Source of the DNA: a virus
Length of the DNA stretch: 64,000 nt
Strand: one strand, 5' to 3'
Virus record (IMG/VR): IMGVR_UViG_3300027754_000039
Span: 96,001 to 160,000 of that record
Positions 1-64,000 of this stretch are shown in pieces. Positions within the stretch are counted from its first letter, which is position 1, and the number at the start of each line of letters is the position of its first letter. The position numbers and the translations under genes are program-made. A model generated the notes under the pieces. The model ran no database searches, was not told the DNA's origin, and worked only from the letters and a program-made list of their open reading frames with translations.

Positions 1-1573
1 CAAATGGATTTGCTCCTTTTTCTTCGCCACCTTCTTCTTCTTCACCTCCTCCACCAAACGGATTTGCTGATTCTTCACCACCTTCTTTTTCCTCTGGCTC
101 TTGATTTTTAGGGTCTGCTGGATCTTTACCTTCTTCTCCAATTTTAGTAAGACGGAAAGTATCTTTACCATCGGTGATTAAACCTGATTGTATTTCTGCC
201 GCTTCATCCAACGTAAAATTAAATATATTTTTATATATCCATTCTTTAGACATTATTTTCTTTTCAATCATATCGCCTGCTAAAGTTACTTTAGTAGCGT
301 ATAAAGTTAATTTCTCTTGTTCGTAAATTGTCGACGGAGAAGTCATTGTCAATTCAAAATCAACTAATTCTGCATTTGCAAATCCTTGAGCATATAAATG
401 CACAATAGCAATTTTATGTAATTCAGAAATTACAATTCTTTGAATTCTTTCAATGGTTCTAGCAAATCGAACATCTTCAGCAGCTAGTGTAGCCTTTCCT
501 GAAATTCCTTCTTCATATCCTAAAAATGCTTTGGGAACTTTTAAAGCTGCCATCATTTTATTACGAAGATATTCAATATCGTCAATACCTGTAAATTCCA
601 TACCTGCTAAAGTATCAATTTCGGTTCCTGAAGACCCACCCCTTACTGGTAAGAAATAATCTTCAAGCATATTTTGCATATTGAACTTTAAATTATAATC
701 TCCTGTCTGAGGGTCTACATAAGGTACCTTTTTCATTTGATTAATAATTTTTTGCATGTAAGCGTCAACTTCTTGAGGAGGAATATTTCCTACGTCTACT
801 TTAAATATACGTTTCTCAGGAGCTCTCATTACACGATGAATTAACATCGCATCTTCCATTAACGTTAATTGTTTCCAAACTTTTCTAGCTCCTTCAAGCA
901 TAGACTTACCATAGGGTAAGAAGTTTGAGTCATTAATTAAACGAAAATGAGCAATCTCAAAGTTTTCATATATAATATTTCCTCCACCTAACTGCTTGAA
1001 TTGCACGTGGTATGGATTGTCTAATGTCATTCCTTCTTCACGGATAATTTCATATGCAGACATCGGAGTAACATTTACAATTCCAATTTCTTCTTGAATG
1101 TCTAAATGCAAAAATAAATCTCCATATTTACACATATTACGAACCCATGGCCATAAATTAAATTCAATGTTTAAAACATCATAAAATAAATTATGTAGTA
1201 TTTTTTTAATATTTTCATTGTCACTGGTAATGCGCAATACATCACCAAAGTCATCTTTCATAACTGTTTCGTCTGCATAGATATCTAATGCCGATGATAA
1301 AATTGCGTCTTGATCCATAACTTCATAATCTGTATACAATTCAGTCTTAGATGAAAAGTAATTGTAATTTGGATTATATGTATTTAATGAATTAGGACGA
1401 ACCCCATGCAACCTAGTAAATCGATCAATAAATTTTGAGTTATGTGCGTTACCCATTGATTGTAAATGATCATTATCAACTACTTTAAGTTGATTCTTAC
1501 CCACTTTACGCACGATAACATTGGTATTAAAGAGACGCTTTAATCGACCGTATAATGTTTTATCTGCTGCCAT
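1..1573 (-). CDS. T4 gp20-like portal protein (3' end runs off the window)
   Basis: Translated manually (absent from ORF track): ATG at 1573, MAADKTLYGRLK...YGKSMLEGARKVWKQLTLMEDAMLIHRVMRAPEKRIFKVDVGNIP...EDYFLPVRGG...ALKVPKAFLG, the gp20 portal signature. Acidic tail has a repeated GGEE..ANPF. Confidence 0.95.
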   Translation of the reverse strand, partial: MAADKTLYGRLKRLFNTNVIVRKVGKNQLKVVDNDHLQSMGNAHNSKFIDRFTRLHGVRPNSLNTYNPNYNYFSSKTELYTDYEVMDQDAILSSALDIYADETVMKDDFGDVLRITSDNENIKKILHNLFYDVLNIEFNLWPWVRNMCKYGDLFLHLDIQEEIGIVNVTPMSAYEIIREEGMTLDNPYHVQFKQLGGGNIIYENFEIAHFRLINDSNFLPYGKSMLEGARKVWKQLTLMEDAMLIHRVMRAPEKRIFKVDVGNIPPQEVDAYMQKIINQMKKVPYVDPQTGDYNLKFNMQNMLEDYFLPVRGGSSGTEIDTLAGMEFTGIDDIEYLRNKMMAALKVPKAFLGYEEGISGKATLAAEDVRFARTIERIQRIVISELHKIAIVHLYAQGFANAELVDFELTMTSPSTIYEQEKLTLYATKVTLAGDMIEKKIMSKEWIYKNIFNFTLDEAAEIQSGLITDGKDTFRLTKIGEEGKDPADPKNQEPEEKEGGEESANPFGGGGEEEEGGEEKGANPF

Positions 1574-1593
1574 TTTTAATTAAACTATTTAAA

Positions 1594-1602
1594 ATAAATA
1601 TC
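1594..1602 (-). promoter_or_regulatory. Candidate late promoter GATATTTAT (portal); (G/T)ATATTTAT also at 4382, 11197, 14447/14453, 20825, 22853, 27084, 32088, 35304, 48932, 51463, 51873; CATATTTAT at 43120
   Basis: Recurs mostly 8-27 nt upstream of structural-gene starts (59 nt for the holin). Confidence 0.7.
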
Positions 1603-1626
1603 TATTTTCCTAATAACCAAGCTTTT

Positions 1627-2805
1627 TTAAAGAAGCCACGTTAAATCTTCGTCTTCGCCTCTTTTACCGGTGTCCATAGACCATCCAGTTTCTTTTCTCA
1701 TTCCAGCAGTATTACTGTAAACGCCTCGTCCATTACCAAAATAATCTAAAGTTTTTCTATTTAGATCCATTCCTTGCTGTCGAAGCTTTAAGGCAGTGTC
1801 TCTTATCCATAATCCAATAGAAAACGCCATTACTAAATCGTCGTTATAACCATGCTGTGCTTCAGGTTTTGACCCATTCCACACAAAAACATACAACTCT
1901 TCTATTAATCGTCTAGAGTGAATTACAGGAACTCGCTCTCTCATGTAAGTATCCAATTTGGAAATTACTAAAGGGCGAGTGCGAGATGAAGTTGTAAACC
2001 CAGCTGTCATTGCAGAAGTGTCTCTTAAATCAACATATCTAGCTAATTGTTGAGATACATCTGACAATCCACTATCTTTAGAAGAATAGTATAAATTTTT
2101 ATAGCCTCTGTCAATTGCTACTTGAATTGAAGCCCAACCCACATTAGCATTTTCAATCACTAGCAAAGCGTCATTGTACTCTGTTGCAATATTCACTAAC
2201 ATATTTCCATATTCTTTAGTGGATATTTGTCCTTTATATTCAGCTACTTGCGTTACAGATTCTACATCAATAACATGAAATGCTGAGTAGTCAGCTCCGT
2301 CACCTCGAGCAACGTCAGCTACAACTACATAATCTCTTTGGTAATTTGCTGGTTCCCATATCCATAAATCTCCACTATTTCTAGTTTCAATAGGATCTTT
2401 AATATGAGTTGTTTCATACCATTTTAATACCTGACCTTCAATTACAGAATGACCTGAAGTGATAAAGTCGCAGTTATGTGATACAATTCCATCTACTATA
2501 AAAATATTTCCGCGATCGACTTCTATAATATCATATAACTCTATAGGCTGAGTTTCGATATTAATATCAATAACGGTCACGATATTATTATCAATTGAAT
2601 CTATAATACTACCTATTTGAAGCTTGTTAGCCTCTAATTCTAATCTATTACCAATAAATTTATGTGTTTCAGAACATCTTAATATAATATTTGATGATAA
2701 TGTAATTACATAAATTTTATCTTTTCGTAACTTACGTACGCCGGCAAAATCTTGATACCCATTAGGCGTCAATATTTCAAATCTTGTATTGCGTTTTATT
2801 TGCAT
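1627..2805 (-). CDS. terL: Terminase large subunit, C-terminal (nuclease) part, preceded by a split-intein C fragment
   Basis: After ...IVSHN the ORF reads CDFITSG...VVVADVARGDGADYSAFHVID...LLVIENANVGW...HGYNDDLVMA (RNase H-like terminase nuclease). Confidence 0.95.
   Translation of the reverse strand: MQIKRNTRFEILTPNGYQDFAGVRKLRKDKIYVITLSSNIILRCSETHKFIGNRLELEANKLQIGSIIDSIDNNIVTVIDINIETQPIELYDIIEVDRGNIFIVDGIVSHNCDFITSGHSVIEGQVLKWYETTHIKDPIETRNSGDLWIWEPANYQRDYVVVADVARGDGADYSAFHVIDVESVTQVAEYKGQISTKEYGNMLVNIATEYNDALLVIENANVGWASIQVAIDRGYKNLYYSSKDSGLSDVSQQLARYVDLRDTSAMTAGFTTSSRTRPLVISKLDTYMRERVPVIHSRRLIEELYVFVWNGSKPEAQHGYNDDLVMAFSIGLWIRDTALKLRQQGMDLNRKTLDYFGNGRGVYSNTAGMRKETGWSMDTGKRGEDEDLTWLL
2473..2805 (-). 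mobile_element. Split intein C-fragment (IntC, 111 aa)
   Basis: Block B-like CSETH, block F YDII, block G VSHN, followed by +1 Cys (codon 2470-2472). Confidence 0.92.
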
Positions 2806-2819
2806 TTTATTGTTTAATT

Positions 2820-3668
2820 CTAATAGCTATCTAAATAATCTAAATTATATAAGTCTTCTAATGTTATTTTAAATTCTTCATTAGTTAGCTTATCTCGTAC
2901 CGTTACTTTTGATTCGCCCCATAAACAATCACATTCTTGAGCTGCTCCTTTAACTCCTAACAATTCATTTTGCTTATCTCTCCATATTTGATCTCTGTCA
3001 GGATGAACGTCCCAGCGAAGACGAATAGTATTAAACCTATTTCTACCTTCCTCAGCTCCTACCCATGTTTGATGAAAAAAGTTACCGGTGCCATTAGGAG
3101 TGGATAATATAATTGCTCCTCCTCCCGTTGCTAAAGTCTGTTGCGATGATATCCAAATTTCTTCTACATTGGAAATAAACGCAGCCTCATCTATTATTAA
3201 TAAAGACAATGCTTCTGAACGTCCAGAGTCTCCTGACGATGAAGTTGCTTTAATTTGAGAACCGTTATTAAGACGTAATGATAATTTATTATCTTCTGTT
3301 GCTGGCAATTTAAGCCATGAAGGTAAATTTTCATACATGACTTTTACCTTTAATACTAAATTTTTAGCTACTTCTTGTTTAGTAGCGATAACTAGAATAT
3401 TTTTATCCCCAAAAAACGTCATAAGCCAAAGAGCATAGCCGGCACTTAGAGTTGATATACCTAATTGCCTTGATTTTAGTATGACGTTATAATCGTGATC
3501 TCGTAGGTTTCTTAAGGTCTCCTCTTGAAATGTATATAAATGAAAAGGTATTTTTCCTTTTTGAGGATGTTGAATTTGGCAAAACTTTTTCATGAAGTGA
3601 ACAGGATCTGTTAAACATTTCTTGTACTCTTCTTTTATTATTTCTTTTAATGTCTTTGCTTGACTCAT
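2820..3668 (-). CDS. terL: Terminase large subunit, N-terminal (ATPase) part, ending in a split-intein N fragment
   Basis: ILKSRQLGIS (Walker A-like), LLIIDEAAF (Walker B), ILSTPNG; ends AAQECD|CLWGESKV... Confidence 0.95.
   Translation of the reverse strand: MSQAKTLKEIIKEEYKKCLTDPVHFMKKFCQIQHPQKGKIPFHLYTFQEETLRNLRDHDYNVILKSRQLGISTLSAGYALWLMTFFGDKNILVIATKQEVAKNLVLKVKVMYENLPSWLKLPATEDNKLSLRLNNGSQIKATSSSGDSGRSEALSLLIIDEAAFISNVEEIWISSQQTLATGGGAIILSTPNGTGNFFHQTWVGAEEGRNRFNTIRLRWDVHPDRDQIWRDKQNELLGVKGAAQECDCLWGESKVTVRDKLTNEEFKITLEDLYNLDYLDSY
2823..2927 (-). mobile_element. Split intein N-fragment (IntN, 35 aa, atypically short)
   Basis: CLWGESKVTVRDKLTNEEFKITLEDLYNLDYLDSY*: block A C-L-x-G-(D/E)-(S/T)-x-V. 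Ligating the exteins restores QECD-CDFITSG. Confidence 0.92.
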
Positions 3669-3680
3669 AACTTAATTAAT

Positions 3681-4097
3681 TTAGCGTGCTACAAACCCAA
3701 TAACAGTGGATGTAATTAGAATTCCTGTAACTATTTTAAATATTTTATTTCTTTTCTTTTCTTTCTTAACGTCTCTTTCCAATCCAGTAATTATATCCAC
3801 ATACTTAACTTCTTTTTGTCTATATAAATCAATTTGAGAAGAATAATTAGCTACTTTACGTACGTAAGTATTAACTAATCGTTCGTTTGTGAAATTTTTT
3901 AATTCTAACTCATGCACTAATATTTTAGTTTCAGTTAATTCAGCACGGGTCGAATCACCTCTTAATAAATCTTTTGCTACTTTCTTTACAATACTATCTG
4001 GAAAGCAGTGTATTTGAGTTTTATTTGTAACGGTTTGTGAAAAAATCGCCAAGCTCATCATGAGTAGCGGTGTCAATAGCTTTAATTTTATTTCCAT
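3681..4097 (-). CDS. Exported coiled-coil protein with C-terminal TM (possible spanin-like subunit)
   Basis: Signal-peptide-like N-terminus (SLAIFS|Q), coiled coil, C-terminal hydrophobic helix; overlaps the upstream gene. Confidence 0.45.
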   Translation of the reverse strand: MEIKLKLLTPLLMMSLAIFSQTVTNKTQIHCFPDSIVKKVAKDLLRGDSTRAELTETKILVHELELKNFTNERLVNTYVRKVANYSSQIDLYRQKEVKYVDIITGLERDVKKEKKRNKIFKIVTGILITSTVIGFVAR

Positions 4098-4365
4098 AAT
4101 AATTTTGGATTTGTGTTATTTTATGTTTTGTCGAATCTATTTGACGATCCATAATCATCAAATTATCTTTGTATTGAGTAATAAGACTGTCATACTTTAA
4201 TTGATCTTTTTTCAAAGCTTCAATCATTTTAGATAAGCTATCTATTTCGCTTTTTTGCTTTGCATACTTATCTACTTCAACTGAATTAGGTGAAGTCATG
4301 AATATAACTGCAACTAAAATTGCAATTATAATTAATAATGTTCCTGAAAGTTTATTTATTTGCAT
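4021..4365 (-). CDS. N-terminal TM + coiled-coil protein (possible i-spanin-like)
   Basis: LLIIIAILVAVIFM TM followed by a heptad-rich periplasmic segment. Confidence 0.45.
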   Translation of the reverse strand: MQINKLSGTLLIIIAILVAVIFMTSPNSVEVDKYAKQKSEIDSLSKMIEALKKDQLKYDSLITQYKDNLMIMDRQIDSTKHKITQIQNYYGNKIKAIDTATHDELGDFFTNRYK

Positions 4366-4402
4366 ACCTGCCTTATATCTTATAAATATAAGACTAGTAA
4401 TA

Positions 4403-4651
4403 TTATACTATCGTAGCGGGGGCTGAAGGGGTTACTGTCGATCCAATTACTGGCACCGTGCCACCGCCAGCTCCGGAAATTACTTGTCCCGGAGGAACGA
4501 TAATCGTAGCCGTTCTAATATATAAGTCAATAGCTGTCGCTAAATCTTTTGCTAGCTCTCTTTGAGCAGTTTCAGTGTCTTTAGCAGTTGCTTGTAACTT
4601 TTTAAAAGCAGCGTATATTTGTTGTTCGAGTAAAGGTTTAATTAATGGCAT
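4403..4651 (-). CDS. Hypothetical virion-region protein
   Basis: 82-aa ORF, Gly/Pro/Thr-rich C-terminus, lies in the structural cluster. Confidence 0.7.
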   Translation of the reverse strand: MPLIKPLLEQQIYAAFKKLQATAKDTETAQRELAKDLATAIDLYIRTATIIVPPGQVISGAGGGTVPVIGSTVTPSAPATIV

Positions 4652-4652
4652 A

Positions 4653-4874
4653 TTATATTGCAGCTTTAACTTTATCTAATAAGCCAGCTTTGATAAGCAT
4701 TTTAACAGCTAGCTTTTTTTCTTGAGTTGATTTAATTTCACGAAATGTATTTAATAAATGAGTAATAGTTTGTGCTGTTACAAACTCTAAATCACGTCCT
4801 TCAAATTCATCTACTAACTTTTTAAAATTGTCAAAGTCAATGGATTCATTAAGTATATCACGCAATTTAATCAT
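4653..4874 (-). CDS. Hypothetical protein with MIKLxDILNE leader (candidate internal head protein)
   Basis: Starts MIKLRDILNE|S. Confidence 0.7.
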   Translation of the reverse strand: MIKLRDILNESIDFDNFKKLVDEFEGRDLEFVTAQTITHLLNTFREIKSTQEKKLAVKMLIKAGLLDKVKAAI

Positions 4875-5399
4875 TTATTTTTTATCTTTAACAGGACCGC
4901 CTACTATCCAAGCATTGCAAGTACGAGACCCAGCACATTTGAATTTGTGCATTGTGCAGTATCCTAATTTTCCAGCTTCAATAGTATCCCAAGCGTCCTT
5001 TTCAGCTCCTTCTGTATCGTCTGTTTCTGGTTCTGCAGTTGGTACTACTGGCTCTTCTGCTTCAGCTACAGGAGCTTCTTGAGTTGGTTCTGCTTTTGGA
5101 CCTGGTTCGGTAGAAACTAGTCCTCCTTCAATACAACCTAAAATTCTTGATGTGATATTAAATGCGGCGCAATTATTACAACGAGATGATTTAGCTTCAT
5201 CTATAGTAGCCATTTTCCATTGCGCAGCTTTTGCTTTCCAAAATTTAATATTTGGATTGTTAGGATTTAAAGGACCATATCCGTATTTATCAATAGCAAT
5301 TTGACGATGAGCCAAATTAACTTCGATATTTTGAGTAGCTACAGGACATTTAGGAGTTTCTCCTTCTGCTTCCTTTAATAAATCAACTAACTTAATCAT
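4875..5399 (-). CDS. Cys-rich hypothetical protein with MIKLxDLLKE leader
   Basis: MIKLVDLLKE|A; CNNC...GYCTMHKFKCAGSRTCNAW. Confidence 0.75.
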   Translation of the reverse strand: MIKLVDLLKEAEGETPKCPVATQNIEVNLAHRQIAIDKYGYGPLNPNNPNIKFWKAKAAQWKMATIDEAKSSRCNNCAAFNITSRILGCIEGGLVSTEPGPKAEPTQEAPVAEAEEPVVPTAEPETDDTEGAEKDAWDTIEAGKLGYCTMHKFKCAGSRTCNAWIVGGPVKDKK

Positions 5400-6463
5400 T
5401 ATTTTTTAACTTTGATAATTGTATTGGTAAGCATGGTATCTAATCGTTTATTAACAGATTCTTTTGCATATGGAGGTCCTACATTAATATCTCCTTGACC
5501 TTTTCCTCCTAATTTACTTTTAATAGCACTTAATTCAGGTCCGCCAACTTTTGGATCGAATTGAGGCATATCTTTACGTGCTGGAGCATCTGGGTTATTA
5601 GGCAAATTGCTTAAATTTTCTCCTATTTTTTCTGCAATTGCAAGTCTTAATGCATAAATAGCTTCTGGAGTGCTAGGTTTTCCAGGTCCTACTTTATCCG
5701 TTACTCTATCTCCTAAATCTCCAAGCCATTTTAATACAATATTAATGTCTTTATTAGCTCCTGCAGTTAAATCTTCCATCATTTTGTCATTAAGTAGTGC
5801 CCCGGGCGCTCCTTTATCTGTTTGCTTATTAATATTAGACATAATCATTTTAGCTATATCTCCAGCTCCTTTACCCATGATGTTAGTTTTAAATCCTTCA
5901 GATTGAGATGGAATATCTTTACCAGGGCCTAAATCAGCAGCAATTGCAATTTGTGCCGCTGCTAGTTTTTCATTAGTGCCTTTGCCAGGCCAATTAACAT
6001 TAGTTCCTGAAATTTTAGCTTTGTCTCCTCCAATTGAAATAGCACCTGACCATCGATGATGTCCGTCAATAATTAAATCTCCGGAAGTTACAACTCCTTG
6101 AGCTGTTGGTCCCGAAGAGATAGCATCCGTAAGCGTTTTAGCTGATCCTAATGGATATGACACTGATTTCATTAAATCAATTTCGCTTTGTGTTGGTTTA
6201 TAACCCATTGCCTGTCCGCTAGCTGTTGACGTAGCGACAGTATCGTCTGTATTTGATCCGTCTGTTTGTGGATTTAGTAAAATATCTTTACGTACGATAT
6301 CAGATTTACCTTCAGGGGTATCTAAAAATGCTCTAGTAGCTGCAGGGCCTGTTTGAAATGCTTTGTTTAATTCAGCAGCTAATTCTTCTTTAGATTTAGC
6401 TTCTTTTAAAATACCCGCTAACTTTTGTAATCTAGCGGCTTCTGTAATTAATTCTTGTTTCAT
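5399..6463 (-). CDS. ParB/sulfiredoxin-like domain protein with RLQKLAGILKE leader
   Basis: PTQSEI...LIIDGHHRW motif typical of the ParB/Srx superfamily. Confidence 0.65.
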   Translation of the reverse strand: MKQELITEAARLQKLAGILKEAKSKEELAAELNKAFQTGPAATRAFLDTPEGKSDIVRKDILLNPQTDGSNTDDTVATSTASGQAMGYKPTQSEIDLMKSVSYPLGSAKTLTDAISSGPTAQGVVTSGDLIIDGHHRWSGAISIGGDKAKISGTNVNWPGKGTNEKLAAAQIAIAADLGPGKDIPSQSEGFKTNIMGKGAGDIAKMIMSNINKQTDKGAPGALLNDKMMEDLTAGANKDINIVLKWLGDLGDRVTDKVGPGKPSTPEAIYALRLAIAEKIGENLSNLPNNPDAPARKDMPQFDPKVGGPELSAIKSKLGGKGQGDINVGPPYAKESVNKRLDTMLTNTIIKVKK

Positions 6464-6484
6464 TTTAATTTATATTATAATATA

Positions 6485-6751
6485 TTACCACATTCTACAT
6501 GACCAATAATTTGCTTTCCATCTAGGTCCTGGATTTTCACAATGATGCCTAGCTCTATAAGATTTTCTACGAGCCGGAATAGATTTTTTAATTCTCATAT
6601 TCGGGTCTCCAAATCCTACTTTAACTACATTACCTTTGTCATTTGTTACGTATACAGCACGTTTTCTAGGGCCGCCTGGAGTGTAAAATGGCTTTCCTAA
6701 TTTAACTTTACGTCCGTGATATTCTGCTTCCTCTATTTTTGTTTTAGAATC
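6485..6751 (-). CDS. Conserved basic domain (DUF5754-like) with no start codon of its own; reachable only by +1 shift from the 6744..7172 ORF
   Basis: Manual translation: DSKTKIEEAEYHGRKVKLGKPFYTPGGPRKRAVYVTNDKGNVVKVGFGDPNMRIKKSIPARRKSYRARHHCENPGPRWKANYWSCRMW*. In-frame stop at 6779-6781 and no ATG before the domain. Confidence 0.8.
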   Translation of the reverse strand, partial: DSKTKIEEAEYHGRKVKLGKPFYTPGGPRKRAVYVTNDKGNVVKVGFGDPNMRIKKSIPARRKSYRARHHCENPGPRWKANYWSCRMW

Positions 6752-7172
6752 TTTTTTTTTTCGATTCTTTAAGCTTCTTTAAATCTCCTACTACTAAATC
6801 TGTTGAAGAAGTTTTTGGCATCTTTGCCTTTTTATCATAGTCTGCAGTATCAACACCTTTTTGCTGCTTCTTAGTTCCATTAGCCATCATATCTAACTCA
6901 GCTTCAGATTGTCTATAATCTTCAGTTTCATTGTCAAACCAACCTTCCATAGTCGCTGCTCTATTTAAAGCAGTTGCAACTACATCTTGATCTTGTTCCG
7001 CAAATTCATCAAAAGCTAATTCATAAAACGCGTCCCAATCATCATCTTCATAATAATTTTTTAATTTGGCTTTATTCTTACCAAAGAATTTAAACACAGC
7101 TTCTTCAGAATATTCTGGCTTTTCAATTTCTGTAGCTTCTTTTAATTTTAATAGATCTTTTAACTTAATCAT
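6744..7172 (-). CDS. Acidic protein with MIKLKDLL leader; N-terminal half of a frameshifted gene
   Basis: MIKLKDLLKLKE|A; stop lies 6 nt after the A10 run at 6752-6761. Confidence 0.75.
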   Translation of the reverse strand: MIKLKDLLKLKEATEIEKPEYSEEAVFKFFGKNKAKLKNYYEDDDWDAFYELAFDEFAEQDQDVVATALNRAATMEGWFDNETEDYRQSEAELDMMANGTKKQQKGVDTADYDKKAKMPKTSSTDLVVGDLKKLKESKKKRF

Positions 7173-7528
7173 TATTTCTTTCTTTTAAGAGATTTGATAG
7201 ATTCCTTAACTATTTTGCGAACTCTCATTCTAACTACATGCTCTTGAAGTTTATGATCAAGTAAATCTTGAACATCTTCTTCAGGCTCTGAAGATAATAT
7301 GCTATGGAAATTAACATCTGCTTTGTCAGCAGCTGCTTCTACAGTTTTAAGTATTTTATGTTGCATGATCAAAGCTTTTTTCAACTTCTCACGCTTTACA
7401 GGATCGGACTCGTTAACAAATGCAGTTTTAAGTTTAAGCATTTTAGCTTCTTCAGCTTGCATTTCAAGCATTTTAGCTTGAAGGTCTTCAGTTGCTTTCT
7501 TTAGCTCCTTGGATATTTTTGGATTCAT
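7172..7528 (-). CDS. Hypothetical coiled-coil protein
   Basis: ORF coupled to its neighbours. Confidence 0.7.
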   Translation of the reverse strand: MNPKISKELKKATEDLQAKMLEMQAEEAKMLKLKTAFVNESDPVKREKLKKALIMQHKILKTVEAAADKADVNFHSILSSEPEEDVQDLLDHKLQEHVVRMRVRKIVKESIKSLKRKK

Positions 7529-8123
7529 ATAAATCTTGTGTTAGTTTATTTATAAAATTTTCTTTAAATAAGTTAAATTCATTCTCTATTTTATCGGCTA
7601 GCTCTTCACCTGTCATACCGCCAGACCAATTTTCAATGGTGCCGTCTGCATTGGCAAATGTCAATGGATTACGAAACGCAGTAGCTAATTCTTTAGCTTC
7701 TTGCTCTGCATCCTTTAACCAATTCTCTGCATTAGCTAACATTCTTTGCTTTTCATACTCTTCATATTTTCCTTCAATACGAAGATTATGTTCAAGTTCT
7801 ACTTGACAATCGAAACAATGTTTTTCTAATGCCCAAAACTTTTTATCTAAACGCTTTGCCATTGCTTGGTTACATTTAGGGCACGCAGCAGGCATTTTTG
7901 TTTTTGCTAGCATTTCACGCAATTCATCAAGTTTACCTTTTTGAATTTTAAACCCATTTCTTTGTTCCCATTCAACTCCATGAATGTCTAACCAAGTTTC
8001 TCCAACTTCACGCTTTTGTTCCGTACCTTTACCTCCCGCAAATCCTATAGTTTGTTTGGTTTGCGTTTTATGAGTTCCGTCTAACATTTGTCGGACAGCT
8101 CTTATATTTTGTAATTTTGCCAT
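7488..8123 (-). CDS. Hypothetical zinc-ribbon protein
   Basis: CPKC...HCFDC. Confidence 0.7.
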   Translation of the reverse strand: MAKLQNIRAVRQMLDGTHKTQTKQTIGFAGGKGTEQKREVGETWLDIHGVEWEQRNGFKIQKGKLDELREMLAKTKMPAACPKCNQAMAKRLDKKFWALEKHCFDCQVELEHNLRIEGKYEEYEKQRMLANAENWLKDAEQEAKELATAFRNPLTFANADGTIENWSGGMTGEELADKIENEFNLFKENFINKLTQDLYESKNIQGAKESN

Positions 8124-8142
8124 AACTTTTATATATAATTAT

Positions 8143-10908
8143 CTACTTTCTAAAAGAACTGGCTAATCCACCTAATATAAATTTTCCGGTAATTTTAAAG
8201 GGTTTGGCGTAAATTGATTTATCTCTGATGACAATTCCTTCATGATCTGATACAGGTCCTAAAGGCGAATCTAACTTTTCTAATACAGCATCTCCTAATT
8301 TCATAGTAGCTAAATAAATAATATATCCATCTATTGCTGCTTGGAAGTCTTTAGGGTTTGCTACAAACTCACTTAATGGTATACCATCGGAAATTTTAAT
8401 TAAAACTTCTTTGGATAAAGCTGATATTGTTTTGCCGTCAACAGTCTTAATAGTCACGTCTGGTACCTGTGCTTTTGCTAGCCATTGAGAAAGAGTTTTA
8501 GTTTCTTTTTCAGCTGCTGTTCTAGACACTGTATATTTTTTACTTAATTCTCCAGCTAAGTCAGGTTCTCCTTTTAAAGTCGTCGGAATAGATCCTAAAA
8601 CTTCATAGCCATTTTTATTAGCTACTACAGCTAGATTATTTAGTAAATCTTGCATTGCTGCTTTGTTAGCTGACTTTTCTTTAGTAGCTCTTTTAGTTGG
8701 AGTTACTTGCTCTATTTCTAATAAACCATGAACTGCTAGAAAATTCTTATTGTAAGACAACACATTGGTTGAACCTGCTACATACTCTATATTAAATAGA
8801 ATATTTGGGTTGTCCCATAATCCTAACTTTTTCAATGCCGGAGTACAAGCTGGTATTGAATCGTTAAAAATATCTAATACTTTTCCGCCTACTTTAATCA
8901 TTCCATGACCAGCTCCAAATCTATCTGTTAATTCTGCTTTGGTAATTCCTTTAACATCTAATGGTTTATTAGAACCTCTATCCATTACAAAGACTTTTTT
9001 ACCATCTAAAGTAATTAAACGAATAGAAGCATTAACTCCATCTATTTTAACAGACGCAGGTCCTTTCTTTAAATAATTTACTGATTGTTGAAATACAGTT
9101 ACTAAATCTTTTCCTGTCTTTACCCAATCAATATTAAATGGATGCGCCATATGTCCTCCAGCTCCTCCTTCTTTTAAAAGAGATTCTTGAGTAGGCATTT
9201 TAACTCCGAATACTGTTTTAGAAAATACATCAAAGTCATATTCAAATTCACGACCAATGTTTGAATCTAAAAATGTTTTAAGTTTGTTAATTTTTTCATT
9301 ATGAGCTTTTAACTGCTCTGGAGACATAGAACCTTCAGAAACAGATTCTGGAACACAATTAGGAACTTTTTTAGATCCTTTCTTTTTCATTCCAACTTGA
9401 TGATATCCTGACCAACATGGATCGTTTTTATCTTCTTTAATAGAAGTAACTGTCGGCTTACCATAAATTCGTTTAACAATTGATTTGTCTACTTTAGATA
9501 ATTTTCTTTTATAATAACCATCTTTCATCATTTCTAAACTTTTATCTCCGGCAACTCCTTTAATAACAGTCTCGTCGGTTACTACATCGATATCTGATCG
9601 TTTCGCAAGTATTTCTTCCATTTTCATAGAAGCTTCTATATACCAACTTTTAGTTTTTAATAAATTAAATAATTTAGATATTAATTCTTTTTTAGCTTCT
9701 TTTTTATTATTGGTACCTAACAATGAAATTTTATTTCCAAAAAGTGTTGGTTTGAATATAATAAATGCATCTGCAATAGTATCAGCATCTACATCTTCTA
9801 AATAAACTGCTTTGTATTTTGTTTGCAATTCTGTGGCATCATTAGCTGAAAAATCTAATCCTGCTTTAGAATAAGTATCCGAATACATACTCCATACAAT
9901 GTCCATATCTTCTTTTGATAAAGCAGCTAAATTGAAATCTTTCCATGTATTTGGTTTCAATGCAGCTTCTTTCATAAATGCTGAAGGAGTAATATACTTT
10001 TCTGCTTTTATCATTTTAATTAGAAATCCTGCAATCAAGCCTCCCGGTGCAATAGCTATGGTAGTTAATCCAATAGCCTTTAAAATGTCTTTCATTTGCT
10101 CGCCAATTTCAGATTTTTGAGCATCTGTTAATTCTATTTTACCCATTGCTGCTTTTGCTAATAAAGAAAAAGCTTTTTTGGTTTCAGTGCCTTCTTGTTT
10201 TAAAGCTGCAATGAATTTTTTAAATTTCATTTTTAATTCATTCATGGACACTGCTTCCGTTAACTCTAACGATTCTCTCCACCAATGTTTGGAAAATAGA
10301 TTTGACTCTTTAATTCCTTCTATTTTATCAAATACCATATCAGCTGTCTTTTTATCATACCAACCAAATACAGCTTCGAATTGTTTAACTTTTTTATCTC
10401 TAGGTATTTTAGCTCCTAAAGCTTTTCTCAATGTAGTACCTGACATTTCTCCATATCCAGGAATGGTTATGCGAACGTGAGGAGCTACTACTAAATATCC
10501 ATGTTTATCAAATCCTTGAAGACTTGATTTATTTTTTTTATAATCTTGAAAATATGAATCCCCGCCGCTAACTTTTTTTCCTATTTTAAATCTAGGATCT
10601 TCTGCCATATCTTTTGCTCCTACCATAAACACTACTGCAGTGTCTTTAGGATTTAATTTAGATAAAATCTCCTCCGATTTATATGGATTCTTTACCTGTA
10701 CAAGTCGATCGTCGAAACCATAATGTCTTATAATGTCTTGCTTATCTTTGAAAGAAAAAGGGCTCTTTGGGGGTTGTACGACGTTTGACGTTACGATGTA
10801 AGCGTTAGCAGCTCCAAACTCTTTTTGAAGCCATTTGAATGCCGCAGCATGATGTTGACCAAAAGGTTGAAACCTGCCAGGGTATATTGCTATTATATTT
10901 TTTATCAT
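8143..10908 (-). CDS. Multi-module protein: HIGH-superfamily nucleotidyltransferase (cytidylyl/NMNAT-like) ... C-terminal KxDG ligase-like (DUF6267-like) domain; 921 aa
   Basis: Start revised to ATG 10908, 2 nt after the upstream stop. IYPGRFQPFGQHH...MSGTTLR; CWSGY..VGMKKKG.KKVPNCVP module; EGGAGGHMAHPF...VKIDGVN...HEGIVIR...FKITG. Confidence 0.75.
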   Translation of the reverse strand: MIKNIIAIYPGRFQPFGQHHAAAFKWLQKEFGAANAYIVTSNVVQPPKSPFSFKDKQDIIRHYGFDDRLVQVKNPYKSEEILSKLNPKDTAVVFMVGAKDMAEDPRFKIGKKVSGGDSYFQDYKKNKSSLQGFDKHGYLVVAPHVRITIPGYGEMSGTTLRKALGAKIPRDKKVKQFEAVFGWYDKKTADMVFDKIEGIKESNLFSKHWWRESLELTEAVSMNELKMKFKKFIAALKQEGTETKKAFSLLAKAAMGKIELTDAQKSEIGEQMKDILKAIGLTTIAIAPGGLIAGFLIKMIKAEKYITPSAFMKEAALKPNTWKDFNLAALSKEDMDIVWSMYSDTYSKAGLDFSANDATELQTKYKAVYLEDVDADTIADAFIIFKPTLFGNKISLLGTNNKKEAKKELISKLFNLLKTKSWYIEASMKMEEILAKRSDIDVVTDETVIKGVAGDKSLEMMKDGYYKRKLSKVDKSIVKRIYGKPTVTSIKEDKNDPCWSGYHQVGMKKKGSKKVPNCVPESVSEGSMSPEQLKAHNEKINKLKTFLDSNIGREFEYDFDVFSKTVFGVKMPTQESLLKEGGAGGHMAHPFNIDWVKTGKDLVTVFQQSVNYLKKGPASVKIDGVNASIRLITLDGKKVFVMDRGSNKPLDVKGITKAELTDRFGAGHGMIKVGGKVLDIFNDSIPACTPALKKLGLWDNPNILFNIEYVAGSTNVLSYNKNFLAVHGLLEIEQVTPTKRATKEKSANKAAMQDLLNNLAVVANKNGYEVLGSIPTTLKGEPDLAGELSKKYTVSRTAAEKETKTLSQWLAKAQVPDVTIKTVDGKTISALSKEVLIKISDGIPLSEFVANPKDFQAAIDGYIIYLATMKLGDAVLEKLDSPLGPVSDHEGIVIRDKSIYAKPFKITGKFILGGLASSFRK

Positions 10909-10909
10909 G

Positions 10910-11182
10910 TTAACTAAACGAACTTGATTTATAGCTGGTACCATTGTAAATGTACAAATAATTTGTGCTAGTATTAAAATATATAGATCCTGTAACTGGC
11001 GTAGTAGGAACGTTAGTTGTAACTGTAGTAGCGGAACCAGTAACACTTCCAATTAAATTAAATCCAGTTAAATTAGTTACTTGCGTTCCTGTACCATTAT
11101 ATATCTGACCAGAACTTGATACTTGCATTAAGTTCTGAAACGATGATGATATATACTGGGTTGTTAAATTTGAAATTGCCAT
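10910..11182 (-). CDS. Small Ser/Thr/Gly-rich structural-type protein
   Basis: GSIYFNTSTNYLYIYNG resembles fibre/beta-rich phage modules; late-promoter motif upstream. Confidence 0.6.
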   Translation of the reverse strand: MAISNLTTQYISSSFQNLMQVSSSGQIYNGTGTQVTNLTGFNLIGSVTGSATTVTTNVPTTPVTGSIYFNTSTNYLYIYNGTSYKSSSFS

Positions 11183-11211
11183 TTCTATCTTTTGTAATAA
11201 ATATCTAAATT

Positions 11212-11577
11212 TTAATTAAAATTCGTATTGTAATTATATGTTATTTCTTCACCGGGCTGAATATCTTGTATTGAATATAGTTCTATTACTGATTTTTGTA
11301 TATTTGAATTACAAATAGCGTTAGGATATATAGAATGATTGTATATACATCCATATCCTAACGCAAGTATATATGTGTTTACTGTTATTTTATTTGGCCA
11401 TGGCATAACTCTTTCTTTTAAACTACTATAATTAATATTGTTAATATTAAACTCATTTAACTTAAAAAAATGGCATTCCTCAATTAAACTGCCCGAATTA
11501 ATTAACGCAGAAGTAAATACACCTCTTCCATGTATTAATGAATCGTCGACATATATATTAGGATTCTGATAAAGCAT
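11212..11577 (-). CDS. SET-domain protein (putative protein lysine methyltransferase)
   Basis: SLIHGRGVF...IYNHSIYPNA...IQPGEEITYNY (GxG, NHS, EELxxxY motifs). Confidence 0.9.
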   Translation of the reverse strand: MLYQNPNIYVDDSLIHGRGVFTSALINSGSLIEECHFFKLNEFNINNINYSSLKERVMPWPNKITVNTYILALGYGCIYNHSIYPNAICNSNIQKSVIELYSIQDIQPGEEITYNYNTNFN

Positions 11578-11920
11578 TATATAAGATTAATGTATTTTTA
11601 ATATGCTCTTGTGCCGCTGCATTATATTCTTCTTGTGTATTGTAAATAATTTCGCTTTGTCGTATTAATTCATTAATATATGGATATCCAAAGTGAAAAA
11701 TTAAAGATTGGCTAGAATCACGAATTATAATGTAAGGAGTATAATAATTTCTTCCGGATATATTACGTATTTCATCATTATTATTACGATTCCGATGTAA
11801 ATCTTTTGTAATAAAGCTAACTCCTAAATCAGTTAGCATTTGTCTAAGTATTCTACATGTAGGAGCTCCCGGAGATCCTTCACAATAAACAGTATCGGTA
11901 AAAAAATAAACTGTATTCAT
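11558..11920 (-). CDS. Glutaredoxin/thioredoxin-fold protein with an atypical active-site loop
   Basis: YCEGSPGAPTC...L...V.F...DL...TPYIII (cis-Pro) pattern. Confidence 0.55.
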   Translation of the reverse strand: MNTVYFFTDTVYCEGSPGAPTCRILRQMLTDLGVSFITKDLHRNRNNNDEIRNISGRNYYTPYIIIRDSSQSLIFHFGYPYINELIRQSEIIYNTQEEYNAAAQEHIKNTLILYNALSES

Positions 11921-11929
11921 AAATTAAAA

Positions 11930-14425
11930 TTAAATTGCTGTTGTTGATAATAAGCCGGCGTTGCTGACGTCAATTCTATATACGGTACCATTGGGTGAGT
12001 TTAATGCAAGACTACCAGAAAATAGTGGAACTACCGAACCTCCATAATTAGTTACTGACTGCAACCGCCATCCCGAGTCTCCTGGAGCGAAAGCGTAGCG
12101 TCCTCCCGGTGCACATTCTAACATATCATTGTAATTATTTGGGCATACATTAAAAAGTGGATTAGGGTCAACATAATATGCAGGGTTGTCTCTACTCACA
12201 GTATAAGAGTAACTTGCCCAATCATTAACTTCATATGTAATTCGACTACGTAAAGATCGTCGTTTACCTAATGTATCGACAGTGGGTAGTCCTGGAGGTG
12301 GAGTTATTGATGTAGCGTCACTAAACCACGCAGAACCGCTGCCAGCATCGTCTCCATTAAATACCCATTGGGTGCCGTAACCGCCGCCTTTTATGGGTAT
12401 ATTGTATTGTACTGCGTAAACGTTATCATAAAAGTTGCCAACTGCATAATAATTTCCAACAGAAATACGGTTAGCCTCTATTAATACATTAGCTCCTAAA
12501 GAAGATGTAGTTGTACACCCCGATCCTAGTATGCCGGTATTATATGCCGGGCCATACGTTTCAATTATAACTTGACCGTCATACCCAAAATCTGCAGGAG
12601 TTATTATTCCAGCTATTGGGGCAGCTGGATTAACAAAAAATCTTACATACATTGCAGAAAATCCGGACCAATTGTTACTAGACGGGCCAGTAATTCCAGC
12701 TAAATTTAATATCGTATACGCCTTTCCACCATCATAAAAATATTTAAAATATGAACCGGAATTAGTATTATTAACAACTATTTGTCTGTTAGCAAAAAAG
12801 TCAGCATATGATACATTTTTTAATATCATATTACTAGCAGTAACGTTACCGGTTACTGATACGGAAAAATTAGAAGCTGATATTTGTAACTTTCCGTCCG
12901 AGCCTGATATAAATGTTCCTGTAGTACTTCCTAAAAAGAATGTATTTGTTTTAATATCTAATATACCACTACCAGACGACGCGTATTTAAAATAAGATGA
13001 TGTATTAGCTACTAATTCTAATCCTACTCCATTATATGATTCTGCTGATCCTAAAATAGATTGCACTGAACCTGAATAAATTACAAATCCAGAATAAGCT
13101 CCGCCATTGTTTGTAATAGCATTTTGAAACCCTTGATATCCTAGAGACCTAATCATTGCAGATTGTGCTTTTCCTGTAATTTCAACGCCAGTTCCCGTAG
13201 CTCCTGCGACAAATAAAGATCCTGTTAGTAAATTATCATTTCCTCCTATGTAAGTATTACCTCCTAAAAATAAATTATTTAAAAGTTCTACGTACTGTGC
13301 GGAAACTAAACCTACAGGATTAACAAATTCAAATTTGAAATCTAATCTATCATTTCGATGTACCGTTGGCAAAGCAAATGAAGCTGTTACTACATTTGCC
13401 GTAAATCCTAACTCATCAGCTTGTTCTGAAATATTTGTTTCATTTGATAACACATATTCTCCTACTCCTGAAGATTTTACATACGATCTAATTTTATTAA
13501 CAACTCCTATTTGAGGTTGAAGTCCTGTAAAAAATACCGTAGCTACATTAAATGTATTTTGTGTTGGAACTGAAGCTAATGAAGCAGACTGCTCGTAAGT
13601 AATTGTAGCTGTTAAAGCTGCATAAGTTGGAGCATAGTCTGAATTACTATTTTGTAATGGAAATATTAACGGGTTTGATAAAAATGCAATTCCATCTCCA
13701 CTAAATGAACTAATGCTTGACGTAAATATTAACGACGCTGACACAGTACCTTGAGGTGACGGATTAACTGAGCTAATAGAAGTATATGGAATTGACACGG
13801 CAGCTGCTAATGCAGAGCCACTGAATCCTGCTCCTGCTAAAGAGCTAGTAGTTAAAACTGGAGTATTATTATAATAGTAATATTCTAAATTACTTACTGA
13901 TTGTGATATTATTCTTGTGCCACCAGCATATCCTAAATTGGTATATGACCCCGTCGAAGCTGATATTGTAGCTGTCGGTAGAGATTCAAATATAATTTCA
14001 GCGTTGTTTTCTTTGGAAGGATCTATATAGACAAGAGTTGACCAACGTACATTAAGTAATTTAGTATCTAAAAAATTACCTGCTGCATCTTTTGAAGCAG
14101 TTCCACAAATTGTTATAAGACCATTTCCAGGAGTTGTATCTTGGTTTACAAATACTGTAATTACGGCTGCTTGCGATTCTGATTCTCTATCTAATCCAAT
14201 TTCATAATAAATTGGGTCTCCATTAGAATCTAATACCTCTATATAAACAGGAGATCCTTCATTAAATAAATTAGGATTTCCTTTGAACTTTAAAATATTT
14301 CTACCGGAAAAGAATTCGGAAGGTATGTTAGTGACTCTAAAATAATCTGGCGATGATATAGAGTTGTCCTCAACTAATACATTTAAATCAGCAAGCCCTT
14401 GATAAATTATTTCTTTTTTAGCCAT
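11930..14425 (-). CDS. Large structural (tail/baseplate-associated) protein
   Basis: 831 aa, S/G/T/N-rich, beta-strand character, late motif upstream. Confidence 0.65.
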   Translation of the reverse strand: MAKKEIIYQGLADLNVLVEDNSISSPDYFRVTNIPSEFFSGRNILKFKGNPNLFNEGSPVYIEVLDSNGDPIYYEIGLDRESESQAAVITVFVNQDTTPGNGLITICGTASKDAAGNFLDTKLLNVRWSTLVYIDPSKENNAEIIFESLPTATISASTGSYTNLGYAGGTRIISQSVSNLEYYYYNNTPVLTTSSLAGAGFSGSALAAAVSIPYTSISSVNPSPQGTVSASLIFTSSISSFSGDGIAFLSNPLIFPLQNSNSDYAPTYAALTATITYEQSASLASVPTQNTFNVATVFFTGLQPQIGVVNKIRSYVKSSGVGEYVLSNETNISEQADELGFTANVVTASFALPTVHRNDRLDFKFEFVNPVGLVSAQYVELLNNLFLGGNTYIGGNDNLLTGSLFVAGATGTGVEITGKAQSAMIRSLGYQGFQNAITNNGGAYSGFVIYSGSVQSILGSAESYNGVGLELVANTSSYFKYASSGSGILDIKTNTFFLGSTTGTFISGSDGKLQISASNFSVSVTGNVTASNMILKNVSYADFFANRQIVVNNTNSGSYFKYFYDGGKAYTILNLAGITGPSSNNWSGFSAMYVRFFVNPAAPIAGIITPADFGYDGQVIIETYGPAYNTGILGSGCTTTSSLGANVLIEANRISVGNYYAVGNFYDNVYAVQYNIPIKGGGYGTQWVFNGDDAGSGSAWFSDATSITPPPGLPTVDTLGKRRSLRSRITYEVNDWASYSYTVSRDNPAYYVDPNPLFNVCPNNYNDMLECAPGGRYAFAPGDSGWRLQSVTNYGGSVVPLFSGSLALNSPNGTVYRIDVSNAGLLSTTAI

Positions 14426-14460
14426 GAATTACGTAAAAATACTTATATAAATATAAATAT

Positions 14461-17400
14461 CTAAATGTAATAGATCTTAGAATTTCCGTTGGTTTTAACA
14501 ATTTCAATTAATTTATCAACTACATCTCTCATGGAATCTATATGAGATATAACTAACATAAAAGAGAATTGAGTTTTAAGATACTCAAATAAATTAAACA
14601 TAGAGTTTAAATTGTTAGAATCTAAAACTCCAAAGCCTTCATCAATAGCTAGGAAATTAGGTCTAGGTAGTGATGATATATTTATTAACGCAGTTCTAAT
14701 AGCTAAAGACGATATAAATTTCTCCATACCAGAAGTTAATTCTATAGACCAAAAATTATCTTGATCGTAAACAATATAACAATTAATATTTTTACCATCC
14801 ATTTCCAGCATTATACTAAAATCAACTAACTGAGTTAGGATGTTATTTATTTCCTGTTCTATAAATGGTACAGCGGTGGTAATTAAATCGTAAGGAACTC
14901 CGTCACGATTGACTGCTATTAAATAATATTCGTAAAATTTATATTGTTGAGTTAAATCTTTTAGTTTGGCAATAGACTCTTCAGATTTTTCTTTATCTTT
15001 TTGAGCTACTAGTAAATTGGAATGGCAAGTTAAAATTAAATCATTTACATCACTTAATTCATCTTTAAGTACATCCATTGTAGTATTTAGTAAAGATATA
15101 GAAGTTCTATTTTCTTTATTCTTTTTAATTACAGCTTCTTTAGTATAATACTCATCAACCTTTCTTTGAGTTTCTAGTAATTTAGTTTCTGCTAGCCCAC
15201 GTTTAGTTTTTAAATCATTAATCGTAGATTCGGTATTATTTTTATTAGTATTAGCTTGAGTTAATTTCCTTTGTAATTCATAATACGTTTCTTGTTCAGT
15301 AACTGACTTTGACAACTCTGTCATTTTATCAACTACTTCCTGCAGCTTAGCATTTAAAGATACTAGACCTTCTTTATCATCTTGTATTGAAGATTTTGTA
15401 GCAATAGCATCTTTAACAAAAATATTATCCATACAATATGAACAATTCTCATCATACTTAAGATCATTAAGCTTGGCCATTTTATCTTCTTTGATACGAA
15501 TCTCTGCCTTGCGTTTTTCTATTTGTCCATGAAATATTAATTCTGAATTTTTCAATCCATTATAAACGGCTATACGTGCTTTTATCTCTACAATATTATA
15601 ATTTTCTAATTCCTTTTCAATTTTATCTACAGCAGCTTTAGCTTCAGACAGTGAAATGTCATTAGCGTTTAACTGAGTATTGATTTGATCTAATAACGCA
15701 TTGCATTTAGATACTAAAGTTTCCAATTCAAATATATTTTCAATTGAAGAATCAATTGGTACTAAATCTGAAGTTAGATTTAATATTTGTGCATGGATAT
15801 CTGCAATTTTAGTATCTAACTCTGCCTTGTCCATTAAATGACCTTTATGCTGTTTAGAGTAAGTATCAATGTTAATTAATGCTCCTGACAATTGAGTAGC
15901 AAAGTCTTGCTTTTGATATTCTTTAACTAGCGTAGCTACTTCTTTAATATCTTCATTTGCTATTTTATTTAAGTCTTCAAATATATTAATGTCTAGAAAC
16001 TGTGCTAGTAAGTCTTTACGATCTTTTTGAGCCATATCAATAAATCCAGTATTGTTATTTTGTACTGACAATGCAGTTAAGACAAAATCTTCATAGGTAC
16101 CTAGCAAATTTCTAATGTGATCATTTGTTTCACTTCGTTCTTTTCCATTTAAAGATTCTTTATTTCCTAAATCATCTATACAATAAAAATCAACATCAAC
16201 TCGAACGTGTTCACCTCTTCCTTTAGTTCCTGTTTTTTCAATAAAGTAATCTCGACCATCTAATTCAAAATTAAATTTACATTTAAACGAACCTGATTTA
16301 TTATTTAATACACTTGAAGCTTTAGATGTTCTTCCACATTTGTCAAATATACAATAAGTAATTGAATCTAACATGGTAGACTTTCCAGAGGCATTAGGTG
16401 CAAATATGCCTAGCACTCCTTGCATATTTGTAAAGTCAATTACATTATCTACACCGTAACTAAACATATTTGAAAATTCAAATTTCTTAGGAATCCACGA
16501 TACATTTCTAGAAATTTCTAAATGAGGCAATCCTGAATTAACTGTTCTATTAACGTGACGAATGCCGTCGAGTATATCATCATCTAAAGCAAATTTATTA
16601 TCTAGATATTTAGTAATAAGTTCATTTTGATATTCTACATCTCGAACATCACCTATATTAATTTTATGAACTCGTGTATTATTTTGACTGAAATCATTTA
16701 TTTTTTGAATTGTATATTCTTCAATATCATACTGAGACTTAATGTCAGCTAATATCGTTTTTAAATCTGCTGATTCAGTATTTTTAACTTTAATACGCAA
16801 TCGAATCTTTTTATCTAATACAACTGGCAATATTGGAGCATGTACACCATTGTCAATTTCCAATGTATAATAACAAATGTCATTTGCAATTTCTACAAAG
16901 TCAGCTTTGCAAGTTGCAGTATCCCATACTAACATTCCATGTATTAAAGCTTCTGCATAATTTTGTTGAATTAACGAACCACAATATGCAATAGTCTTTT
17001 CTTGATTGAGGTATTGAGCTGGTTTATGAATATCTCCTAACAAAGTTAATTTATATCCTTCAAATGTATCAATGTCTACATGATCATTTTGCAATCTAAA
17101 TCCAATATCAGTCATTGCATTATTTACAGCTCCGTGATGTAACGCAATTTTAAAATCTCCTTCAAAACTATTTGCTTTGATGAAATCTTTAGGCTTATCA
17201 AAAACAGACATAACTGTAAAGTGTTTATCGGATATATGATATACCCCTGACTCTTTGAGATAATGTAGATTTGGGTGATTAAGTGCATTGACAATAGGAG
17301 TTAATGCATCTAACCTAGACATATTGTTTAAGTTGCAATCGTGATTACCTGTAATTAATATTGTAGGAGCAATATCTGCAAACATTTTAAAGAATTCTTG

Positions 17401-17619
17401 CACTGATTGAATCAACTCAGGCGTCATATCAGTCTTAGCGTGAACAATATCTCCTCCTAAAAAGATAATATCATTTGGCCCTACTGTCTTTTTAATAGCT
17501 TCAACAGTTCTTTCAAATACAGTTTTATATTCTTGATGCCTTTTTAAATTTCGAATGTGAATATCAGCTACGTGATATATTTTTTCAATGTGATTTATTC
17601 CTATTTCTATTCTATTCAT
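14461..17619 (-). CDS. Fused Mre11/SbcD-like nuclease + Rad50/SbcC-like ATPase (gp47-gp46 fusion)
   Basis: ADIH..GD..H..GNHD..HHG..GDIH phosphoesterase motifs; FAPNASGKST Walker A; CSYC hook at 15433-15444; LTSGMEK signature; LAIDEGF Walker B; ISH. Confidence 0.95.
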   Translation of the reverse strand: MNRIEIGINHIEKIYHVADIHIRNLKRHQEYKTVFERTVEAIKKTVGPNDIIFLGGDIVHAKTDMTPELIQSVQEFFKMFADIAPTILITGNHDCNLNNMSRLDALTPIVNALNHPNLHYLKESGVYHISDKHFTVMSVFDKPKDFIKANSFEGDFKIALHHGAVNNAMTDIGFRLQNDHVDIDTFEGYKLTLLGDIHKPAQYLNQEKTIAYCGSLIQQNYAEALIHGMLVWDTATCKADFVEIANDICYYTLEIDNGVHAPILPVVLDKKIRLRIKVKNTESADLKTILADIKSQYDIEEYTIQKINDFSQNNTRVHKINIGDVRDVEYQNELITKYLDNKFALDDDILDGIRHVNRTVNSGLPHLEISRNVSWIPKKFEFSNMFSYGVDNVIDFTNMQGVLGIFAPNASGKSTMLDSITYCIFDKCGRTSKASSVLNNKSGSFKCKFNFELDGRDYFIEKTGTKGRGEHVRVDVDFYCIDDLGNKESLNGKERSETNDHIRNLLGTYEDFVLTALSVQNNNTGFIDMAQKDRKDLLAQFLDINIFEDLNKIANEDIKEVATLVKEYQKQDFATQLSGALINIDTYSKQHKGHLMDKAELDTKIADIHAQILNLTSDLVPIDSSIENIFELETLVSKCNALLDQINTQLNANDISLSEAKAAVDKIEKELENYNIVEIKARIAVYNGLKNSELIFHGQIEKRKAEIRIKEDKMAKLNDLKYDENCSYCMDNIFVKDAIATKSSIQDDKEGLVSLNAKLQEVVDKMTELSKSVTEQETYYELQRKLTQANTNKNNTESTINDLKTKRGLAETKLLETQRKVDEYYTKEAVIKKNKENRTSISLLNTTMDVLKDELSDVNDLILTCHSNLLVAQKDKEKSEESIAKLKDLTQQYKFYEYYLIAVNRDGVPYDLITTAVPFIEQEINNILTQLVDFSIMLEMDGKNINCYIVYDQDNFWSIELTSGMEKFISSLAIRTALINISSLPRPNFLAIDEGFGVLDSNNLNSMFNLFEYLKTQFSFMLVISHIDSMRDVVDKLIEIVKTNGNSKIYYI

Positions 17620-18566
17620 TATGCAAATAATTTATATTTCATAAATTGTGTAAAAGTCAATGCAGGTGTTTCCTTAATCAACGTACACATTCGTTCAAAA
17701 CCAATTTCAGCAGGATCTTTTTCTTGCAAATCTACAAAATACACTTCTACTCCATTATTCATAAAGTATTCAGCGTGTTCTAGAGCTTGCTTTTGAGCGT
17801 CTTTATCAAGACAAATATATAATTTAGTAACTTTATTTTCAATAATCTTTTTACGTAAGTCTTCTGATATAGTCTTTCCGAATAATGGAATGGAATTGCG
17901 CCTAACTGCTATTGCGTCAAAACTACCTTCAACTAAAACGATTGGCAAAGTCCAATTAATAAACAATTCAAAGCCAACACAATTTTTAGACGTGTCTGGA
18001 TTTTTATGTTTAAATGATTCCGCTTCATAATATGCTCTTCCTACAAAATAATTCAATCTACCCATCTCATCATACGATGGAATTATAATCTTTTTAGAAT
18101 ATTCTCCAGATTCGCAATAGCCAATATTATACTTTACTATTTCAGATAGTGTAATTTTTCTTTTAGAACGTAAATAATGCATTACATTTTTATATTCTGT
18201 AGTATCTGAAGTTTTGTAAAGTGGAATAAACTCTTTAGGCAGGTCGAGTACTGTCGTATTTGAATGTAAACTGTCGAACTTACCGGAGTTATATTTGGGT
18301 TGGATGTTAAGTATACTGTATAGCTCCGTTAGTCTATCACGGCTTACGTTTAAGGCTTTAAATAAGGTAGATAGCTTTTTTCCTGATTTATTACAAACCC
18401 AACAATGCCAAGGGTTTTCTCCTTTTTCATTAGTTAAAGATTGAACTTCTAATTTTCTTCTAGGGGATTGGCAAAAAGGACAATGATGTGCAATGTTACC
18501 TTTGTTTGTAGTTTTACCTTTACCTAAAACAGATTCTATTAAATTAGTCAGTTTACTATTTATCAT
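17619..18566 (-). CDS. DNA primase (Zn finger + TOPRIM)
   Basis: HHCPFC...WHCWVC; LVEGSFDAI; ICLDKDA; KDPAE. Confidence 0.9.
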   Translation of the reverse strand: MINSKLTNLIESVLGKGKTTNKGNIAHHCPFCQSPRRKLEVQSLTNEKGENPWHCWVCNKSGKKLSTLFKALNVSRDRLTELYSILNIQPKYNSGKFDSLHSNTTVLDLPKEFIPLYKTSDTTEYKNVMHYLRSKRKITLSEIVKYNIGYCESGEYSKKIIIPSYDEMGRLNYFVGRAYYEAESFKHKNPDTSKNCVGFELFINWTLPIVLVEGSFDAIAVRRNSIPLFGKTISEDLRKKIIENKVTKLYICLDKDAQKQALEHAEYFMNNGVEVYFVDLQEKDPAEIGFERMCTLIKETPALTFTQFMKYKLFA

Positions 18567-18572
18567 ACTCGA

Positions 18573-18604
18573 TTAATATAGTATATTTATTTCAATATAC
18601 CAAA
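18573..18604 (-). promoter_or_regulatory. Host-sigma-type promoter TTTG-N20-TATATTAA (primase)
   Basis: Member of the repeat family, spacer exactly 20 nt. Confidence 0.65.
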
Positions 18605-18606
18605 TA

Positions 18607-19011
18607 TTATACTAACCAATCTTCCGGTATTATCTTGTCCGCAAATTTAAAGTTATACTTGATACACCAATCTGCATAAGTAGTCTTAGATGCTTTACTA
18701 ATTTTTGTTTTTGAATTTTGAAATAAAAAGCGAATATCTAACTCAGGATGTTGAGCTTTGATTAAGATATGTTTCTTTCGATCGTCAGTTAAAAATCTTC
18801 CTTTGGTTTCTACAAAAATACCATTAGGCAATTTGAAGTCAGGATGATATTTGTGTTTAGTCTCTGGTTTGACATATTCAATAATATGCTTTTCATAATC
18901 ACCGTCTATCCCTTTAGATTTAAGTGATTCGTCAATTTCCATTTCTAAGCCACTACGGAATCCGTACTTAGCCGCAACTGCTTTTTTACTATAAGGATTT
19001 CTTCTAGCCAT
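18607..19011 (-). CDS. T7 endonuclease I-like Holliday junction resolvase
   Basis: FRSGLE...YHPDF.LPNGIFVETKGRF...DRKKH...LDIRFLF. Confidence 0.9.
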   Translation of the reverse strand: MARRNPYSKKAVAAKYGFRSGLEMEIDESLKSKGIDGDYEKHIIEYVKPETKHKYHPDFKLPNGIFVETKGRFLTDDRKKHILIKAQHPELDIRFLFQNSKTKISKASKTTYADWCIKYNFKFADKIIPEDWLV

Positions 19012-19029
19012 AACTTTTATTTTATATAA

Positions 19030-20802
19030 TTATATGTCAAATCGAACTATTAAGTTCAAATCAACGTTGTCTCGTTTTTTAATTGGTGTTCCTAGTTTTC
19101 CTATCGCTACTAACTCTCCGAAAGATGTATATAGTCCAACGGTTGTAATGTAAGGAGCAAATTCACTATTAGAAGTAATTGGTTTTGGAACTTCTGACGA
19201 AGGATCATTGTCTAATCTAATCGTCGGATTAGAAGTAAAGTTAAATTCATCTTCTTTTAATTTACAAATATATTCATGCTCATAAAGAGTTACTGTTGAA
19301 TTATATTCTAAATAAAAATCATCTATATAAGCAGATTGAGTTACTGACGAAAGATAATTATAAACTCTATCACTGAATGGTCTATATTGTGAAGTACCAT
19401 ATTTAGGTCTAGGATCTGATAAAACAATCATTCCATGCTCATAAAATACATTACCTACGGCATTGGTATTAGTAACCATTAAATTTTCAGAGCCTGTATA
19501 TGATAATTGGGTAATTTCACTTTGGCTTAATCCTTTATTAAATATAAAAAATTCGTCGATGTCGCCAAACATTCCATTAACAGCTTTTCCGTCTTTATCA
19601 ATTCCTAAAGATCCAATAAAGATATCAGCTTCATTGTATATATTTCCTAAACTAGGAGTAAAGCCTACATCAGCTAAAGCTCCATTTATATACAATTCAA
19701 ATCTAGAACCTGTTTTATTTACTAATATATGTGCTGATGATGTAGTTGCTAAGTTTGATGAGATAGATACCGTTTCTGCACCTGTTGATTGATTTGCGAA
19801 TACCGTTTTCGTTACAATATTATACGTTATATCAAATGGATATTGAGAAATATTATAATTTATATCTCCAGTGTCATAAACTCCTGTTTTTGAATTAAAT
19901 ACAGTTCCCGTACCTGTCGTTCTTTTTGATAATAACGATACAATTCCAGAACCCGTAGTAGCCATATTAGCCCAAAATGAAACAGCATAATTTTGACTTT
20001 GTTTAAAATTAACATCTTCTCTATTTGGTAAACGAATATATCCTTCTCCTGCAAATGTAGCAGCGTTACCCCATTTAGTAGCTCCGATAGTAAGTAAAGG
20101 ATTAGGTGTTATGCTAACATTTTTACTATTAACTAAATACTCAGGTATTAAAGTGTCTACGTAAATATTATTAATTTCATTTCTAGTATTTAATTCGGTA
20201 GATAATAATGATCCCGTGTTATATACGGTGTCTAAATAAGTTCTGGAATATGTAGATGAATTAAACCCTAAGTATAATATTTCTCCTGACACGGAAGCAC
20301 TTAATGCAGAATCAATTAAATTTCCTTTACCGTCATCATACAATGACATTGTAACAGTATTTAATTGAGTATTTTTAAAACGCAATTTAACAGTACCTGG
20401 TTTGATAGTTTCTCCAAACTTTTTTTGCGGAATAGATATAACTGAAGCTTCATTAAATATAGTTCTTTCAATAGCCTGTGGGTCTGCATATCCAAATGTT
20501 TCAAAAGGCTGACCTGCTCTCTTATAATATAAATGATTTAAGCTATACCAAATCATTGAAGCTTCTTTATTATTAGCTATATTAACTAATAGTGAAGAAG
20601 AATCTAATTGTCGTTGCCAAGTATCTAATGTAACTTTATTTCCGGAATATAATGCTGGATTAGGTTTGATTGCTACTAATCGATCAATGTTATCACTATC
20701 TAAACTAGATGTAGTATCATACCTCCAAGATTTATAAACCTTGAATGGCGTGATAGTCTTATCCTGACCGTCAATTCTTTTAAATACTCCTGGTTTCCCC
20801 AT
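19030..20802 (-). CDS. Structural protein with LamG/concanavalin-A domain
   Basis: AVSFW...HILV..G..FELYING...GDIDEFFIFNKGLSQSEI. Start revised to MGKPG, downstream of the late motif. Confidence 0.8.
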   Translation of the reverse strand: MGKPGVFKRIDGQDKTITPFKVYKSWRYDTTSSLDSDNIDRLVAIKPNPALYSGNKVTLDTWQRQLDSSSLLVNIANNKEASMIWYSLNHLYYKRAGQPFETFGYADPQAIERTIFNEASVISIPQKKFGETIKPGTVKLRFKNTQLNTVTMSLYDDGKGNLIDSALSASVSGEILYLGFNSSTYSRTYLDTVYNTGSLLSTELNTRNEINNIYVDTLIPEYLVNSKNVSITPNPLLTIGATKWGNAATFAGEGYIRLPNREDVNFKQSQNYAVSFWANMATTGSGIVSLLSKRTTGTGTVFNSKTGVYDTGDINYNISQYPFDITYNIVTKTVFANQSTGAETVSISSNLATTSSAHILVNKTGSRFELYINGALADVGFTPSLGNIYNEADIFIGSLGIDKDGKAVNGMFGDIDEFFIFNKGLSQSEITQLSYTGSENLMVTNTNAVGNVFYEHGMIVLSDPRPKYGTSQYRPFSDRVYNYLSSVTQSAYIDDFYLEYNSTVTLYEHEYICKLKEDEFNFTSNPTIRLDNDPSSEVPKPITSNSEFAPYITTVGLYTSFGELVAIGKLGTPIKKRDNVDLNLIVRFDI

Positions 20803-20868
20803 AATGTAAAAATGGCTCTTTAATATAAATATCAAAGAGCCAATTTAATAGGTTTATTTTAAGTACTA

Positions 20869-22143
20869 CTAAAAATCTAACTTAACTTTTATTAAAGCTT
20901 CGTTACTAAATGATTTTTGTATTGGTTTAGATAATTTTGCTACTGCTAACAATTCTTGACGATCGTTATACATACCAATTGATGTAATATACGTCTTAGG
21001 GTCTCCGATAAATGTTGGTTGCAAAAGCTCTCCTACTGAACCGGTAGTAAATGTTGGGTTATTTGAAAAATTATATTCACCATTTTTAACTCGAACAAAA
21101 AAGTGAGTCGAAGTTACTGTTTCTTCATTACGTGCTGAGAATGCTAAATTTGGTAGACTATTTCCAACCCCATAAGCCAATCCTCCTGAAATTGAAGTAA
21201 ATAATTTCCAAGCATTATCTCCAGCTATATTTGAACCTGTTACTGTATTAAATGACATTGAAGTGTCTAACGCTAATCCATTTAAAATTAAAATACCCAT
21301 ATCAGGATAAGCTAATCCATAATATTTAGGATCGGTTGAGTTAAAAACTCCTCCGGTAATAGATCCAGATACAACATTAAATACTCTACCTCCGGTAGAT
21401 AAATTTGTTTCTTGAGTTTGACCTGAATCATCTATTAATGAAATAAAATTGGTATTTAACGGTTTTACATTTGATCCAGTATGAGTATTATTAGTAAATC
21501 CTGAACCACTTAAATTAGTTAAAGTTAATTGCCAGTTACCTGGGTCTAATTTATCTTTAATTCTTGCGCGATTGAAATTCAAAGCATATATTGAATCTGA
21601 AGATTGACTACCACCAAAGGTAAATGTCGTGTCTCCTGGATTTAATAATAGCAAACGATATTGAGAATATACTGCTCTTGCCGGAGAATCATTTAATGTT
21701 CCAGCAGCTGAAGATCCTGAACCTAATCTATGACCATGAGCTACTGCAAATTGAACTTCTGAAGTTGAAAGAGCAGGATTGGCATTTAACATATCATAAT
21801 AATATGTTTTAGATGCTGTAGATTGAGCTGAGCTAGAATAAGCTAATGACATTGTAGCTGCATTACCAGTAAATAAACCAGTCGTTACAAATGTTTTTTG
21901 ATTTTCAATGATATCAGATGCAACGTCAAAGCGAGTAAATACTCTTCCACTTGAAGCTACTTGAGATTGTCTAGCTACTTGTGCTACCATTTCAGCTGCA
22001 ATAGCACGAGCTCGAGTTTCAATTTCGTTCACTAAATTAGCGTTTGAATTTGGTAATGTAACTGCTTGTATATTTGCAGCTGCAGCTGCTCTAGGTGCTG
22101 CCGCTAAATTATTTACCACTAATGGTGTTCTAATTACTCCCAT
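20869..22143 (-). CDS. Structural protein (C-terminus paralogous to the 19030 gene)
   Basis: Shared FNFS/TSNPT...YIT.IG.Y...EL.A..KL..PI.K motif. Confidence 0.75.
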   Translation of the reverse strand: MGVIRTPLVVNNLAAAPRAAAAANIQAVTLPNSNANLVNEIETRARAIAAEMVAQVARQSQVASSGRVFTRFDVASDIIENQKTFVTTGLFTGNAATMSLAYSSSAQSTASKTYYYDMLNANPALSTSEVQFAVAHGHRLGSGSSAAGTLNDSPARAVYSQYRLLLLNPGDTTFTFGGSQSSDSIYALNFNRARIKDKLDPGNWQLTLTNLSGSGFTNNTHTGSNVKPLNTNFISLIDDSGQTQETNLSTGGRVFNVVSGSITGGVFNSTDPKYYGLAYPDMGILILNGLALDTSMSFNTVTGSNIAGDNAWKLFTSISGGLAYGVGNSLPNLAFSARNEETVTSTHFFVRVKNGEYNFSNNPTFTTGSVGELLQPTFIGDPKTYITSIGMYNDRQELLAVAKLSKPIQKSFSNEALIKVKLDF

Positions 22144-22156
22144 GTTATTTTTTTAA

Positions 22157-22834
22157 TTATTGTGCGTTAGTTATTGAAGTATTTGAAGCTGTCGCTAATT
22201 GTACTTTTTTAACAGTTAAATTAACAGTTACTCTACCACCAGTTTCATTTCCTATAATAGTGATAGTAGCTACAGAGTCTGCAACTAATTGCTGCTTAGC
22301 AATGATATTAAAGCTAAATCCAACTGCTGATACAGTTTGAGCTGATTCAGAATCTCCAATAAATCTTGGTACTGTAGGACTAACACCTGCATTAACAGGT
22401 TGCACTACTTGAAGTGTTGCTGTGTCTGAATTAGATAAAATTGCAGTGTATCCTAATGTAGCATTTCCAGAAGTAAAGTTTGTCGTTGTCGGATTAATAG
22501 TCGACTGTTGACCTGGAGATGTTAGCGTTATTGAAGATTGACCAACTTGAATAACTGGTATTCTTGCTGTTTTCTTTGGCAATGTTACTAATTTGTAACG
22601 CATTACATTTGATTCATCTGCACTAGCTTCTACTAATGGCATATTCTCAATGATAATGCCATAATAATCAGACCCTAATGGGTGTGCAGGGTTCCACAAA
22701 TCATAATCAATCTCATCATCTGCTACTGCAAATTGAGTGATTTTAAATTCATCTTTTCCGCGAGCTAGCAATTCTCTTCCTTTTTTAGTAAGAATTGCGT
22801 CAACGGTTATTGTACTATTATTTAAGTATCCCAT
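22157..22834 (-). CDS. Conserved structural protein
   Basis: MGYLNNSTITVDAILTKKGRELLA...ITQFAVADDEIDY; late motif upstream. Confidence 0.7.
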   Translation of the reverse strand: MGYLNNSTITVDAILTKKGRELLARGKDEFKITQFAVADDEIDYDLWNPAHPLGSDYYGIIIENMPLVEASADESNVMRYKLVTLPKKTARIPVIQVGQSSITLTSPGQQSTINPTTTNFTSGNATLGYTAILSNSDTATLQVVQPVNAGVSPTVPRFIGDSESAQTVSAVGFSFNIIAKQQLVADSVATITIIGNETGGRVTVNLTVKKVQLATASNTSITNAQ

Positions 22835-22899
22835 CTTGTTTATACCTTTTTAATAAATATAGACTATTGAAAAATTCAGATTTATATTTAAGAATCATT

Positions 22900-25800
22900 T
22901 TATCCAATCCTGGAGTTTGTAGATCTACCTGATGTTGCTCTGTCTATTGTTGTTAATTGATTATTTGCAAACACTACTTGATTTGGATTTACTTGCGTCA
23001 CTTTAACTACAGGTCCTCCGTCGACAGTTTGTCTTGAATTTGCGTTAACTGCCGATCCTACCAATTTAGAACCGTTTAATCTAGCATTTGCATATCCAGT
23101 TCCTTGAAATTTATTTCCTAAACTAGCAGTTACCGGATATGGAATTAATGAACTACTATATGAAGTTACAGATTCGTATATATAAATGTCGGCAATTTCT
23201 ACGTCTTTGATAGAGGTAATTTTATTTTTTAGTGTAAATTTAGGTCCGGTTAATGTAACCGCGTTTGTGGTTTGATATGTTCCCACGCCATTAATAGGTA
23301 TATTTGCTACTATTGAAGTAGTAGCAAAATCTATCACATCTATACTTACCGGGTTACCTGCAAATGAAGTTACTTCAAAATAACAATACAGTGATCCTGT
23401 ATACGTGGCTGGCATTGTAAAAGTTACTTTATCTCCTGGCATTAAATAAGCTACCGTAGCATCATACAATCGCTGTACCAAGGCAACGCTACTGCTAACA
23501 TTTGTATATGAAGAAGTAAATGAATATTGTCCAAACGGTCTTTGATCGTATATAGTAGTTTGAATAGGCTTATAAGATCCTGATTCTGTTATTTTATATT
23601 TATCTATGTATCTATGCTGAACCCATGAAGTTCCTAGCTTATCAATGTCTGTGGTATTATTTTCAATAAGACCGGCATAAGATTGATATTCAGAAGTCAT
23701 CGCTAACGAGCTACTCATTACTCCTGTTAAATTAGGAAATATACTAGAGTCTGCAACGGTTATTGGTTGAGTAATTAATCCATTTAAGTTTTGATATACT
23801 CCAGAAGCTGATACGTCATTAACTGCATTTAAAGTTACATCGTGCTTTAAATTTTCAATTACAGGGTTGTTAATAAGTTTAACTTTACTTCTTTCTAAAA
23901 CATTTGGCTCTACAACTAATCCTACAATTGCATTTGCTCTTTTAGGAAGTAGCTGCTTAATATACTTAAATAAAGTAAAGTCATAAATTTGAAGAGCTCT
24001 GAAATACGCTTCAAAGTCATTTCTATTTTCATACTTCTTCCAGTAATTAATTGCAAAGTTATTTAGCTTTGTATAATTGTCATTTAAAATATCTCCTGGG
24101 TCTCCGATATAATCGTCAATTTCAAAATATCCTAATTGATTGAATATGTCTTCATTGATTGCAGTTTGAGGGGAGAAATAAACTCCTACTCTATTAGAGT
24201 CTAAAGAGTATCTGTCAAATGATGATTTCTCAATTCTTGTTTTAGTATTTAATCTTTTATTAACATCTAAACTAGCAGATTCAATTCTTACTTTGTTTGA
24301 ATATAAACTAGAAGCTCCTAACGAAGGAGATGGTGTGTAATATGTTTCTTCAAATCCTTCAAATACTATTGACCCTGAACTACTTCCAAATCCATTGAAG
24401 AAAAGTGAACCTGTATTAATAGTTTGATTAGGGTGAGTTGACGATTGATAAAATGAACCACTCTTTATTGTTTTATCTGATAAAGTAAATCTTTGCAATA
24501 AATGATCAAATGGCTTAGCAGCTTCTTCTCCGGTTGTTAATAAAGTTCTATCAACATTATAAGTGTATGTATTTGGGGATGCTGCATGCTCTTGAATAGT
24601 AGCGTTATTTAGCGACCCAGACCATAAACGAATTTCTTGAAAGTGACCATGAAACTTACCTAGAGAAGATATAGTAGTGCTATTAACAAATACTGGAGTT
24701 ATTGCTCTAGATCCTGACGCAAATGTTATAGTCGATTGCTTAAATGGATTAGGCGCTCCAATTACACTAGCAGATACATTATATATTGTATTGCCGTATA
24801 AAGATTTTACTACATTCAATGAAGAAGTTAAGTTGTTATTATTAATAACGACGCTAATCCAACTATTGTCAAATATTTCTAAATTAGATGCTGTAATAGC
24901 TTGACCAGTTATACCATTAAATAATGTAATAGTACCTTGATTATCATCATTGGTTTCTTTGTTAAGAATTAAATTATAAACATCGTCAATTGATCCACTT
25001 TTAATAGATAAAATGTTATAAGGAGTTCCTACACCATAGATATAGTTATTATCCGTTTTAAACCGGAATTCCAAGGTGTTAGCATAAACATAAGTCTTAG
25101 CACCATTTATGAATTGGCCGGCTGTTAAACTTAAGCTACCAGTTTGAGAAAGCCATGCATAATGGTATTTGTCATGCACATATTCAGGATAATGATTATT
25201 ATCAGTGAATGTGCTAGGACCGCCATATTCTTTAATCGTTAATACGGTAGAAGGTATTCCATAACAAGCCAATAAAGCTTTTATAGATCTAGAAGTACCC
25301 TTTGATTTTAATATATAAGGAAGATTGTTTACAATTCTTCTCCAAATTTCTTTAGTATTTTTTTCATCAGTAATCGTAGTAATATTATTAACGCCACTTT
25401 CCAACGCTACGCCATTTTCATCAACAGCTAAAGCATATTTCCAAAGCTCAGAAGTTGATTTGCCATTTAATAAATCAAATCCTAAAGATTTAGCAACATC
25501 GTACAGCAAATTATCTGGCATTCCATCTTTTGGATTTTCTTCTCGAGAATGTATTGACGTAAGTGCTTTAATATATGTCCATAATATATCAAAATGTTGC
25601 CCCATCATATTAATAAAGAGCAAATACTCTTCATTATCTGTAGATTCCTTTATATATAAAGGAACAGTTTCTATTAATTTATGAATATTATTATAATCAA
25701 AAATTTCAGCAATCTCTAATAAATCATTATAATATATCTGCCCGGTGTTAGAAGTTGAAGAAACTTGAGTTGCAAAATATCCATAAGGGTCAGGTGCAGC

Positions 25801-27075
25801 TCCTAGTGTCCATTGAGTAGCTGCCGTACTCCACATCGTAAAAGCTTCGTTCCATTTCAATGCAGTCGGAGTTGTCTTTGGCCATGGATTAACTATTCTA
25901 GGAGTATATGACCCCGTAGTTTCATTAACGTGTGTATATAAAGCACTTCCCGTTGATTCGAAAAATAAATATTTTTCAAAATCATCAAATCCACTAACTA
26001 CACGATTTCGTTTAATGTAAATATCAGCTAAATTAATTTGAGTTATATCTCCTCCATTAACTTGAGATATAGTTTGAACTTGAGCTGAATAATATTCAAT
26101 TAATTCTAATTTATACTTGAAGTTTTTAACTCGTTCAACGGCAGAGCCATAATGAATAAAACTATCAAATATTCTATGATTGGTATTTAATTTTATTCCT
26201 GCTAATGAACCGGAAAAGTAATTGTCGATTAATTGCTGCGATGTTTGTACATTTTCAGTAAGTAAATTATTCCAATTTTTAAAGCTAGTAGCTACCGAAC
26301 CTCCATCAAATTCTTCTAATTCAAAATTAGGACCAGCTAATGCTGTAACTGGATCTGGAATATGCTGTGGTATAATCGATACCGTATCTAATACTGATTC
26401 AATTATTTCTTCTGAAACCCATAATCTAGATTTCTCTCCATACTTAGCTGGTAATGGGGCATACAATCTAACAATAATTTCAGGCGTTGGCCCAAAAGTA
26501 TCAAATCGCATATTAATTATTTGATACGTTTCATTAAAACCAAAGTTTAATAAAAATGAATCAAATACATCGTCATTGGTTAGTAAATCATTCCAACGAT
26601 TACGAAAAGAATTTAATTGATCACGTAAAGTGATGCTTTCATTATCAGATAATTGAATTCTTAATTCTCGTCTAGACGGAGAAATTTCTTTAATCCAAAG
26701 CTTTTGACCTTTATAAGAGCCTAATAAATTATTAAATAAATTGTATACTACTTTATATTGACCTCTATGTATTCCTAAGCCATCTAATTCAGTATTAGTA
26801 TCAACTGATAAATGTTGGTATGTTAATGAACTAGTACCGTTAAAATCAACGCTATAATGAGTATCGTGATTACCTGTTAAATAAACACCGTCTGGAGTAT
26901 ATACATGTAATTCTAAATCCGCAGTTGAATTAAGATTGGTCTCACCGGTTGATTTAAACTTAATAGCAAACTTTCTAGTATCTAAAAGTTCTTTATCAAC
27001 AGACTCTAATCTAGATACCTTTATAGTATTAGTTGAGTTTAATAAATCTTGCTGATTAGTATATACTGATAACAT
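22900..27075 (-). CDS. Large baseplate wedge-like protein
   Basis: 1391 aa; LPYILKSKGTSRSIKALLACYG resembles the gp7/P2-gpI-like baseplate motif. Confidence 0.65.
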   Translation of the reverse strand: MLSVYTNQQDLLNSTNTIKVSRLESVDKELLDTRKFAIKFKSTGETNLNSTADLELHVYTPDGVYLTGNHDTHYSVDFNGTSSLTYQHLSVDTNTELDGLGIHRGQYKVVYNLFNNLLGSYKGQKLWIKEISPSRRELRIQLSDNESITLRDQLNSFRNRWNDLLTNDDVFDSFLLNFGFNETYQIINMRFDTFGPTPEIIVRLYAPLPAKYGEKSRLWVSEEIIESVLDTVSIIPQHIPDPVTALAGPNFELEEFDGGSVATSFKNWNNLLTENVQTSQQLIDNYFSGSLAGIKLNTNHRIFDSFIHYGSAVERVKNFKYKLELIEYYSAQVQTISQVNGGDITQINLADIYIKRNRVVSGFDDFEKYLFFESTGSALYTHVNETTGSYTPRIVNPWPKTTPTALKWNEAFTMWSTAATQWTLGAAPDPYGYFATQVSSTSNTGQIYYNDLLEIAEIFDYNNIHKLIETVPLYIKESTDNEEYLLFINMMGQHFDILWTYIKALTSIHSREENPKDGMPDNLLYDVAKSLGFDLLNGKSTSELWKYALAVDENGVALESGVNNITTITDEKNTKEIWRRIVNNLPYILKSKGTSRSIKALLACYGIPSTVLTIKEYGGPSTFTDNNHYPEYVHDKYHYAWLSQTGSLSLTAGQFINGAKTYVYANTLEFRFKTDNNYIYGVGTPYNILSIKSGSIDDVYNLILNKETNDDNQGTITLFNGITGQAITASNLEIFDNSWISVVINNNNLTSSLNVVKSLYGNTIYNVSASVIGAPNPFKQSTITFASGSRAITPVFVNSTTISSLGKFHGHFQEIRLWSGSLNNATIQEHAASPNTYTYNVDRTLLTTGEEAAKPFDHLLQRFTLSDKTIKSGSFYQSSTHPNQTINTGSLFFNGFGSSSGSIVFEGFEETYYTPSPSLGASSLYSNKVRIESASLDVNKRLNTKTRIEKSSFDRYSLDSNRVGVYFSPQTAINEDIFNQLGYFEIDDYIGDPGDILNDNYTKLNNFAINYWKKYENRNDFEAYFRALQIYDFTLFKYIKQLLPKRANAIVGLVVEPNVLERSKVKLINNPVIENLKHDVTLNAVNDVSASGVYQNLNGLITQPITVADSSIFPNLTGVMSSSLAMTSEYQSYAGLIENNTTDIDKLGTSWVQHRYIDKYKITESGSYKPIQTTIYDQRPFGQYSFTSSYTNVSSSVALVQRLYDATVAYLMPGDKVTFTMPATYTGSLYCYFEVTSFAGNPVSIDVIDFATTSIVANIPINGVGTYQTTNAVTLTGPKFTLKNKITSIKDVEIADIYIYESVTSYSSSLIPYPVTASLGNKFQGTGYANARLNGSKLVGSAVNANSRQTVDGGPVVKVTQVNPNQVVFANNQLTTIDRATSGRSTNSRIG

Positions 27076-27114
27076 CCTTTAATATAAATATCTTAAATAG
27101 ATATTCTAGGTATC

Positions 27115-28128
27115 TTAAGTGCCATAGCTAGACCAAACAACATTTGACCCATCATATAAATTTAATATACCTGAGTCTGTTAATTGAATTCTTGCTTTTG
27201 ATGAAATGTTTCCAACAAACACTCCCCAAGTACGTTTGAACGGTGTAGATACGTTATTATAATCAACTCTAACTACTTCTAACAATCCATTACTTCCAGG
27301 AGTTATTTTTAATCCCATAAAGCGGCCCGGGCCATCTTGTTTGCCGTCATAGCCTCTGCCCCAAACTATAGATTCTTCGCCAAGCGCATTTCCATTATAA
27401 TCATAATTACCAGTGCGTATTATAAAATTACCATCTCCTTGCATTATACCTTTTGCCATTCTATTTCTAGATAATAGTATATTTCTAATACGATCTCCAT
27501 TAGCACCGGTTTGGTTAGAATATAATTCACTTCCAGCTACTAACGTATCACTAACGATATTATCTCTGCCCGGGTCAACTGCTAATGCTAATTGATCTCT
27601 TAATGAAGCTATTTGTGCATTTAACTCGTCTATCTGTGTAGTTAAAACTGCTTTATCTGCTCGATTACGCTGAGTACCTGATTCTAATGAAGCTACTTTA
27701 TTTTCTAAAAATGCTAGAGTTGAGTCTAAATCTTCCGTAAACTCCTGTATCACAGCATCAATTACTTGATTAAATTTGACATTGGATGTTTTTGAAACAT
27801 TTAAACTAATTAAAGTTTTTTGATTAGTTAAATCTTTATTTTTATCAATTAATACAGTTCCATTAGAACTTCTATCAAACGGTTTGTATAATAATGGATC
27901 TATTTGGTCAGGGTTTATTTGACCAGTAACGATTTTATCGGGATCAAATTCATGTAATTCATAAATCCTATCCGGTGCAGGTTTAGGTGCTTGTGCAGGT
28001 TTAGGTGCTTGTGCAGGTGGCACTTCAATTAATTGAAAAGACTCTACTAAAGATTTAGGTGCTTGTGCTGATACGACCTGCGCAGAATTGACAATTTGAT
28101 ATTCAGGAGTTTTTGAGATCGTTCCCAT
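27115..28128 (-). CDS. Structural protein: Pro/Ala linker, coiled coil, C-terminal bulb-type (B) lectin-like domain
   Basis: MQGDGNFII and LTDSGILNLYDGSNVVWSS resemble QxDxNxVxY B-lectin repeats. Confidence 0.55.
   Translation of the reverse strand: MGTISKTPEYQIVNSAQVVSAQAPKSLVESFQLIEVPPAQAPKPAQAPKPAPDRIYELHEFDPDKIVTGQINPDQIDPLLYKPFDRSSNGTVLIDKNKDLTNQKTLISLNVSKTSNVKFNQVIDAVIQEFTEDLDSTLAFLENKVASLESGTQRNRADKAVLTTQIDELNAQIASLRDQLALAVDPGRDNIVSDTLVAGSELYSNQTGANGDRIRNILLSRNRMAKGIMQGDGNFIIRTGNYDYNGNALGEESIVWGRGYDGKQDGPGRFMGLKITPGSNGLLEVVRVDYNNVSTPFKRTWGVFVGNISSKARIQLTDSGILNLYDGSNVVWSSYGT
27976..28018. repeat. 18-nt tandem repeat (2.4 copies) encoding QAPKPA; extra partial copy at 28054-28068
   Basis: TGCAGGTTTAGGTGCTTG x2 + TGCAGGT, read directly. 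Confidence 0.9.
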
Positions 28129-29246
28129 TATTTAATTATTTTAAATGTAAAGTCCGATGCATTGAAATATTCAGTTATGTCGGAAAATTCTGCTTTAATT
28201 TCAAATTTGTAATATCTTTCCGGATACAACATTGTCGTGTAAAAATCAAAATAAGCTCCTGATACATTAGTATTAACTTGCGTAAATGAACTATACGGTA
28301 TAACTATTTGATCGTTATGCGCGTCTTTGATTTGATAATATGAATTTCTAGGCAAAGCTTTTTGAGTAGCAAATGAAGAATTTTGTGCAAATGAAGGTCT
28401 AGGATATCTAGGTCGAGACCCTAATAATATTCTAGTTTTTTTGTCTTTTATCAATTCTCCTTTAAATGCTCTAGTATATAGTATTGGGCTGTCTTCGTAA
28501 GTTATTAAAGACATTGATCCTGTATTGTAAGTAATAGATCCTGTCCAACTAATATATAATTGAGGTTCAAATACTGTATTAGTATCTGAAGAGTAAAATT
28601 GAATTAGCGTTTCTGGATAATTACTAGATGATATAGCTGTATTATTAAATGTCAATACAACTCCATTATTAGTGTATACTTGATTATACCAATTTTGTAC
28701 AATATTAGTAATGTTGATATCAACAGTGTCTGTAGTTTTATATGCAAATGACTGACTTACTGTAGACCCCGTAATAAAAGTTCCGCCACCTGGATACGTT
28801 TTATCATTAAATACTATTTGAGAATTAGCTGCTAATGACGCAGACCATGTCGTAGTTCCGTAGCCGGCTGTCGACATCCAAGTAGCTCCGTCGGTAACTG
28901 CTGTGCTAGCAATTAAACCCACAGGCGATGCTGCATATCCTGAACCGTTTTCCCAGTTAACTGACACAGGTTTAGCTTCGACAGTATATGATTTAGGTAG
29001 CTGTGATTCTTGAACCGTATATAATTTTAAGCTAGCTGATACGCTAGTAATTGGTATACTATTTTCAGATAATATTGATGATAGGGCTGTTAAATCAAAC
29101 TTAATTAAAATTCTAGATTCTGTTAAATCTGCAGTTGTCACGTCTCCTTGTTTACGGAGTTCTAATATCTCATCTAATCCTGAATTTCTGTACGGATCTT
29201 TTTCGTATATTGTTGCGTCTTGTAATGCTGGTATTGACCAAATCAT
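28128..29246 (-). CDS. DNRLRE-like domain structural protein
   Basis: QDATIYE..P..NSG...SRILIKFDL...ASLKLY...FYSSD...PQLYISW. Confidence 0.65.
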   Translation of the reverse strand: MIWSIPALQDATIYEKDPYRNSGLDEILELRKQGDVTTADLTESRILIKFDLTALSSILSENSIPITSVSASLKLYTVQESQLPKSYTVEAKPVSVNWENGSGYAASPVGLIASTAVTDGATWMSTAGYGTTTWSASLAANSQIVFNDKTYPGGGTFITGSTVSQSFAYKTTDTVDINITNIVQNWYNQVYTNNGVVLTFNNTAISSSNYPETLIQFYSSDTNTVFEPQLYISWTGSITYNTGSMSLITYEDSPILYTRAFKGELIKDKKTRILLGSRPRYPRPSFAQNSSFATQKALPRNSYYQIKDAHNDQIVIPYSSFTQVNTNVSGAYFDFYTTMLYPERYYKFEIKAEFSDITEYFNASDFTFKIIK

Positions 29247-29257
29247 AGTTAATTATT

Positions 29258-31132
29258 TTAAAGTGATACTACCTTACCAATTATATCTCTATTTAAGTTT
29301 TTAATTTCAAAAATACTAGGGTCCAATGAAGGATATATAACTCCTGCTTTTGTAGCAGCGGCGATGTCATACACATTTCCAGAGTAGCCTTGAGTAGCGT
29401 TATATAAATTAACAATTTTTATCGAAGGTACTGACTGAACTCCTTCAACTCTATCTAAATCTGTATATATTTTTGATAATATTATAGGCTGATTAATTTG
29501 CCATATTTTAGAGTTAAAACTAGTTTTTAATTTATCAATACATTTTAATAAAACTTCATTTGAATTATATTCTGGAAGAGTAATTATTTCAAACTGCAAT
29601 CCTATATTAATTATATGCGCATTTTTAATATTTACTGCATCGGTTAATATTCTATAGCTATTAAGATAAGTTTTTAAATTTTCTTTTACTGCATCATTTA
29701 AAACTGTTAAGCTTCCATTTAAATCATATCCTAATGTATATAAATTTAATGCCAATGGGTTTGGAATCATTTCTTGACCGTTATCTGGATTAAGTTGCTG
29801 ATCCTGTATGATATATGCTTTCGCAACCGAACCAAATCTAGACGGCATTGAATAAGCTCTAATAATATAATCTTGTGCTGTTACTGCACGCTGCTGTGAT
29901 GCAAAGGTAGCCATTGCATTTTGCCTAATCTCTTCAATAGACTCTTCACTCTTACCGCCTATTGCTGGTAGTGGGTTTGTGCACGCTACAGACGCTTTAA
30001 TTCTACTTAATAGTGCTATACTTAAATTTTGTGAGTCAATTTGATATTGTATAGAATTAATATTTTTTAATGTAAATGAAGCTACGTTTGATTCAATTCC
30101 GCCACCTGTAGTATATGAAACTGTTAAAGTAGTATTAGACGGCGCTAACCCATATGTTTTAGTGTACATAAAGTTTGACGGGTCAATTGGATGATCAAAT
30201 TGAGTTCTTAATCCATTTAAACTAGATCCTACATTATCAGGATTTGGAATAATCTCTTCATCGTCATTATCTGATACTCCCGGGCCAAATTGAATTTCTA
30301 ATTTTTTGTCTGATCTAAATTTAGTAATAAATCGTCTAGCAGTTTTCTTTAATTTTATTAAATAAGGTACGTTTGTATATACTGATAAATCAGGATCATT
30401 TTGTATAGTGTTTGCTATTGATTCAAATACAGTGTCTTGAGCTAGATAAGGTACTTCAGTCCATGAATTATTATCTGAATCTGTTATTGACACTATTTCA
30501 ATAACATCGGCAGGATTTAATAATATTTTATCAAATCTTTTAGCAGACGCAAAATCAAAAGTTTCTGTACGAAGTGTTCCTGCAATTGCTTTTACTTTTT
30601 TCTTAAGAAGATAAAAATCCGGAGTGCTGTCTACGTCATTAATTTGATAAATACTTACATCCGTAGGATCAAAACTGCTAGAAACTTTAAAATTAACTAA
30701 AGATAAAGTTCTAAATTCAAGCTCCGTACCCTCCGCTCCAATTAACATTCCTTCTTTCAATGTTAATGCATAGTCCCAATCAGGTACTTTTCCGTCGACA
30801 GTGGTTTTGGCTGGTAATAACTGAAATACATCTATATCAACAGTCGCAGGTATTTTATTTTTAGTTCTATATCCTAAGTTAGCAGATAAAGCTAATACAT
30901 TTCCACGTTCAGAGGCCAATGGCATTAGCGATTCTTTTAATTGACTATCAGTATAGTATGACAATACATCTCCTACATATGATGCCATTTCAATAAACAT
31001 CATACCAGGTGATGATTCGTTAAAATCATTATAAGTATTAGGAAAATAGTTTTTAGAAAACTCAATTAAGTTTGCTCTAAATTGACTAAAATCTTTATTT
31101 AGATATCGTATATCTTTTTTTATTTGTGCCAT
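29258..31132 (-). CDS. Baseplate wedge subunit (T4 gp6 / baseplate J-like)
   Basis: YLNKDFSQFRANLIEF..NYFP..YNDFNESSPGMMFIEMASYVGD...RAVTAQDY. Confidence 0.9.
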   Translation of the reverse strand: MAQIKKDIRYLNKDFSQFRANLIEFSKNYFPNTYNDFNESSPGMMFIEMASYVGDVLSYYTDSQLKESLMPLASERGNVLALSANLGYRTKNKIPATVDIDVFQLLPAKTTVDGKVPDWDYALTLKEGMLIGAEGTELEFRTLSLVNFKVSSSFDPTDVSIYQINDVDSTPDFYLLKKKVKAIAGTLRTETFDFASAKRFDKILLNPADVIEIVSITDSDNNSWTEVPYLAQDTVFESIANTIQNDPDLSVYTNVPYLIKLKKTARRFITKFRSDKKLEIQFGPGVSDNDDEEIIPNPDNVGSSLNGLRTQFDHPIDPSNFMYTKTYGLAPSNTTLTVSYTTGGGIESNVASFTLKNINSIQYQIDSQNLSIALLSRIKASVACTNPLPAIGGKSEESIEEIRQNAMATFASQQRAVTAQDYIIRAYSMPSRFGSVAKAYIIQDQQLNPDNGQEMIPNPLALNLYTLGYDLNGSLTVLNDAVKENLKTYLNSYRILTDAVNIKNAHIINIGLQFEIITLPEYNSNEVLLKCIDKLKTSFNSKIWQINQPIILSKIYTDLDRVEGVQSVPSIKIVNLYNATQGYSGNVYDIAAATKAGVIYPSLDPSIFEIKNLNRDIIGKVVSL

Positions 31133-31587
31133 TATATTATTACTTCTTCAACGGTTGTAGATGTTACTAAAAATGTAACTGGTTTATTAACTTCTTGCTC
31201 ATTAACAGATACCTTTAATGATATTGTTATTCCATGTTCTTCATTTGACGGTCCTGCTGCTATGACAGTTTGAACTATTAAATCATTAACTTGAATATAT
31301 GGTAACCAAAATGATATAGCTTCTAATATAGAAGATTGTATTTGTTCTTTTAATAAATCCGTATTTTGTTCAAAAAGCGAATCTTGAAGACGTGTACCAA
31401 ATAAAGGTTGTAATACTCGCTCGCCTTGACGAGTAAGTATTAAATTTTTTAAATTTGAAAGTGCTTGCTCTTCAGTGGAATAAGATAAATCAAATAGTAT
31501 TCCAGTCTTCCCAACTAAAGGAAGCTTAATACCAATTGCTACATTTTCTTCTAAATCTATAGGATTATATCTTATTTCGTATGACAT
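31132..31587 (-). CDS. T4 gp25-like baseplate protein
   Basis: NLKNLILTRQGERVLQPLFGTRLQDSLFE. Confidence 0.9.
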   Translation of the reverse strand: MSYEIRYNPIDLEENVAIGIKLPLVGKTGILFDLSYSTEEQALSNLKNLILTRQGERVLQPLFGTRLQDSLFEQNTDLLKEQIQSSILEAISFWLPYIQVNDLIVQTVIAAGPSNEEHGITISLKVSVNEQEVNKPVTFLVTSTTVEEVII

Positions 31588-32072
31588 TAGTTACCTTTTT
31601 TCTTATCCATTGCTTTTATCAAAGACGAATAATCTCTTGTTAATGCTTTTACAACTGCCGCGCCTGCTTCTGTTTCAGCTAATTTAGAAACATCAACTCG
31701 TCTACCTTCAGTATCATACGTTGGTATAATTGATTTTGCGGACGGCGCCGGTTTACGACCCATTGTCGGCCACTCTTCAAAATTATTATAATCTATACTT
31801 TCATCTAAACTAGCACCAGCATATTCATTTCTAAAACCAGCTGTGTCATTTAACAACTCATTTAAAGTTGGGTTCTCAGTGTATTGTTTTTTAACCGGTG
31901 TCTTGGCGATTACTTTAGTTGTAACAGCCGGTATTACAGCTTGTGTATATTTGGCGGTTGTTACTCGTTCGTTTATTATAGGAGTTATTTTACTTAATTC
32001 CGTACGTACGGCATTCGAAACTTCTTCACGAATAACTTTTCTAAGTGCTTGTATAAAATCCTTTGAATTCAT
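31587..32072 (-). CDS. Hypothetical late protein
   Basis: ORF with late motif upstream. Confidence 0.7.
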   Translation of the reverse strand: MNSKDFIQALRKVIREEVSNAVRTELSKITPIINERVTTAKYTQAVIPAVTTKVIAKTPVKKQYTENPTLNELLNDTAGFRNEYAGASLDESIDYNNFEEWPTMGRKPAPSAKSIIPTYDTEGRRVDVSKLAETEAGAAVVKALTRDYSSLIKAMDKKKGN

Positions 32073-32108
32073 GTTACTGTCTTTTAAATAAATATCTTTA
32101 ATGTATTT

Positions 32109-33467
32109 TTATGCCTTTGTAATAGACCAACTGTTTTTCATTCCAGCTGCTACTAATTGTTCCCAAGTAAACGGAGTTGTATTTGAGGCCGCGGACTTAC
32201 CTTGATACCAAGAGTTTCCTACATAGAAAACATCTGCGGCTTTGTCATAACGTCTTATATAAATAAAATGTCCTCCTTTAGAATATGGAGTTTTACCACT
32301 TCCGACTGAAGTTACATATCCTCCTTTTAATAAAGTAGCTACTGCCTTTGCTTTTACTTTTCCAATAGCCTCTCCTTTACATTTATATAATGAAGGAACT
32401 TCTGTCATAAGTGACCAACTACTGCCAACATTTTTGACGTGATACTTTCCATGAGTCTTAGCAAACTCTCCTGGATTAATAGAAGCATTTCCTGTTAAAT
32501 TTCTCAACACAGATGCTAGCGCGCATATACCACACCCACCCTCTTGTACATCTGAATATGAAATGTCCGGACCATATACTGTTTTAGACCAATTCGGAGC
32601 TTTGTTTTGTCTAAATACTAATTGACCGTCAAAAAAATGTATACCTGACGATTGCTCCTGCGGTGTTAATCCTTTAATTGGGCCGAAGCTAAGAGAGCCA
32701 GCTGCGTTAACTGGTAGTTTAGGTCTAGCTGGAGGGTCAGCAGCTGGAAGAACAAATCCTAAAATTGTACTAACATTTGATTGTACTAATTGCAGCTGCG
32801 TGTCAACAACTTCAGCACATATAACATTATGAGCATTGTCGCCATCTAATATTTGCACTACACATCCTAAATGATGCGCAGTTACGACTTCTCTTTCAGT
32901 GGCGCCATATATAGCAGCTGCCCCGACTATTGGATTAGCTATTAATCTATGAGTATCCTTTGCCCACTTAAGCCAGCCGGCGGCTGTTGAAGCTCCTTCA
33001 GTGGGAATTGGGGCTCCCGCTTCTATAAACCAAGTAGTCACCGCTGCTGCATGCCATGGAGCTTTACCCGGACGGCATTTGACATTACCTAACATTACGT
33101 CGACACGTGGACCACTTAATGAACCTGAAGATGCTTCTCTAACTAAATCATTAACATCTTTATTAGCAATCGTAGCTACTTTAATTCCGGTATCAATTGT
33201 TTTGTCATTTAATGTAGTTGTATTACTAAATCCTTCTTTTGATTCGTTAGGAAAATCTGATTCTAAAAATTCAAAAAAATCTTCTGCCGGATCATCCTCT
33301 TCTACATCATCTCCAACATCATCAATGCTCCCATCACTTTCTGCTTGCGAACCTTCGTCATCCAAAGCTTTTTCTTCATCTGGAGTTAATTCTGCTTTTT
33401 GAATAATTACTTTATTCAATTGAGCATTTTCTATAATTTCGTCGTCTTCTATTACTACGCCTGGCAT
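32109..33467 (-). CDS. Tail-associated lysin candidate: acidic N-terminus + CHAP-like domain (Cys replaced by His) + C39-like peptidase
   Basis: GPRVD..L....PG.APWHAAAV.W...HHLG; FRQ...NW...Y...GCGICAL...GGHFIYI. Confidence 0.75.
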   Translation of the reverse strand: MPGVVIEDDEIIENAQLNKVIIQKAELTPDEEKALDDEGSQAESDGSIDDVGDDVEEDDPAEDFFEFLESDFPNESKEGFSNTTTLNDKTIDTGIKVATIANKDVNDLVREASSGSLSGPRVDVMLGNVKCRPGKAPWHAAAVTTWFIEAGAPIPTEGASTAAGWLKWAKDTHRLIANPIVGAAAIYGATEREVVTAHHLGCVVQILDGDNAHNVICAEVVDTQLQLVQSNVSTILGFVLPAADPPARPKLPVNAAGSLSFGPIKGLTPQEQSSGIHFFDGQLVFRQNKAPNWSKTVYGPDISYSDVQEGGCGICALASVLRNLTGNASINPGEFAKTHGKYHVKNVGSSWSLMTEVPSLYKCKGEAIGKVKAKAVATLLKGGYVTSVGSGKTPYSKGGHFIYIRRYDKAADVFYVGNSWYQGKSAASNTTPFTWEQLVAAGMKNSWSITKA

Positions 33468-33478
33468 TGTTTTTTATT

Positions 33479-34855
33479 TTAAATTACACTTCTAACTTTT
33501 TCTAAAGTTTTAATTTCTTGATCTGCTCTATTATGCAAATCTTTATTCGCATTTTTTTCATCTGCTGTTAATTCAGGATCTGCTGCTTTTTCAGCTGCTT
33601 TTTCTTTTTCTTTTTGGGCCTTAGCAACATCAGCCTCTGTCATTTTAAAATCAGGCTCGGGTATATTTTTAAATTTAGCAGATTTTTCTTTTGTTGCTAT
33701 TGCTTTCTTTTTAGTAAATGCAACTTGACTTAATAAAGTCGGTTCAATTTGAGCTTTTAATCCTTCAATTAAAGCCCATTGCGGTGCTGCTATTAATGGA
33801 GAGCAAGGGCCTACAGGCGATATTGGAGCTAGTGTGCCTAAAGCTTGAATTAAATTTTCCATCCAAGTTTTAAATGCGTTACCTAATATCAATGCTTCTT
33901 TTGCATCAGTACCTAATTCAATTTTATCAGCATTTAATGATATAACGTCTTTCGCATCTAATGCAATTGTAGTCTCTGAAGATAATCCAATTCCGTTTTT
34001 TGCAAATGCTATAATTTCTTTTTGAGTACTATTAAATACAATCCTGCCTGAAGATATCAATGTTTGTGGAGTAGTTCCCCAATTCTCATCTTTCCAGGAA
34101 GTTATTTTATGTTTTTTAATTGCAGTTAGCAATCCAGAAGCTTGTTCAAATTCTAATTTTTGCCCTGATGCTTGTACAATTATATTTTCTTCTTTAGTAA
34201 AGTCTTCAGTTACAAAGTCATTAATTTTTTTAGTGTCTTTACTTTGAGTAGTATTTCTAAATATAGTAATTGGAGAGCCAGGAGCTCCTGAAAATTTAGC
34301 GGGCACTTTAAATCCTCCACTTTTAGGTGAAGTTGAAAATCTAATAGAGTTTCCGTAACGACCTGATAATATTACATCTCCTATATAATGCTGTAACGGT
34401 TTGGACGCTGCATTCTCTTGAAAATTTACATCAGGCACAGGATCTTTTTCTTTTTTGCTGTTACCCGTTGAAGTTTCATTATAATCTTTTGAGTCTCCAC
34501 TTTGTCCTTGAGTAGTAGTTATTTTAGATACTGACGGTATAGAATTGTGATGTATACTGGACTGTAAACTTACAATGTCTGTATAATAATAAGTTGTCGT
34601 TTTTCTCGTACCCGAAGCATATGAGCTCGGAGCTTGAATAATTAAAACAACTTCACCTACAATTGGTATACGCAGTATATTATAATTTATCGGAATTGCT
34701 GTAATTAGCGTAACAGACTCGTCGTCATTGGATATAGTATTATCTAATATCTTTACTTTAATGCCATATACCAATGAAGGATTATTGTCAGTATAAATTA
34801 CTTCTTTAACCTCAGCTGAGAAAAATGGCGATGCGTTACTATTATTATCTGGCAT
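33479..34855 (-). CDS. Baseplate hub/spike protein (gp5/VgrG-like)
   Basis: PIVGEVVLI (OB fold), GDVILSGRYGNSIRF, SGRIVFNS, AKEALILGN. Confidence 0.75.
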   Translation of the reverse strand: MPDNNSNASPFFSAEVKEVIYTDNNPSLVYGIKVKILDNTISNDDESVTLITAIPINYNILRIPIVGEVVLIIQAPSSYASGTRKTTTYYYTDIVSLQSSIHHNSIPSVSKITTTQGQSGDSKDYNETSTGNSKKEKDPVPDVNFQENAASKPLQHYIGDVILSGRYGNSIRFSTSPKSGGFKVPAKFSGAPGSPITIFRNTTQSKDTKKINDFVTEDFTKEENIIVQASGQKLEFEQASGLLTAIKKHKITSWKDENWGTTPQTLISSGRIVFNSTQKEIIAFAKNGIGLSSETTIALDAKDVISLNADKIELGTDAKEALILGNAFKTWMENLIQALGTLAPISPVGPCSPLIAAPQWALIEGLKAQIEPTLLSQVAFTKKKAIATKEKSAKFKNIPEPDFKMTEADVAKAQKEKEKAAEKAADPELTADEKNANKDLHNRADQEIKTLEKVRSVI

Positions 34856-34856
34856 A

Positions 34857-35291
34857 TTATACTAATCCGTCTTGTATATCGTTTAATTCAGATTCAATTG
34901 AATTTTGTTTAGAAGTTAAATCAACCACTTTAGCATTGATCTCTTGAGTTGAGCCGGTAATTTCATCTAACTCACCCATTAACTGTTTTTTCTCTTCATC
35001 AGATAACATCCAAGAGTTGCCTGTCTCTGCTTGTACTTTACTACTAGTAGAAACTAACCTCTGCACAACAGCGGCTAGCTTAACAAGGTGTTCATCATTC
35101 TTAACACCTACTTCTAAATATTCTTTTATTAACGGAACTATTACCGTCGCATCTCCGACATTTTTAATTAGAGGTCTTAGCTCTCCAATCATCATATTTA
35201 TCTGGCGGTCCTTTTTAGAACTGTTCGAATAAATATCTTTCATTAAATCGGAAAATGACTTACCTTTAAAAATTTCTACATCAAAATCCAT
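34857..35291 (-). CDS. Conserved hypothetical protein
   Basis: VPLIKEYLEVGVKNDEHLVKLAAVVQR; late motif upstream. Confidence 0.75.
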   Translation of the reverse strand: MDFDVEIFKGKSFSDLMKDIYSNSSKKDRQINMMIGELRPLIKNVGDATVIVPLIKEYLEVGVKNDEHLVKLAAVVQRLVSTSSKVQAETGNSWMLSDEEKKQLMGELDEITGSTQEINAKVVDLTSKQNSIESELNDIQDGLV

Positions 35292-35312
35292 ATATCCTTT
35301 AAAATAAATATC

Positions 35313-36125
35313 TTATTCTAGGAATTCTGACTTTTTAAATTTAGCGTGATTTAATGTTGCTCTTCCCGTGTGCTTGTAATTGGTATACATTTCTATATAA
35401 GCACTTTTCATAATATTAATAACTCGAGTGATATATTGAGTCTTAACTCCGGTACGGTCTCTTATTAATATATAAAGAGCTTTCTTATTGAAGTTTTCTA
35501 TATTTTCTCTGTTGCGAAATAATTCTAATACTGAATCTGCAACTCCAATATCAGGTTGCTTTTTAAAAAATAAAACTAAATTGTCATCCATGTATGTTGT
35601 GAATAAATCCATGAATTCTTTTTTCTCGTTTAATTCGTCGTCACGCATTACTTCATTGATAACATTTCTATTATCATCAATTGCTTCAGGCTGTTCCGTA
35701 TTTTTAAACTTATTATAATTCCCATTGTTATGGATAATTAAATAGTTTTTTGCTATGATTGAAAAATACGAAAATGCTTTACCTTTATTAGGATCTGTGT
35801 ATTTATGAATTTTTTCATTTAAGAAAGCAACTACTTCATGTTTTACATCTTCATATGGAATATCAAAATGATAAAACTTAAAAGTATGAATAATATTTTC
35901 AACTAACTTATCCAATGGATATTTAATTTTTTCTTCGTAAAGTTTATTACGCTCTATTTCATCTTCTAAAAGATTATAAAGCAAAATAGCATTTTCAGTG
36001 TCTTTTGTAAAGTATTGTTTTGTCTTTGGCTTACGACCTCGAGTTTTTGGAGCTTCCGGTTCTATTGCTACTACAGCTTCAACAGTCACTTCACTAACTG
36101 CTTCTTGATTAAGTTCTAAATTCAT
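35313..36125 (-). CDS. T4 gp55-like late sigma factor
   Basis: KQYFTKDTENAI...KAFSYFSIIAKNYLI region-2-like motif. Confidence 0.75.
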   Translation of the reverse strand: MNLELNQEAVSEVTVEAVVAIEPEAPKTRGRKPKTKQYFTKDTENAILLYNLLEDEIERNKLYEEKIKYPLDKLVENIIHTFKFYHFDIPYEDVKHEVVAFLNEKIHKYTDPNKGKAFSYFSIIAKNYLIIHNNGNYNKFKNTEQPEAIDDNRNVINEVMRDDELNEKKEFMDLFTTYMDDNLVLFFKKQPDIGVADSVLELFRNRENIENFNKKALYILIRDRTGVKTQYITRVINIMKSAYIEMYTNYKHTGRATLNHAKFKKSEFLE

Positions 36126-36399
36126 ATACTGATTCTACTGTTTTAGTTAAGTCCGAAGACAATTCTTTTATTTCTTTAAATACAAAACCTACCTCGTCGT
36201 CTGCTTCAAAAGCTCCACGAATGTCTAGGTCTTTTAATTGAGTTTCAGTCTCTAATACCTTCTCACGTATCTCATCTAATTTATCTTGATAATATACTAC
36301 AGTCTCTTCTAAGTCCTCATTTTGTTTAACAAGATTCCACATTCCATAACCCATAAATCCAATTACGGCTAAGAAGAAAATTATAATTAATGCTATCAT
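36109..36399 (-). CDS. Small membrane-anchored coiled-coil protein
   Basis: Start revised to MIALII; N-terminal TM. Confidence 0.7.
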   Translation of the reverse strand: MIALIIIFFLAVIGFMGYGMWNLVKQNEDLEETVVYYQDKLDEIREKVLETETQLKDLDIRGAFEADDEVGFVFKEIKELSSDLTKTVESVYEFRT

Positions 36400-36400
36400 A

Positions 36401-37141
36401 TTATCCGAATATTTTATCAAATGCTGTTTTTAAGTTATCATCACCAATTGGATCATTAAATCCTCCTAATTTAGATTTTGCTTTTGTTGGAGCTACTTCT
36501 ACTATTTGTGGAGTGTGAGTTAAATTACCTTCAATTAAAGTAGCTAAATGATCAGCGTGATGTAATAAAATAGGCAAATCAGTTTTTAAAGAAAATTCTG
36601 GCATACCTGCCATTAAATAAGATTCATTACCTTTTCCATATAATCCGTCATGCAATTTAATTGCTAAATATTCATTCTCTGAAAATTTAACTCCATATTC
36701 TTGTAATAGAAAAATACTTCTGTCCGGAACTTTCATAAATTGCAATGCAGGATTAATTTTATAAATTTGTCCTCTCTTTACGTGCCAATCTGAATCGTTT
36801 GGAACATAATAATCTTCAGAGCTAGAACCTACTTTACCTAAGTCATGATTAATAGCTGCAAATACTACTTCTTCCAAAGTAAATTTATTTGTGCCGGCGC
36901 CTGCTTCAGTCCATACTTCAAATAATTTAATAGCTGTCTTTACAACTCTATTAACGTGATCGATATATCCTCCTGGAAAGCAGTTATGCCTAGTTGAATG
37001 TGACGATGCTGGAGCTGTTAAAACTCTATCAGACAATTCTTCATACATTTTAATTAGCACTTCTTTACGTGTGCCAGAAATATATTTTTCAATATATTCC
37101 ATTAACGTTTTCCATTGCAATTCTGTATCTTGTTTTCCCAT
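36401..37141 (-). CDS. HD-domain phosphohydrolase (YhaM/Cbf1-like)
   Basis: APAS...H...GGYIDHV...HDLGK...HDG...HHADH. Confidence 0.88.
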   Translation of the reverse strand: MGKQDTELQWKTLMEYIEKYISGTRKEVLIKMYEELSDRVLTAPASSHSTRHNCFPGGYIDHVNRVVKTAIKLFEVWTEAGAGTNKFTLEEVVFAAINHDLGKVGSSSEDYYVPNDSDWHVKRGQIYKINPALQFMKVPDRSIFLLQEYGVKFSENEYLAIKLHDGLYGKGNESYLMAGMPEFSLKTDLPILLHHADHLATLIEGNLTHTPQIVEVAPTKAKSKLGGFNDPIGDDNLKTAFDKIFG

Positions 37142-37144
37142 AAC

Positions 37145-37792
37145 TTATATTACTTGATCAATTAAACCTAACTCAGCTGCTTTAGCTGCGGTCATATAAT
37201 AATCTTTTCTACATGCTTTGCGCCAAAACTCTTCATCATGTTTTGTTTTGGCAGCCATCATTTTATAAAAGTCTTCTTCTAACTCGTCAATATGTTCTGC
37301 ATTTGCTTTAATGTCGGCAGACTTACCAAATATATTAGCTGAAGCTTCGTGAACCATAATAGTAGTATTTTTAGAAGCAGCTCTTATTCCAGTACCACAA
37401 CATAAAATCATTGCACCTGCTGACATTGCTCTTCCTCTTGCAATAACATTAATTGGCACTGATACTGATTCCATATAATCAATAATACCTAAAGCTTCGT
37501 ACACGTCACCCCCATTGGAGTTTAATAACAATGTAATTGGATCTTCTTTTTTATCTTCAGGGCGATGTTCTAATATTAATCTAACTTTTGAAATAAAATC
37601 GAAGCAATTGCCTAACATTATATCTCCATGTAAATAAATAACAGAGTCGGTAACACTAACGCCATAGTCTATTTCATTATAAAGATCTTTACTTGACTTT
37701 TCGTCTTTTTTATCTTCTAACCTTTTCTTTTTAGATTCAGGCTCATCGTCATACAAACCTTTGTAGACTGTGTTATTATTTATTTTAGTCAT
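37145..37792 (-). CDS. clpP: ClpP-family serine protease
   Basis: LNSNGGDVY...GRAMSAGAMIL...IMVHE...KDYYM..AAELGLIDQV; Ser-His-Asp triad present. Confidence 0.9.
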   Translation of the reverse strand: MTKINNNTVYKGLYDDEPESKKKRLEDKKDEKSSKDLYNEIDYGVSVTDSVIYLHGDIMLGNCFDFISKVRLILEHRPEDKKEDPITLLLNSNGGDVYEALGIIDYMESVSVPINVIARGRAMSAGAMILCCGTGIRAASKNTTIMVHEASANIFGKSADIKANAEHIDELEEDFYKMMAAKTKHDEEFWRKACRKDYYMTAAKAAELGLIDQVI

Positions 37793-37809
37793 ATTTTCTA
37801 TTTATCTAC

Positions 37810-37841
37810 ATAATATATGAAATTAATATTAAGTATCCTAA
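37810..37841 (-). promoter_or_regulatory. Promoter TTAG-N20-TATATTAT (clpP)
   Basis: Variant of the family. Confidence 0.5.
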
Positions 37842-37847
37842 TTTTTC

Positions 37848-38378
37848 TTACATTAATTTTTTAAGCTGTCTGTTAGCTTTAGATAGCGATCGCATTAACT
37901 CAGCTTTTTTACCTTTACGAGTTTCATGAAATAATTGAACTTTTAATTTTTCAATGTCTTTACCTAAGTCATTAAATGCATCTGACTTCTCTTGTTTAGA
38001 TAATTTTTTCTTTTCTGGTTTAGGTTCAATTACCGTTACAGGCAACGTACCTTTTAGTGAAGGCTGTTCTTCTCCTTTATGATATACAGTGCCGTCTGTG
38101 GCTACATATTCTTTCATAAATTTCCAACCTTTAGGTTTATCTGATTTTGGAATAGATGCTCTGACTACAGGACCTTCACATACAGCAGCTACGCATTTCC
38201 AGCATATTACTGCATTAGCGTCATTACCTACTACAGTCCATGTATTGCATATACGCTCTCTATAATATTTGCCTCCTGGTTCGGAATTTTGGCAAATCAT
38301 AAATCTACGACCTTCAACCATTTTAGTTGAGAATTTAGTCGTAGCGTATTGTGGTTTTACTTTTTCTACTTTTTTCAT
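37848..38378 (-). CDS. Hypothetical Cys-containing basic protein
   Basis: C...C...CWKC; ORF context. Confidence 0.7.
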   Translation of the reverse strand: MKKVEKVKPQYATTKFSTKMVEGRRFMICQNSEPGGKYYRERICNTWTVVGNDANAVICWKCVAAVCEGPVVRASIPKSDKPKGWKFMKEYVATDGTVYHKGEEQPSLKGTLPVTVIEPKPEKKKLSKQEKSDAFNDLGKDIEKLKVQLFHETRKGKKAELMRSLSKANRQLKKLM

Positions 38379-38391
38379 AACCTTTATTTAA

Positions 38392-39492
38392 TTAATATGT
38401 TTTAGAATTGTCTTCGTTATATAAATTTTCTTTTAGCTTCTTTTTTTCTAAACTTTCCTTTCGCTCCTTATCAATTTCACGGCGTTTAAACTCCTTTAAA
38501 TCCTCCTTGTTTCGGGGCTGGGATATTGTTATTACTGCCTCCGGTTCAGGCTGTGTCAAGGGGTGTTCTGACGGCTGTTCAACCACATTATACGTATTAT
38601 AAGGGTTAGTATCTACAAAAAAATCAGGTTTGAATGGAAATTCATCTTCTTCTGGAAAATTAATTTCTTTTTGAGGTTCTTCTTTTGGATTATTATCTTC
38701 TGAGTTCTTAGACATAAAATTAAATGCTAGCACCATGCAAATTGCTAATGGATCAAATACAATAATAAAAAGTAATATTAATACATTAACTACACTATCC
38801 ATATCTACATTTAAGACTCTAGATATATAAGCTAAAGAACCTAATTCAGATGATATTTCATTTTTCAATCCTAATTGAGTTATAGAAACTTGCGTTTTTG
38901 AAGCAGAGTCGGAATATGCTATTACTTTTTTATTTAATTCATCAATGTCTTTGTTTAAAGTCTTAATAGACGCGTCAGTTTCTTTTGCTGACCGATCAGC
39001 TGAGCGAGACGATCGATTTGAAGTTACTAATTGGGTTGCTCTTAACTCTTGAGAATTTCTAATTGAAGTTAAATTGGTTAACTGAATATTTTTAGATTCT
39101 AATTGAGTTTTAAATGTGTTGGCTGATGATTCAAAATATAATTTTTGAGTTGATAAACTGTCAGTTTGAGTGCGAGTTAAATCATATTTAGATTTTGTAG
39201 TTTGATAAGCACCGGATAAAAATCCATAAATACCAATTGAAGTAATCAATGCAATAATAGTAATAGCAATTAATAAATAAAATCTTAATGTTTTATTTAC
39301 AATTGTCCAAAATCTATATAGAAAAGAAGCAATTACTAATTTTGAAGCTTCTAACGTCGATGTCATGACAATGACAGCTACAGCAGCGCCGGCGAATAGT
39401 TTAGCTAATCCGACAATAGAAAAGAAAGCAGCACAACCCGCAAGGGAAAGTGCTACTATTCCTACAAATATCTTAAGTGCCAATTTATTCAT
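38392..39492 (-). CDS. Multi-TM + long coiled-coil membrane protein
   Basis: Three N-terminal TMs, periplasmic coiled coil, C-terminal TM (FDPLAI). Confidence 0.75.
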   Translation of the reverse strand: MNKLALKIFVGIVALSLAGCAAFFSIVGLAKLFAGAAVAVIVMTSTLEASKLVIASFLYRFWTIVNKTLRFYLLIAITIIALITSIGIYGFLSGAYQTTKSKYDLTRTQTDSLSTQKLYFESSANTFKTQLESKNIQLTNLTSIRNSQELRATQLVTSNRSSRSADRSAKETDASIKTLNKDIDELNKKVIAYSDSASKTQVSITQLGLKNEISSELGSLAYISRVLNVDMDSVVNVLILLFIIVFDPLAICMVLAFNFMSKNSEDNNPKEEPQKEINFPEEDEFPFKPDFFVDTNPYNTYNVVEQPSEHPLTQPEPEAVITISQPRNKEDLKEFKRREIDKERKESLEKKKLKENLYNEDNSKTY

Positions 39493-39664
39493 TAGGCTCT
39501 AATCCTAAACGTTCGACGACTAGTTCAATTTCTTTAATAATTAAAGCTAGGAATTGTACAGCTTCAGTGCCGGACATATCCGAATTTGATATCGATCGTT
39601 GTAAGGTTTTCAATTTAGTAGCTTGAGCTTCTAATTTTCTTACGGTATGTTCTTTGTATCTCAT
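39485..39664 (-). CDS. Small hypothetical protein (59 aa)
   Basis: Manual: MRYKEHTVRKLEAQ...LGLEPNE*; coupled to the next gene by an ATGAATAA overlap. Confidence 0.65.
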   Translation of the reverse strand: MRYKEHTVRKLEAQATKLKTLQRSISNSDMSGTEAVQFLALIIKEIELVVERLGLEPNE

Positions 39665-39774
39665 AAATTTATTTTTGTTTTTTGTTTGATTTTTTTAAAC
39701 GTTTGTATAATTATAAATAATATATATAATAGTGAATATAATAATAATTATTAATATAATAATATTATAATATA

Positions 39775-40686
39775 TTAATTGGTGCCATGCAAAATTCTAT
39801 AATTTAAAAGGGCCAATTCTTTACCTTTCGCTTCAATCATCACGTCAATATCTAAACCAAAAGTATCAATATAATTGGTTATTAATACTGAATGAGCTCT
39901 AGGATTAATTGTGGAATCATTTTCATGAAGAGCTCTTGACTCTGAATAATGAGCAACTGGCCTTACGTCTTTCCAAGTAGACATAGCCAATTTCAAAGCT
40001 TCTTCTGCTGACTGACCTCCATCATTAAATGTATGGTGATGATAATCAAATACAATTGGAATTCCTGCGTGAGCATAAATCAATTCATGTAAGTCTTTAA
40101 CTGAATACATAGAAGCTTTATCGTCATTCTCAATAGTCAAGCGAGAACGAACTCCTTCAGACAACCTAACAAAATTCTTACACCATGTTTCAGCTGCACT
40201 ATACTTATCTCCATACGTCGCTCCTACATGTATATTAATTTTATTATACGGAGTTCGAGAAAGACCCATTAAGTCAAATAGTAAACCATGCATTTCTAAA
40301 TCTTTAATAGTATTAATAACTACAGACTCTTTAGGAGATGCAAGTAAGTTAAATGGACCTGGATGAGTAGTAATGCGAATATTATTATCCTTAGCAAATT
40401 GACCACAACGAGCTAAGACAGTTACTATCTCTGCATAGTCAGGGAACTGAGTTACATCTACTTTATTGCCCCATGGAAACAAATCACTACCTAAACGAAA
40501 AAAATGAATTCCATTTAGTAAATTCCATTCTAAAATTAATTCTAAATCTTTTGCATTGGCTAATGCTAATTGAGACGCGTGGGCTATACCCTTCTCTTTC
40601 AATGTAGCAGCTCTCATTGCTCTGCCAGTAAGAATACCTCTCTTACCTAATGTCATGTTGATGCATGCGTAACCTATATTTGTCAT
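39775..40686 (-). CDS. uvsE: UV-damage endonuclease (UvsE/UvdE)
   Basis: IGYACIN...FFRLGSDLFP...TTHPGPF...INIHVG...LTIENDD...VFDYHHH...HYSE...DVMIEAKGKE. Start revised to MTNIGY, downstream of a promoter. Confidence 0.95.
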   Translation of the reverse strand: MTNIGYACINMTLGKRGILTGRAMRAATLKEKGIAHASQLALANAKDLELILEWNLLNGIHFFRLGSDLFPWGNKVDVTQFPDYAEIVTVLARCGQFAKDNNIRITTHPGPFNLLASPKESVVINTIKDLEMHGLLFDLMGLSRTPYNKINIHVGATYGDKYSAAETWCKNFVRLSEGVRSRLTIENDDKASMYSVKDLHELIYAHAGIPIVFDYHHHTFNDGGQSAEEALKLAMSTWKDVRPVAHYSESRALHENDSTINPRAHSVLITNYIDTFGLDIDVMIEAKGKELALLNYRILHGTN

Positions 40687-40705
40687 TGTATATTTTTTAT
40701 TTAAT

Positions 40706-40737
40706 TTAAGATAAGATATTCTATTGAATGTACCAAA
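40706..40737 (-). promoter_or_regulatory. Promoter TTTG-N20-TATCTTAA (uvsE)
   Basis: Family member. Confidence 0.75.
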
Positions 40738-40738
40738 T

Positions 40739-40951
40739 TTAATTTGGCAATTCATTTACTTCATCTTCTACTAGCTCCGCTTCACTTACTTTGCGGCAGA
40801 TGTAAGTAGTTTCGTTTTTGCGTAATACTACATCACAATCCAATAGGGTTCTAAGACCATTAGCATCTTTAATTCGATGGGATACGTATTTTTTGATGAC
40901 TTCTACTAGGCCACCTTCCCATTGGATAAATTCTCTTTGTATAGTAACCAT
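40739..40951 (-). CDS. Hypothetical protein
   Basis: ORF track and operon context. Confidence 0.65.
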   Translation of the reverse strand: MVTIQREFIQWEGGLVEVIKKYVSHRIKDANGLRTLLDCDVVLRKNETTYICRKVSEAELVEDEVNELPN

Positions 40952-40953
40952 AA

Positions 40954-41406
40954 TTAATTATTAGAAATTTTTTCATGTCGCCCTATTAAAGTAAAGGCTT
41001 TACAAAACTTTTGCTGTTTAAATACTTCCATTGCAATATCTGAAAATTTATATGCAATCATTATACAGCCATCCATGAACATTTCTGTAATGGCTTCATT
41101 TAAAAACTCTTGCGAATTGGAATTTAATATTACTCGATTGTTAACGATTAACACATTAACTTTAGCATCTGGATTTATACTTCCAGTTATAATAGACGAC
41201 AGTTTATCTTTAAAATGCTCAATATCAACTTCAAAGTCAGGGTGAGTTTCATACTCACTATCATTTTCGAAATTCGTATCTTCCGAACCTATTCCATAAG
41301 CATCTACACAAATTAAATCGTATAAGAATAGAATCTTTTCATCCTTTGGTAGACTCGCGAAAAAATCGTAGTCTTCTTGATCGATTATATATTCATTAAA
41401 ATTCAT
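40954..41406 (-). CDS. Hypothetical acidic protein
   Basis: ORF track and operon context. Confidence 0.65.
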   Translation of the reverse strand: MNFNEYIIDQEDYDFFASLPKDEKILFLYDLICVDAYGIGSEDTNFENDSEYETHPDFEVDIEHFKDKLSSIITGSINPDAKVNVLIVNNRVILNSNSQEFLNEAITEMFMDGCIMIAYKFSDIAMEVFKQQKFCKAFTLIGRHEKISNN

Positions 41407-41614
41407 ACGCCTTCCCCTTAATAATTATCTCAGAGCAGAGCCAAGAAGGATCTACTATTACTTTAATTTTATTAAAGATTTCAGGTCGATTGAAAAATCC
41501 ACGCAGTATTAATGATCTAGCATCTAAATCTTTTTCTTGATTAGCAAAATTTAATTTTACTAACTCTTCTTGCTCCAATGCACTGCGAAGGAACGATATA
41601 ATATCATTAGCCAT
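41396..41614 (-). CDS. Hypothetical protein
   Basis: ORF track and operon context. Confidence 0.65.
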   Translation of the reverse strand: MANDIISFLRSALEQEELVKLNFANQEKDLDARSLILRGFFNRPEIFNKIKVIVDPSWLCSEIIIKGKAYEF

Positions 41615-41969
41615 ACTTCTTCCAAATAGTGTTTAAGACTTCTGTAATTTCCTTTGTCAATGAATACCCGTCGTTTACATATTTAATACATACATATACA
41701 GTTAAATGTTCATTACATTTTGTATCATTGATAGAGTCTGATAACTTATATAGTTTAGATAAAACTTTAAGCTTAATATCTTTCTCCGCATAACCCATAG
41801 AATCAAACTGCGCTGCAATGGCTTCTTCTAAAAGAATTGAATCTACTGCTGACATTAGTTTATTGTCTTGCAATGGAATATTTCTTTCTGCTAAATTTCT
41901 TAGTGCGTCTGCAGCTTCAGTTTGATCTAGTAAACTTTTAATAAACTGCTCAAATGGAGCCGGTTTCAT
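41607..41969 (-). CDS. Hypothetical protein
   Basis: ORF track and operon context. Confidence 0.65.
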   Translation of the reverse strand: MKPAPFEQFIKSLLDQTEAADALRNLAERNIPLQDNKLMSAVDSILLEEAIAAQFDSMGYAEKDIKLKVLSKLYKLSDSINDTKCNEHLTVYVCIKYVNDGYSLTKEITEVLNTIWKKYG

Positions 41970-42310
41970 TAAGCTTCTTTTTTCTTGTAAGGCTTTTTAG
42001 ACTTAACGGGGGCGCCCATTACTGGATTAGCTTTTTTTGGTTTAGACTCACCCATTACTGGATTTGGCATTGACTTAATTGATATTCTAGATTTGTCTTT
42101 GCAAGATTGCAAATCAGAACGTAAAGTTCTAATATAATCTTTATCAGCAATCTTTTCAGCTTCTATACGTTTTGTATGTGCGCGTAATAAATCATTAACT
42201 GATTCTTTAGTTGCAATTTCTTCCATTGCAATTTTTAATTTACTTTTTTGACCTAAGCCATAAATTGTCACTGCAATTAAAGCAGCAACTGTTACGATTG
42301 TAATAATCAT
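41969..42310 (-). CDS. N-terminal TM + coiled coil protein
   Basis: Hydrophobic N-terminus; NPVMG repeated twice. Confidence 0.65.
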   Translation of the reverse strand: MIITIVTVAALIAVTIYGLGQKSKLKIAMEEIATKESVNDLLRAHTKRIEAEKIADKDYIRTLRSDLQSCKDKSRISIKSMPNPVMGESKPKKANPVMGAPVKSKKPYKKKEA

Positions 42311-42328
42311 TTGTTTTTGTTTTTTTGT

Positions 42329-43102
42329 TTATTTAAAAATAAAGAAAGTTACGTCACCGATCATATAATCTGTGCGACAAACTACTTTAGTATATTTACT
42401 AACTAAATAAGTTAACCAATCAGCTGTGTTATGCACAATTAATTGATCAATATCGGATTGGTTCATATCGGCAGGAAGCCCTGTCAATAAATTAAATGCA
42501 ACTCCGATAGTAGCATTCTCATACATTTTATCAATTACCGTTTTACCATATTCAAACATATCAGGATGATCGTTTAAATTGAACAATCCAGAACCAAATA
42601 CCCAATCATGTTGATTAAGAGTGGTTGCAGTAAGAATGTCATTCCCAGATAATTTATTTAAAAGCACGGGATATTTTCTTTCAGCAACTGAAATCATATT
42701 TGCATTGAAATCTATGCCTGTATAATTAATATCATCTTGCTCAGGAAAGAATCTACGCAGGTATCCATATAAGTCAGCACGCCCACAGCCTACATCTAAT
42801 ACAGAATAGCTAGGTGAGTAAAATAACAGCAATGCCGAAAAAAGTAATTCTTGTTCATTAGTGGACATCCATCCAGCAATTTCAGGAGCATTTAATAAAT
42901 AATCTTCCGAAAAATCATCTAGATTAGCAAGCTCAGATGCTACTTCTTTTTTAGGTTCTTCTATAGCCTTATTTTCTTCGTTTTCTAAAATCTTAAAATC
43001 TTCTAATGAAGCTTGCTCAAAGTCTTGAAGCATTTGAGCTTCTTCCTCTGCAATTTTAATTTCTATTGACTCTTTTTTCGAGCCAAAAAGGTTTTTAAAC
43101 AT
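42329..43102 (-). CDS. Class I SAM-dependent methyltransferase
   Basis: SVLDVGCGRADLY...YTGIDFN...DWVFGSGLFN. Confidence 0.9.
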   Translation of the reverse strand: MFKNLFGSKKESIEIKIAEEEAQMLQDFEQASLEDFKILENEENKAIEEPKKEVASELANLDDFSEDYLLNAPEIAGWMSTNEQELLFSALLLFYSPSYSVLDVGCGRADLYGYLRRFFPEQDDINYTGIDFNANMISVAERKYPVLLNKLSGNDILTATTLNQHDWVFGSGLFNLNDHPDMFEYGKTVIDKMYENATIGVAFNLLTGLPADMNQSDIDQLIVHNTADWLTYLVSKYTKVVCRTDYMIGDVTFFIFK

Positions 43103-43116
43103 AACTTTTTAATTTA

Positions 43117-43482
43117 TTAATAAATATGATATTCTTTTGTTTTTCGCGATTCTCTAACAGATTCTGTCTTTGATCTTCTAGCTTCTACTCGAGCAATTTT
43201 ATTTTCCATATTCATTCCTTCAATTCGTAAAGGATGAGTTCTGTTTAAATTTTGATTGGACTTTGCTCCTATTTGTGCCATTTCCCAAGCTTTAATAGGA
43301 TTGGTAGTAGGCAATATACACCACTCAGCTAAAATGTCTTTTGGTTGCAAACCATCCTGCTCCTGCATAATAGTATAGTGAGTTTTACCAATAGCAGTTA
43401 AATATGCTCCTGGGTATTGCTTACACACCTTTTTCTTGTATTTTTCAATTAGTTTCTTCTCCTGTACTGACAGTTTATTCAT
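43117..43482 (-). CDS. Hypothetical protein
   Basis: ORF track and operon context. Confidence 0.65.
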   Translation of the reverse strand: MNKLSVQEKKLIEKYKKKVCKQYPGAYLTAIGKTHYTIMQEQDGLQPKDILAEWCILPTTNPIKAWEMAQIGAKSNQNLNRTHPLRIEGMNMENKIARVEARRSKTESVRESRKTKEYHIY

Positions 43483-43526
43483 GATATAATACTTTATATA
43501 CGTTAATGTTTAAGATTGTTATAGGG

Positions 43527-43793
43527 TTAGGAATTAATAATTATGGATAAATAAATTCCTGAATAAGATCCTATTACAGATCCTATTACATACCCTATCC
43601 ATTGATGAAATGCATCTCCGGATTGAGCAATTTTTCTAATTACAAAAAAGTTCATCGAAGCAATTAAAAAATCTGCCAATGCGGCTTCATGATAATGCAA
43701 CAAAGCAATTGCTCGATAATTTACACATATTAATGAATAAAGTACAATTTGTATTACTGCTAAAATAACAGCTTCTTTAATTTTAACTTTCAT
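43527..43793 (-). CDS. Small multi-TM membrane protein
   Basis: Three hydrophobic segments. Confidence 0.65.
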   Translation of the reverse strand: MKVKIKEAVILAVIQIVLYSLICVNYRAIALLHYHEAALADFLIASMNFFVIRKIAQSGDAFHQWIGYVIGSVIGSYSGIYLSIIINS

Positions 43794-44002
43794 TAATCTT
43801 CAATTTTCAATTCTTGATTGACAGTCTTAATTAAAAGAAAATCTTCTTTGGATTTCTTTTCCAACGACGCTTTTTTAGTTTCAGCATGCTGCTTACTAAT
43901 AAAAGTTCCAATGACAGCATCGCCTTCTTTAAGTGCCCAGCAAGCTCCAAATTTTTCATTGGTAGTTGGCACAATACGGTATTTAGATTTTTTTGGCATC
44001 AT
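43793..44002 (-). CDS. Hypothetical protein
   Basis: ORF track and operon context. Confidence 0.6.
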   Translation of the reverse strand: MMPKKSKYRIVPTTNEKFGACWALKEGDAVIGTFISKQHAETKKASLEKKSKEDFLLIKTVNQELKIED

Positions 44003-44003
44003 A

Positions 44004-44231
44004 TTATTTTACGTTAACGATATCATCTCTGTGAACAAAACTTACTTTTGATGCGTCTTTCTTTACAGCAATTTTCACAGCTAATTCCATTAAGTCATTG
44101 AAATTGAATTCATAAGAAACGTCTGTCACTCGAAACAACTCTCCTTCTACATAATAGAATAATTGTTCTTTATTTAAAATAATTCCATAGATGCCGAATT
44201 TCACAGCATTTGTTTTAACTTGGTCTGCCAT
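44004..44231 (-). CDS. Hypothetical protein
   Basis: Directly downstream of a promoter repeat. Confidence 0.65.
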   Translation of the reverse strand: MADQVKTNAVKFGIYGIILNKEQLFYYVEGELFRVTDVSYEFNFNDLMELAVKIAVKKDASKVSFVHRDDIVNVK

Positions 44232-44256
44232 ATATTTATTTTTTATTTTCTATATA

Positions 44257-44288
44257 TAAAAATAATTAATTACTTTCATAATACCAAA
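44257..44288 (-). promoter_or_regulatory. Promoter TTTG-N20-TATTTTTA
   Basis: Family member. Confidence 0.65.
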
Positions 44289-44325
44289 TTTTCTTTTGGA
44301 TATTTTAAGATTTCTTTTGAAATTA

Positions 44326-44610
44326 TTAGTGTAATGTATCCTTTTGAATTAAAGTATCCAAATGAATTACAGGCTGAATGGAATCTATTATTTTTATTTT
44401 TTTCTTTTTAATAGGCTTAACTGGTTCTGGTTCTTTAATTGTGTCTATTATAATTTCTTTTGGCTTTATGTTAATGAGAGCTACTTTGTGAACTTCAGGA
44501 ATTTGAATATTAGCTGGTCGAGAACTTACAAAAGCTACAATAATAAAAATAATTACAGGCATTGACAATAATGTCAATCCTAAATAAAACAAAGAATTAA
44601 ATTTTTTCAT
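44326..44610 (-). CDS. Single-pass membrane protein with four D-(S/T)-(I/L) sequons
   Basis: N-terminal TM; DTI, DSI, DTL, DTL. Confidence 0.65.
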   Translation of the reverse strand: MKKFNSLFYLGLTLLSMPVIIFIIVAFVSSRPANIQIPEVHKVALINIKPKEIIIDTIKEPEPVKPIKKKKIKIIDSIQPVIHLDTLIQKDTLH

Positions 44611-45013
44611 CGGATAGATTTTTAAATATATTCGCTAGCGAATGCTTAACATTGGAACGAATTTCCATTTCCATAGCTTCTCTACGCTTTTCAACTTCAA
44701 TGTCAAACATTCTAATAATAGTTTCCATTGGTTTACCCCACATACTAATATTATAAGAGTATTGATGATTAACGATTGTAATTAAATTTGACTCAATGAT
44801 AATAAATAATTGCTCATCGTGACTTTTTATATATCGCTTACCTGATATAGGAGAAAGTAATAACACGCTAGATTCTTTATGAATAAGTGCTTTGCAAACT
44901 GAAATACATTCTCTTTCATATTCCGATTTTTCATGTTGATTTGGCTTAGATTGAGTAGCCTTTAACACTTTAAGTGCTACTTTTTGTACAAATCTTTTTA
45001 TTTTATGCATCAT
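44597..45013 (-). CDS. Hypothetical protein
   Basis: ORF track and operon context. Confidence 0.65.
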   Translation of the reverse strand: MMHKIKRFVQKVALKVLKATQSKPNQHEKSEYERECISVCKALIHKESSVLLLSPISGKRYIKSHDEQLFIIIESNLITIVNHQYSYNISMWGKPMETIIRMFDIEVEKRREAMEMEIRSNVKHSLANIFKNLSDEKI

Positions 45014-45026
45014 AACTTTTTATTTA

Positions 45027-45341
45027 TTAATGGCGAGGTACTACTATTTCTACTTTTTGTCTAGGGTGCAATGTATGCACAAATTTAATTAGCTCATCAG
45101 TCTTAACATTAAAATACAATTGAGTTATAGATAGTTCTTGAATTGGTTTAGCAAATTTGCCATGTACTGGATTCAATTCATATTCTGAATGGTCATAATA
45201 AGCAACTGACTTAGCATTATAAAAGATAGTGTCATTTTTTGTTGACCATTTTACAAATTCAGCTTTACTGATAATCTCTTTATCAACTGAACAACTTCCT
45301 AGAGCTATTGCAAGCCCTATAATCATTAATTGTTTTTTCAT
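45027..45341 (-). CDS. Lipoprotein
   Basis: MKK...LAIALGS|C lipobox. Confidence 0.75.
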   Translation of the reverse strand: MKKQLMIIGLAIALGSCSVDKEIISKAEFVKWSTKNDTIFYNAKSVAYYDHSEYELNPVHGKFAKPIQELSITQLYFNVKTDELIKFVHTLHPRQKVEIVVPRH

Positions 45342-45355
45342 AATCTATTTATTTA

Positions 45356-45382
45356 TTAGTAGTCAGGACAGCTATCTGACTA
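45356..45382 (-). repeat. tRNA acceptor-stem remnant / 16-nt direct repeat of the 3' end of the tRNA-like RNA
   Basis: ttagtagtcaggacag at 45356-45371 equals 45493-45508; ctgacta at 45376-45382 equals 45562-45568. Confidence 0.8.
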
Positions 45383-45496
45383 AATTAATATTCTAGCAAT
45401 AAGTCCTAAGACAAACCCCAGTATCAGAACAGTGTATACTTCCTTTTTCCATTTGGAATATTCTTTATCAAAATCTTTCATATTTTTTAATTTTAG

Positions 45497-45567
45497 TAGT
45501 CAGGACAGGATTCGAACCTGTACATTTAGAGCAGCGCCCTTTGTGTTTACCGTTTCACCACCTGACT
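45497..45567 (-). ncRNA. tRNA-like RNA with a non-canonical anticodon arm
   Basis: Acceptor AGTCAGG/CCTGACT+A, D arm GTG-AAACGGTAAA-CAC, T arm ACAGG-TTCGAAT-CCTGT; no 5-bp stem + 7-nt anticodon loop can be formed. Confidence 0.75.
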
Positions 45568-45785
45568 ATGGTGGGATCGCTATTTTTAAAGTAGGTGCTC
45601 TCCCACGAACTACTACCTTTTTCTGTTTATTGTTGAGTTACAAAAGATAAACGTCACCCAATCTCACCCTCCTTATAAATCCTTCCTGTGCACAGAACAA
45701 GAAACTGGGGAGGTGTTGTTTCTACTTTTCAGAGGCTTAATCTCCCTCATTTGACCGTTTAGCAGGTTGAAGCTGCACTTTGGCG

Positions 45786-45857
45786 TACTCCCAAGCAGAA
45801 TCGAACTGCCGTTTCATCCGTGAAAGGGACGTGTCCTAACCCCTAGACGATAGGAGC
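45786..45857 (-). tRNA. trnE: tRNA-Glu(UUC), 72 nt, CCA not encoded
   Basis: GCTCCTA/TGGGAGT acceptor, CGTCC-CTTTCAC-GGATG anticodon arm, GGCAG-TTCGATT-CTGCT T arm. Confidence 0.95.
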
Positions 45858-45860
45858 ATA

Positions 45861-45995
45861 TTAACGCTTATGAAAGCCTTTGGTCTTAATATGTCTTTCA
45901 GGTTTACGCGTTTCTTCTTTTTTCTTAGTCTTTAAAGTCTCCATCCACTGCGTAAGACATTCAATTTTTAATTTTGTGTTTTTTACCTTTGCCAT
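45861..45995 (-). CDS. Small basic protein (44 aa)
   Basis: Manual: MAKVKNTKLKIECLTQWMETLK...KGFHKR*. Confidence 0.55.
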   Translation of the reverse strand: MAKVKNTKLKIECLTQWMETLKTKKKEETRKPERHIKTKGFHKR

Positions 45996-46008
45996 GTTTT
46001 TTTATTTT

Positions 46009-46542
46009 TTAGTTATTAATCCAAACGTACTGTTTATTTAAGATGCGATTAGCATATTGGTTTATACGAGGTTTGCCAGTATTATAAGCTCCAAAAGCTA
46101 AGCCCCAATTTTGATATTTAGTATGTAATGTATTTAATAATTTCATTGAAATCATTACATTTAAATCAATATTAGAACGTAATTTATTTTTTTCAACTGC
46201 AGTGCCATATACCATCTTTGCTGTTGCTGGCATTATTTGCATTGGGCCTAAAGCTCCACATACAGATTGCTGTCTATGATTATAAAGACTATCTAACGGG
46301 CCTTTGTATCTAGTTTCTTGATATGCTAATGAAAATGCATATTCTTCTGGAATATTATATTCTAAAGAATATTTTTTAATATAAAAATACATTTGTTTAG
46401 CTGGAGGAGACGTTGTAATTGTAATACTATCATATCCTAATAAATAAGGATCTGTGAACCCTATAGATTTTGTATTATTTAATGATATTGAGCTATACAA
46501 AGCGACGCCCAAAGTTACTGCGACTGCTGTTAATTTAATCAT
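46009..46542 (-). CDS. Lytic transglycosylase (SLT family) with N-terminal signal/anchor
   Basis: AYQETRY...GALGPMQIMPATA...AFGAYNTG. Start revised to MIKLTAVAV. Confidence 0.9.
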   Translation of the reverse strand: MIKLTAVAVTLGVALYSSISLNNTKSIGFTDPYLLGYDSITITTSPPAKQMYFYIKKYSLEYNIPEEYAFSLAYQETRYKGPLDSLYNHRQQSVCGALGPMQIMPATAKMVYGTAVEKNKLRSNIDLNVMISMKLLNTLHTKYQNWGLAFGAYNTGKPRINQYANRILNKQYVWINN

Positions 46543-46573
46543 AACTTTTTTATTTTTAATAATTAAATATATA

Positions 46574-46840
46574 TTATTCATTTGTATTATCCAAATTTTC
46601 TTTTGACCGATCCCAAATATTTGCAAACCTTTCAGATCCATTTATTCCTATATGCACATACTTAGTACCGTCATGTATTGACTGTGCTTTGTAAATCCAT
46701 CGCTCTCCATTTTTCTTAAGCTCTAAAATTTTACAAACATAGTCGGCGGTTAAAAAAGTTACTGTAACAGTGTCTCCTATTTTAAAAGAAGGCTTTTTCA
46801 TTTTCTCCGGAGGAGCTGTTTCTCTTTTCTTTTTAGCCAT
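46574..46840 (-). CDS. Hypothetical protein (KOW/SH3-like)
   Basis: FKIGDTVTV. Confidence 0.65.
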   Translation of the reverse strand: MAKKKRETAPPEKMKKPSFKIGDTVTVTFLTADYVCKILELKKNGERWIYKAQSIHDGTKYVHIGINGSERFANIWDRSKENLDNTNE

Positions 46841-48126
46841 TATACAGTTCTTTTATTACCATGAATTACCTTTACCGTCGGAAATCTTAAACTATAATTT
46901 CCTGATTGGTTTTGAGTTTCTTCGAAATATTTAACGGTAATTATTTTATCAAGTATTTCATTTGGATTAGCTTTAAAGAACTCACGCTCTTCAATAGTAA
47001 AGCCAGATCCTACTGAAACTCTATTACCTTTATGCTCTATTACTACATTGGATAAAACATCTTTTGTAATTTCCAATCCATTCTCAATCATTCTAAAAGG
47101 ACCAAACTCTAAATCAATTACTGTATATTCAGCATCGTGAAATGATTTACACTTAAGCATATTTTTAGTACGTTTACCTTCATAAACACGATTTTTACGC
47201 AGGATCAATCCTTCCCAACCTTTATTATCCGCTGATGTCATTAAGTCGGTAAATTGTCCAGGTTCTGTGATGATTTCCTGGGTTACCAACTCTAAATACT
47301 TCATATCCTTAATTAACTTACATAAAGCATGGTATCTTAAAGAGTAGCTGCTAGCTCCTATCTTATCTCTGAATTCTTGACCTGTGATAATATCAAATAC
47401 TAAATACTTAGGATTGTCAATAGTATGATCCTTCTTACGAATTTGTTTCATAACACCTTGAAAGTCATCTGACCCGTCTTTGTTAGTTAAGCAAATTTCT
47501 CCGTCAAGCACTACATCCTTCATTCCTAAGCTAGCAATTTCATCTTCAACCTTTTTAAGAGTTTCAAATTGGTTACCTTGACGAGACCAAAGTGATACTT
47601 TGCCATTTTCATCTACAACACCTAAGCACCTTACTCCATCTAATTTTCTAGAAGCATACCAAGTATCTGCTGCAAAATCAACTTCTACATCTTCAAATGG
47701 AGTTGCTAATGCGACATCAAAGGTTGGAATTAAATCTGGAATGATTTTGTTAATTAAACTATCACCCATTCTAATTTCCAAATCCTTACCAATAATCTTA
47801 TAAATTAAATTTTTAAATTCTTCATGCTCGTAGCAAAAGTTATTTACAGAATTAATAGCTTTGTGACCAGTTACTTCTCGCTTACGTAAAATGTCAAGCA
47901 TTTCAAACAAGTCCTTAAACTCATACAACACACCTAAGTCTTCACTGTAATTCTTTTCAAGAGTAGCCGGCGTTACATAATATTGATAAAATGGATTATA
48001 TGTATAATACAATACCTTTTTAATGAACTCGTCATCTTTATACTTTTCCAAAATGACCTTTTTGTCATTTGTACTATTAGTTGAATTAAGCTCATCAACT
48101 ACCTTTTGTAACAATTTAAAATCCAT
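46840..48126 (-). CDS. ATP-dependent DNA ligase
   Basis: ASRKLDGVRC, VLDGEI, WEGLILRK, MLKCK, LRFPT. Confidence 0.95.
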   Translation of the reverse strand: MDFKLLQKVVDELNSTNSTNDKKVILEKYKDDEFIKKVLYYTYNPFYQYYVTPATLEKNYSEDLGVLYEFKDLFEMLDILRKREVTGHKAINSVNNFCYEHEEFKNLIYKIIGKDLEIRMGDSLINKIIPDLIPTFDVALATPFEDVEVDFAADTWYASRKLDGVRCLGVVDENGKVSLWSRQGNQFETLKKVEDEIASLGMKDVVLDGEICLTNKDGSDDFQGVMKQIRKKDHTIDNPKYLVFDIITGQEFRDKIGASSYSLRYHALCKLIKDMKYLELVTQEIITEPGQFTDLMTSADNKGWEGLILRKNRVYEGKRTKNMLKCKSFHDAEYTVIDLEFGPFRMIENGLEITKDVLSNVVIEHKGNRVSVGSGFTIEEREFFKANPNEILDKIITVKYFEETQNQSGNYSLRFPTVKVIHGNKRTV

Positions 48127-48149
48127 ATCTTATTATTTTTGTCTATACA

Positions 48150-48181
48150 TTAAGATAAGATATCCTTTTCAATGTACCAAA
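48150..48181 (-). promoter_or_regulatory. Promoter TTTG-N20-TATCTTAA (DNA ligase)
   Basis: Family member. Confidence 0.75.
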
Positions 48182-48187
48182 TTTATT

Positions 48188-48403
48188 TTAAAGATTTTCA
48201 AAAGAATTATCTATGCATTTAGATTTCAAATGAATTACTAAATTCCTTTTGGTTTCCAAATTTAAATCAGTATAGGTATTTAACCATGACTCGAATTGTG
48301 ATACTAATTTAGTAGACGTTCTCCATTGATCAATGGAATTAGAAGAGTTGATTATTTTTTCAACCCATTGTGTGATATACGTATAATTTGATTTTTTATC
48401 CAT
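48188..48403 (-). CDS. Hypothetical protein
   Basis: Flanked by two promoter repeats. Confidence 0.6.
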   Translation of the reverse strand: MDKKSNYTYITQWVEKIINSSNSIDQWRTSTKLVSQFESWLNTYTDLNLETKRNLVIHLKSKCIDNSFENL

Positions 48404-48407
48404 ACCC

Positions 48408-48439
48408 TAAATATAGGGTATTCATTTGGAAGTACCAAA
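48408..48439 (-). promoter_or_regulatory. Promoter TTTG-N20-TATATTTA; -7 box lies inside an 8-bp inverted repeat (48402-48421)
   Basis: Family member. Confidence 0.7.
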
Positions 48440-48440
48440 T

Positions 48441-48872
48441 TTATTTTTTGATGGATCTTTCTCCTTTATGCTTGTCTATTTGATCAAGTATATTGTTTAG
48501 AAGCTTGGTTTTTATAAACCCTGCCATTGAGGCATTTTTAAGAGCACTGATGATTTGAAATATTAAAAATGGAGTTATGATAACTTCACTTAACCAAGCA
48601 GTTCCGGTAAATCCTTTCTCTACCATTAGCGTAGCAGTTAATATAACAATCCAAGTAAATATATTTCTTAATACTTGAATGGCTTTATAAGTCTTGAATC
48701 CTTCTCGTTTGATGCCGGCAATGATCCCAAAGAATCCGTCCATGAACATAACGGCTATCACTGCCATGTATTGTTCTATATTATTTGTCGTGACATCAAG
48801 TATATATGATAATACATATGCCGTTGATGCTGATATAGCGGCTATTAACCAGGAAAGTTTTGCACTAAACAT
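48441..48872 (-). CDS. Holin (phage holin 4_1-like)
   Basis: Multi-TM; MDGFFGIIAG..REGF...IISALKNA...G; late motif upstream. Confidence 0.8.
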   Translation of the reverse strand: MFSAKLSWLIAAISASTAYVLSYILDVTTNNIEQYMAVIAVMFMDGFFGIIAGIKREGFKTYKAIQVLRNIFTWIVILTATLMVEKGFTGTAWLSEVIITPFLIFQIISALKNASMAGFIKTKLLNNILDQIDKHKGERSIKK

Positions 48873-48973
48873 TATTCTATTCTTAAGAAACGTTATTATT
48901 AATAATACAAAACTTTTGTAATAATTTTATTATAAATATCGTAATAAAATAAATTAATTGAATTTATTAATTG

Positions 48974-49078
48974 TTATTTTACAAAATCAGTATATAGGTT
49001 TTCAAGCTCGGAAATTATACCCAGTAATGCTATTAGTAATATACTAGCTATTCCAATTTTATCTAATACTGATTTCAT
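48974..49078 (-). CDS. Small TM peptide (34 aa)
   Basis: Manual: MKSVLDKIGIASILLIALLGIISELENLYTDFVK*; ATGA-coupled to a 27-aa ORF at 49075-49158. Confidence 0.45.
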   Translation of the reverse strand: MKSVLDKIGIASILLIALLGIISELENLYTDFVK

Positions 49079-49161
49079 ATTTTGCCCCATCCTTGGTGAA
49101 TCCCACATTTAATTCTATACGACTCGATTATTGCTAAAAAATTAATTATCTTTTTCATAAT

Positions 49162-50412
49162 CTAATTGCTTAAAGGTGCTTTAATACTTGGATGTGATTG
49201 ATAATTACTTAATTGCAAATCTTCTTCTAATAAACATCTACAAAAGTTTTCATCGTTAAATGCTTCAAATACTTTAACAGCATCTAACGGTCCTTCACCA
49301 CACTCACCACCTTCATAAGGCCAGAACTCTGTATTGATGTTTAATGTTGGTAGTTCAAATCTATCTCTACCAATCTGTTCTTTAGCTTGTTCAATATGAT
49401 TTGAATATAAATGTGTATCACCTAAATTTCCAATCAATTCATCAGGAACCATATTAACAGCTTTAGCAATGATTTCTAATAACAATCCATAAGATGCTAT
49501 GTTAAATGGTAAACCAAGGAATGTATCTACTGAGCGTTGATTCCATATTAAAGAGATTGTTCTGGTTGGTATTTTGTAAGGTGTGTTATCTACATTAGTA
49601 GGAACCATCATATCAGCTAAAGGCCCATATTTTTCTTTCCATATTGGAAGAGCTAGTTGATGTCTTTCTTCCATACTCAACTCTCTTGTATAAACTTGAA
49701 ATCCATAATGACAAGGTGGAAGTGTCATTTGGTCTAATTCTCCAACATTCCAGCTATTAACCATTAATCGTCTTGAATCTGGATTTGTTTTAAGGTCGTT
49801 GATTAGGTTTGCGATTTGGTCTATTTGTTTAATTTCAACATCATACTTATGTTTTCTATAATTCATCATTCCGTCACGACTTACATATGTGTTATGATTA
49901 CTTAATTCATATGTTTCCCAACTTCTCCATTGCTTACCATAAATTGGACCTAACTCACCCCACTTTTTAGCAAACTCATCATCAGTTTTTATTTTGTTGA
50001 TGAATTCTTCTTGTGTCAAATGACGAGTAGGGTGAGGAGATACTATAGAACGCCCATTTAACAAACACCAACCTTTATCCCTATTTTGATAAAGAATGTT
50101 TGTATGATGGTCGTGTATTGTTGCTAGTGGATATTTTGTATAGTTCTTATAAGCATCACCATCCCATATATGGCAATCATTATCAACAAGGAATTTAATG
50201 TTAGTACTCCCTTGGAGGAACCATAACAACTCTGTTGCGATAAGCCGTAGTGGTATCTTTTTGGTTGTGAGTAAAGGAAACCCATCACTCATTTTATGAC
50301 GAATCTGTCTTCCGAATATACTTAAAACCTCACCATTACGAGTATTCTTCTTCACTCCATTATCTAAGATGTCTTGGAGTAGGTCTGTGTACTGTTTATC
50401 TAGGTTGTTCAT
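49162..50412 (-). CDS. thyA: Thymidylate synthase ThyA with loop insertions
   Basis: FPLLTTKK..ELLWFL.G, LGPIYGKQWR, LPPCHYGFQ, NQRSVDTFLGLPFNIASY, GDTHLY.NH. Confidence 0.97.
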   Translation of the reverse strand: MNNLDKQYTDLLQDILDNGVKKNTRNGEVLSIFGRQIRHKMSDGFPLLTTKKIPLRLIATELLWFLQGSTNIKFLVDNDCHIWDGDAYKNYTKYPLATIHDHHTNILYQNRDKGWCLLNGRSIVSPHPTRHLTQEEFINKIKTDDEFAKKWGELGPIYGKQWRSWETYELSNHNTYVSRDGMMNYRKHKYDVEIKQIDQIANLINDLKTNPDSRRLMVNSWNVGELDQMTLPPCHYGFQVYTRELSMEERHQLALPIWKEKYGPLADMMVPTNVDNTPYKIPTRTISLIWNQRSVDTFLGLPFNIASYGLLLEIIAKAVNMVPDELIGNLGDTHLYSNHIEQAKEQIGRDRFELPTLNINTEFWPYEGGECGEGPLDAVKVFEAFNDENFCRCLLEEDLQLSNYQSHPSIKAPLSN

Positions 50413-50618
50413 TTTGCTTGTATTGTAGTAACATTAACTAACTCAGGTAGTTTACCTTCGGTTGATATTAATTTTTGATATTTTTCATCTCCAACTATAC
50501 CATCTATAGTCCATTCAGTTTTAATACCATTTTCATATAGTGGTATTGAGTATGTTGAAGGTAAGGGTTTAATAAACTCTTTACCATTTAAGTCCCATTT
50601 TTTATCTAGGTTGTTCAT
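50409..50618 (-). CDS. Hypothetical protein whose first six codons duplicate those of thyA
   Basis: MNNLDK; 18-nt direct repeat at 50395-50412 and 50601-50618. Confidence 0.65.
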   Translation of the reverse strand: MNNLDKKWDLNGKEFIKPLPSTYSIPLYENGIKTEWTIDGIVGDEKYQKLISTEGKLPELVNVTTIQAK

Positions 50619-50862
50619 CTTTATTTAGTTTAGCAAATTTATGGATTGGTTTAAAATTGTCGTAAGGCATAAATTGTTCTATTATTTCAAATTCTACTTC
50701 TAGTCCATCATAGCTAGCATCAGTATCGCGTATGAATAATCCGGCAGCGTCATCAGGATGTAATGGTAGCATTCTTATACCATTTCCATTTTTAGTGGTT
50801 GTGTCTGCCCACCATACCACCCAGTCAGCCGGTTCTATTCGTTTTACTAAACTACCTTTCAT
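50602..50862 (-). CDS. Hypothetical protein
   Basis: ORF track and operon context. Confidence 0.6.
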   Translation of the reverse strand: MKGSLVKRIEPADWVVWWADTTTKNGNGIRMLPLHPDDAAGLFIRDTDASYDGLEVEFEIIEQFMPYDNFKPIHKFAKLNKDEQPR

Positions 50863-51061
50863 ATTTTATTCTGTATATGGTTTCGTGATTATTTTCTTTT
50901 ACTACTTTTATATATTCCTTATTAAAATCATATGACTCTAAGTTATCCCACCTATCACTAAAACTTACTGTTGTTAGATTTGGTTCAAAGCTTTTTCCCC
51001 TAAGTCGAACTTCTTCCATATACTGATTTAGTTCAGATTGGGTTTTAATTAGTCTGACCAT
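50852..51061 (-). CDS. Hypothetical protein
   Basis: ORF track and operon context. Confidence 0.6.
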   Translation of the reverse strand: MVRLIKTQSELNQYMEEVRLRGKSFEPNLTTVSFSDRWDNLESYDFNKEYIKVVKENNHETIYRIKYER

Positions 51062-51194
51062 TAATAATCTCGTTTAATCGTTTAATTTCAGCGATTACAT
51101 CATCACCTAATTCTATTTTGGACATCATTGTTAAGTCCATTACTTGAGAGTGTAATACTTTGATTAACTCATCTTTTGCTTCTTCTTTGTTCAT
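51045..51194 (-). CDS. Small hypothetical protein (49 aa)
   Basis: Manual: MNKEEAKDELIKVLHSQVMDLTMMSKIELGDDVIAEIKRLNEIINGQTN*. Confidence 0.6.
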   Translation of the reverse strand: MNKEEAKDELIKVLHSQVMDLTMMSKIELGDDVIAEIKRLNEIINGQTN

Positions 51195-51216
51195 AACTTA
51201 TTTGTTTAATTTTAAA

Positions 51217-51247
51217 GTAAAAGGGCGGGATCCTTGCCCCGCCTCTT
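51217..51247 (-). terminator. Rho-independent terminator
   Basis: GGCGGG-GCAAGGAT-CCCGCC hairpin followed by CTTTT. Confidence 0.7.
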
Positions 51248-51260
51248 AAATCATCTTAAC

Positions 51261-51437
51261 TTAGTTAACTGAAGTCGTGTCTACTGCTAATACTGACTCA
51301 GTTGTGATAGCAACTGTAGTGTCACAAGCAACAGCACAAGAATCAACCGGAGTTGTTTCAGAAGCTGGAGCGTTTGAACTACAAGAAGCGAATAATGCAA
51401 CTGCAGCAATAGCTAGAACGAAAATTGAATTTTTCAT
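51261..51437 (-). CDS. Small lipoprotein (58 aa)
   Basis: Manual: MKNSIFVLAIAAVALFAS|CSSNAPASETTPVDSCAVACDTTVAITTESVLAVDTTSVN*. Confidence 0.75.
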   Translation of the reverse strand: MKNSIFVLAIAAVALFASCSSNAPASETTPVDSCAVACDTTVAITTESVLAVDTTSVN

Positions 51438-51490
51438 TTTTCTTTTTTATTAATTGTTAAACATAAATATAAGGTACCTTTCTTATATCG

Positions 51491-51861
51491 TGGACCCGGA
51501 GAGATTCGAACTCTCGTCCAAATTAAGTACTTCAATAAATTCATTTACAAGCTTAGTCTTGTTTTTCTAAACAGACAAAATAATCAATTTTTTGGATCTT
51601 TAGAGAAATTGATAAAAACTGTGCAACCAGATAAGTCAGGCCTACTTCACTGTTTGTGCCCTTCTGTTCCTAGGATAGACACACCCCGTTAACTATGCTG
51701 CTATTGCAACTTCGTTGCTTACGAAAGACAATGCGTCTTCGAAAGTGAAATCAGAGATTTCGTTTGCGTTTAAGCTTTTATATAGGTTATTAAAGAGTTT
51801 CCAATACTAACTCTGCTTGCATTTAAAGTAATACGCTTAACTGTCAAAACCGGTCGGGCCC
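51491..51861 (-). ncRNA. ssrA: tmRNA (371 nt), tag ANEISDFTFEDALSFVSNEVAIAA*
   Basis: 5' GGGCCCGACCGGTTTTGACAG, 3' GAGAG-TTCGAAT-CTCTC-CGGGTCC-A; acceptor has G3.U70; tag ORF 51767-51693 after TTAAAC. Confidence 0.95.
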
Positions 51862-51873
51862 ATATTACTAGTA

Positions 51874-51905
51874 TAAATATATAAATTTCTTATGAAACTT
51901 CCAAA
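51874..51905 (-). promoter_or_regulatory. Promoter TTTG-N20-TATATTTA (tmRNA); overlaps a late-type ATATTTAT motif
   Basis: Family member, 12 nt before the tmRNA 5' end. Confidence 0.7.
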
Positions 51906-51910
51906 TTAAA

Positions 51911-52297
51911 TTAATAATTCGGATCTATTTCATCATCTTCAAAAAGAAGACCTTCATCTTTAGTTACATCTTCTTCAACTACTACAGGCTCTTCAATTAA
52001 AGAGTTAGATATTGAAGGAATATTAATGATATCATCACTAACATCAGGAATGTAAGTTTCATCAATTTTATATTTCTTATAAAACAACCGAGTTAAATAA
52101 GTGTCAATACATTGATTCATTGCCACATCTACCTGCAGTTCTGAATATACTTTAGTGTCTTCACATAGAACATCGTATGTAAACTTTTTTCCAACTGGTC
52201 GAGCAAAGACTACCTTGCCTACTAATTTTCGCTCACCGAATCGTATTACTACAGGTTGGTTATTTGCGAATTTTCTTCTTTTAGATTGTCTTGCCAT
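51911..52297 (-). CDS. Hypothetical protein (SH3/Tudor-like N-terminus, acidic tail)
   Basis: ORF track. Confidence 0.65.
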   Translation of the reverse strand: MARQSKRRKFANNQPVVIRFGERKLVGKVVFARPVGKKFTYDVLCEDTKVYSELQVDVAMNQCIDTYLTRLFYKKYKIDETYIPDVSDDIINIPSISNSLIEEPVVVEEDVTKDEGLLFEDDEIDPNY

Positions 52298-52302
52298 AAT
52301 AA

Positions 52303-52506
52303 TTATTCTGCGCTGTAAACGTCAATGATACGAGATTGAGAAACTGATTTCACTTCAAAGTCTTGAGGATAATCTTTAAACTTATCATGTACAATTGCTT
52401 CTGCATCTGTTACTGACTCTGCTTTTACTAAATACGTTTCTGATTTTTTCTTTACATGACCTTTGTCATTTGTAAATTCTAATTTTACTGTTGCTGTGTA
52501 ATACAT
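52303..52506 (-). CDS. DUF4494-like protein
   Basis: MYYTATVK...KKKSETYLVKAESVTDAEA..V.SVSQSRIIDV resembles the Bacteroidota DUF4494 family; start revised. Confidence 0.7.
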   Translation of the reverse strand: MYYTATVKLEFTNDKGHVKKKSETYLVKAESVTDAEAIVHDKFKDYPQDFEVKSVSQSRIIDVYSAE

Positions 52507-52516
52507 ACTTTTTATT

Positions 52517-52729
52517 TTATTTGTTAAACGATTCAATGATTCCTTTGAATAATAATACTATGATTAGAGTGATGATAACTGCTACCGATGGTATCCATAA
52601 TGGCGCTGTTACCCACCACCAGGACCATTTAGCTACTTCACCCCAACCACCAAGCTTAAGTGTTAGAAATATAAGGAATAGAATTGTTCCTATACCAAAG
52701 CCTGTTGATGTTGTTTTGCTTTCTGCCAT
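52517..52729 (-). CDS. Small two-TM membrane protein
   Basis: LFLIFLTLKL.G.....WSWWWVTAPLWIP. Confidence 0.75.
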   Translation of the reverse strand: MAESKTTSTGFGIGTILFLIFLTLKLGGWGEVAKWSWWWVTAPLWIPSVAVIITLIIVLLFKGIIESFNK

Positions 52730-52749
52730 TTTATTTATTTTCTATATTG

Positions 52750-52781
52750 TAAAGATAAGATATTCTAATGTAAGTACCAAA
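52750..52781 (-). promoter_or_regulatory. Promoter TTTG-N20-TATCTTTA
   Basis: 31/32 identical to 54693-54724. Confidence 0.8.
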
Positions 52782-53288
52782 TTAAAAAGGAATTTCTTTT
52801 AAATAATCTTTCAAGCTTCTTGTAAACTGAATTTGAAATATTTCCTGTAATCTTTCGTAGGTAGCATTTAATAATGTAGCTGCATCATTTGGTATAAGAA
52901 ATAATTCTCTATACATTGAATTTCTAATGTCTATCACAAATGTAAGAAGTAATCTAGATATTGTAACGCTATCCTGATTTTCTATTTGGTTTGCCGCTAT
53001 CGTCAGCATATCTATTAATAAATTAAGCTTGCAGATAATTTCTTCTCGCTTAGATAATTTATCGTTAGGATATACATTATTAATTCGTTTAGGATCTTTA
53101 AGACGCTCTGCATAATATCTATCTAACTGATACCATTTTGGATCTATTTCAATTCGAAATTCTATTTTAATTAACTTAGAAGCTTCTAATAAAGTAAATC
53201 GCTCAACAAGCGTCAATGCAGTTCTGTATGCATCTAATGTCATAGGGGTTAAAGGGGTTTTATTCGTTTCTTTAAAGAAATTACTCAT
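52782..53288 (-). CDS. Hypothetical protein
   Basis: ORF track. Confidence 0.65.
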   Translation of the reverse strand: MSNFFKETNKTPLTPMTLDAYRTALTLVERFTLLEASKLIKIEFRIEIDPKWYQLDRYYAERLKDPKRINNVYPNDKLSKREEIICKLNLLIDMLTIAANQIENQDSVTISRLLLTFVIDIRNSMYRELFLIPNDAATLLNATYERLQEIFQIQFTRSLKDYLKEIPF

Positions 53289-53599
53289 TTCAATCCTGAT
53301 ACTATATATAATAAACTAACTAGCGATAACGGAGATACATACCCTACGGAATTTGCTTCTCCAAACTTTTCAGTGATGTTGTTTTTATTTTTGTCATAAA
53401 CTTCAACTTCACAGTCAGGTGTCATATATCCTCCAAACCTTGCGCCCATAATTACATGTAAATCAGTTTTGTCTTCTAAAGAAAAAGTTGATTTAGTACC
53501 CATACCATTCTTAACTATTACAGTATACATATTTGGAAAGGTTAATTGAAACCCATTGCCAAAGCACTTAAGTAATGGCTGATGATTTAATATTTGCAT
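53285..53599 (-). CDS. Hypothetical protein
   Basis: ORF track. Confidence 0.65.
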   Translation of the reverse strand: MQILNHQPLLKCFGNGFQLTFPNMYTVIVKNGMGTKSTFSLEDKTDLHVIMGARFGGYMTPDCEVEVYDKNKNNITEKFGEANSVGYVSPLSLVSLLYIVSGLK

Positions 53600-53964
53600 T
53601 AGTTGTAATTGATGTTGTTAAGCAAATTTTGTACTCGACCTTTTTCAGTCGGTTGATAAAAAATTTCCATATTGTCTTCATTGATATAAGATTCAATCAT
53701 TCCTTTTTCTTGAAGACATTCTAAGTGATAATCAGTTACGGCATATTTCATACTGTCGTCAAATTGATCGAAACTCAACTCTGGATTGTTTCTTTCTAAA
53801 TAATTTTCCATTGCCATTATTTCAATAATTTCAATTAACAGCGTTTCAAATTTGTTACGATCTTGAATTCCAGATTCATTTAACATTTCCATATATTCTT
53901 CATATCCGAATATATACCGTTTCATGGACTCTACATAAACTACTACATCATTTGGCTTTTTCAT
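53599..53964 (-). CDS. Hypothetical acidic protein
   Basis: ORF track. Confidence 0.65.
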   Translation of the reverse strand: MKKPNDVVVYVESMKRYIFGYEEYMEMLNESGIQDRNKFETLLIEIIEIMAMENYLERNNPELSFDQFDDSMKYAVTDYHLECLQEKGMIESYINEDNMEIFYQPTEKGRVQNLLNNINYN

Positions 53965-53971
53965 ATATGTT

Positions 53972-54280
53972 TTATTTATTGGTTACTGATTTAATGTGTT
54001 TGCAAGTTCTATGATAATTAAATCCTACACAGCTGCATGAATTACCACGCTTACTATCTATTACAACATCGTAAATATCTCCTTTAGATCCCACAACTTT
54101 ATGCATTGTCTTCGAAGCAACTTTTATAGTTTTCTTTAAGCCTACAATTTCAATATCTGAAAATATAGTTCCATTTGGAACTTCTACCCAGCCCGGGCAC
54201 ACAAATGTTTTATCTCGAAAAGACATTATAGTAAATGCTCCTGTTGGCATTACTTTATTAGCTGGTATTTTAATTTTCAT
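53972..54280 (-). CDS. SWIM zinc-finger protein
   Basis: CSCVGF..H.TCKHI. Confidence 0.8.
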   Translation of the reverse strand: MKIKIPANKVMPTGAFTIMSFRDKTFVCPGWVEVPNGTIFSDIEIVGLKKTIKVASKTMHKVVGSKGDIYDVVIDSKRGNSCSCVGFNYHRTCKHIKSVTNK

Positions 54281-54665
54281 TTTTTGGGCTATTGTTAATT
54301 AACAATTCTTCTACTATTTTATTATCAATAAATCTAGATACAGAACAGAATTCTAATTCTACATCATCTTCAATATTTTTTTTAAGGTCATTATATTGAG
54401 CTTCATTTTCTAACGATCCACATTGAGTAGCAATACTATGATATACTTTTAATCTATAAGCACCATAAGGATTTTTAAGTTCTTCAATTTTCCAATCTTC
54501 TTCTGTTAATTCAGATAATTTCTTATCTCTATTGATAATAGTTGCTGAACGATGATATCCACAATTATTACAATTAATATACTCTTCTCCTGTTTTGTAA
54601 TAGAAGTCGTCATACGCTTCGTGTTTACAATTTGGACATTCAATGCAATCAAGTACGCTTCCCAT
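54270..54665 (-). CDS. Zinc-ribbon protein
   Basis: CPNC...CNNCG. Confidence 0.7.
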   Translation of the reverse strand: MGSVLDCIECPNCKHEAYDDFYYKTGEEYINCNNCGYHRSATIINRDKKLSELTEEDWKIEELKNPYGAYRLKVYHSIATQCGSLENEAQYNDLKKNIEDDVELEFCSVSRFIDNKIVEELLINNSPKNEN

Positions 54666-54690
54666 ATATATATTTTTTAATTTCTTATTA

Positions 54691-54722
54691 TTAAGATAAG
54701 TTATTCTAATGTAAGTACCAAA
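54691..54722 (-). promoter_or_regulatory. Promoter TTTG-N20-TATCTTAA
   Basis: Near-identical repeat. Confidence 0.8.
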
Positions 54723-55292
54723 TTATTTTCTCCAATATTTAAAAGATTCTTCAATTTCTTTTGAAACCGATCCTTTTAAAATGTTAGGTTCATATTTTCC
54801 ATAAGGATTATATTTCTCTGGTTTCTTTTGAGAAATTTCTTTTGTATGAATTGCATTGATTAATTTTAAAATTTTTTGAAATTGACCGAATGATATTACT
54901 CTTTCGCTAACTTTCTCCGAAAGAAACCTATTTAATTTGTCTATACCAAGCAATTCATATAGGTCCATAGCCTTAATACCTATTTCCTCAAAAGTTGCTG
55001 CATCGGCTTGAAATATAAATCCAACTGCTAGCCCATTTGACTTTGCTCCACCTGATACTCCAGGTTTCATTCCACGCATTGTACCAAAGCCGGCGCGTGA
55101 ACTCATTCGATGAAATTCTTCTGCTTGTTTTTTATCTTTGATAACACAAACTTCATTTCCTGTCTTATGGTGTATAACGTGACCGCCTGACCATTTTTCT
55201 TCTGTAGAGCAGTTTATACAAGTAGTTGCTGTTGGTAATACCTTAAGACGACCTTCTGGTATTGTAATATCACATAATTCGCATTTTTTCAT
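54723..55292 (-). CDS. Protein with an N-terminal DksA/TraR-type C4 zinc finger
   Basis: CELC...IPEGRL.VLP....CINC. Confidence 0.75.
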   Translation of the reverse strand: MKKCELCDITIPEGRLKVLPTATTCINCSTEEKWSGGHVIHHKTGNEVCVIKDKKQAEEFHRMSSRAGFGTMRGMKPGVSGGAKSNGLAVGFIFQADAATFEEIGIKAMDLYELLGIDKLNRFLSEKVSERVISFGQFQKILKLINAIHTKEISQKKPEKYNPYGKYEPNILKGSVSKEIEESFKYWRK

Positions 55293-55296
55293 ATCT

Positions 55297-55328
55297 TTAA
55301 GATAAGTTATTCTAATGAAAGTACCAAA
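55297..55328 (-). promoter_or_regulatory. Promoter TTTG-N20-TATCTTAA
   Basis: 31/32 identical to 54693-54724. Confidence 0.8.
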
Positions 55329-55706
55329 TTAAATTTTACTAATCCAAATAAAAATTTTATTATTAGTTTGAATGTTACTAAACGTAACTTGAATGGATGT
55401 TGTTATGGAAGTAATGTTATTTGATAATGACCCTGAAATATTTCCAAACGCAGTGTTGTGTATAATTAAAGAATGTGTTCCATTTGGAATAGTAGTGCAT
55501 GAATAATCCTTCTCTACTCCGTTAATATAGCATTTATTATCTTCATAAAAGTCTAAGGTATCGCCTAGAGCAGTCGGTATTGCAATCGTATTATAAGAGT
55601 ATCGATCCATTGTCCAGACTGTACCTTTTAAAGGATTAGGCGCCGGAGTTATGGTCTTTTTTTTACAGGAAGATAATAATATCAACGCAATTAGTACGTA
55701 CTTCAT
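55329..55706 (-). CDS. Lipoprotein (lipocalin-like beta fold possible)
   Basis: LILLSS|C lipobox; LKGTVW...TLDF. Confidence 0.75.
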   Translation of the reverse strand: MKYVLIALILLSSCKKKTITPAPNPLKGTVWTMDRYSYNTIAIPTALGDTLDFYEDNKCYINGVEKDYSCTTIPNGTHSLIIHNTAFGNISGSLSNNITSITTSIQVTFSNIQTNNKIFIWISKI

Positions 55707-56014
55707 ATCTTAATTTTATTTTGCATTACAGTAATACATTTAACGTCGGTACCGGTACCAACCCTGCGCTGATAAGATACTGTTTGATAATAGCCAGTTA
55801 CCAATTTCATATGCTGGGTTATAGTATCAAAGTTAATATTACCATAATCTGAAACTTCTAAATACTTTAAATAGCTAGCTTTAAGCGGATGATCCAAATC
55901 CAAAGCTCGCACCCAACGTTTAATTTGCCGAGTAGTTACAATAGAACCTGTCGGAGCTGTATGTTTAAGAAACTTTTCAAACTCCTCTATAAATTCTTTG
56001 TATCTTGAATCCAT
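55703..56014 (-). CDS. Hypothetical protein
   Basis: ORF track. Confidence 0.6.
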   Translation of the reverse strand: MDSRYKEFIEEFEKFLKHTAPTGSIVTTRQIKRWVRALDLDHPLKASYLKYLEVSDYGNINFDTITQHMKLVTGYYQTVSYQRRVGTGTDVKCITVMQNKIKI

Positions 56015-56018
56015 CTTA

Positions 56019-56279
56019 TTATAATTTTTGAACTTGTTCCATGATATCAGTTACTTCATCTTCAGACAAATATCCAATCACGTCATTGGTGACAGAAGTA
56101 TTGTATGTCAAATTCCCATGCTCATCTAGCACAGCTAGTTCATATAGACCTTCTTTACCTCCATATGTAAATGAAGTGCGAACTACGGATACTCCATAGT
56201 CATTATCAAATGATAATCTTGACTGAATACCTTCACCCATGGCGTGAGTCTTGAATTCTAAATCTTTAAATGTTTTCAT
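56019..56279 (-). CDS. Conserved phage hypothetical protein
   Basis: F.N.YGVSV.......G..GLYELAVL...NDVIGYL. Confidence 0.75.
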   Translation of the reverse strand: MKTFKDLEFKTHAMGEGIQSRLSFDNDYGVSVVRTSFTYGGKEGLYELAVLDEHGNLTYNTSVTNDVIGYLSEDEVTDIMEQVQKL

Positions 56280-56280
56280 G

Positions 56281-56631
56281 TTATTTATTTTTAAATAAAA
56301 TTATTCCTCCTGTTAATGTAAGCCCAACTCCAATAGCACCAATACCATAGTTAAGAGCTAAATCTTTTGATAAGCTATATCCATTATAACCATTAGGTAA
56401 ATTTCGATTAATTCTTGATCTTTCCAACCAATAATTAATAGCACTGAACATTACACCTGACGCTAAAATCAAAGCTCCATTAGTGCGTAGCTCGTTAGGG
56501 TTTCTAATGTGTAAATTAATTTCACGAGTTTCGTTACCACGACTTAACATGTAAACCTTTGTCGAGTCCAACCCTCCAGCTTTACAATATAAAGTGGATA
56601 GGATAAATGCTGATATTAATATTTTTTTCAT
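56281..56631 (-). CDS. Exported/membrane protein
   Basis: Signal-like N-terminus and two TMs. Confidence 0.65.
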   Translation of the reverse strand: MKKILISAFILSTLYCKAGGLDSTKVYMLSRGNETREINLHIRNPNELRTNGALILASGVMFSAINYWLERSRINRNLPNGYNGYSLSKDLALNYGIGAIGVGLTLTGGIILFKNK

Positions 56632-56635
56632 TTCT

Positions 56636-56667
56636 TTAAAATAAGTATTTCATTTGTATCTACCAAA
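56636..56667 (-). promoter_or_regulatory. Promoter TTTG-N20-TATTTTAA
   Basis: 56643-56674 is 31/32 identical to 57763-57794. Confidence 0.8.
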
Positions 56668-56668
56668 T

Positions 56669-56881
56669 TTATTTTACATCATTGTCAATCCAACGCATTG
56701 ATTTGTATAATTGCAATTCTAATAAGTCTAATAGGTAGTCTCTGATTTCTTCATACTCCCAACCTTCTTCAAGCATATCTTCCGTAATCTTACTGATACT
56801 GAATTTTAATTCGATTAATGCTGTTTGGTTTATTAAGCTTTCAATTCGCTCTGTAGTGTGTTTGTCTAATCTCTTGTCCAT
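56669..56881 (-). CDS. Hypothetical protein
   Basis: Start revised to MDKRL, which has the same AAAAAATAATATTATG leader as the next gene. Confidence 0.6.
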   Translation of the reverse strand: MDKRLDKHTTERIESLINQTALIELKFSISKITEDMLEEGWEYEEIRDYLLDLLELQLYKSMRWIDNDVK

Positions 56882-56891
56882 AATATTATTT

Positions 56892-57236
56892 TTATTTATC
56901 AAATCCAACAATTCCAAATTCAACTTCTTTACAAAACCCTTTTTCAACAAGGGTAGAATATTCTTGAGCTAACCACCAAGCTTGCAACCTATCAACTTCT
57001 GCATGCATCTCTTCACGAATCTCTTCTCTGGCCATCATAGCAAATGTATAACCAGTTATGGACTTGGTCATCTCGTTGAGTTCTCCTGCTGTCCATTTGC
57101 GATTGTTAATAGCTTTTGTTATGTTCTCTTTCATCCGCGCAACAACCTTATCGTTATGTGCATACATTTCTTTACTGAATGGACGAGTGATAGTAACTCC
57201 ATACTGCTCACCTAATACTTTTACTTTTGTTGCCAT
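56892..57236 (-). CDS. Hypothetical protein
   Basis: ORF track. Confidence 0.65.
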   Translation of the reverse strand: MATKVKVLGEQYGVTITRPFSKEMYAHNDKVVARMKENITKAINNRKWTAGELNEMTKSITGYTFAMMAREEIREEMHAEVDRLQAWWLAQEYSTLVEKGFCKEVEFGIVGFDK

Positions 57237-57240
57237 AATA

Positions 57241-57345
57241 TTATTTTTTAAGTATTAAAATTAATTTTAAAAAGCCGGCCATTATATACAGCGCAGCTAC
57301 TGCAACAGCTACTACTATTGCAATATTATATAGTTTCTTTTCCAT
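57241..57345 (-). CDS. Single-TM peptide (34 aa)
   Basis: Manual: MEKKLYNIAIVVAVAVAALYIMAGFLKLILILKK*. Confidence 0.45.
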   Translation of the reverse strand: MEKKLYNIAIVVAVAVAALYIMAGFLKLILILKK

Positions 57346-57721
57346 TGTTTTTACAGATTTCTATTAGTTTATCTAGACAAGCTTGTTCTGCTTCTTCATA
57401 GGTTTTTGCCCATCTATAACTATACTCACTAAGTTCCTCATCTAACCTATAAACATGAACTTTATACAAAAGAGTTAAGTCATCTGCACGTTTATCTGCA
57501 TAAACAGAGTGGTAAAGTTCATGTTTCTCTCTAAAAAACTTGAAAGCTTGTTGGTAGAGTGGTGCTAAGATGTAATCAAATTCTTGTGCATTTTCTTGAT
57601 TTTTGCATTCTTCTATTCTTAACAGAATGTGCTTTAAATCATGTTTTGCTAAGCAAGGTTCATCAAATCCTAACTCTTTTAAAGCTAAGGCTTGTATGTA
57701 TGTTATAAATTCATTTTCCAT
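57326..57721 (-). CDS. Conserved Bacteroidota-phage-type hypothetical protein
   Basis: ALALKELGFDEPC...APLYQQAFKFFREKH...TYEEAEQACL.KLIE. Confidence 0.7.
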   Translation of the reverse strand: MENEFITYIQALALKELGFDEPCLAKHDLKHILLRIEECKNQENAQEFDYILAPLYQQAFKFFREKHELYHSVYADKRADDLTLLYKVHVYRLDEELSEYSYRWAKTYEEAEQACLDKLIEICKNNGKETI

Positions 57722-57755
57722 ATTATAAGTCCAAAAGTTTTAATTATTTATATTG

Positions 57756-57787
57756 TTAATTTAAGTATTTCATTTGTATGTACCAAA
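57756..57787 (-). promoter_or_regulatory. Promoter TTTG-N20-TAAATTAA
   Basis: Near-identical repeat. Confidence 0.8.
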
Positions 57788-57788
57788 T

Positions 57789-58364
57789 TTATTTTTTAAG
57801 TGTTATCGATCCTCCCTTACTACACGCCATACAATAATAACCAGCCCAAGTGCTATGATGTTTAACCTTCATTCCACGCTGATTGCAATTCGGACACACA
57901 CCTTGCAGCGTAGTCGAGTTCGAGTTTAAAACTCGCTTCAGTCGCTCCGCGTTTCGTTGCATGTAACTCTTTTGCTGCGGTACACTTTTTTGCGGTAAAA
58001 CTTTTGCAGTTGCGTTTGATACAGAACCCACGAATACATTTGATTGCGGCGGTGGCGCAGCCGGCAGTGCATGCGCGTGTTGCTCGGCGCGGCGTTCGGT
58101 TCGACGAAATTTTGCATTGCCTTTGTAGAACAATCCTTGCGAAGCCTTCACAGCTGCAAGCAGCATGGTCATTTCTTCCACACTCAATTCAATTTCTTTT
58201 TCAGGGTGAAATGCACATTTTCTCACGACTTCCCATTGCTCATCGGTCACCAAATCCACATCAAGTTTGCGAATAAATAAATGACCTCCTTTAGGCGAGG
58301 CAATTCCAACACCAGCAGACTCGATAGAATCCATCCAGCGATTTGTTATTTTACATACAGCCAT
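57789..58364 (-). CDS. Hypothetical protein with C-terminal zinc ribbon; locally GC-rich
   Basis: CPNC...YCMAC; 36/60 G+C at 58021-58080. Confidence 0.7.
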   Translation of the reverse strand: MAVCKITNRWMDSIESAGVGIASPKGGHLFIRKLDVDLVTDEQWEVVRKCAFHPEKEIELSVEEMTMLLAAVKASQGLFYKGNAKFRRTERRAEQHAHALPAAPPPQSNVFVGSVSNATAKVLPQKSVPQQKSYMQRNAERLKRVLNSNSTTLQGVCPNCNQRGMKVKHHSTWAGYYCMACSKGGSITLKK

Positions 58365-58365
58365 A

Positions 58366-58608
58366 CTATTTACATTTTAAATAAATACATTCCATTCCAT
58401 TGCCATCGGTAAATTCTTCCGTAATGATATATCCTAATTGAGATCTTGTTGATAAATTGAAATTTGCAATTTCTTCATCAAGCGCTTTTTGTTCCATTGC
58501 GTAAATGCAAAATTCTCGATAATCAACTTCATCATTTTCAGTCCACCCACTATAAGATTCATTAACTTCTGCTATGTGCGCTATACACGCTTCTAAAATT
58601 TCTTCCAT
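58366..58608 (-). CDS. Hypothetical acidic protein
   Basis: Start revised to MEEIL (AAACTAAAAAACATG leader). Confidence 0.6.
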   Translation of the reverse strand: MEEILEACIAHIAEVNESYSGWTENDEVDYREFCIYAMEQKALDEEIANFNLSTRSQLGYIITEEFTDGNGMECIYLKCK

Positions 58609-58672
58609 GTTTTTTAGTTTTAGTTTTTTAATTATCAATTGATTAAATATACGTTAAAAAATTGCGTAATCC

Positions 58673-58858
58673 TTAAGATATATACTCTTCATAAATTTCC
58701 CTTAATCCATCTTCATCAATAATGAATGGATTCTCATCAGAACATAATCCAAATCTTCCATTATCATAACACATAAATTTATCTACTTCGAATTGCTCTA
58801 TTTGAAATCCGTTTTCAATTAATTTTGCTAATACTTGTTCTGTTGTCATATTTTTCAT
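58673..58858 (-). CDS. Hypothetical protein
   Basis: Same AAACTAAAAAACATG leader. Confidence 0.6.
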   Translation of the reverse strand: MKNMTTEQVLAKLIENGFQIEQFEVDKFMCYDNGRFGLCSDENPFIIDEDGLREIYEEYIS

Positions 58859-58863
58859 GTTTT

Positions 58864-59010
58864 TTAGTTTGAAAATTCTTTTGTAATTAATTCGAGCCCT
58901 TTTGCATATTGCGCTTCAGTACAGTTACCAACAAGACGCATGGCATCTAAAATAAATTTTGCGTCTTTTTTAGTGGGCGCAGATTCCACCATTGCTTTTA
59001 TCTTTTTCAT
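58864..59010 (-). CDS. Small hypothetical protein (48 aa)
   Basis: Manual: MKKIKAMVESAPTKKDAKFILDAMRLVGNCTEAQYAKGLELITKEFSN*; first gene after the 59046-59077 promoter. Confidence 0.6.
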   Translation of the reverse strand: MKKIKAMVESAPTKKDAKFILDAMRLVGNCTEAQYAKGLELITKEFSN

Positions 59011-59045
59011 AGTATGTTGTTTTACATATAGGAATTACCTATACA

Positions 59046-59077
59046 TAAATTTAAGTAATTAATTGCCAATTACCAAA
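59046..59077 (-). promoter_or_regulatory. Promoter TTTG-N20-TAAATTTA
   Basis: Family member; palindrome starts 15 nt upstream. Confidence 0.75.
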
Positions 59078-59091
59078 TAGTAGCGAAAGAT

Positions 59092-59788
59092 AATTGACTT
59101 GAGAATCAAGGAGTTACGAAATAGCGGTATAACCTTTTGACACTCAATTGGATACATTTGCGGCATTCTATAACCGCCTATCATCCCTAGAGTGTATTAA
59201 GGTATTGACCCGGGGAAGATCGACTGTGTACGGGGTGTATTTGAAGGTGGGTTTTCATGGTCTATATGTCATTGATACTTAAGTGGTTATAAAGACGTAA
59301 TGTATTGATACTCAATAGGTTGCGTGATTTCCATTATATAAAGGCCTGGGTTGGGGGAAGAAATAGCCCGCAGATTGTTCAGATTTTATTTGGTAGTTTG
59401 AAAAATTTTACTATGAGAAGACCGGCGCGGTTTACCATAGGTCGTTCTATAGCTAGCGCCAGTAAATTAAATTTATTGCATTGGGCTTAGGCAAAGAGCC
59501 TAAGGGGAGTTATAAGGGCACCTTATCCTCCCAAAACCAGGTCTATATGAAAAAACTTATTGTCTCAATTGATACGTGGTATAGGCCCCAGCGACCGAAT
59601 ATTTTCATTGGGTTTCAGTGATATTCACCCTTGATTTACGGGGGTTGAAACCCTTGATATACTAGGGTTTTACGTGATTTACCCTTGATCTATAGACTGA
59701 TATCTAGGGAGTACCCTAGGTCTACACCCGTTAAACCCCTTGATTTACATAGGGTTTGTATAGGTCTACCCTAGGTTGATAACCCTTG
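59092..59788. repeat. Array of imperfect 25-bp palindromes (10-bp arms, 5-bp spacer, TTG-N5-CAA core)
   Basis: Copies at 59092, 59130, 59265, 59298, 59624, 59647, 59733; half-sites at 59678 and 59779. Confidence 0.8.
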
Positions 59789-60221
59789 ATGCATCTCTAT
59801 AAGGTTGCGCCATGATTCGAAATGCTGGATCCATACCTATATTGATGTAAGATGTCCAATGGCGTATCCATTCTGATTTGTATACTTGAGTAAATTCTCG
59901 AGTAGCTATATTGAGTTCTCGAGCTATATCGAGTCCTTTACTCCAAGCTTGATACTCTTGCTCTATAACTAGCGCTTGATCTGATTTGCTGTATCTATAT
60001 ATAGATAGTAGTTCACTATTAGAGCATTGAGTATGCCCCGCTTCGTGTAATAAAGCGCATAGTAACTTTTGAGTATGCGTGTATTGTTTAGGAGCGTGTA
60101 TTGTGTCTGTATCTGTATCTAAATAATAAGAGCTGGAATCGTATTTTACAGAGTAGCCCCGGGAAGAGAGATACTTCTCTATTCTTCCCTGAGCAATTTT
60201 AAAGTCTATGATATTAAACAT
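59766..60221 (-). CDS. HExxH metallopeptidase-like protein (ImmA/IrrE-like)
   Basis: ALLHEAGH...EQEYQAW..G. Confidence 0.75.
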   Translation of the reverse strand: MFNIIDFKIAQGRIEKYLSSRGYSVKYDSSSYYLDTDTDTIHAPKQYTHTQKLLCALLHEAGHTQCSNSELLSIYRYSKSDQALVIEQEYQAWSKGLDIARELNIATREFTQVYKSEWIRHWTSYINIGMDPAFRIMAQPYRDASRVINLG

Positions 60222-62385
60222 TACGAACGAATAATTTATTCAATGATAATGATAATTGAGTTAAGTTATTGATGTCAATCATTTCTGCATTCTTACCATA
60301 CATTTCTTGAAAACGTATACGAGAACGATCCAAACCATAATTGCTGTCTGATACAAAATAGGATAACACCTTGATGCCATTCTTACGCATTTTGTCTACT
60401 TGTGCTTTGGTATGCTTAATAGCATAGTCACCACCGTATTGGATATTTTGATCTGAGTATCCTGGCTCACCGTCTGATATATTAATGAAGTACATTTCTT
60501 TACCATTAGCCGATGCAATAACCTCTTTCATAACAGCTTGAAAGCATAACCCTTCAGGAGTGGATCCACTACAACATACTGCATAAGCCTTATGTCTAAA
60601 TTGCTCGAACTTATCTTTACGTGAATCATATACAACCCACATCAAAGGAGTTTGATTACCATAATTACCCATTGTACCTCTTGCGGATATAACTACATCC
60701 ATAGATGATATCATTGATGCTGCTTTGGCAATGGCTATTGAAGTTTTCATTGAAGCTTCCCATTTAGATCCATGCATTGATCCTGACGCATCCACTGATA
60801 TATGTATTAGTGAAGGAGTCACTGTATTGTGTATAGTTTGAGTAAATACATGATCATTACCAAAGCCTAATTCTGCAACCAATCTTCTGTCAATGCGACC
60901 TGTTTCCATTCTTGTTGTCTTAAGAGTTCTATCTTCATCACGCGTCTTTAAACGCTTACCTAATAGTGTACCTAGAACAATACCTTCAGCAACATAATCT
61001 TTACCCCAACCATTGGTAATATTAGCTTTATATTCTTCTGGGTCTTGAGCTTGAGAACCTAACAGGTCAGAATCAATTAAATTCTTATTAATTCCTTTAA
61101 CTACTGTGCAATTAGTTCTATTTCCATTATGTCTATTGCTAGTGTCATTTGGAATATCGCCACCCACAGACTCCAAAGTCATATTAGATTCAGCAGCGGC
61201 ATTTACTTTATTAGCTTCTGACTTAGATAGTGATTTCTTTTTAATCTTACCATCTAAAAAGTCTTTTTGCTTTTGTATAGCGTCTGCTAAATCCTTAGCC
61301 TTTTTAGCCTGCTTAGGATCTACCTTACCTTGTTGTGCTTGAGCGTCACCGCCATCTTCAGATGTACTCTCTCCCTGCATATCCATATTAGGATCTGCTC
61401 CTGCTCCACCCATTTCATCATTCTCATCTTCATTGATGTCAGCTCCGTTGCCACCATCTCCTGGATTTGTTTTATCTTCTTCTTCGGGCTGACCGTCCCC
61501 AGGACCACTGCCTTGAATTCTATCCAACCCACCAATGTCATTACAAATAGCTTTGAATACCTCGCCGGCTACTTCAAATACTGCAGAGGTAGACTTAAGG
61601 CGAGAGATATCTCGAATATTAATAAGATCCCATATCTCTTGCAATGCTGGTAGAGTATTAAGCTGTCTATTAGGATTGGCAAAGTTAACAATATGGAATA
61701 TGTAATCATCCCAGGTGCGTTCACATTTCACTCCACTAAGCAATGCCTCGTCTATTTCCTTGGCATTGAAATACTTATCATACAAGGCTTTGTAATAACC
61801 TTGATACCCAGGAGCCGAATCATACACAAATCTATCTATACGTCTATCCTCAATAATATTAACTAGATCTTTAATCTTAGGTGCTACGTCATATCCGTCA
61901 CAGACTTGTCCCGGAAAGTAATTAGTATGCCATTCCTTCATTCTTTCTATAAAGCTAGAGGAAGTTAATAAATTTGTTTTAGTGACAGTGAAATCGGTTA
62001 AGGCAATATGACTACCTTCGTGTAATGCTAATCCTACAGTGGCGTCAAATTCTTTCTCATCCAATTTAGCTGAGATAACTACTTGCTTACCGTCCGTATA
62101 GGATTGGTTACCTGAAGAATACATAACCTTAATGTCATCCTTATTGGTTACAATTCTAACGAAGTTACCTATTGCTCTTTTATAAGCAGCTAGCTTAACA
62201 ATATTCACGGTAGCTTTTTCCTTAATGGAAAGACTGTCATCCTTTGCTAGGAAATCGTCATCCAACCAAAAGCTGGAATTGGAATAGGTTGATTTATAAG
62301 GACTTTTATACCCCGAAGAGTAATACCCTGATGTCCATTTATTTACTTGCTTAGTAAGGGCCTTGGTGCTAAATTTCTTTGCCAT
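60214..62385 (-). CDS. vWA-domain protein with N-terminal HExxH (DUF2201/CobT-like) domain
   Basis: LALHEGSH...NIIEDRRID; ISVDASGSM (MIDAS), STPEG, INISDGEP. Confidence 0.88.
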   Translation of the reverse strand: MAKKFSTKALTKQVNKWTSGYYSSGYKSPYKSTYSNSSFWLDDDFLAKDDSLSIKEKATVNIVKLAAYKRAIGNFVRIVTNKDDIKVMYSSGNQSYTDGKQVVISAKLDEKEFDATVGLALHEGSHIALTDFTVTKTNLLTSSSFIERMKEWHTNYFPGQVCDGYDVAPKIKDLVNIIEDRRIDRFVYDSAPGYQGYYKALYDKYFNAKEIDEALLSGVKCERTWDDYIFHIVNFANPNRQLNTLPALQEIWDLINIRDISRLKSTSAVFEVAGEVFKAICNDIGGLDRIQGSGPGDGQPEEEDKTNPGDGGNGADINEDENDEMGGAGADPNMDMQGESTSEDGGDAQAQQGKVDPKQAKKAKDLADAIQKQKDFLDGKIKKKSLSKSEANKVNAAAESNMTLESVGGDIPNDTSNRHNGNRTNCTVVKGINKNLIDSDLLGSQAQDPEEYKANITNGWGKDYVAEGIVLGTLLGKRLKTRDEDRTLKTTRMETGRIDRRLVAELGFGNDHVFTQTIHNTVTPSLIHISVDASGSMHGSKWEASMKTSIAIAKAASMISSMDVVISARGTMGNYGNQTPLMWVVYDSRKDKFEQFRHKAYAVCCSGSTPEGLCFQAVMKEVIASANGKEMYFINISDGEPGYSDQNIQYGGDYAIKHTKAQVDKMRKNGIKVLSYFVSDSNYGLDRSRIRFQEMYGKNAEMIDINNLTQLSLSLNKLFVRNV

Positions 62386-62409
62386 ATCTTATATATTAAT
62401 GTCTATTCA

Positions 62410-62441
62410 TAAATTTAAGTATTTACTTTCTAAATTCCTAA
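62410..62441 (-). promoter_or_regulatory. Promoter TTAG-N20-TAAATTTA (vWA gene)
   Basis: Variant; palindrome starts 15 nt upstream. Confidence 0.7.
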
Positions 62442-62455
62442 TCTTTTCGAAAGAT

Positions 62456-62505
62456 TTACGGCTTGATACTCAATGAGTTATAAGTCATTGATACTTAAGT
62501 AGTTA
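62456..62505. promoter_or_regulatory. Tandem pair of 25-bp palindromes upstream of the vWA-gene promoter
   Basis: TTACGGCTTG-ATACT-CAATGAGTTA + TAAGTCATTG-ATACT-TAAGTAGTTA. Confidence 0.75.
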
Positions 62506-62514
62506 CGGTATATA

Positions 62515-62537
62515 AGGAAAGGGGGTGCAACACCCCC
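62515..62537 (-). terminator. Rho-independent terminator after the AAA+ gene
   Basis: GGGGGTG-TTG-CACCCCC followed by TTTCCTT. Confidence 0.75.
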
Positions 62538-62556
62538 ACTCCAACCATAAAAAATA

Positions 62557-63693
62557 TTATTTTGCTATATCGTCTGCTCCGAATAAATCACTTTTGGTCT
62601 CTTCAGGATTAATACAATATTTTTGTACTATTTGTTTTACATAGGTACGCTCCGAGTCAACTCCTCCATCCTCGCTAAAGAAAGGATATATACCAACCTC
62701 AGCGGCTTCTGTCAAACTAAACCCATCATATATTAATGATGTCAACTCCACAGCAGCACGAGTGGATAGCGAGTTAGTCAATTTAGGATTAGATGACTTA
62801 CACTCCTTACGAGTTTGAGAAGCGATCTCTGCAATTGCTTGCACAGCTTCTGTCTGCGCTGCTGGATACTTCATCTTTAATAAAGCGAATTCCATTTGCT
62901 CATCTAATTGATCCATTTCAATAGTGATGAATCGATCCTGCAACGCTCTATCCATTACACGAGTGGAAGTATACTCATTACCTACGTTTGCTGTGGCAAT
63001 GAAACTCACACCTGGTGCTACCTTAATAGTCGGAGCTCCGTCTTTTTCATCAAGGCGTAAATACCTTTGATTAAGATCCAATACAGTCATTAAGATGTTC
63101 CAAGCTTCAGGATGAGCTCTAGATAATTCATCTAACAGGATGACTGCATTTTCTGTCTGGATTGCTTTAACGAATAATGACTCCGCAAAGTAAGTACCAT
63201 CTTCTTTTGAGAAGTGAGTATTACCTATCAAGGTAGCACGCGGATCTTGAGTGGCGCCTAAGTTAAAATAAAAGTCTGGACGCTCCAATGCACTAACTAA
63301 ATACTTAGCGGCCATTGTCTTACCTGTTCCTGCAGGACCTGTCATCATGATATTCCTACCACGCATTGCTGAGCGTACAAGATATTTCCATTTCAGGTCA
63401 CTCATGATTAACTGCTCCGGCTTAAGACCAGTGGAGGCGTGGATGAATGTTTTCATTACATCATGCTCGCTATTAGCAGCTATCAATTCCACAGGAGTGT
63501 CTACCTGTGCTTGCATTGCGCTGGTCGCAAATGCCCATTCATTGGTTACATTATCCAATACTAATTGTGCTCCCTTTTCTGCCGCTGCACGTCTAAGTGA
63601 GCGATCAATTTGGTTAGACACATCCTTACCTTCAGCGGTAATGGCTTTCAAAAAACGACCTTCTTGGGTCACGGTTGCAATTGTTACTTTCAT
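62557..63693 (-). CDS. MoxR-family AAA+ ATPase (CbbQ/NirQ/CobS-like)
   Basis: GPAGTGKT, ILLDELSRA, FIATAN.G.EY.....MDRALQDRF, STR. Confidence 0.92.
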   Translation of the reverse strand: MKVTIATVTQEGRFLKAITAEGKDVSNQIDRSLRRAAAEKGAQLVLDNVTNEWAFATSAMQAQVDTPVELIAANSEHDVMKTFIHASTGLKPEQLIMSDLKWKYLVRSAMRGRNIMMTGPAGTGKTMAAKYLVSALERPDFYFNLGATQDPRATLIGNTHFSKEDGTYFAESLFVKAIQTENAVILLDELSRAHPEAWNILMTVLDLNQRYLRLDEKDGAPTIKVAPGVSFIATANVGNEYTSTRVMDRALQDRFITIEMDQLDEQMEFALLKMKYPAAQTEAVQAIAEIASQTRKECKSSNPKLTNSLSTRAAVELTSLIYDGFSLTEAAEVGIYPFFSEDGGVDSERTYVKQIVQKYCINPEETKSDLFGADDIAK

Positions 63694-63725
63694 ATTTTTT
63701 ATTTTTATGGTTAATTCCTTCTTCT

Positions 63726-63757
63726 TAAATTTAAGTATTTAATTCCTTATATCCTAA
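63726..63757 (-). promoter_or_regulatory. Promoter TTAG-N20-TAAATTTA (AAA+ gene)
   Basis: Variant; palindrome starts 15 nt upstream. Confidence 0.7.
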
Positions 63758-63771
63758 TCTTTAGGCAAATT

Positions 63772-63823
63772 AAATGCCTTAGTACTCAATGAGTTATATA
63801 ACCCATTGGTTATCAATTAGTTA
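63772..63823. promoter_or_regulatory. Tandem pair of 25-bp palindromes upstream of the AAA+ gene promoter
   Basis: AAATGCCTTA-GTACT-CAATGAGTTA + TAACCCATTG-GTTAT-CAATTAGTTA. Confidence 0.7.
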
Positions 63824-64000
63824 TTTTTTCTAAAGGCATAGCAAGACCAATATTTGGATCCTACTGCCTTATATTGCGCTTGGCTATATAAATTAGATCT
63901 AGACCAATCCTGATTAATGTGACCCACTGTCATATTAGCTAACATATCACTGTCAATAGTGGTAATTTTATTACCTGTTCTTGCAAACACCTTAAACCAA
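63817..64000 (-). CDS. 3' end of a hypothetical ORF (start outside the window)
   Basis: Open frame ...WFKVFARTGNKITTIDSDMLANM...YWSCYAFRKNN*. Confidence 0.6.
   Translation of the reverse strand, partial: WFKVFARTGNKITTIDSDMLANMTVGHINQDWSRSNLYSQAQYKAVGSKYWSCYAFRKNN

What the first reader, a model, noticed from the sequence alone, without database searches (positions are those of the whole stretch)
8143..10908. 921-aa 'string of beads' protein: nucleotidyltransferase + ligase-like domain, with modules separated by [ILMV]-x-E sites
Seen (numbering of the 969-aa track ORF): a HIGH-type NTase with the non-canonical motif FQPFGQHH (aa 49-249), a helical/hydrophobic module, an alpha/beta module (363-540), a CWxGY..VPNCVP micro-module, a small module, and a C-terminal domain with KIDG (aa 669-672), HEGIVIR and FKITG resembling ligase motifs I, IV and V. 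Module borders fall at IKE249, LTE266, MKE362, IKE540, VSE573 and LKE628, matching the leader cleavage motif. Known: KxDG marks covalent-AMP nucleotidyltransferases (RNA/DNA ligases); HIGH-fold enzymes include NMNAT, used by phages to rebuild NAD+. Inference: a protease-processed polyprotein delivering an adenylyltransferase and an RNA-ligase-like enzyme, possibly countering NAD-depleting or tRNA-cleaving defences. This is the best candidate in the window for an undescribed system.
Basis: partly seen in the sequence, partly recalled or inferred. Interest (0 to 1): 0.78.

Follow-up and report, generated by a model that had tools for sequence, protein, structure and literature searches.

The report
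Phage enzyme string with protease joints
One phage gene strings together a nucleotide-transferring enzyme, an acetyltransferase-like fold and an RNA-ligase-like enzyme, joined at sites that match the cutting preference of the phage's own capsid protease, so it may be a cut-apart set of enzymes, possibly delivered with the DNA.

Summary
Residues 1-201 are a HIGH-type nucleotidyltransferase (PF01467). Residues 581-921 fold (pLDDT 92) as a covalent nucleotidyltransferase closest to T4 RNA ligase 1, with invariant KxDG, EG and K motifs. The 'alpha/beta module' is a GNAT fold. In about 370 metagenomic relatives the NTase and the ligase-like domain usually occur together, fused in either order or as adjacent genes; this includes DUF6267 plus 'cytitidyltransferase' in a cyanophage. 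The modules between them are present, absent, permuted or replaced (Tad3 anti-Thoeris, DUF5661, DUF6934, DUF192). Joints fall directly after [LIVM]-x-E in 57 of 79 independent joints, against 1.8% by chance. The genome encodes a T4 gp21-type prohead protease (known specificity L/I-x-E) and at least 10 proteins with a MIKLKDILxE leader. A relative carries that leader on a stand-alone ligase-like protein. Best reading: a cassette polyprotein cut by the prohead protease, probably capsid cargo. Cleavage, packaging and substrates are not shown, and this protein has no leader. First readers of this scan noted the same fusion on several other genomes.

The parts
8143..10908 (-). Whole gene, 921 aa: NT-W-H-AB-CW-S-LIG string
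   Evidence: ORF list and translation. Start fixed by homologue alignment. Module map from phmmer against 369 relatives.
10306..10908 (-). NT module, aa 1-201: HIGH-type (cytidylyltransferase-like) nucleotidyltransferase. Variant HIGH motif PFGQHH (aa 15-20) and MSGTTLR (aa 155-161). Ends in IKE201.
   Evidence: PF01467 E 3.4e-5, 24.5 bits against a 21-bit cut-off. Profile against PDB: PPAT 3do8 E 1e-5, archaeal NMNAT 1f9a E 5e-3. Distant relatives keep the canonical PFHxGH.
10255..10305 (-). W mini-module, aa 202-218 (LFSKHWW..LELTE), ends in LTE218
   Evidence: Present or absent as a unit in relatives. Its end triplet is [LIVM]xE in 78 of 82.
9967..10254 (-). H module, aa 219-314: five helices with a hydrophobic helix-PGG-helix hairpin, ends in MKE314
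   Evidence: AF2 model of aa 202-580, helices at model 21-100. Weak LETM1-related match. Present or absent in relatives.
9433..9966 (-). AB module, aa 315-492: GNAT (acetyltransferase-like) fold, ends in IKE492
   Evidence: AF2 pLDDT 75-92 here. All 50 VIA-wide rows listed are GNAT or GNAT-like folds; best is 4ua3_B, Z 10.1, rmsd 4.2, 138 aligned. Foldseek prob 1.00.
9334..9432 (-). CW micro-module, aa 493-525 (DPCWSGY..VPNCVPE SVSE), two Cys, basic, ends in VSE525
   Evidence: PHROG hits 9737, 4359, 727 and others. tblastn hits in cyanophage proteins. In a related phage it is the N-terminus of a separate leader-bearing gene with DUF5661. AF2 confidence is low.
9169..9333 (-). S module, aa 526-580: one long helix plus tail, ends in LKE580
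   Evidence: helix at model 329-348. Present or absent in relatives; end triplet is [LIVM]xE in 96 of 106.
8146..9168 (-). LIG module, aa 581-921: covalent nucleotidyltransferase (RNA-ligase-like). Starts GGAGGHMAHPF. Motif I K621 (KIDGVN), motif III E708 (NIEYV), motif IV E890-G891, motif V K905 (FKITG).
   Evidence: Invariant columns in alignments A1 and A5. AF2 pLDDT 92.1, pTM 0.87. VIA-wide ranks 1-20 are all ligases or capping enzymes; best is T4 Rnl1 9do4_B, Z 8.2, rmsd 3.6, 175 aligned. Best Foldseek hit is T4 Rnl1, E 3e-3.
9046..9048 (-). Codon of Lys621, predicted nucleotidyl acceptor
   Evidence: Invariant K of KxDG in 23- and 19-sequence alignments. The role is inferred from the superfamily.
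4653..7172 (-). Context: three downstream genes whose products start MIKL(R/V/K)D(I/L)L..E (gene starts at 4874, 5399, 7172)
   Evidence: Synonymous sites vary and the upstream DNA is unrelated, so the leader is selected as a peptide.
11212..11577 (-). Context: separate SET-domain gene two genes upstream. A BFVD relative named 'SET domain-containing protein' also holds the ligase-like domain.
   Evidence: PF00856 E 2.9e-12. BFVD A0A218ML49, 971 aa, 52% identical over the LIG model.

Best explanation
The gene encodes a cassette polyprotein of a 181.6-kb aquatic myophage with T4-type head maturation. Two enzymes anchor the ends. One is a HIGH-type nucleotidyltransferase (NT, aa 1-201). The other is an RNA-ligase-like covalent nucleotidyltransferase (LIG, aa 581-921, predicted to take a nucleotide on Lys621). 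Between them lie exchangeable modules: W, a helical hairpin module, a GNAT fold, a Cys motif and a helical module. Each module ends in (L/I/V/M)-x-E inside a poorly ordered linker. Inferred: the phage's gp21-type prohead protease cuts after these Glu residues and frees the modules, exposing the conserved GGAGGHM N-terminus of LIG. Inferred with less certainty: this happens inside the prohead, so the pieces travel in the capsid and enter the host with the DNA, as T4 internal proteins and Alt do. NT and LIG are an obligate pair that acts on a shared, still unknown phosphate-bearing substrate. My guess is nucleic-acid end repair or adenylylation, or resynthesis of a dinucleotide, at the onset of infection. 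Shown: folds, motifs, modularity, junction motif, the protease gene, the leader family. Inferred: cleavage, packaging, chemistry.
For: Folds and motifs. Pairing of NT and LIG: fused as NT..LIG, fused as LIG..NT, or adjacent genes in three unrelated contigs and in P-SSM4. Modularity: 33 different module orders among 369 relatives, including a permuted order in P0054. Joints: [LIVM]xE at 420 of 477 module ends against 1.8% background, with a variable middle residue and a mostly small P1' residue. 57 of 79 independent joints behind unrelated segments carry the motif. The residue before GGAxGHM is E in 176 of 190 and P3 is L/I/V in 190 of 190. 13 cluster representatives start directly M-GGAAGHM and 39 have a short leader ending [LIVM]xE, as expected if GG is the mature N-terminus. 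Foreign beads obey the same rule: P0142 is NT, DUF5661, W, Tad3 (PF25185, E 8.6e-29), LIG and one more module, with every joint after [LIVM]xE. Tad3 is a tested anti-Thoeris protein (PMC13728456). Protease: PF03420 at C1:93363-93812, E 2e-31, intact. T4 gp21 cuts after L/I-x-E (PMC9026906; PMC12991175). The gp23-like capsid protein has five such sites in its first 60 aa. Leaders: at least 10 unrelated genes in this genome start MIKLKDILxE. Stand-alone LIG of a relative starts MIKLKQLLPVITE|GG. In a syntenic 179.6-kb phage NT and LIG are separate genes among leader-bearing genes, one of which starts with the CW motif. Linkers H|AB, AB|CW and S|LIG have pLDDT below 50. A cyanophage cytidylyltransferase was found in a virion proteome (S-CREM2 ORF154, 3 peptides; PMC10665884). 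Modules are basic, pI 8.7-9.6.
Against: This protein starts directly with strand 1 of the NTase and has no leader. T4 internal proteins need one. 203 of 241 NT-first relatives also lack a leader. About a dozen relatives have Cys rather than Glu before LIG, which a Glu-specific protease should not cut; the E/C position may instead serve the domain itself. Some LIG-NT fusions have no [LIVM]xE between the domains, so the pair can work uncut. Internal [LIVM]xE sites are also fairly conserved. The gene lies next to DNA-metabolism genes (SbcCD, primase). The S-CREM2 evidence is 3 peptides, its authors allow contamination, and I did not test homology of that ORF to this protein. No proteomic or biochemical data exist for this phage.
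Confidence: 0.45

Rival explanations
1. Uncut multidomain cytoplasmic enzyme. The protein works full length in nucleic-acid or nucleotide metabolism, and the [LIVM]xE joints are scars of ancestral gene fusions: leaders of once-separate genes kept as linkers, with no present function.
For: No N-terminal leader. Position beside SbcCD and primase. Direct LIG-NT fusions without the motif exist. Cys replaces Glu at some LIG joints. Internal motif sites are conserved too.
Against: Scars should decay. Instead P3 and P1 are kept while the middle residue varies, across 33 module orders and behind unrelated modules. 13 relatives begin exactly at GG. Tad3 works as a homodimer that grips ThsB with its N-terminal helices, which is hard to reconcile with burial inside a 1002-aa chain.
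Confidence: 0.3
2. Cut but not packaged. The prohead protease, or another Glu-specific protease, processes the leaderless polyprotein in the cytoplasm late in infection, releasing enzymes that act in the producing cell.
For: T4 gp21 cleaves a disordered loop of a cytoplasmic host CD-NTase at an LxE-type site in vivo (PMC12991175). This protein lacks a leader. Linkers are predicted disordered.
Against: Stand-alone LIG in relatives carries the same leader type as the putative cargo set. Late release of an anti-Thoeris module or a repair enzyme in a cell about to lyse has no obvious use. gp21 activity outside proheads is short-lived.
Confidence: 0.15
3. One reading: the NTase is an NMNAT that rebuilds NAD+ against NAD-depleting defences, and the ligase repairs tRNA cut by anticodon nucleases.
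For: Weak profile similarity of NT to archaeal NMNAT as well as to PPAT. LIG is structurally closest to T4 Rnl1, a tRNA repair ligase. One relative carries an anti-Thoeris module.
Against: No NAMPT (PF04095) in the genome. I did not search for a polynucleotide kinase or phosphatase partner. LIG lacks the C-terminal tRNA-binding domain of Rnl1, since the chain ends 16 aa after motif V. The strict NT-LIG coupling suggests one joint pathway rather than two separate ones.
Confidence: 0.1

Closest known systems
T4 internal proteins IPI-III and Alt, processed by prohead protease gp21
   Same: The genome has a gp21-type protease and a family of 10-13-aa leaders ending L-x-E on unrelated proteins. Cleavage-type motifs sit at module ends. 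The cargo includes anti-defence functions (IPI* in T4, a Tad3 module in a relative).
   Different: In T4 each cargo is a separate gene with its own N-terminal leader. Here up to seven units are concatenated in one ORF without an N-terminal leader. The units are shuffled between phages and anchored by two enzymes.
T4 RNA ligase 1 (Rnl1) and other ATP-dependent RNA/DNA ligases and capping enzymes
   Same: Nucleotidyltransferase fold (Z 8.2 to Rnl1, with ranks 1-20 all from the superfamily). Motifs I, III, IV and V occur in order with an invariant Lys. An upstream H-x-x-H-P-F-D element sits where Rnl1 has its PMEKFFN element; the Rnl1 element is recalled from memory and placed by the model 10 to Rnl1 72 register.
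   Different: No sequence-level match to any Pfam, PHROG, NCBIfam or PDB ligase. Motif V is K-x-T rather than K-x-K. A 130-aa insert lies between motifs IIIa and IV. There is no OB or tRNA-binding domain. The domain is mostly coupled to a HIGH NTase.
Pfam DUF6267 plus 'cytitidyltransferase' of T4-like cyanophages (P-SSM4 PSSM4_154 and PSSM4_155)
   Same: The same two-enzyme pair as overlapping adjacent genes. PSSM4_154 matches DUF6267 at E 7e-97, starts ..KHLEHPED, and has KWDG, HEGYV and YKI. Atlas neighbours of LIG carry DUF6267 in 21-24% of members.
   Different: The DUF6267 model does not hit this genome even at E 10. hhalign gives only a weak motif IV-V match, E 0.0015. In cyanophages the pair is not embedded in a bead string.
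Processed head proteins of giant phages (phiKZ, 201phi2-1, SPN3US)
   Same: gp21-related proteases cut many head and ejection proteins after Glu at short x-x-E motifs, with redundant sites in propeptides (PMC9026906).
   Different: There, N-terminal propeptides are removed from single proteins. Strings of several enzymes released from one chain are not described in the papers I read.
Tad3 (anti-Thoeris, binds ThsB)
   Same: A Tad3-family domain (E 8.6e-29) occupies a bead position in relative P0142, flanked by [LIVM]xE.
   Different: This window's protein has no Tad3 module. Its beads are a GNAT fold, a helical hairpin, a Cys motif and a helical module.

Membership tests
Covalent nucleotidyltransferases (ATP-dependent ligases / capping enzymes) | Motif I KxDG with the nucleotide-accepting Lys | tested here: met
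   K621-I-D-G-V-N. K, D, G and N are invariant in 23 and 19 sequences.
Covalent nucleotidyltransferases (ATP-dependent ligases / capping enzymes) | Motifs III (acidic), IV (EG) and V (K-x-K) in order after motif I | tested here: inconclusive
   E708 (NIEYV) is nearly invariant. E890-G891 and K905 are invariant. The second Lys of motif V is Thr907 (K-I-T-G), a departure.
Covalent nucleotidyltransferases (ATP-dependent ligases / capping enzymes) | Nucleotidyltransferase domain fold | tested here: met
   AF2 pLDDT 92. VIA-wide ranks 1-20 are all ligases or capping enzymes, Z 8.2-5.3. The best Foldseek rows are RNA ligases. Z values are middling; it is the consistency of the list that carries the weight.
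Covalent nucleotidyltransferases (ATP-dependent ligases / capping enzymes) | Formation of a Lys-NMP adduct and strand joining | not testable with these tools
   Needs alpha-32P NTP labelling and ligation assays.
Rnl1 family (T4 RnlA) | C-terminal helical tRNA-specificity domain after motif V | tested here: not met
   The chain ends 16 residues after K905. hhalign to T4 RnlA is not significant; the only local match is NIEYV to NFEFV.
Pfam DUF6267 | Match to PF19782 above its 27-bit cut-off | tested here: not met
   No hit at E up to 1 on the domain or E up to 10 on the genome. This is a distant relative only.
HIGH-signature nucleotidyltransferases (PF01467, cytidylyltransferase-like) | Pfam match above cut-off and the ISxTxxR-type second motif | tested here: met
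   24.5 bits against a 21-bit cut-off. MSGTTLR at 155-161. PPAT and NMNAT are the top PDB profile hits.
HIGH-signature nucleotidyltransferases (PF01467, cytidylyltransferase-like) | Canonical H-x-G-H | tested here: not met
   P-F-G-Q-H-H here and G-[QKR]-H-H in close relatives. More distant relatives have PFHKGH, PFHLGH or PPHxGH. Activity of the variant is unknown.
NMNAT of an NAD+ reconstitution pathway (NARP2-type) | Partner NAMPT/NadV in the same genome | tested here: not met
   PF04095 is absent from the 181.6-kb record, which CheckV estimates as 100% complete.
T4-type capsid cargo (CTS plus gp21 processing) | gp21-type prohead protease in the genome | tested here: met
   PF03420 E 2e-31, 207-aa open frame.
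T4-type capsid cargo (CTS plus gp21 processing) | N-terminal targeting leader on the protein itself | tested here: not met
   The protein starts MIKNIIAIYPGRF, which is strand 1 of the NTase. A subfamily has the leader MNLGxWLVEQIITE, but this one does not.
T4-type capsid cargo (CTS plus gp21 processing) | L/I-x-E sites in accessible segments | tested here: met
   Six module ends carry the motif. Linkers have pLDDT below 50. The motif is conserved at joints in relatives.
T4-type capsid cargo (CTS plus gp21 processing) | Presence in virions and cleavage at those sites | not testable with these tools
   The only lead is indirect: S-CREM2 virion proteome, cytidylyltransferase ORF154, 3 peptides. 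I did not check homology of that ORF.
GNAT acetyltransferases (AB module) | GNAT fold | tested here: met
   All 50 VIA rows listed are GNAT or GNAT-like, Z 8.2-10.1. Foldseek prob 1.00.
GNAT acetyltransferases (AB module) | Acetyl-CoA pyrophosphate-binding motif Q/R-x-x-G-x-G/A | tested here: inconclusive
   No such motif is evident by eye in the stretch LLGTNNKKEAKKEL after strand 4. No Pfam GNAT hit.

The most novel reading that the evidence does not exclude
Aquatic myophages with T4-type head maturation encode their first-strike proteins as shuffle-able cassettes. These are anti-defence binders such as Tad3, GNAT- and SET-type modifiers, and a previously unrecognised nucleotidyltransferase plus ligase-like enzyme pair. 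The cassettes are strung into polyproteins whose joints are prohead-protease sites. The capsid protease doubles as the maturase of an injected enzyme cocktail, and cleavage activates the ligase-like enzyme by exposing its GGAAGHM N-terminus.
Probability: 0.3. Interest if true: 0.9.

Novelty: new variant of a known kind. Interest (0 to 1): 0.72.

Why it matters
If the string is cut as proposed, tailed phages use a polyprotein strategy to load and release several enzymes and anti-defence proteins. That strategy is otherwise known from RNA viruses. The joints would then be a simple sequence rule ([LIVM]-x-E before a new domain) for finding unknown cargo and anti-defence modules in metagenomes. 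Separately, the work assigns a fold and catalytic motifs to a large, purely viral, unannotated family (4123 hits in the representative library). That family is distantly related to DUF6267, and it links the long-puzzling 'cytitidyltransferase' of T4-like cyanophages (gene cluster T4-GC 190 in P-SSM4) to a ligase-like partner. This makes the function of the pair directly testable.

Tried and rejected
1. Sequence searches of the ligase-like domain found no credible match. Libraries tried: Pfam, PHROGs, NCBIfam and PDB sequences. One relative gave RNA_ligase at E 0.016.
2. hhalign of the domain profile against T4 RnlA was not significant.
3. Complex prediction of NT (A4) with LIG (A5) gave no verdict, score 0.00.
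4. The replicative-ligase idea is rejected: a separate PF01068 DNA ligase lies at window 46840-48126.
5. There is no PF09414 RNA ligase and no NAMPT in the genome.
6. The T4 late promoter TATAAATA is not enriched and is not upstream of the gene.
7. The Sf-CH8 'cytidyltransferase' hit shares only the CW motif; it has no match to the ligase-like domain and no HIGH motif by eye.
8. Overall enrichment of [ILMV]xE in the protein is rejected: 14 sites against 12.7 expected.
9. Column-wise conservation as a discriminator of junction sites is rejected by the control.
10. A longer ORF start with a hidden leader is rejected: the upstream frame overlaps the 90-aa gene and relatives start at MIKN.
11. Literature searches for DUF6267, Mel-JY01 and a cytidylyltransferase-RNA ligase fusion found no papers.
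Full report
**What is there.**
- The window is part of a 181,588-bp virus record: GC about 32%, nearly all genes on the minus strand.
- The finding is one gene, 8143..10908(-), 921 aa. The longer 969-aa track ORF starts at a TTG that overlaps the upstream 90-aa gene in another frame, and all close relatives align from the Met at 10908.

**The two end domains.**
- Residues 1-201 match Pfam CTP_transf_like above its cut-off.
- As a profile they find phosphopantetheine adenylyltransferases and archaeal NMNAT in the PDB.
- The HIGH motif is altered to G-Q-H-H. More distant relatives have the canonical H-x-G-H. The second motif, MSGTTLR, is intact.
- Residues 574-921 have no match in Pfam, PHROGs, NCBIfam or PDB sequences.
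- An alignment of 23 homologues shows invariant K, D, G, N (KIDGVN), D-R, N, E-G and K.
- The AlphaFold model is confident: pLDDT 92.1, pTM 0.87.
- In the search that does not depend on Foldseek, ranks 1-20 are all RNA ligases, DNA ligases or capping enzymes. The best is T4 RNA ligase 1 (Z 8.2, rmsd 3.6, 175 residues aligned). The best Foldseek hit is also T4 Rnl1.
- The Z values are middling. The uniform list and the ordered motifs carry the argument.
- Departures from the superfamily pattern: motif V is K-x-T, a roughly 130-residue insert precedes motif IV, and there is no OB or tRNA-binding domain.
- The phage has a separate ordinary ATP DNA ligase, so this is not its replicative ligase.

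**The middle.**
- A model of residues 202-580 (pLDDT 70) shows a five-helix module with a hydrophobic helix-PGG-helix hairpin.
- It also shows a well-predicted alpha/beta domain, an unconfident Cys-motif stretch and a single long helix.
- The alpha/beta domain is a GNAT fold: all 50 rows listed in the wide search are GNAT or GNAT-like, Z up to 10.1, and Foldseek gives prob 1.00.
- The linkers at H|AB, AB|CW and S|LIG have pLDDT below 50.

**Relatives.**
- The family is large and, as far as its sources show, viral: 4123 hits in the representative library, and the Atlas neighbours are 100% viruses.
- NT and LIG mostly travel together. They occur fused as NT..LIG, fused in the reverse order, or as adjacent genes in a TARA T4-like contig, a small Logan contig, an ENA contig and a syntenic 179.6-kb JGI contig.
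- In Prochlorococcus phage P-SSM4 the gene overlapping the start of 'cytitidyltransferase' is DUF6267 (E 7e-97). It shows ..HLEHPED, KWDG, HEGYV and YKI. So the same pair sits in this T4-like cyanophage, and DUF6267 is a distant sister of the LIG domain.
- Microcystis phage Mel-JY01 has a 639-aa NT-LIG fusion.
- Between the anchors the modules vary freely. I counted 33 different module orders among 369 proteins, including a permuted one.
- Foreign modules recognised by Pfam are Tad3, DUF5661, DUF6934, DUF192 and GNAT. A BFVD protein named 'SET domain-containing protein' also holds the LIG domain.

**The joints.**
- Overall the protein has no excess of [ILMV]xE: 14 sites against 12.7 expected.
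- The module ends, however, carry the motif in 420 of 477 cases in relatives, against 1.8% per position. The middle residue varies and the next residue is mostly small.
- In a test free of shared ancestry of the upstream part, 57 of 79 distinct joints between an unrelated segment and a known module have the motif exactly at -3..-1.
- The residue before GGAxGHM is Glu in 176 of 190, and the residue two before it is L/I/V in all 190.
- Thirteen cluster representatives begin M-GGAAGHM. Thirty-nine have a 5-25-residue leader ending in the motif.
- In P0142 the tested anti-Thoeris protein Tad3 sits as a bead with the motif on both sides.
- Control: internal motif sites are also fairly conserved by column, so it is the position rule that counts, not conservation.
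- Exception: about a dozen relatives have Cys in place of Glu before LIG. This is unexplained.

**The protease and the leaders.**
- The genome encodes an intact T4 gp21-type prohead protease, PF03420, E 2e-31.
- gp21 cuts after Glu in L/I-x-E, and 10-19-residue leaders target T4 internal proteins to the prohead (PMC9026906; PMC3012670).
- The gp23-like capsid protein here has five such sites in its first 60 residues.
- At least ten unrelated genes start MIKLKDILxE. Synonymous sites vary and the upstream DNA is unrelated, so the peptide itself is selected.
- Three of these genes lie just downstream of the finding.
- A relative's stand-alone LIG starts MIKLKQLLPVITE|GG.
- In the syntenic contig NT and LIG are separate genes among leader-bearing genes, one of which begins with the CW motif straight after its leader.
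- A subfamily of NT-first fusions has an N-terminal leader, MNLGxWLVEQIITE. This window's protein does not.

**Reading.**
- The most economical explanation is a cassette polyprotein whose units are freed by the prohead protease.
- Packaging is likely by analogy, by the leader evidence in relatives, and by one virion proteome that contains a cyanophage cytidylyltransferase (3 peptides; its authors caution about contamination; PMC10665884). It is weakened by the missing leader here.
- gp21 can also cut a cytoplasmic host protein at an LxE-type site in a disordered loop (PMC12991175). Cutting without packaging therefore remains a rival, as does an uncut multidomain enzyme with fusion scars.
- The chemistry of the NT-LIG pair is unknown. 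I commit only to Lys621 nucleotidylation by LIG and NMP transfer to a phosphate acceptor by NT, acting in one pathway.
- The NAD+ idea lacks a NAMPT partner. A complex prediction of NT with LIG gave no verdict.

**Novelty.**
- I found no paper on DUF6267, on this fusion or on phage cargo polyproteins in the library searched.
- First-stage notes of this scan describe the same fusion on several other genomes. They are unchecked and are not independent evidence.
- I rate it a new variant of a known kind (gp21-processed head cargo) that carries a newly recognised ligase-like family.

Noticed in passing
window 5399-6463 (-): 354-aa protein with leader-like start MKQELITE..GILKE and a DGHHRW motif that by eye looks ParB/sulfiredoxin-like. 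It lies in the leader-bearing cluster. Pfam found nothing and PHROGs gave only one weak match (phrog_2859).
   Followed up: no
window 11212-11577 (-): Small SET-domain protein (PF00856, E 2.9e-12) two genes upstream. A BFVD relative named 'SET domain-containing protein' (A0A218ML49, 971 aa) also holds the ligase-like domain, so this neighbour may belong to the same functional set.
   Followed up: partly
relatives P0004, P0012, P0036, P0054, P0122, P0126, P0136, P0157, P0211, P0290: Variant joint L-L-x-C|GGAGGHM: Cys instead of Glu before the ligase-like domain, usually after a distinct inserted module ending ..ELLMC. Either it is not cleaved, or the E/C position has a role inside the domain.
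   Followed up: partly
window 9334-9432 (-); L009:14539-15132: The DPCW.GY..G.K.K.G..VPNCVP micro-motif recurs in many cyanophage proteins (PHROGs 9737, 4359, 727; tblastn hits at 60-76% identity over about 30 aa). It sits next to DUF5661 in relatives. Function unknown.
   Followed up: partly
window 14461-17619 (-): Mre11/SbcD-like phosphoesterase and Rad50/SbcC-like ATPase are fused in one 1052-aa ORF. The same fusion (1054 aa) is in the syntenic contig L009.
   Followed up: no
window 18607-19011 (-): T7-type endonuclease I (PF05367, E 7e-59) in a myophage with T4-type head genes. The closest cultured relatives by primase are Flavobacterium phage immuto (44%) and Microcystis phage Mel-JY01 (41%).
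   Followed up: no
genome C1:165621-169062 (beyond the window end): Seven consecutive genes start MIKL(K/R/E)(D/N/L)(I/L)L.E with otherwise unrelated bodies. The leader is conserved as a peptide, not as DNA.
   Followed up: partly
genome C1:about 88.9-90.7 kb (-), before the window start: The gp23-like major capsid protein starts MSLHSILNE and has five [LIVM]xE sites in its first 60 residues, the last being LVTE|A. This looks like a T4-style delta propeptide.
   Followed up: partly
L013 (P-SSM4) 1501-3565: PSSM4_154 (T4-GC 71, DUF6267) carries covalent-nucleotidyltransferase motifs and overlaps the start of cytitidyltransferase PSSM4_155. I found no paper on DUF6267.
   Followed up: partly

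Follow-up and report, generated by a model that had tools for sequence, protein, structure and literature searches.

A phage tmRNA with a 24-residue tag whose inserted core is conserved in a family found almost only on viral DNA

Why does a large phage carry a tmRNA gene, and does the long tag which it encodes change the fate of the proteins that are rescued? To our knowledge, genome surveys have listed phage tmRNAs, but no activity has been demonstrated for any of them and their tags have never been compared. The gene considered here lies in a window of 64,000 nucleotides (the whole stretch of DNA that was analysed), corresponding to bases 96001-160000 of a 181,588-bp IMG/VR virus record which CheckV rates as 100% complete. 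The phage genome has a GC content of about 32% and carries nearly all of its genes on one strand. Its recognisable genes code for, among others, a baseplate wedge protein, thymidylate synthase, an ATP-dependent DNA ligase, the UvsE endonuclease and a holin. Freshwater and lake metagenomes contain this DNA. In its baseplate protein the phage shares 54% identity with Microcystis phage Mel-JY01 and 43% with Flavobacterium phage immuto. The Bacteroidota would be the likely host phylum; the cultured relative that is nearest in baseplate protein carries the label of a Microcystis phage.

Earlier reports of phage tmRNAs concern the mycobacteriophage Bxz1 group and Bacillus phage G (PMC4131195), huge phages (PMC7162821) and 402 of 18,146 phage genomes (PMC9004378). 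Marine Melnitz-like phages are among the earlier carriers, and the roles proposed are the maintenance of translation or the tagging of host proteins for recycling (PMC4131195, PMC7162821, PMC9004378). The window gene is like these in being a phage-borne ssrA, which usually comes without smpB. A conserved phage-specific tag family is absent from these three papers, and no paper on such a family was found in a literature search that was blind to subscription journals.

ARAGORN called a single tmRNA in the window, at 51490-51861 on the minus strand and with the tag ANEISDFTFEDALSFVSNEVAIAA. The Rfam model RF00023 matched 51488-51861 on the same strand over model positions 1-374, with 101.8 bits against a gathering score of 47 (E = 1.3e-38), and a search of the whole 181,588-bp genome with RF00023 gave the same tmRNA result. 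From these two sources the gene is of the one-piece type (51491-51861, minus strand), with the mature 5' G at 51861 and the discriminator A at 51491, bounds within which the metatranscriptome contigs described below also fall. The 5' half of the tRNA-like domain (51835-51861, minus strand; ARAGORN 5' domain 1-27) contains the acceptor strand GGGCCCG including G3, and the 3' half (51491-51528, minus strand; ARAGORN 3' domain 334-372) contains the T arm, the acceptor strand CGGGUCC with U70 and the discriminator A. Direct reading of the sequence gives an acceptor stem GGGCCCG/CGGGUCC of 7 bp with G3·U70 and discriminator A, and the T loop GTTCGAATC. By ARAGORN, RF00023 and direct reading, the coordinates, the tag and the alanine-identity features given in the original prediction, which was made from the DNA letters alone, are correct. 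The 3' end reads A-CGA, so that CCA is only partly encoded and must be completed after transcription. The PK2-PK4 region aligned poorly to the Rfam model, with low posterior probabilities, and was too divergent for alignment within the family of relatives described below. We conclude that the locus is very probably a functional tmRNA with a 24-residue tag.

The length of this tag depends on the codon at which translation resumes. ARAGORN, the Rfam alignment and conservation in the family all give a tag reading frame of 24 codons and a TAG stop (51693-51767, minus strand), in which the ORF runs from the resume codon GCA at 51767 to 51696, ends with AIAA-TAG and has its stop at 51695-51693. In E. 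coli tmRNA the frame is set by A86 and U85, which precede the resume codon by 4 and 5 bases (PMC2481249). The family alignment places the corresponding frame-setting sequence of the window tmRNA at 51768-51774 (minus strand), with U(-5) at 51772 and A(-4) at 51771; all 61 aligned family tmRNAs have A(-4) (alignment column A91), and U(-5) is usual. The resume codon of the relatives always begins with G (GCN, GAC or GGC), and in several of them the start is bounded by in-frame stops one or two codons upstream. Resumption at codon 17, giving the tag SNEVAIAA, was considered and rejected: it would place C at -4 before an AGC codon and leave the residue-level conservation of the preceding codons unexplained. 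The A(-4)/U(-5) context thus determines where translation resumes and gives the tag its full 24 residues; the possibility entertained in the original prediction, that the resume codon maps further downstream, fails on this context. The description of the tag as unusually long holds against bacterial tags but not against a large phage tmRNA family, whose modal length is 24 residues. Its C-terminal V-A-I-A-A (51696-51710, minus strand) is a degron end of the canonical type, the family ending in YAVAA, YALAA or VAIAA, and by analogy with E. coli ssrA it probably acts as a degron.

The stretch 50000-53000 was compared with Logan contigs, and near-identical matches were obtained in four metatranscriptome runs from four studies. 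These were a contig at 51500-51841 in run X22 (depth 42, one mismatch, with sequencing adapters at both ends), 51497-51810 in run X24 (depth 85), 51529-51810 in run X23 (depth 5.9) and 51603-51842 in run X3 (depth 73, flanking genes having a depth of 3-7). None of the near-identical RNA-library contigs in the four runs extends beyond the predicted mature ends of the tmRNA. Contigs confined to the tmRNA with the immediate flanks uncovered, as in three of the runs, are expected from a stable small RNA; the uncovered parts of the 3-kb stretch in runs X22-X24 were given no weight. Against the proviso that the RNA might not be expressed stand contigs covering only the tmRNA in four RNA studies, although RNA libraries may contain DNA and Logan contigs do not give the strand, exact ends or true expression level.

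Upstream of the gene, a promoter-like pair (51874-51905, minus strand) consisting of TTTG at 51905-51902, a 20-nt spacer and TAtaTTTA at 51881-51874 ends 12 nt before the mature 5' end; we take it to match the Bacteroidota promoter consensus. The same -33/-7 arrangement is present upstream of 10 of 61 family members, compared with 0.68% of background windows (binomial p ~1e-11). A scan for generic sigma-70 promoters and terminators around the tmRNA gave nothing above shuffles, and the nearest intrinsic terminator is not immediately behind the tmRNA but at 51224-51243, past a lipoprotein ORF. Many family members without the -33/-7 pair have another motif, approximately AGTTCTTTRAAATAT followed by GGG, within the 15 bases before the tmRNA 5' end (e.g. 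L051, L061, L087, L102 and L121). This motif abuts the mature 5' end and could be a phage-specific promoter or processing signal.

The extent of the family was determined by two types of scan of IMG/VR. The first used the 5' end of the tmRNA, and is therefore independent of the tag; it matched 34 stretches, of which 10 hold tmRNAs with tags of 23-25 residues and the core TFEDAM/L-S/A-FV (loci L002/L004, L003, L014, L015, L018, L019, L022, L023 and the partial L031). The core of L018 is the variant TIEDALAFV. The remaining stretches have 9-residue Bacteroidota-type tags or unrelated long tags. The second used the tag, and in its tight form yielded at least 118 viral stretches with the core, the number expected by chance being estimated at well under one; a loose form gave many chance matches in protein genes, which were removed by ARAGORN and ORF length. 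In 121 core-holding loci, the U(-5)/A(-4) rule delimited 99 tags of 22-26 residues, 64 of them of 24 residues, the commonest being AEELSSFTFEDAMAFVGADYAVAA. The family core reads S-x-x-T-F-E-D-A-M/L-S/A-F-V and is followed by a YAVAA-like end. The window tag conforms to this pattern in S5, in T8-V16, in its VAIAA end and in its 24 residues, and its nine-residue core, T-F-E-D-A-L-S-F-V, is encoded at 51720-51746 on the minus strand.

Outside viruses the core is almost absent. Among 185,579 bacterial and archaeal genomes (one per species) the core pattern matched 21 stretches, a single one of which is a tmRNA, carried by the MAG of an uncultured bacterium on a 4.5-kb contig; ARAGORN gave no tmRNA in the other 20, which were rejected as chance matches. 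The long-tag genes are internal in complete phage records of 100-270 kb, five of the large records having terminal repeats, and one complete record of 159,934 bp (L143, the same as G017) has a tag identical to that of the window. Of the 10 near-complete family records, seven have the baseplate protein (41-56% identity) and three are without it; the family thus belongs mainly, but not exclusively, to one myovirus lineage. When the window tmRNA region and a typical family member were compared by blastn with 50,697 GenBank phages, only a 35-base match at the 3' end was found, and there is therefore no cultured example in hand; as to cultured relatives, the Rfam tmRNA model matched nothing in immuto and just 17 bases in Mel-JY01, with a score far below the cut-off.

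Could the gene be a mere passenger, that is, a recently captured or decaying host ssrA copy, left for instance at an integration site and without a role in infection? tmRNA genes are common integration sites of prophages, and the host-type tmRNAs (GENNYALAA type, in the L007-L036 subset) lie mostly at or near the ends of other IMG/VR contigs, as is expected for host ssrA at prophage borders. The window gene, however, is full-length and internal in a complete 181.6-kb genome, it belongs to a family that covaries across at least 118 viral contigs, its tag is almost never seen in cells and it is present in RNA libraries, which makes such an origin nearly inconceivable.

Three further phage tmRNAs have unrelated tags which, read by eye, are about 37-40 residues long (L006:4573-4960, minus strand; L026:5776-6148, plus strand; and L178:1501-1944, plus strand, from LR756508.1), and phage tmRNAs may often carry long tags. 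In the 484-kb phage LR756508 the core is faintly echoed as G-F-T-A-E-D-F.

The family RNAs are diverse in sequence and conserved in structure. Across 61 distinct family tmRNAs the mean identity per column is only 43%. In helix 2, the PK1 hairpin and the T arm, 98.8% of the cells of the same 61 are paired, a value which drops to 33-51% when the partners are slid, and 184 double-change cells were observed compared with 47.9 in shuffles; in the T arm, changes on both sides occur in four of the five pairs. Since the helices covary, the family RNAs are constrained and functional. The locus presents the sequence features of a tmRNA outside the PK2-PK4 region, a helix-covarying family that is almost only viral, and an RNA-sized metatranscriptome contig.

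Apart from the tRNA-like ends, the best-conserved block of the 61-tmRNA alignment is the tag region, and the variation inside it is almost wholly synonymous. Ser(-3), which was specified by neither of the scans used to collect the family, is invariant and is encoded by four codons; three codons are in use for Thr(0), and the codons for Asp, Ala and Val vary in the third base. The method of Nei and Gojobori gave pS 0.499 and pN 0.127 for the set found by the 5' end, and pS 0.656 and pN 0.051 for the nine core codons. The invariance of the core is due in part to the collection, in which the scan patterns fixed F-E-D-A and F-V, but the flanking positions and the independently found set give the same synonymous-biased picture.

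Overlapping the core in the tag frame is an RNA hairpin (51718-51745, minus strand; C-Y/R-G plus CGAA/UUCG stems), recognised by covariation and aligned by Rfam to helix 5 of tmRNA. It is 100% paired in the 61 sequences, and covariation links position 3 of the Thr codon to position 1 of codon 17 (Gly/Ser), the combinations being CG in 34, UG in 16, UA in 11 and unpaired in 0. This overlapping hairpin, with its one covarying pair, places part of the constraint on the core at the RNA level. One might go further and propose that the whole extension is kept for the RNA, as a helix-5-like hairpin or protein-binding site for folding, stability or ribosome loading, with the peptide as a by-product. 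The complete pairing, the covarying pair and the alignment to helix 5 would all fit this proposal, as would a codon choice that is narrower than the residues require (TTC in 51 of 57, GAA in 54 of 57). We consider it very unlikely, in view of three observations. In the loop codons, D-A-M-S/A, nearly all variation is synonymous; conservation at the residue level, with as many as four codons in use, also holds for Ser(-3), Thr(0) and the aromatic position -1, all of them at the margin of the helix or beyond it; and the other helices covary freely while the tag hairpin keeps its sequence, which fits a coding constraint. RNA and peptide constraints thus both act, and the RNA constraint alone does not account for changes that are nearly always synonymous.

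It had been suggested in the original prediction that the extra acidic and aromatic segment of the tag matters, perhaps by recruiting a different adaptor or protease. The pS/pN contrast upholds the first part of this, since a segment under peptide-level selection is likely to be functional, and because the tag family is conserved and occurs almost only on viral DNA, the segment probably has a specific job. The further idea of the original prediction, that the RNA is of use when host mRNAs or tRNAs have been cut, is speculative. The insert follows the pattern S-x-aromatic-T-F-E-D-A-M-S/A-F-V-G; in the window tag, M is replaced by L, G by S and YAVAA by VAIAA. Judging from its residues, the insert may form a helix of two turns with Thr and Gly as caps. 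The core has an unremarkable hydrophobic moment, and its motif did not recur elsewhere in a six-frame translation of the window phage genome.

Comparison with known systems suggests how such a tag might be read. With the one-piece tmRNA of the Bacteroidota the phage RNA shares its architecture, G3·U70, the A(-4) signal, a resume codon beginning with G and an Ala-rich hydrophobic C-terminus, and the 15-base 5' motif GACCGGTTTTGACAG is identical in the chromosomal tmRNAs of 22 of 401 Bacteroidota genomes. Fifteen of the Bacteroidota chromosomal tmRNAs with this motif have 9-residue tags (GETSYAMAA, GNTQYAMAA, GETNYAMAA and GENNYALAA), ending in YAMAA or YALAA. The phage RNA differs from them in its tag of 24 residues rather than 9, with an insert of about 15 residues, in being phage-borne and in having no accompanying smpB. 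The last eight residues of the phage tag (G-A-D-Y-A-V-A-A in most members) resemble the Bacteroidota tags, so that the tag can be described as an insert of about 15 residues placed in front of a degron of the host type.

The ssrA tag of E. coli is also read in two parts, AANDENY being bound by the SspB adaptor and LAA by ClpX. By analogy, the N-terminal part of the phage tag may serve a second factor and its C-terminal residues ClpX; the phage core is, however, unrelated to AANDENY, SspB was not found in the phage genome, and we know of no SspB-like adaptor in the Bacteroidota. The Mycoplasma tag has 27 residues and is read by Lon (PMC8403727). Like the phage tag it is far longer than usual, and its extra length carries determinants for a protease other than ClpXP. 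The two have no sequence similarity and the phage tag keeps a ClpX-type end; moreover, Mycoplasma is without ClpXP whereas the likely hosts of the window phage have it. Even so, the reading of the Mycoplasma tag by Lon is the closest functional parallel to an extended tag in two parts.

Which of the factors required by such a system does the phage itself supply? The original prediction had noted that no smpB is visible in the window, and SmpB (PF01668) is absent from the whole 181,588-bp genome as well. Lon, FtsH, SspB and a Clp ATPase were also sought across the whole genome and none was found. The only AAA_2 hit (62557-63693) was examined as a Clp unfoldase candidate and rejected as a MoxR/CbbQ-type AAA_5 protein. 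The ORF which had been named as a ClpP with an intact triad (37145-37792, minus strand) has the S14 fold (PF00574, 114.5 bits), and its Ser, His and Asp align with those of solved ClpPs including the human one. To this extent the identification stands, but the ORF scores below all NCBIfam cut-offs, the best ClpP score being 104.4 against a cut-off of 249 and that of the ClpP-related head protease model 95.7 against 120, its best PHROG label is head maturation protease, and it has no cognate Clp ATPase. A second ClpP-fold ORF of 194 aa (genome G000:C1:40433-40957, equivalent to L174:1501-2085; minus strand) adjoins the DNA polymerase gene, and neither paralogue is beside recognised head genes. 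A ClpS homologue (PF02617, 61.6 bits) lies outside the window at genome G000:C1:169106-169312 on the minus strand.

These genes bear upon the idea that the long tag routes rescued proteins to a ClpP-based system owned by the phage, that is, a private pathway of rescue and degradation. The two ClpP-fold ORFs with their aligned catalytic residues and their position away from recognised head genes, together with the ClpS homologue, are in its favour. ClpP alone, however, is unable to unfold tagged proteins, and since the genome encodes no Clp unfoldase, Lon or FtsH, a proteolysis route of the phage's own, as originally envisaged, would be impossible. Nor is a link between the tag and the phage ClpP supported. 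Among 20 large family records, ClpP-fold genes are present in three, ClpS in two and SmpB in two, and the complete record L143/G017, whose tag is identical, has none of the three. Together with the head maturation label and the sub-threshold ClpP scores, this leaves the private pathway most improbable. Because ClpP, ClpS and SmpB do not travel with the tag, the factor that reads the core is either a host factor or an unrecognised phage protein.

We therefore favour a phage tmRNA that depends upon host SmpB and whose two-part tag contains a second recognition element, and give this explanation as a whole a probability of roughly 0.55. The phage tmRNA would be transcribed by the host RNA polymerase from its own Bacteroidota-type promoter, processed by host enzymes and charged by the host AlaRS by way of G3·U70. 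As the phage has no SmpB of its own, that of the host would be used to deliver the RNA to stalled ribosomes. The ribosome would then append a tag consisting of the inserted segment and the C-terminal VAIAA (YAVAA in most relatives), the latter serving as an ordinary degron for host proteases of the ClpXP type. The inserted segment, S-x-x-T-FEDA(L/M)(S/A)FV-(G/S), would be a second recognition element for a factor common to the hosts, the candidates being a protease such as Lon or FtsH, the N-domain of ClpX or ClpA, or an adaptor. Proteins with the phage tag would be degraded faster than those with the 9-residue host tag, or differently from them. The part of this explanation that concerns a phage tmRNA, which would depend on host SmpB, is well supported, and the altered handling of the tagged proteins is what we infer from it. 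That the core specifically routes proteins to proteolysis has, from the sequence evidence, slightly less than an even chance of being correct.

An outcome other than faster degradation has also to be weighed. The tag might not be mainly a faster degron, its helix instead giving the tagged proteins another fate, such as saturating a protease or adaptor, going to the membrane or being marked off from host-tagged proteins. The core is almost only on viral DNA, is strictly conserved and is unlike any known tag, and other phage tmRNAs (L006, L026 and LR756508) carry unrelated tags of 37-40 residues, which suggests that phages in general elaborate their tags. On the other hand, the YAVAA or VAIAA end is kept in nearly all members, so that degradation would still be the end point, and we regard a fate of this kind as unlikely. 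We would put forward only tentatively, and with some doubt, the notion that the tag helix is an almost virus-only docking motif for a specific host or phage protein, by which trans-translation is reprogrammed in a clade of large freshwater phages. If it were true, phage-rescued proteins would be sent to another protease or fate than host-tagged ones, representing a new takeover of host protein quality control.

What sets this family apart is that the tag, and not the rest of the RNA, is best conserved across more than 100 otherwise divergent phage tmRNAs while being almost absent from cells. The role of a phage-carried tmRNA thereby becomes directly testable, with the nine-residue core as a probe for pull-downs or reporter fusions in Flavobacterium-type hosts, and the answer would tell whether phages only supply more rescue capacity or alter what becomes of the rescued proteins as well. 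New here are the contrast between synonymous and non-synonymous change, the overlapping hairpin, the evidence for expression, the promoter and the negative co-occurrence results.

The genes around the tmRNA were also compared, and across 88 family loci no protein family is consistently beside it. Directly downstream of the window tmRNA is a small lipoprotein ORF of 58 residues (51261-51437, minus strand), with the lipobox LFASC and a weak match to the PG1828 family; it also carries VDS/VDT repeats. Homologues of this lipoprotein, the most frequent neighbour, are situated about 0.3-2.5 kb from the long-tag tmRNA in 18 of the 88 viral loci. A protein of about 67 residues with the motif YLV-A-SVT-AE and no family match, encoded in the window at 52303-52536 (minus strand), is found near the tmRNA in 12 of 88.

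Rfam recognises a tRNA at 45497-45567 (minus strand; 48.6 bits) which ARAGORN did not call; by eye its anticodon arm closes on a 3-base loop, and it is therefore probably unable to decode. In L143 the counterpart of this element is directly upstream of the tmRNA. In another viral stretch, the first 21 bases of the window tmRNA occur exactly and with no tmRNA body (L005:6119-6139), and a group I intron (RF00028, 104 bits; L005:5158-5392) lies about 700 bases upstream of this match.
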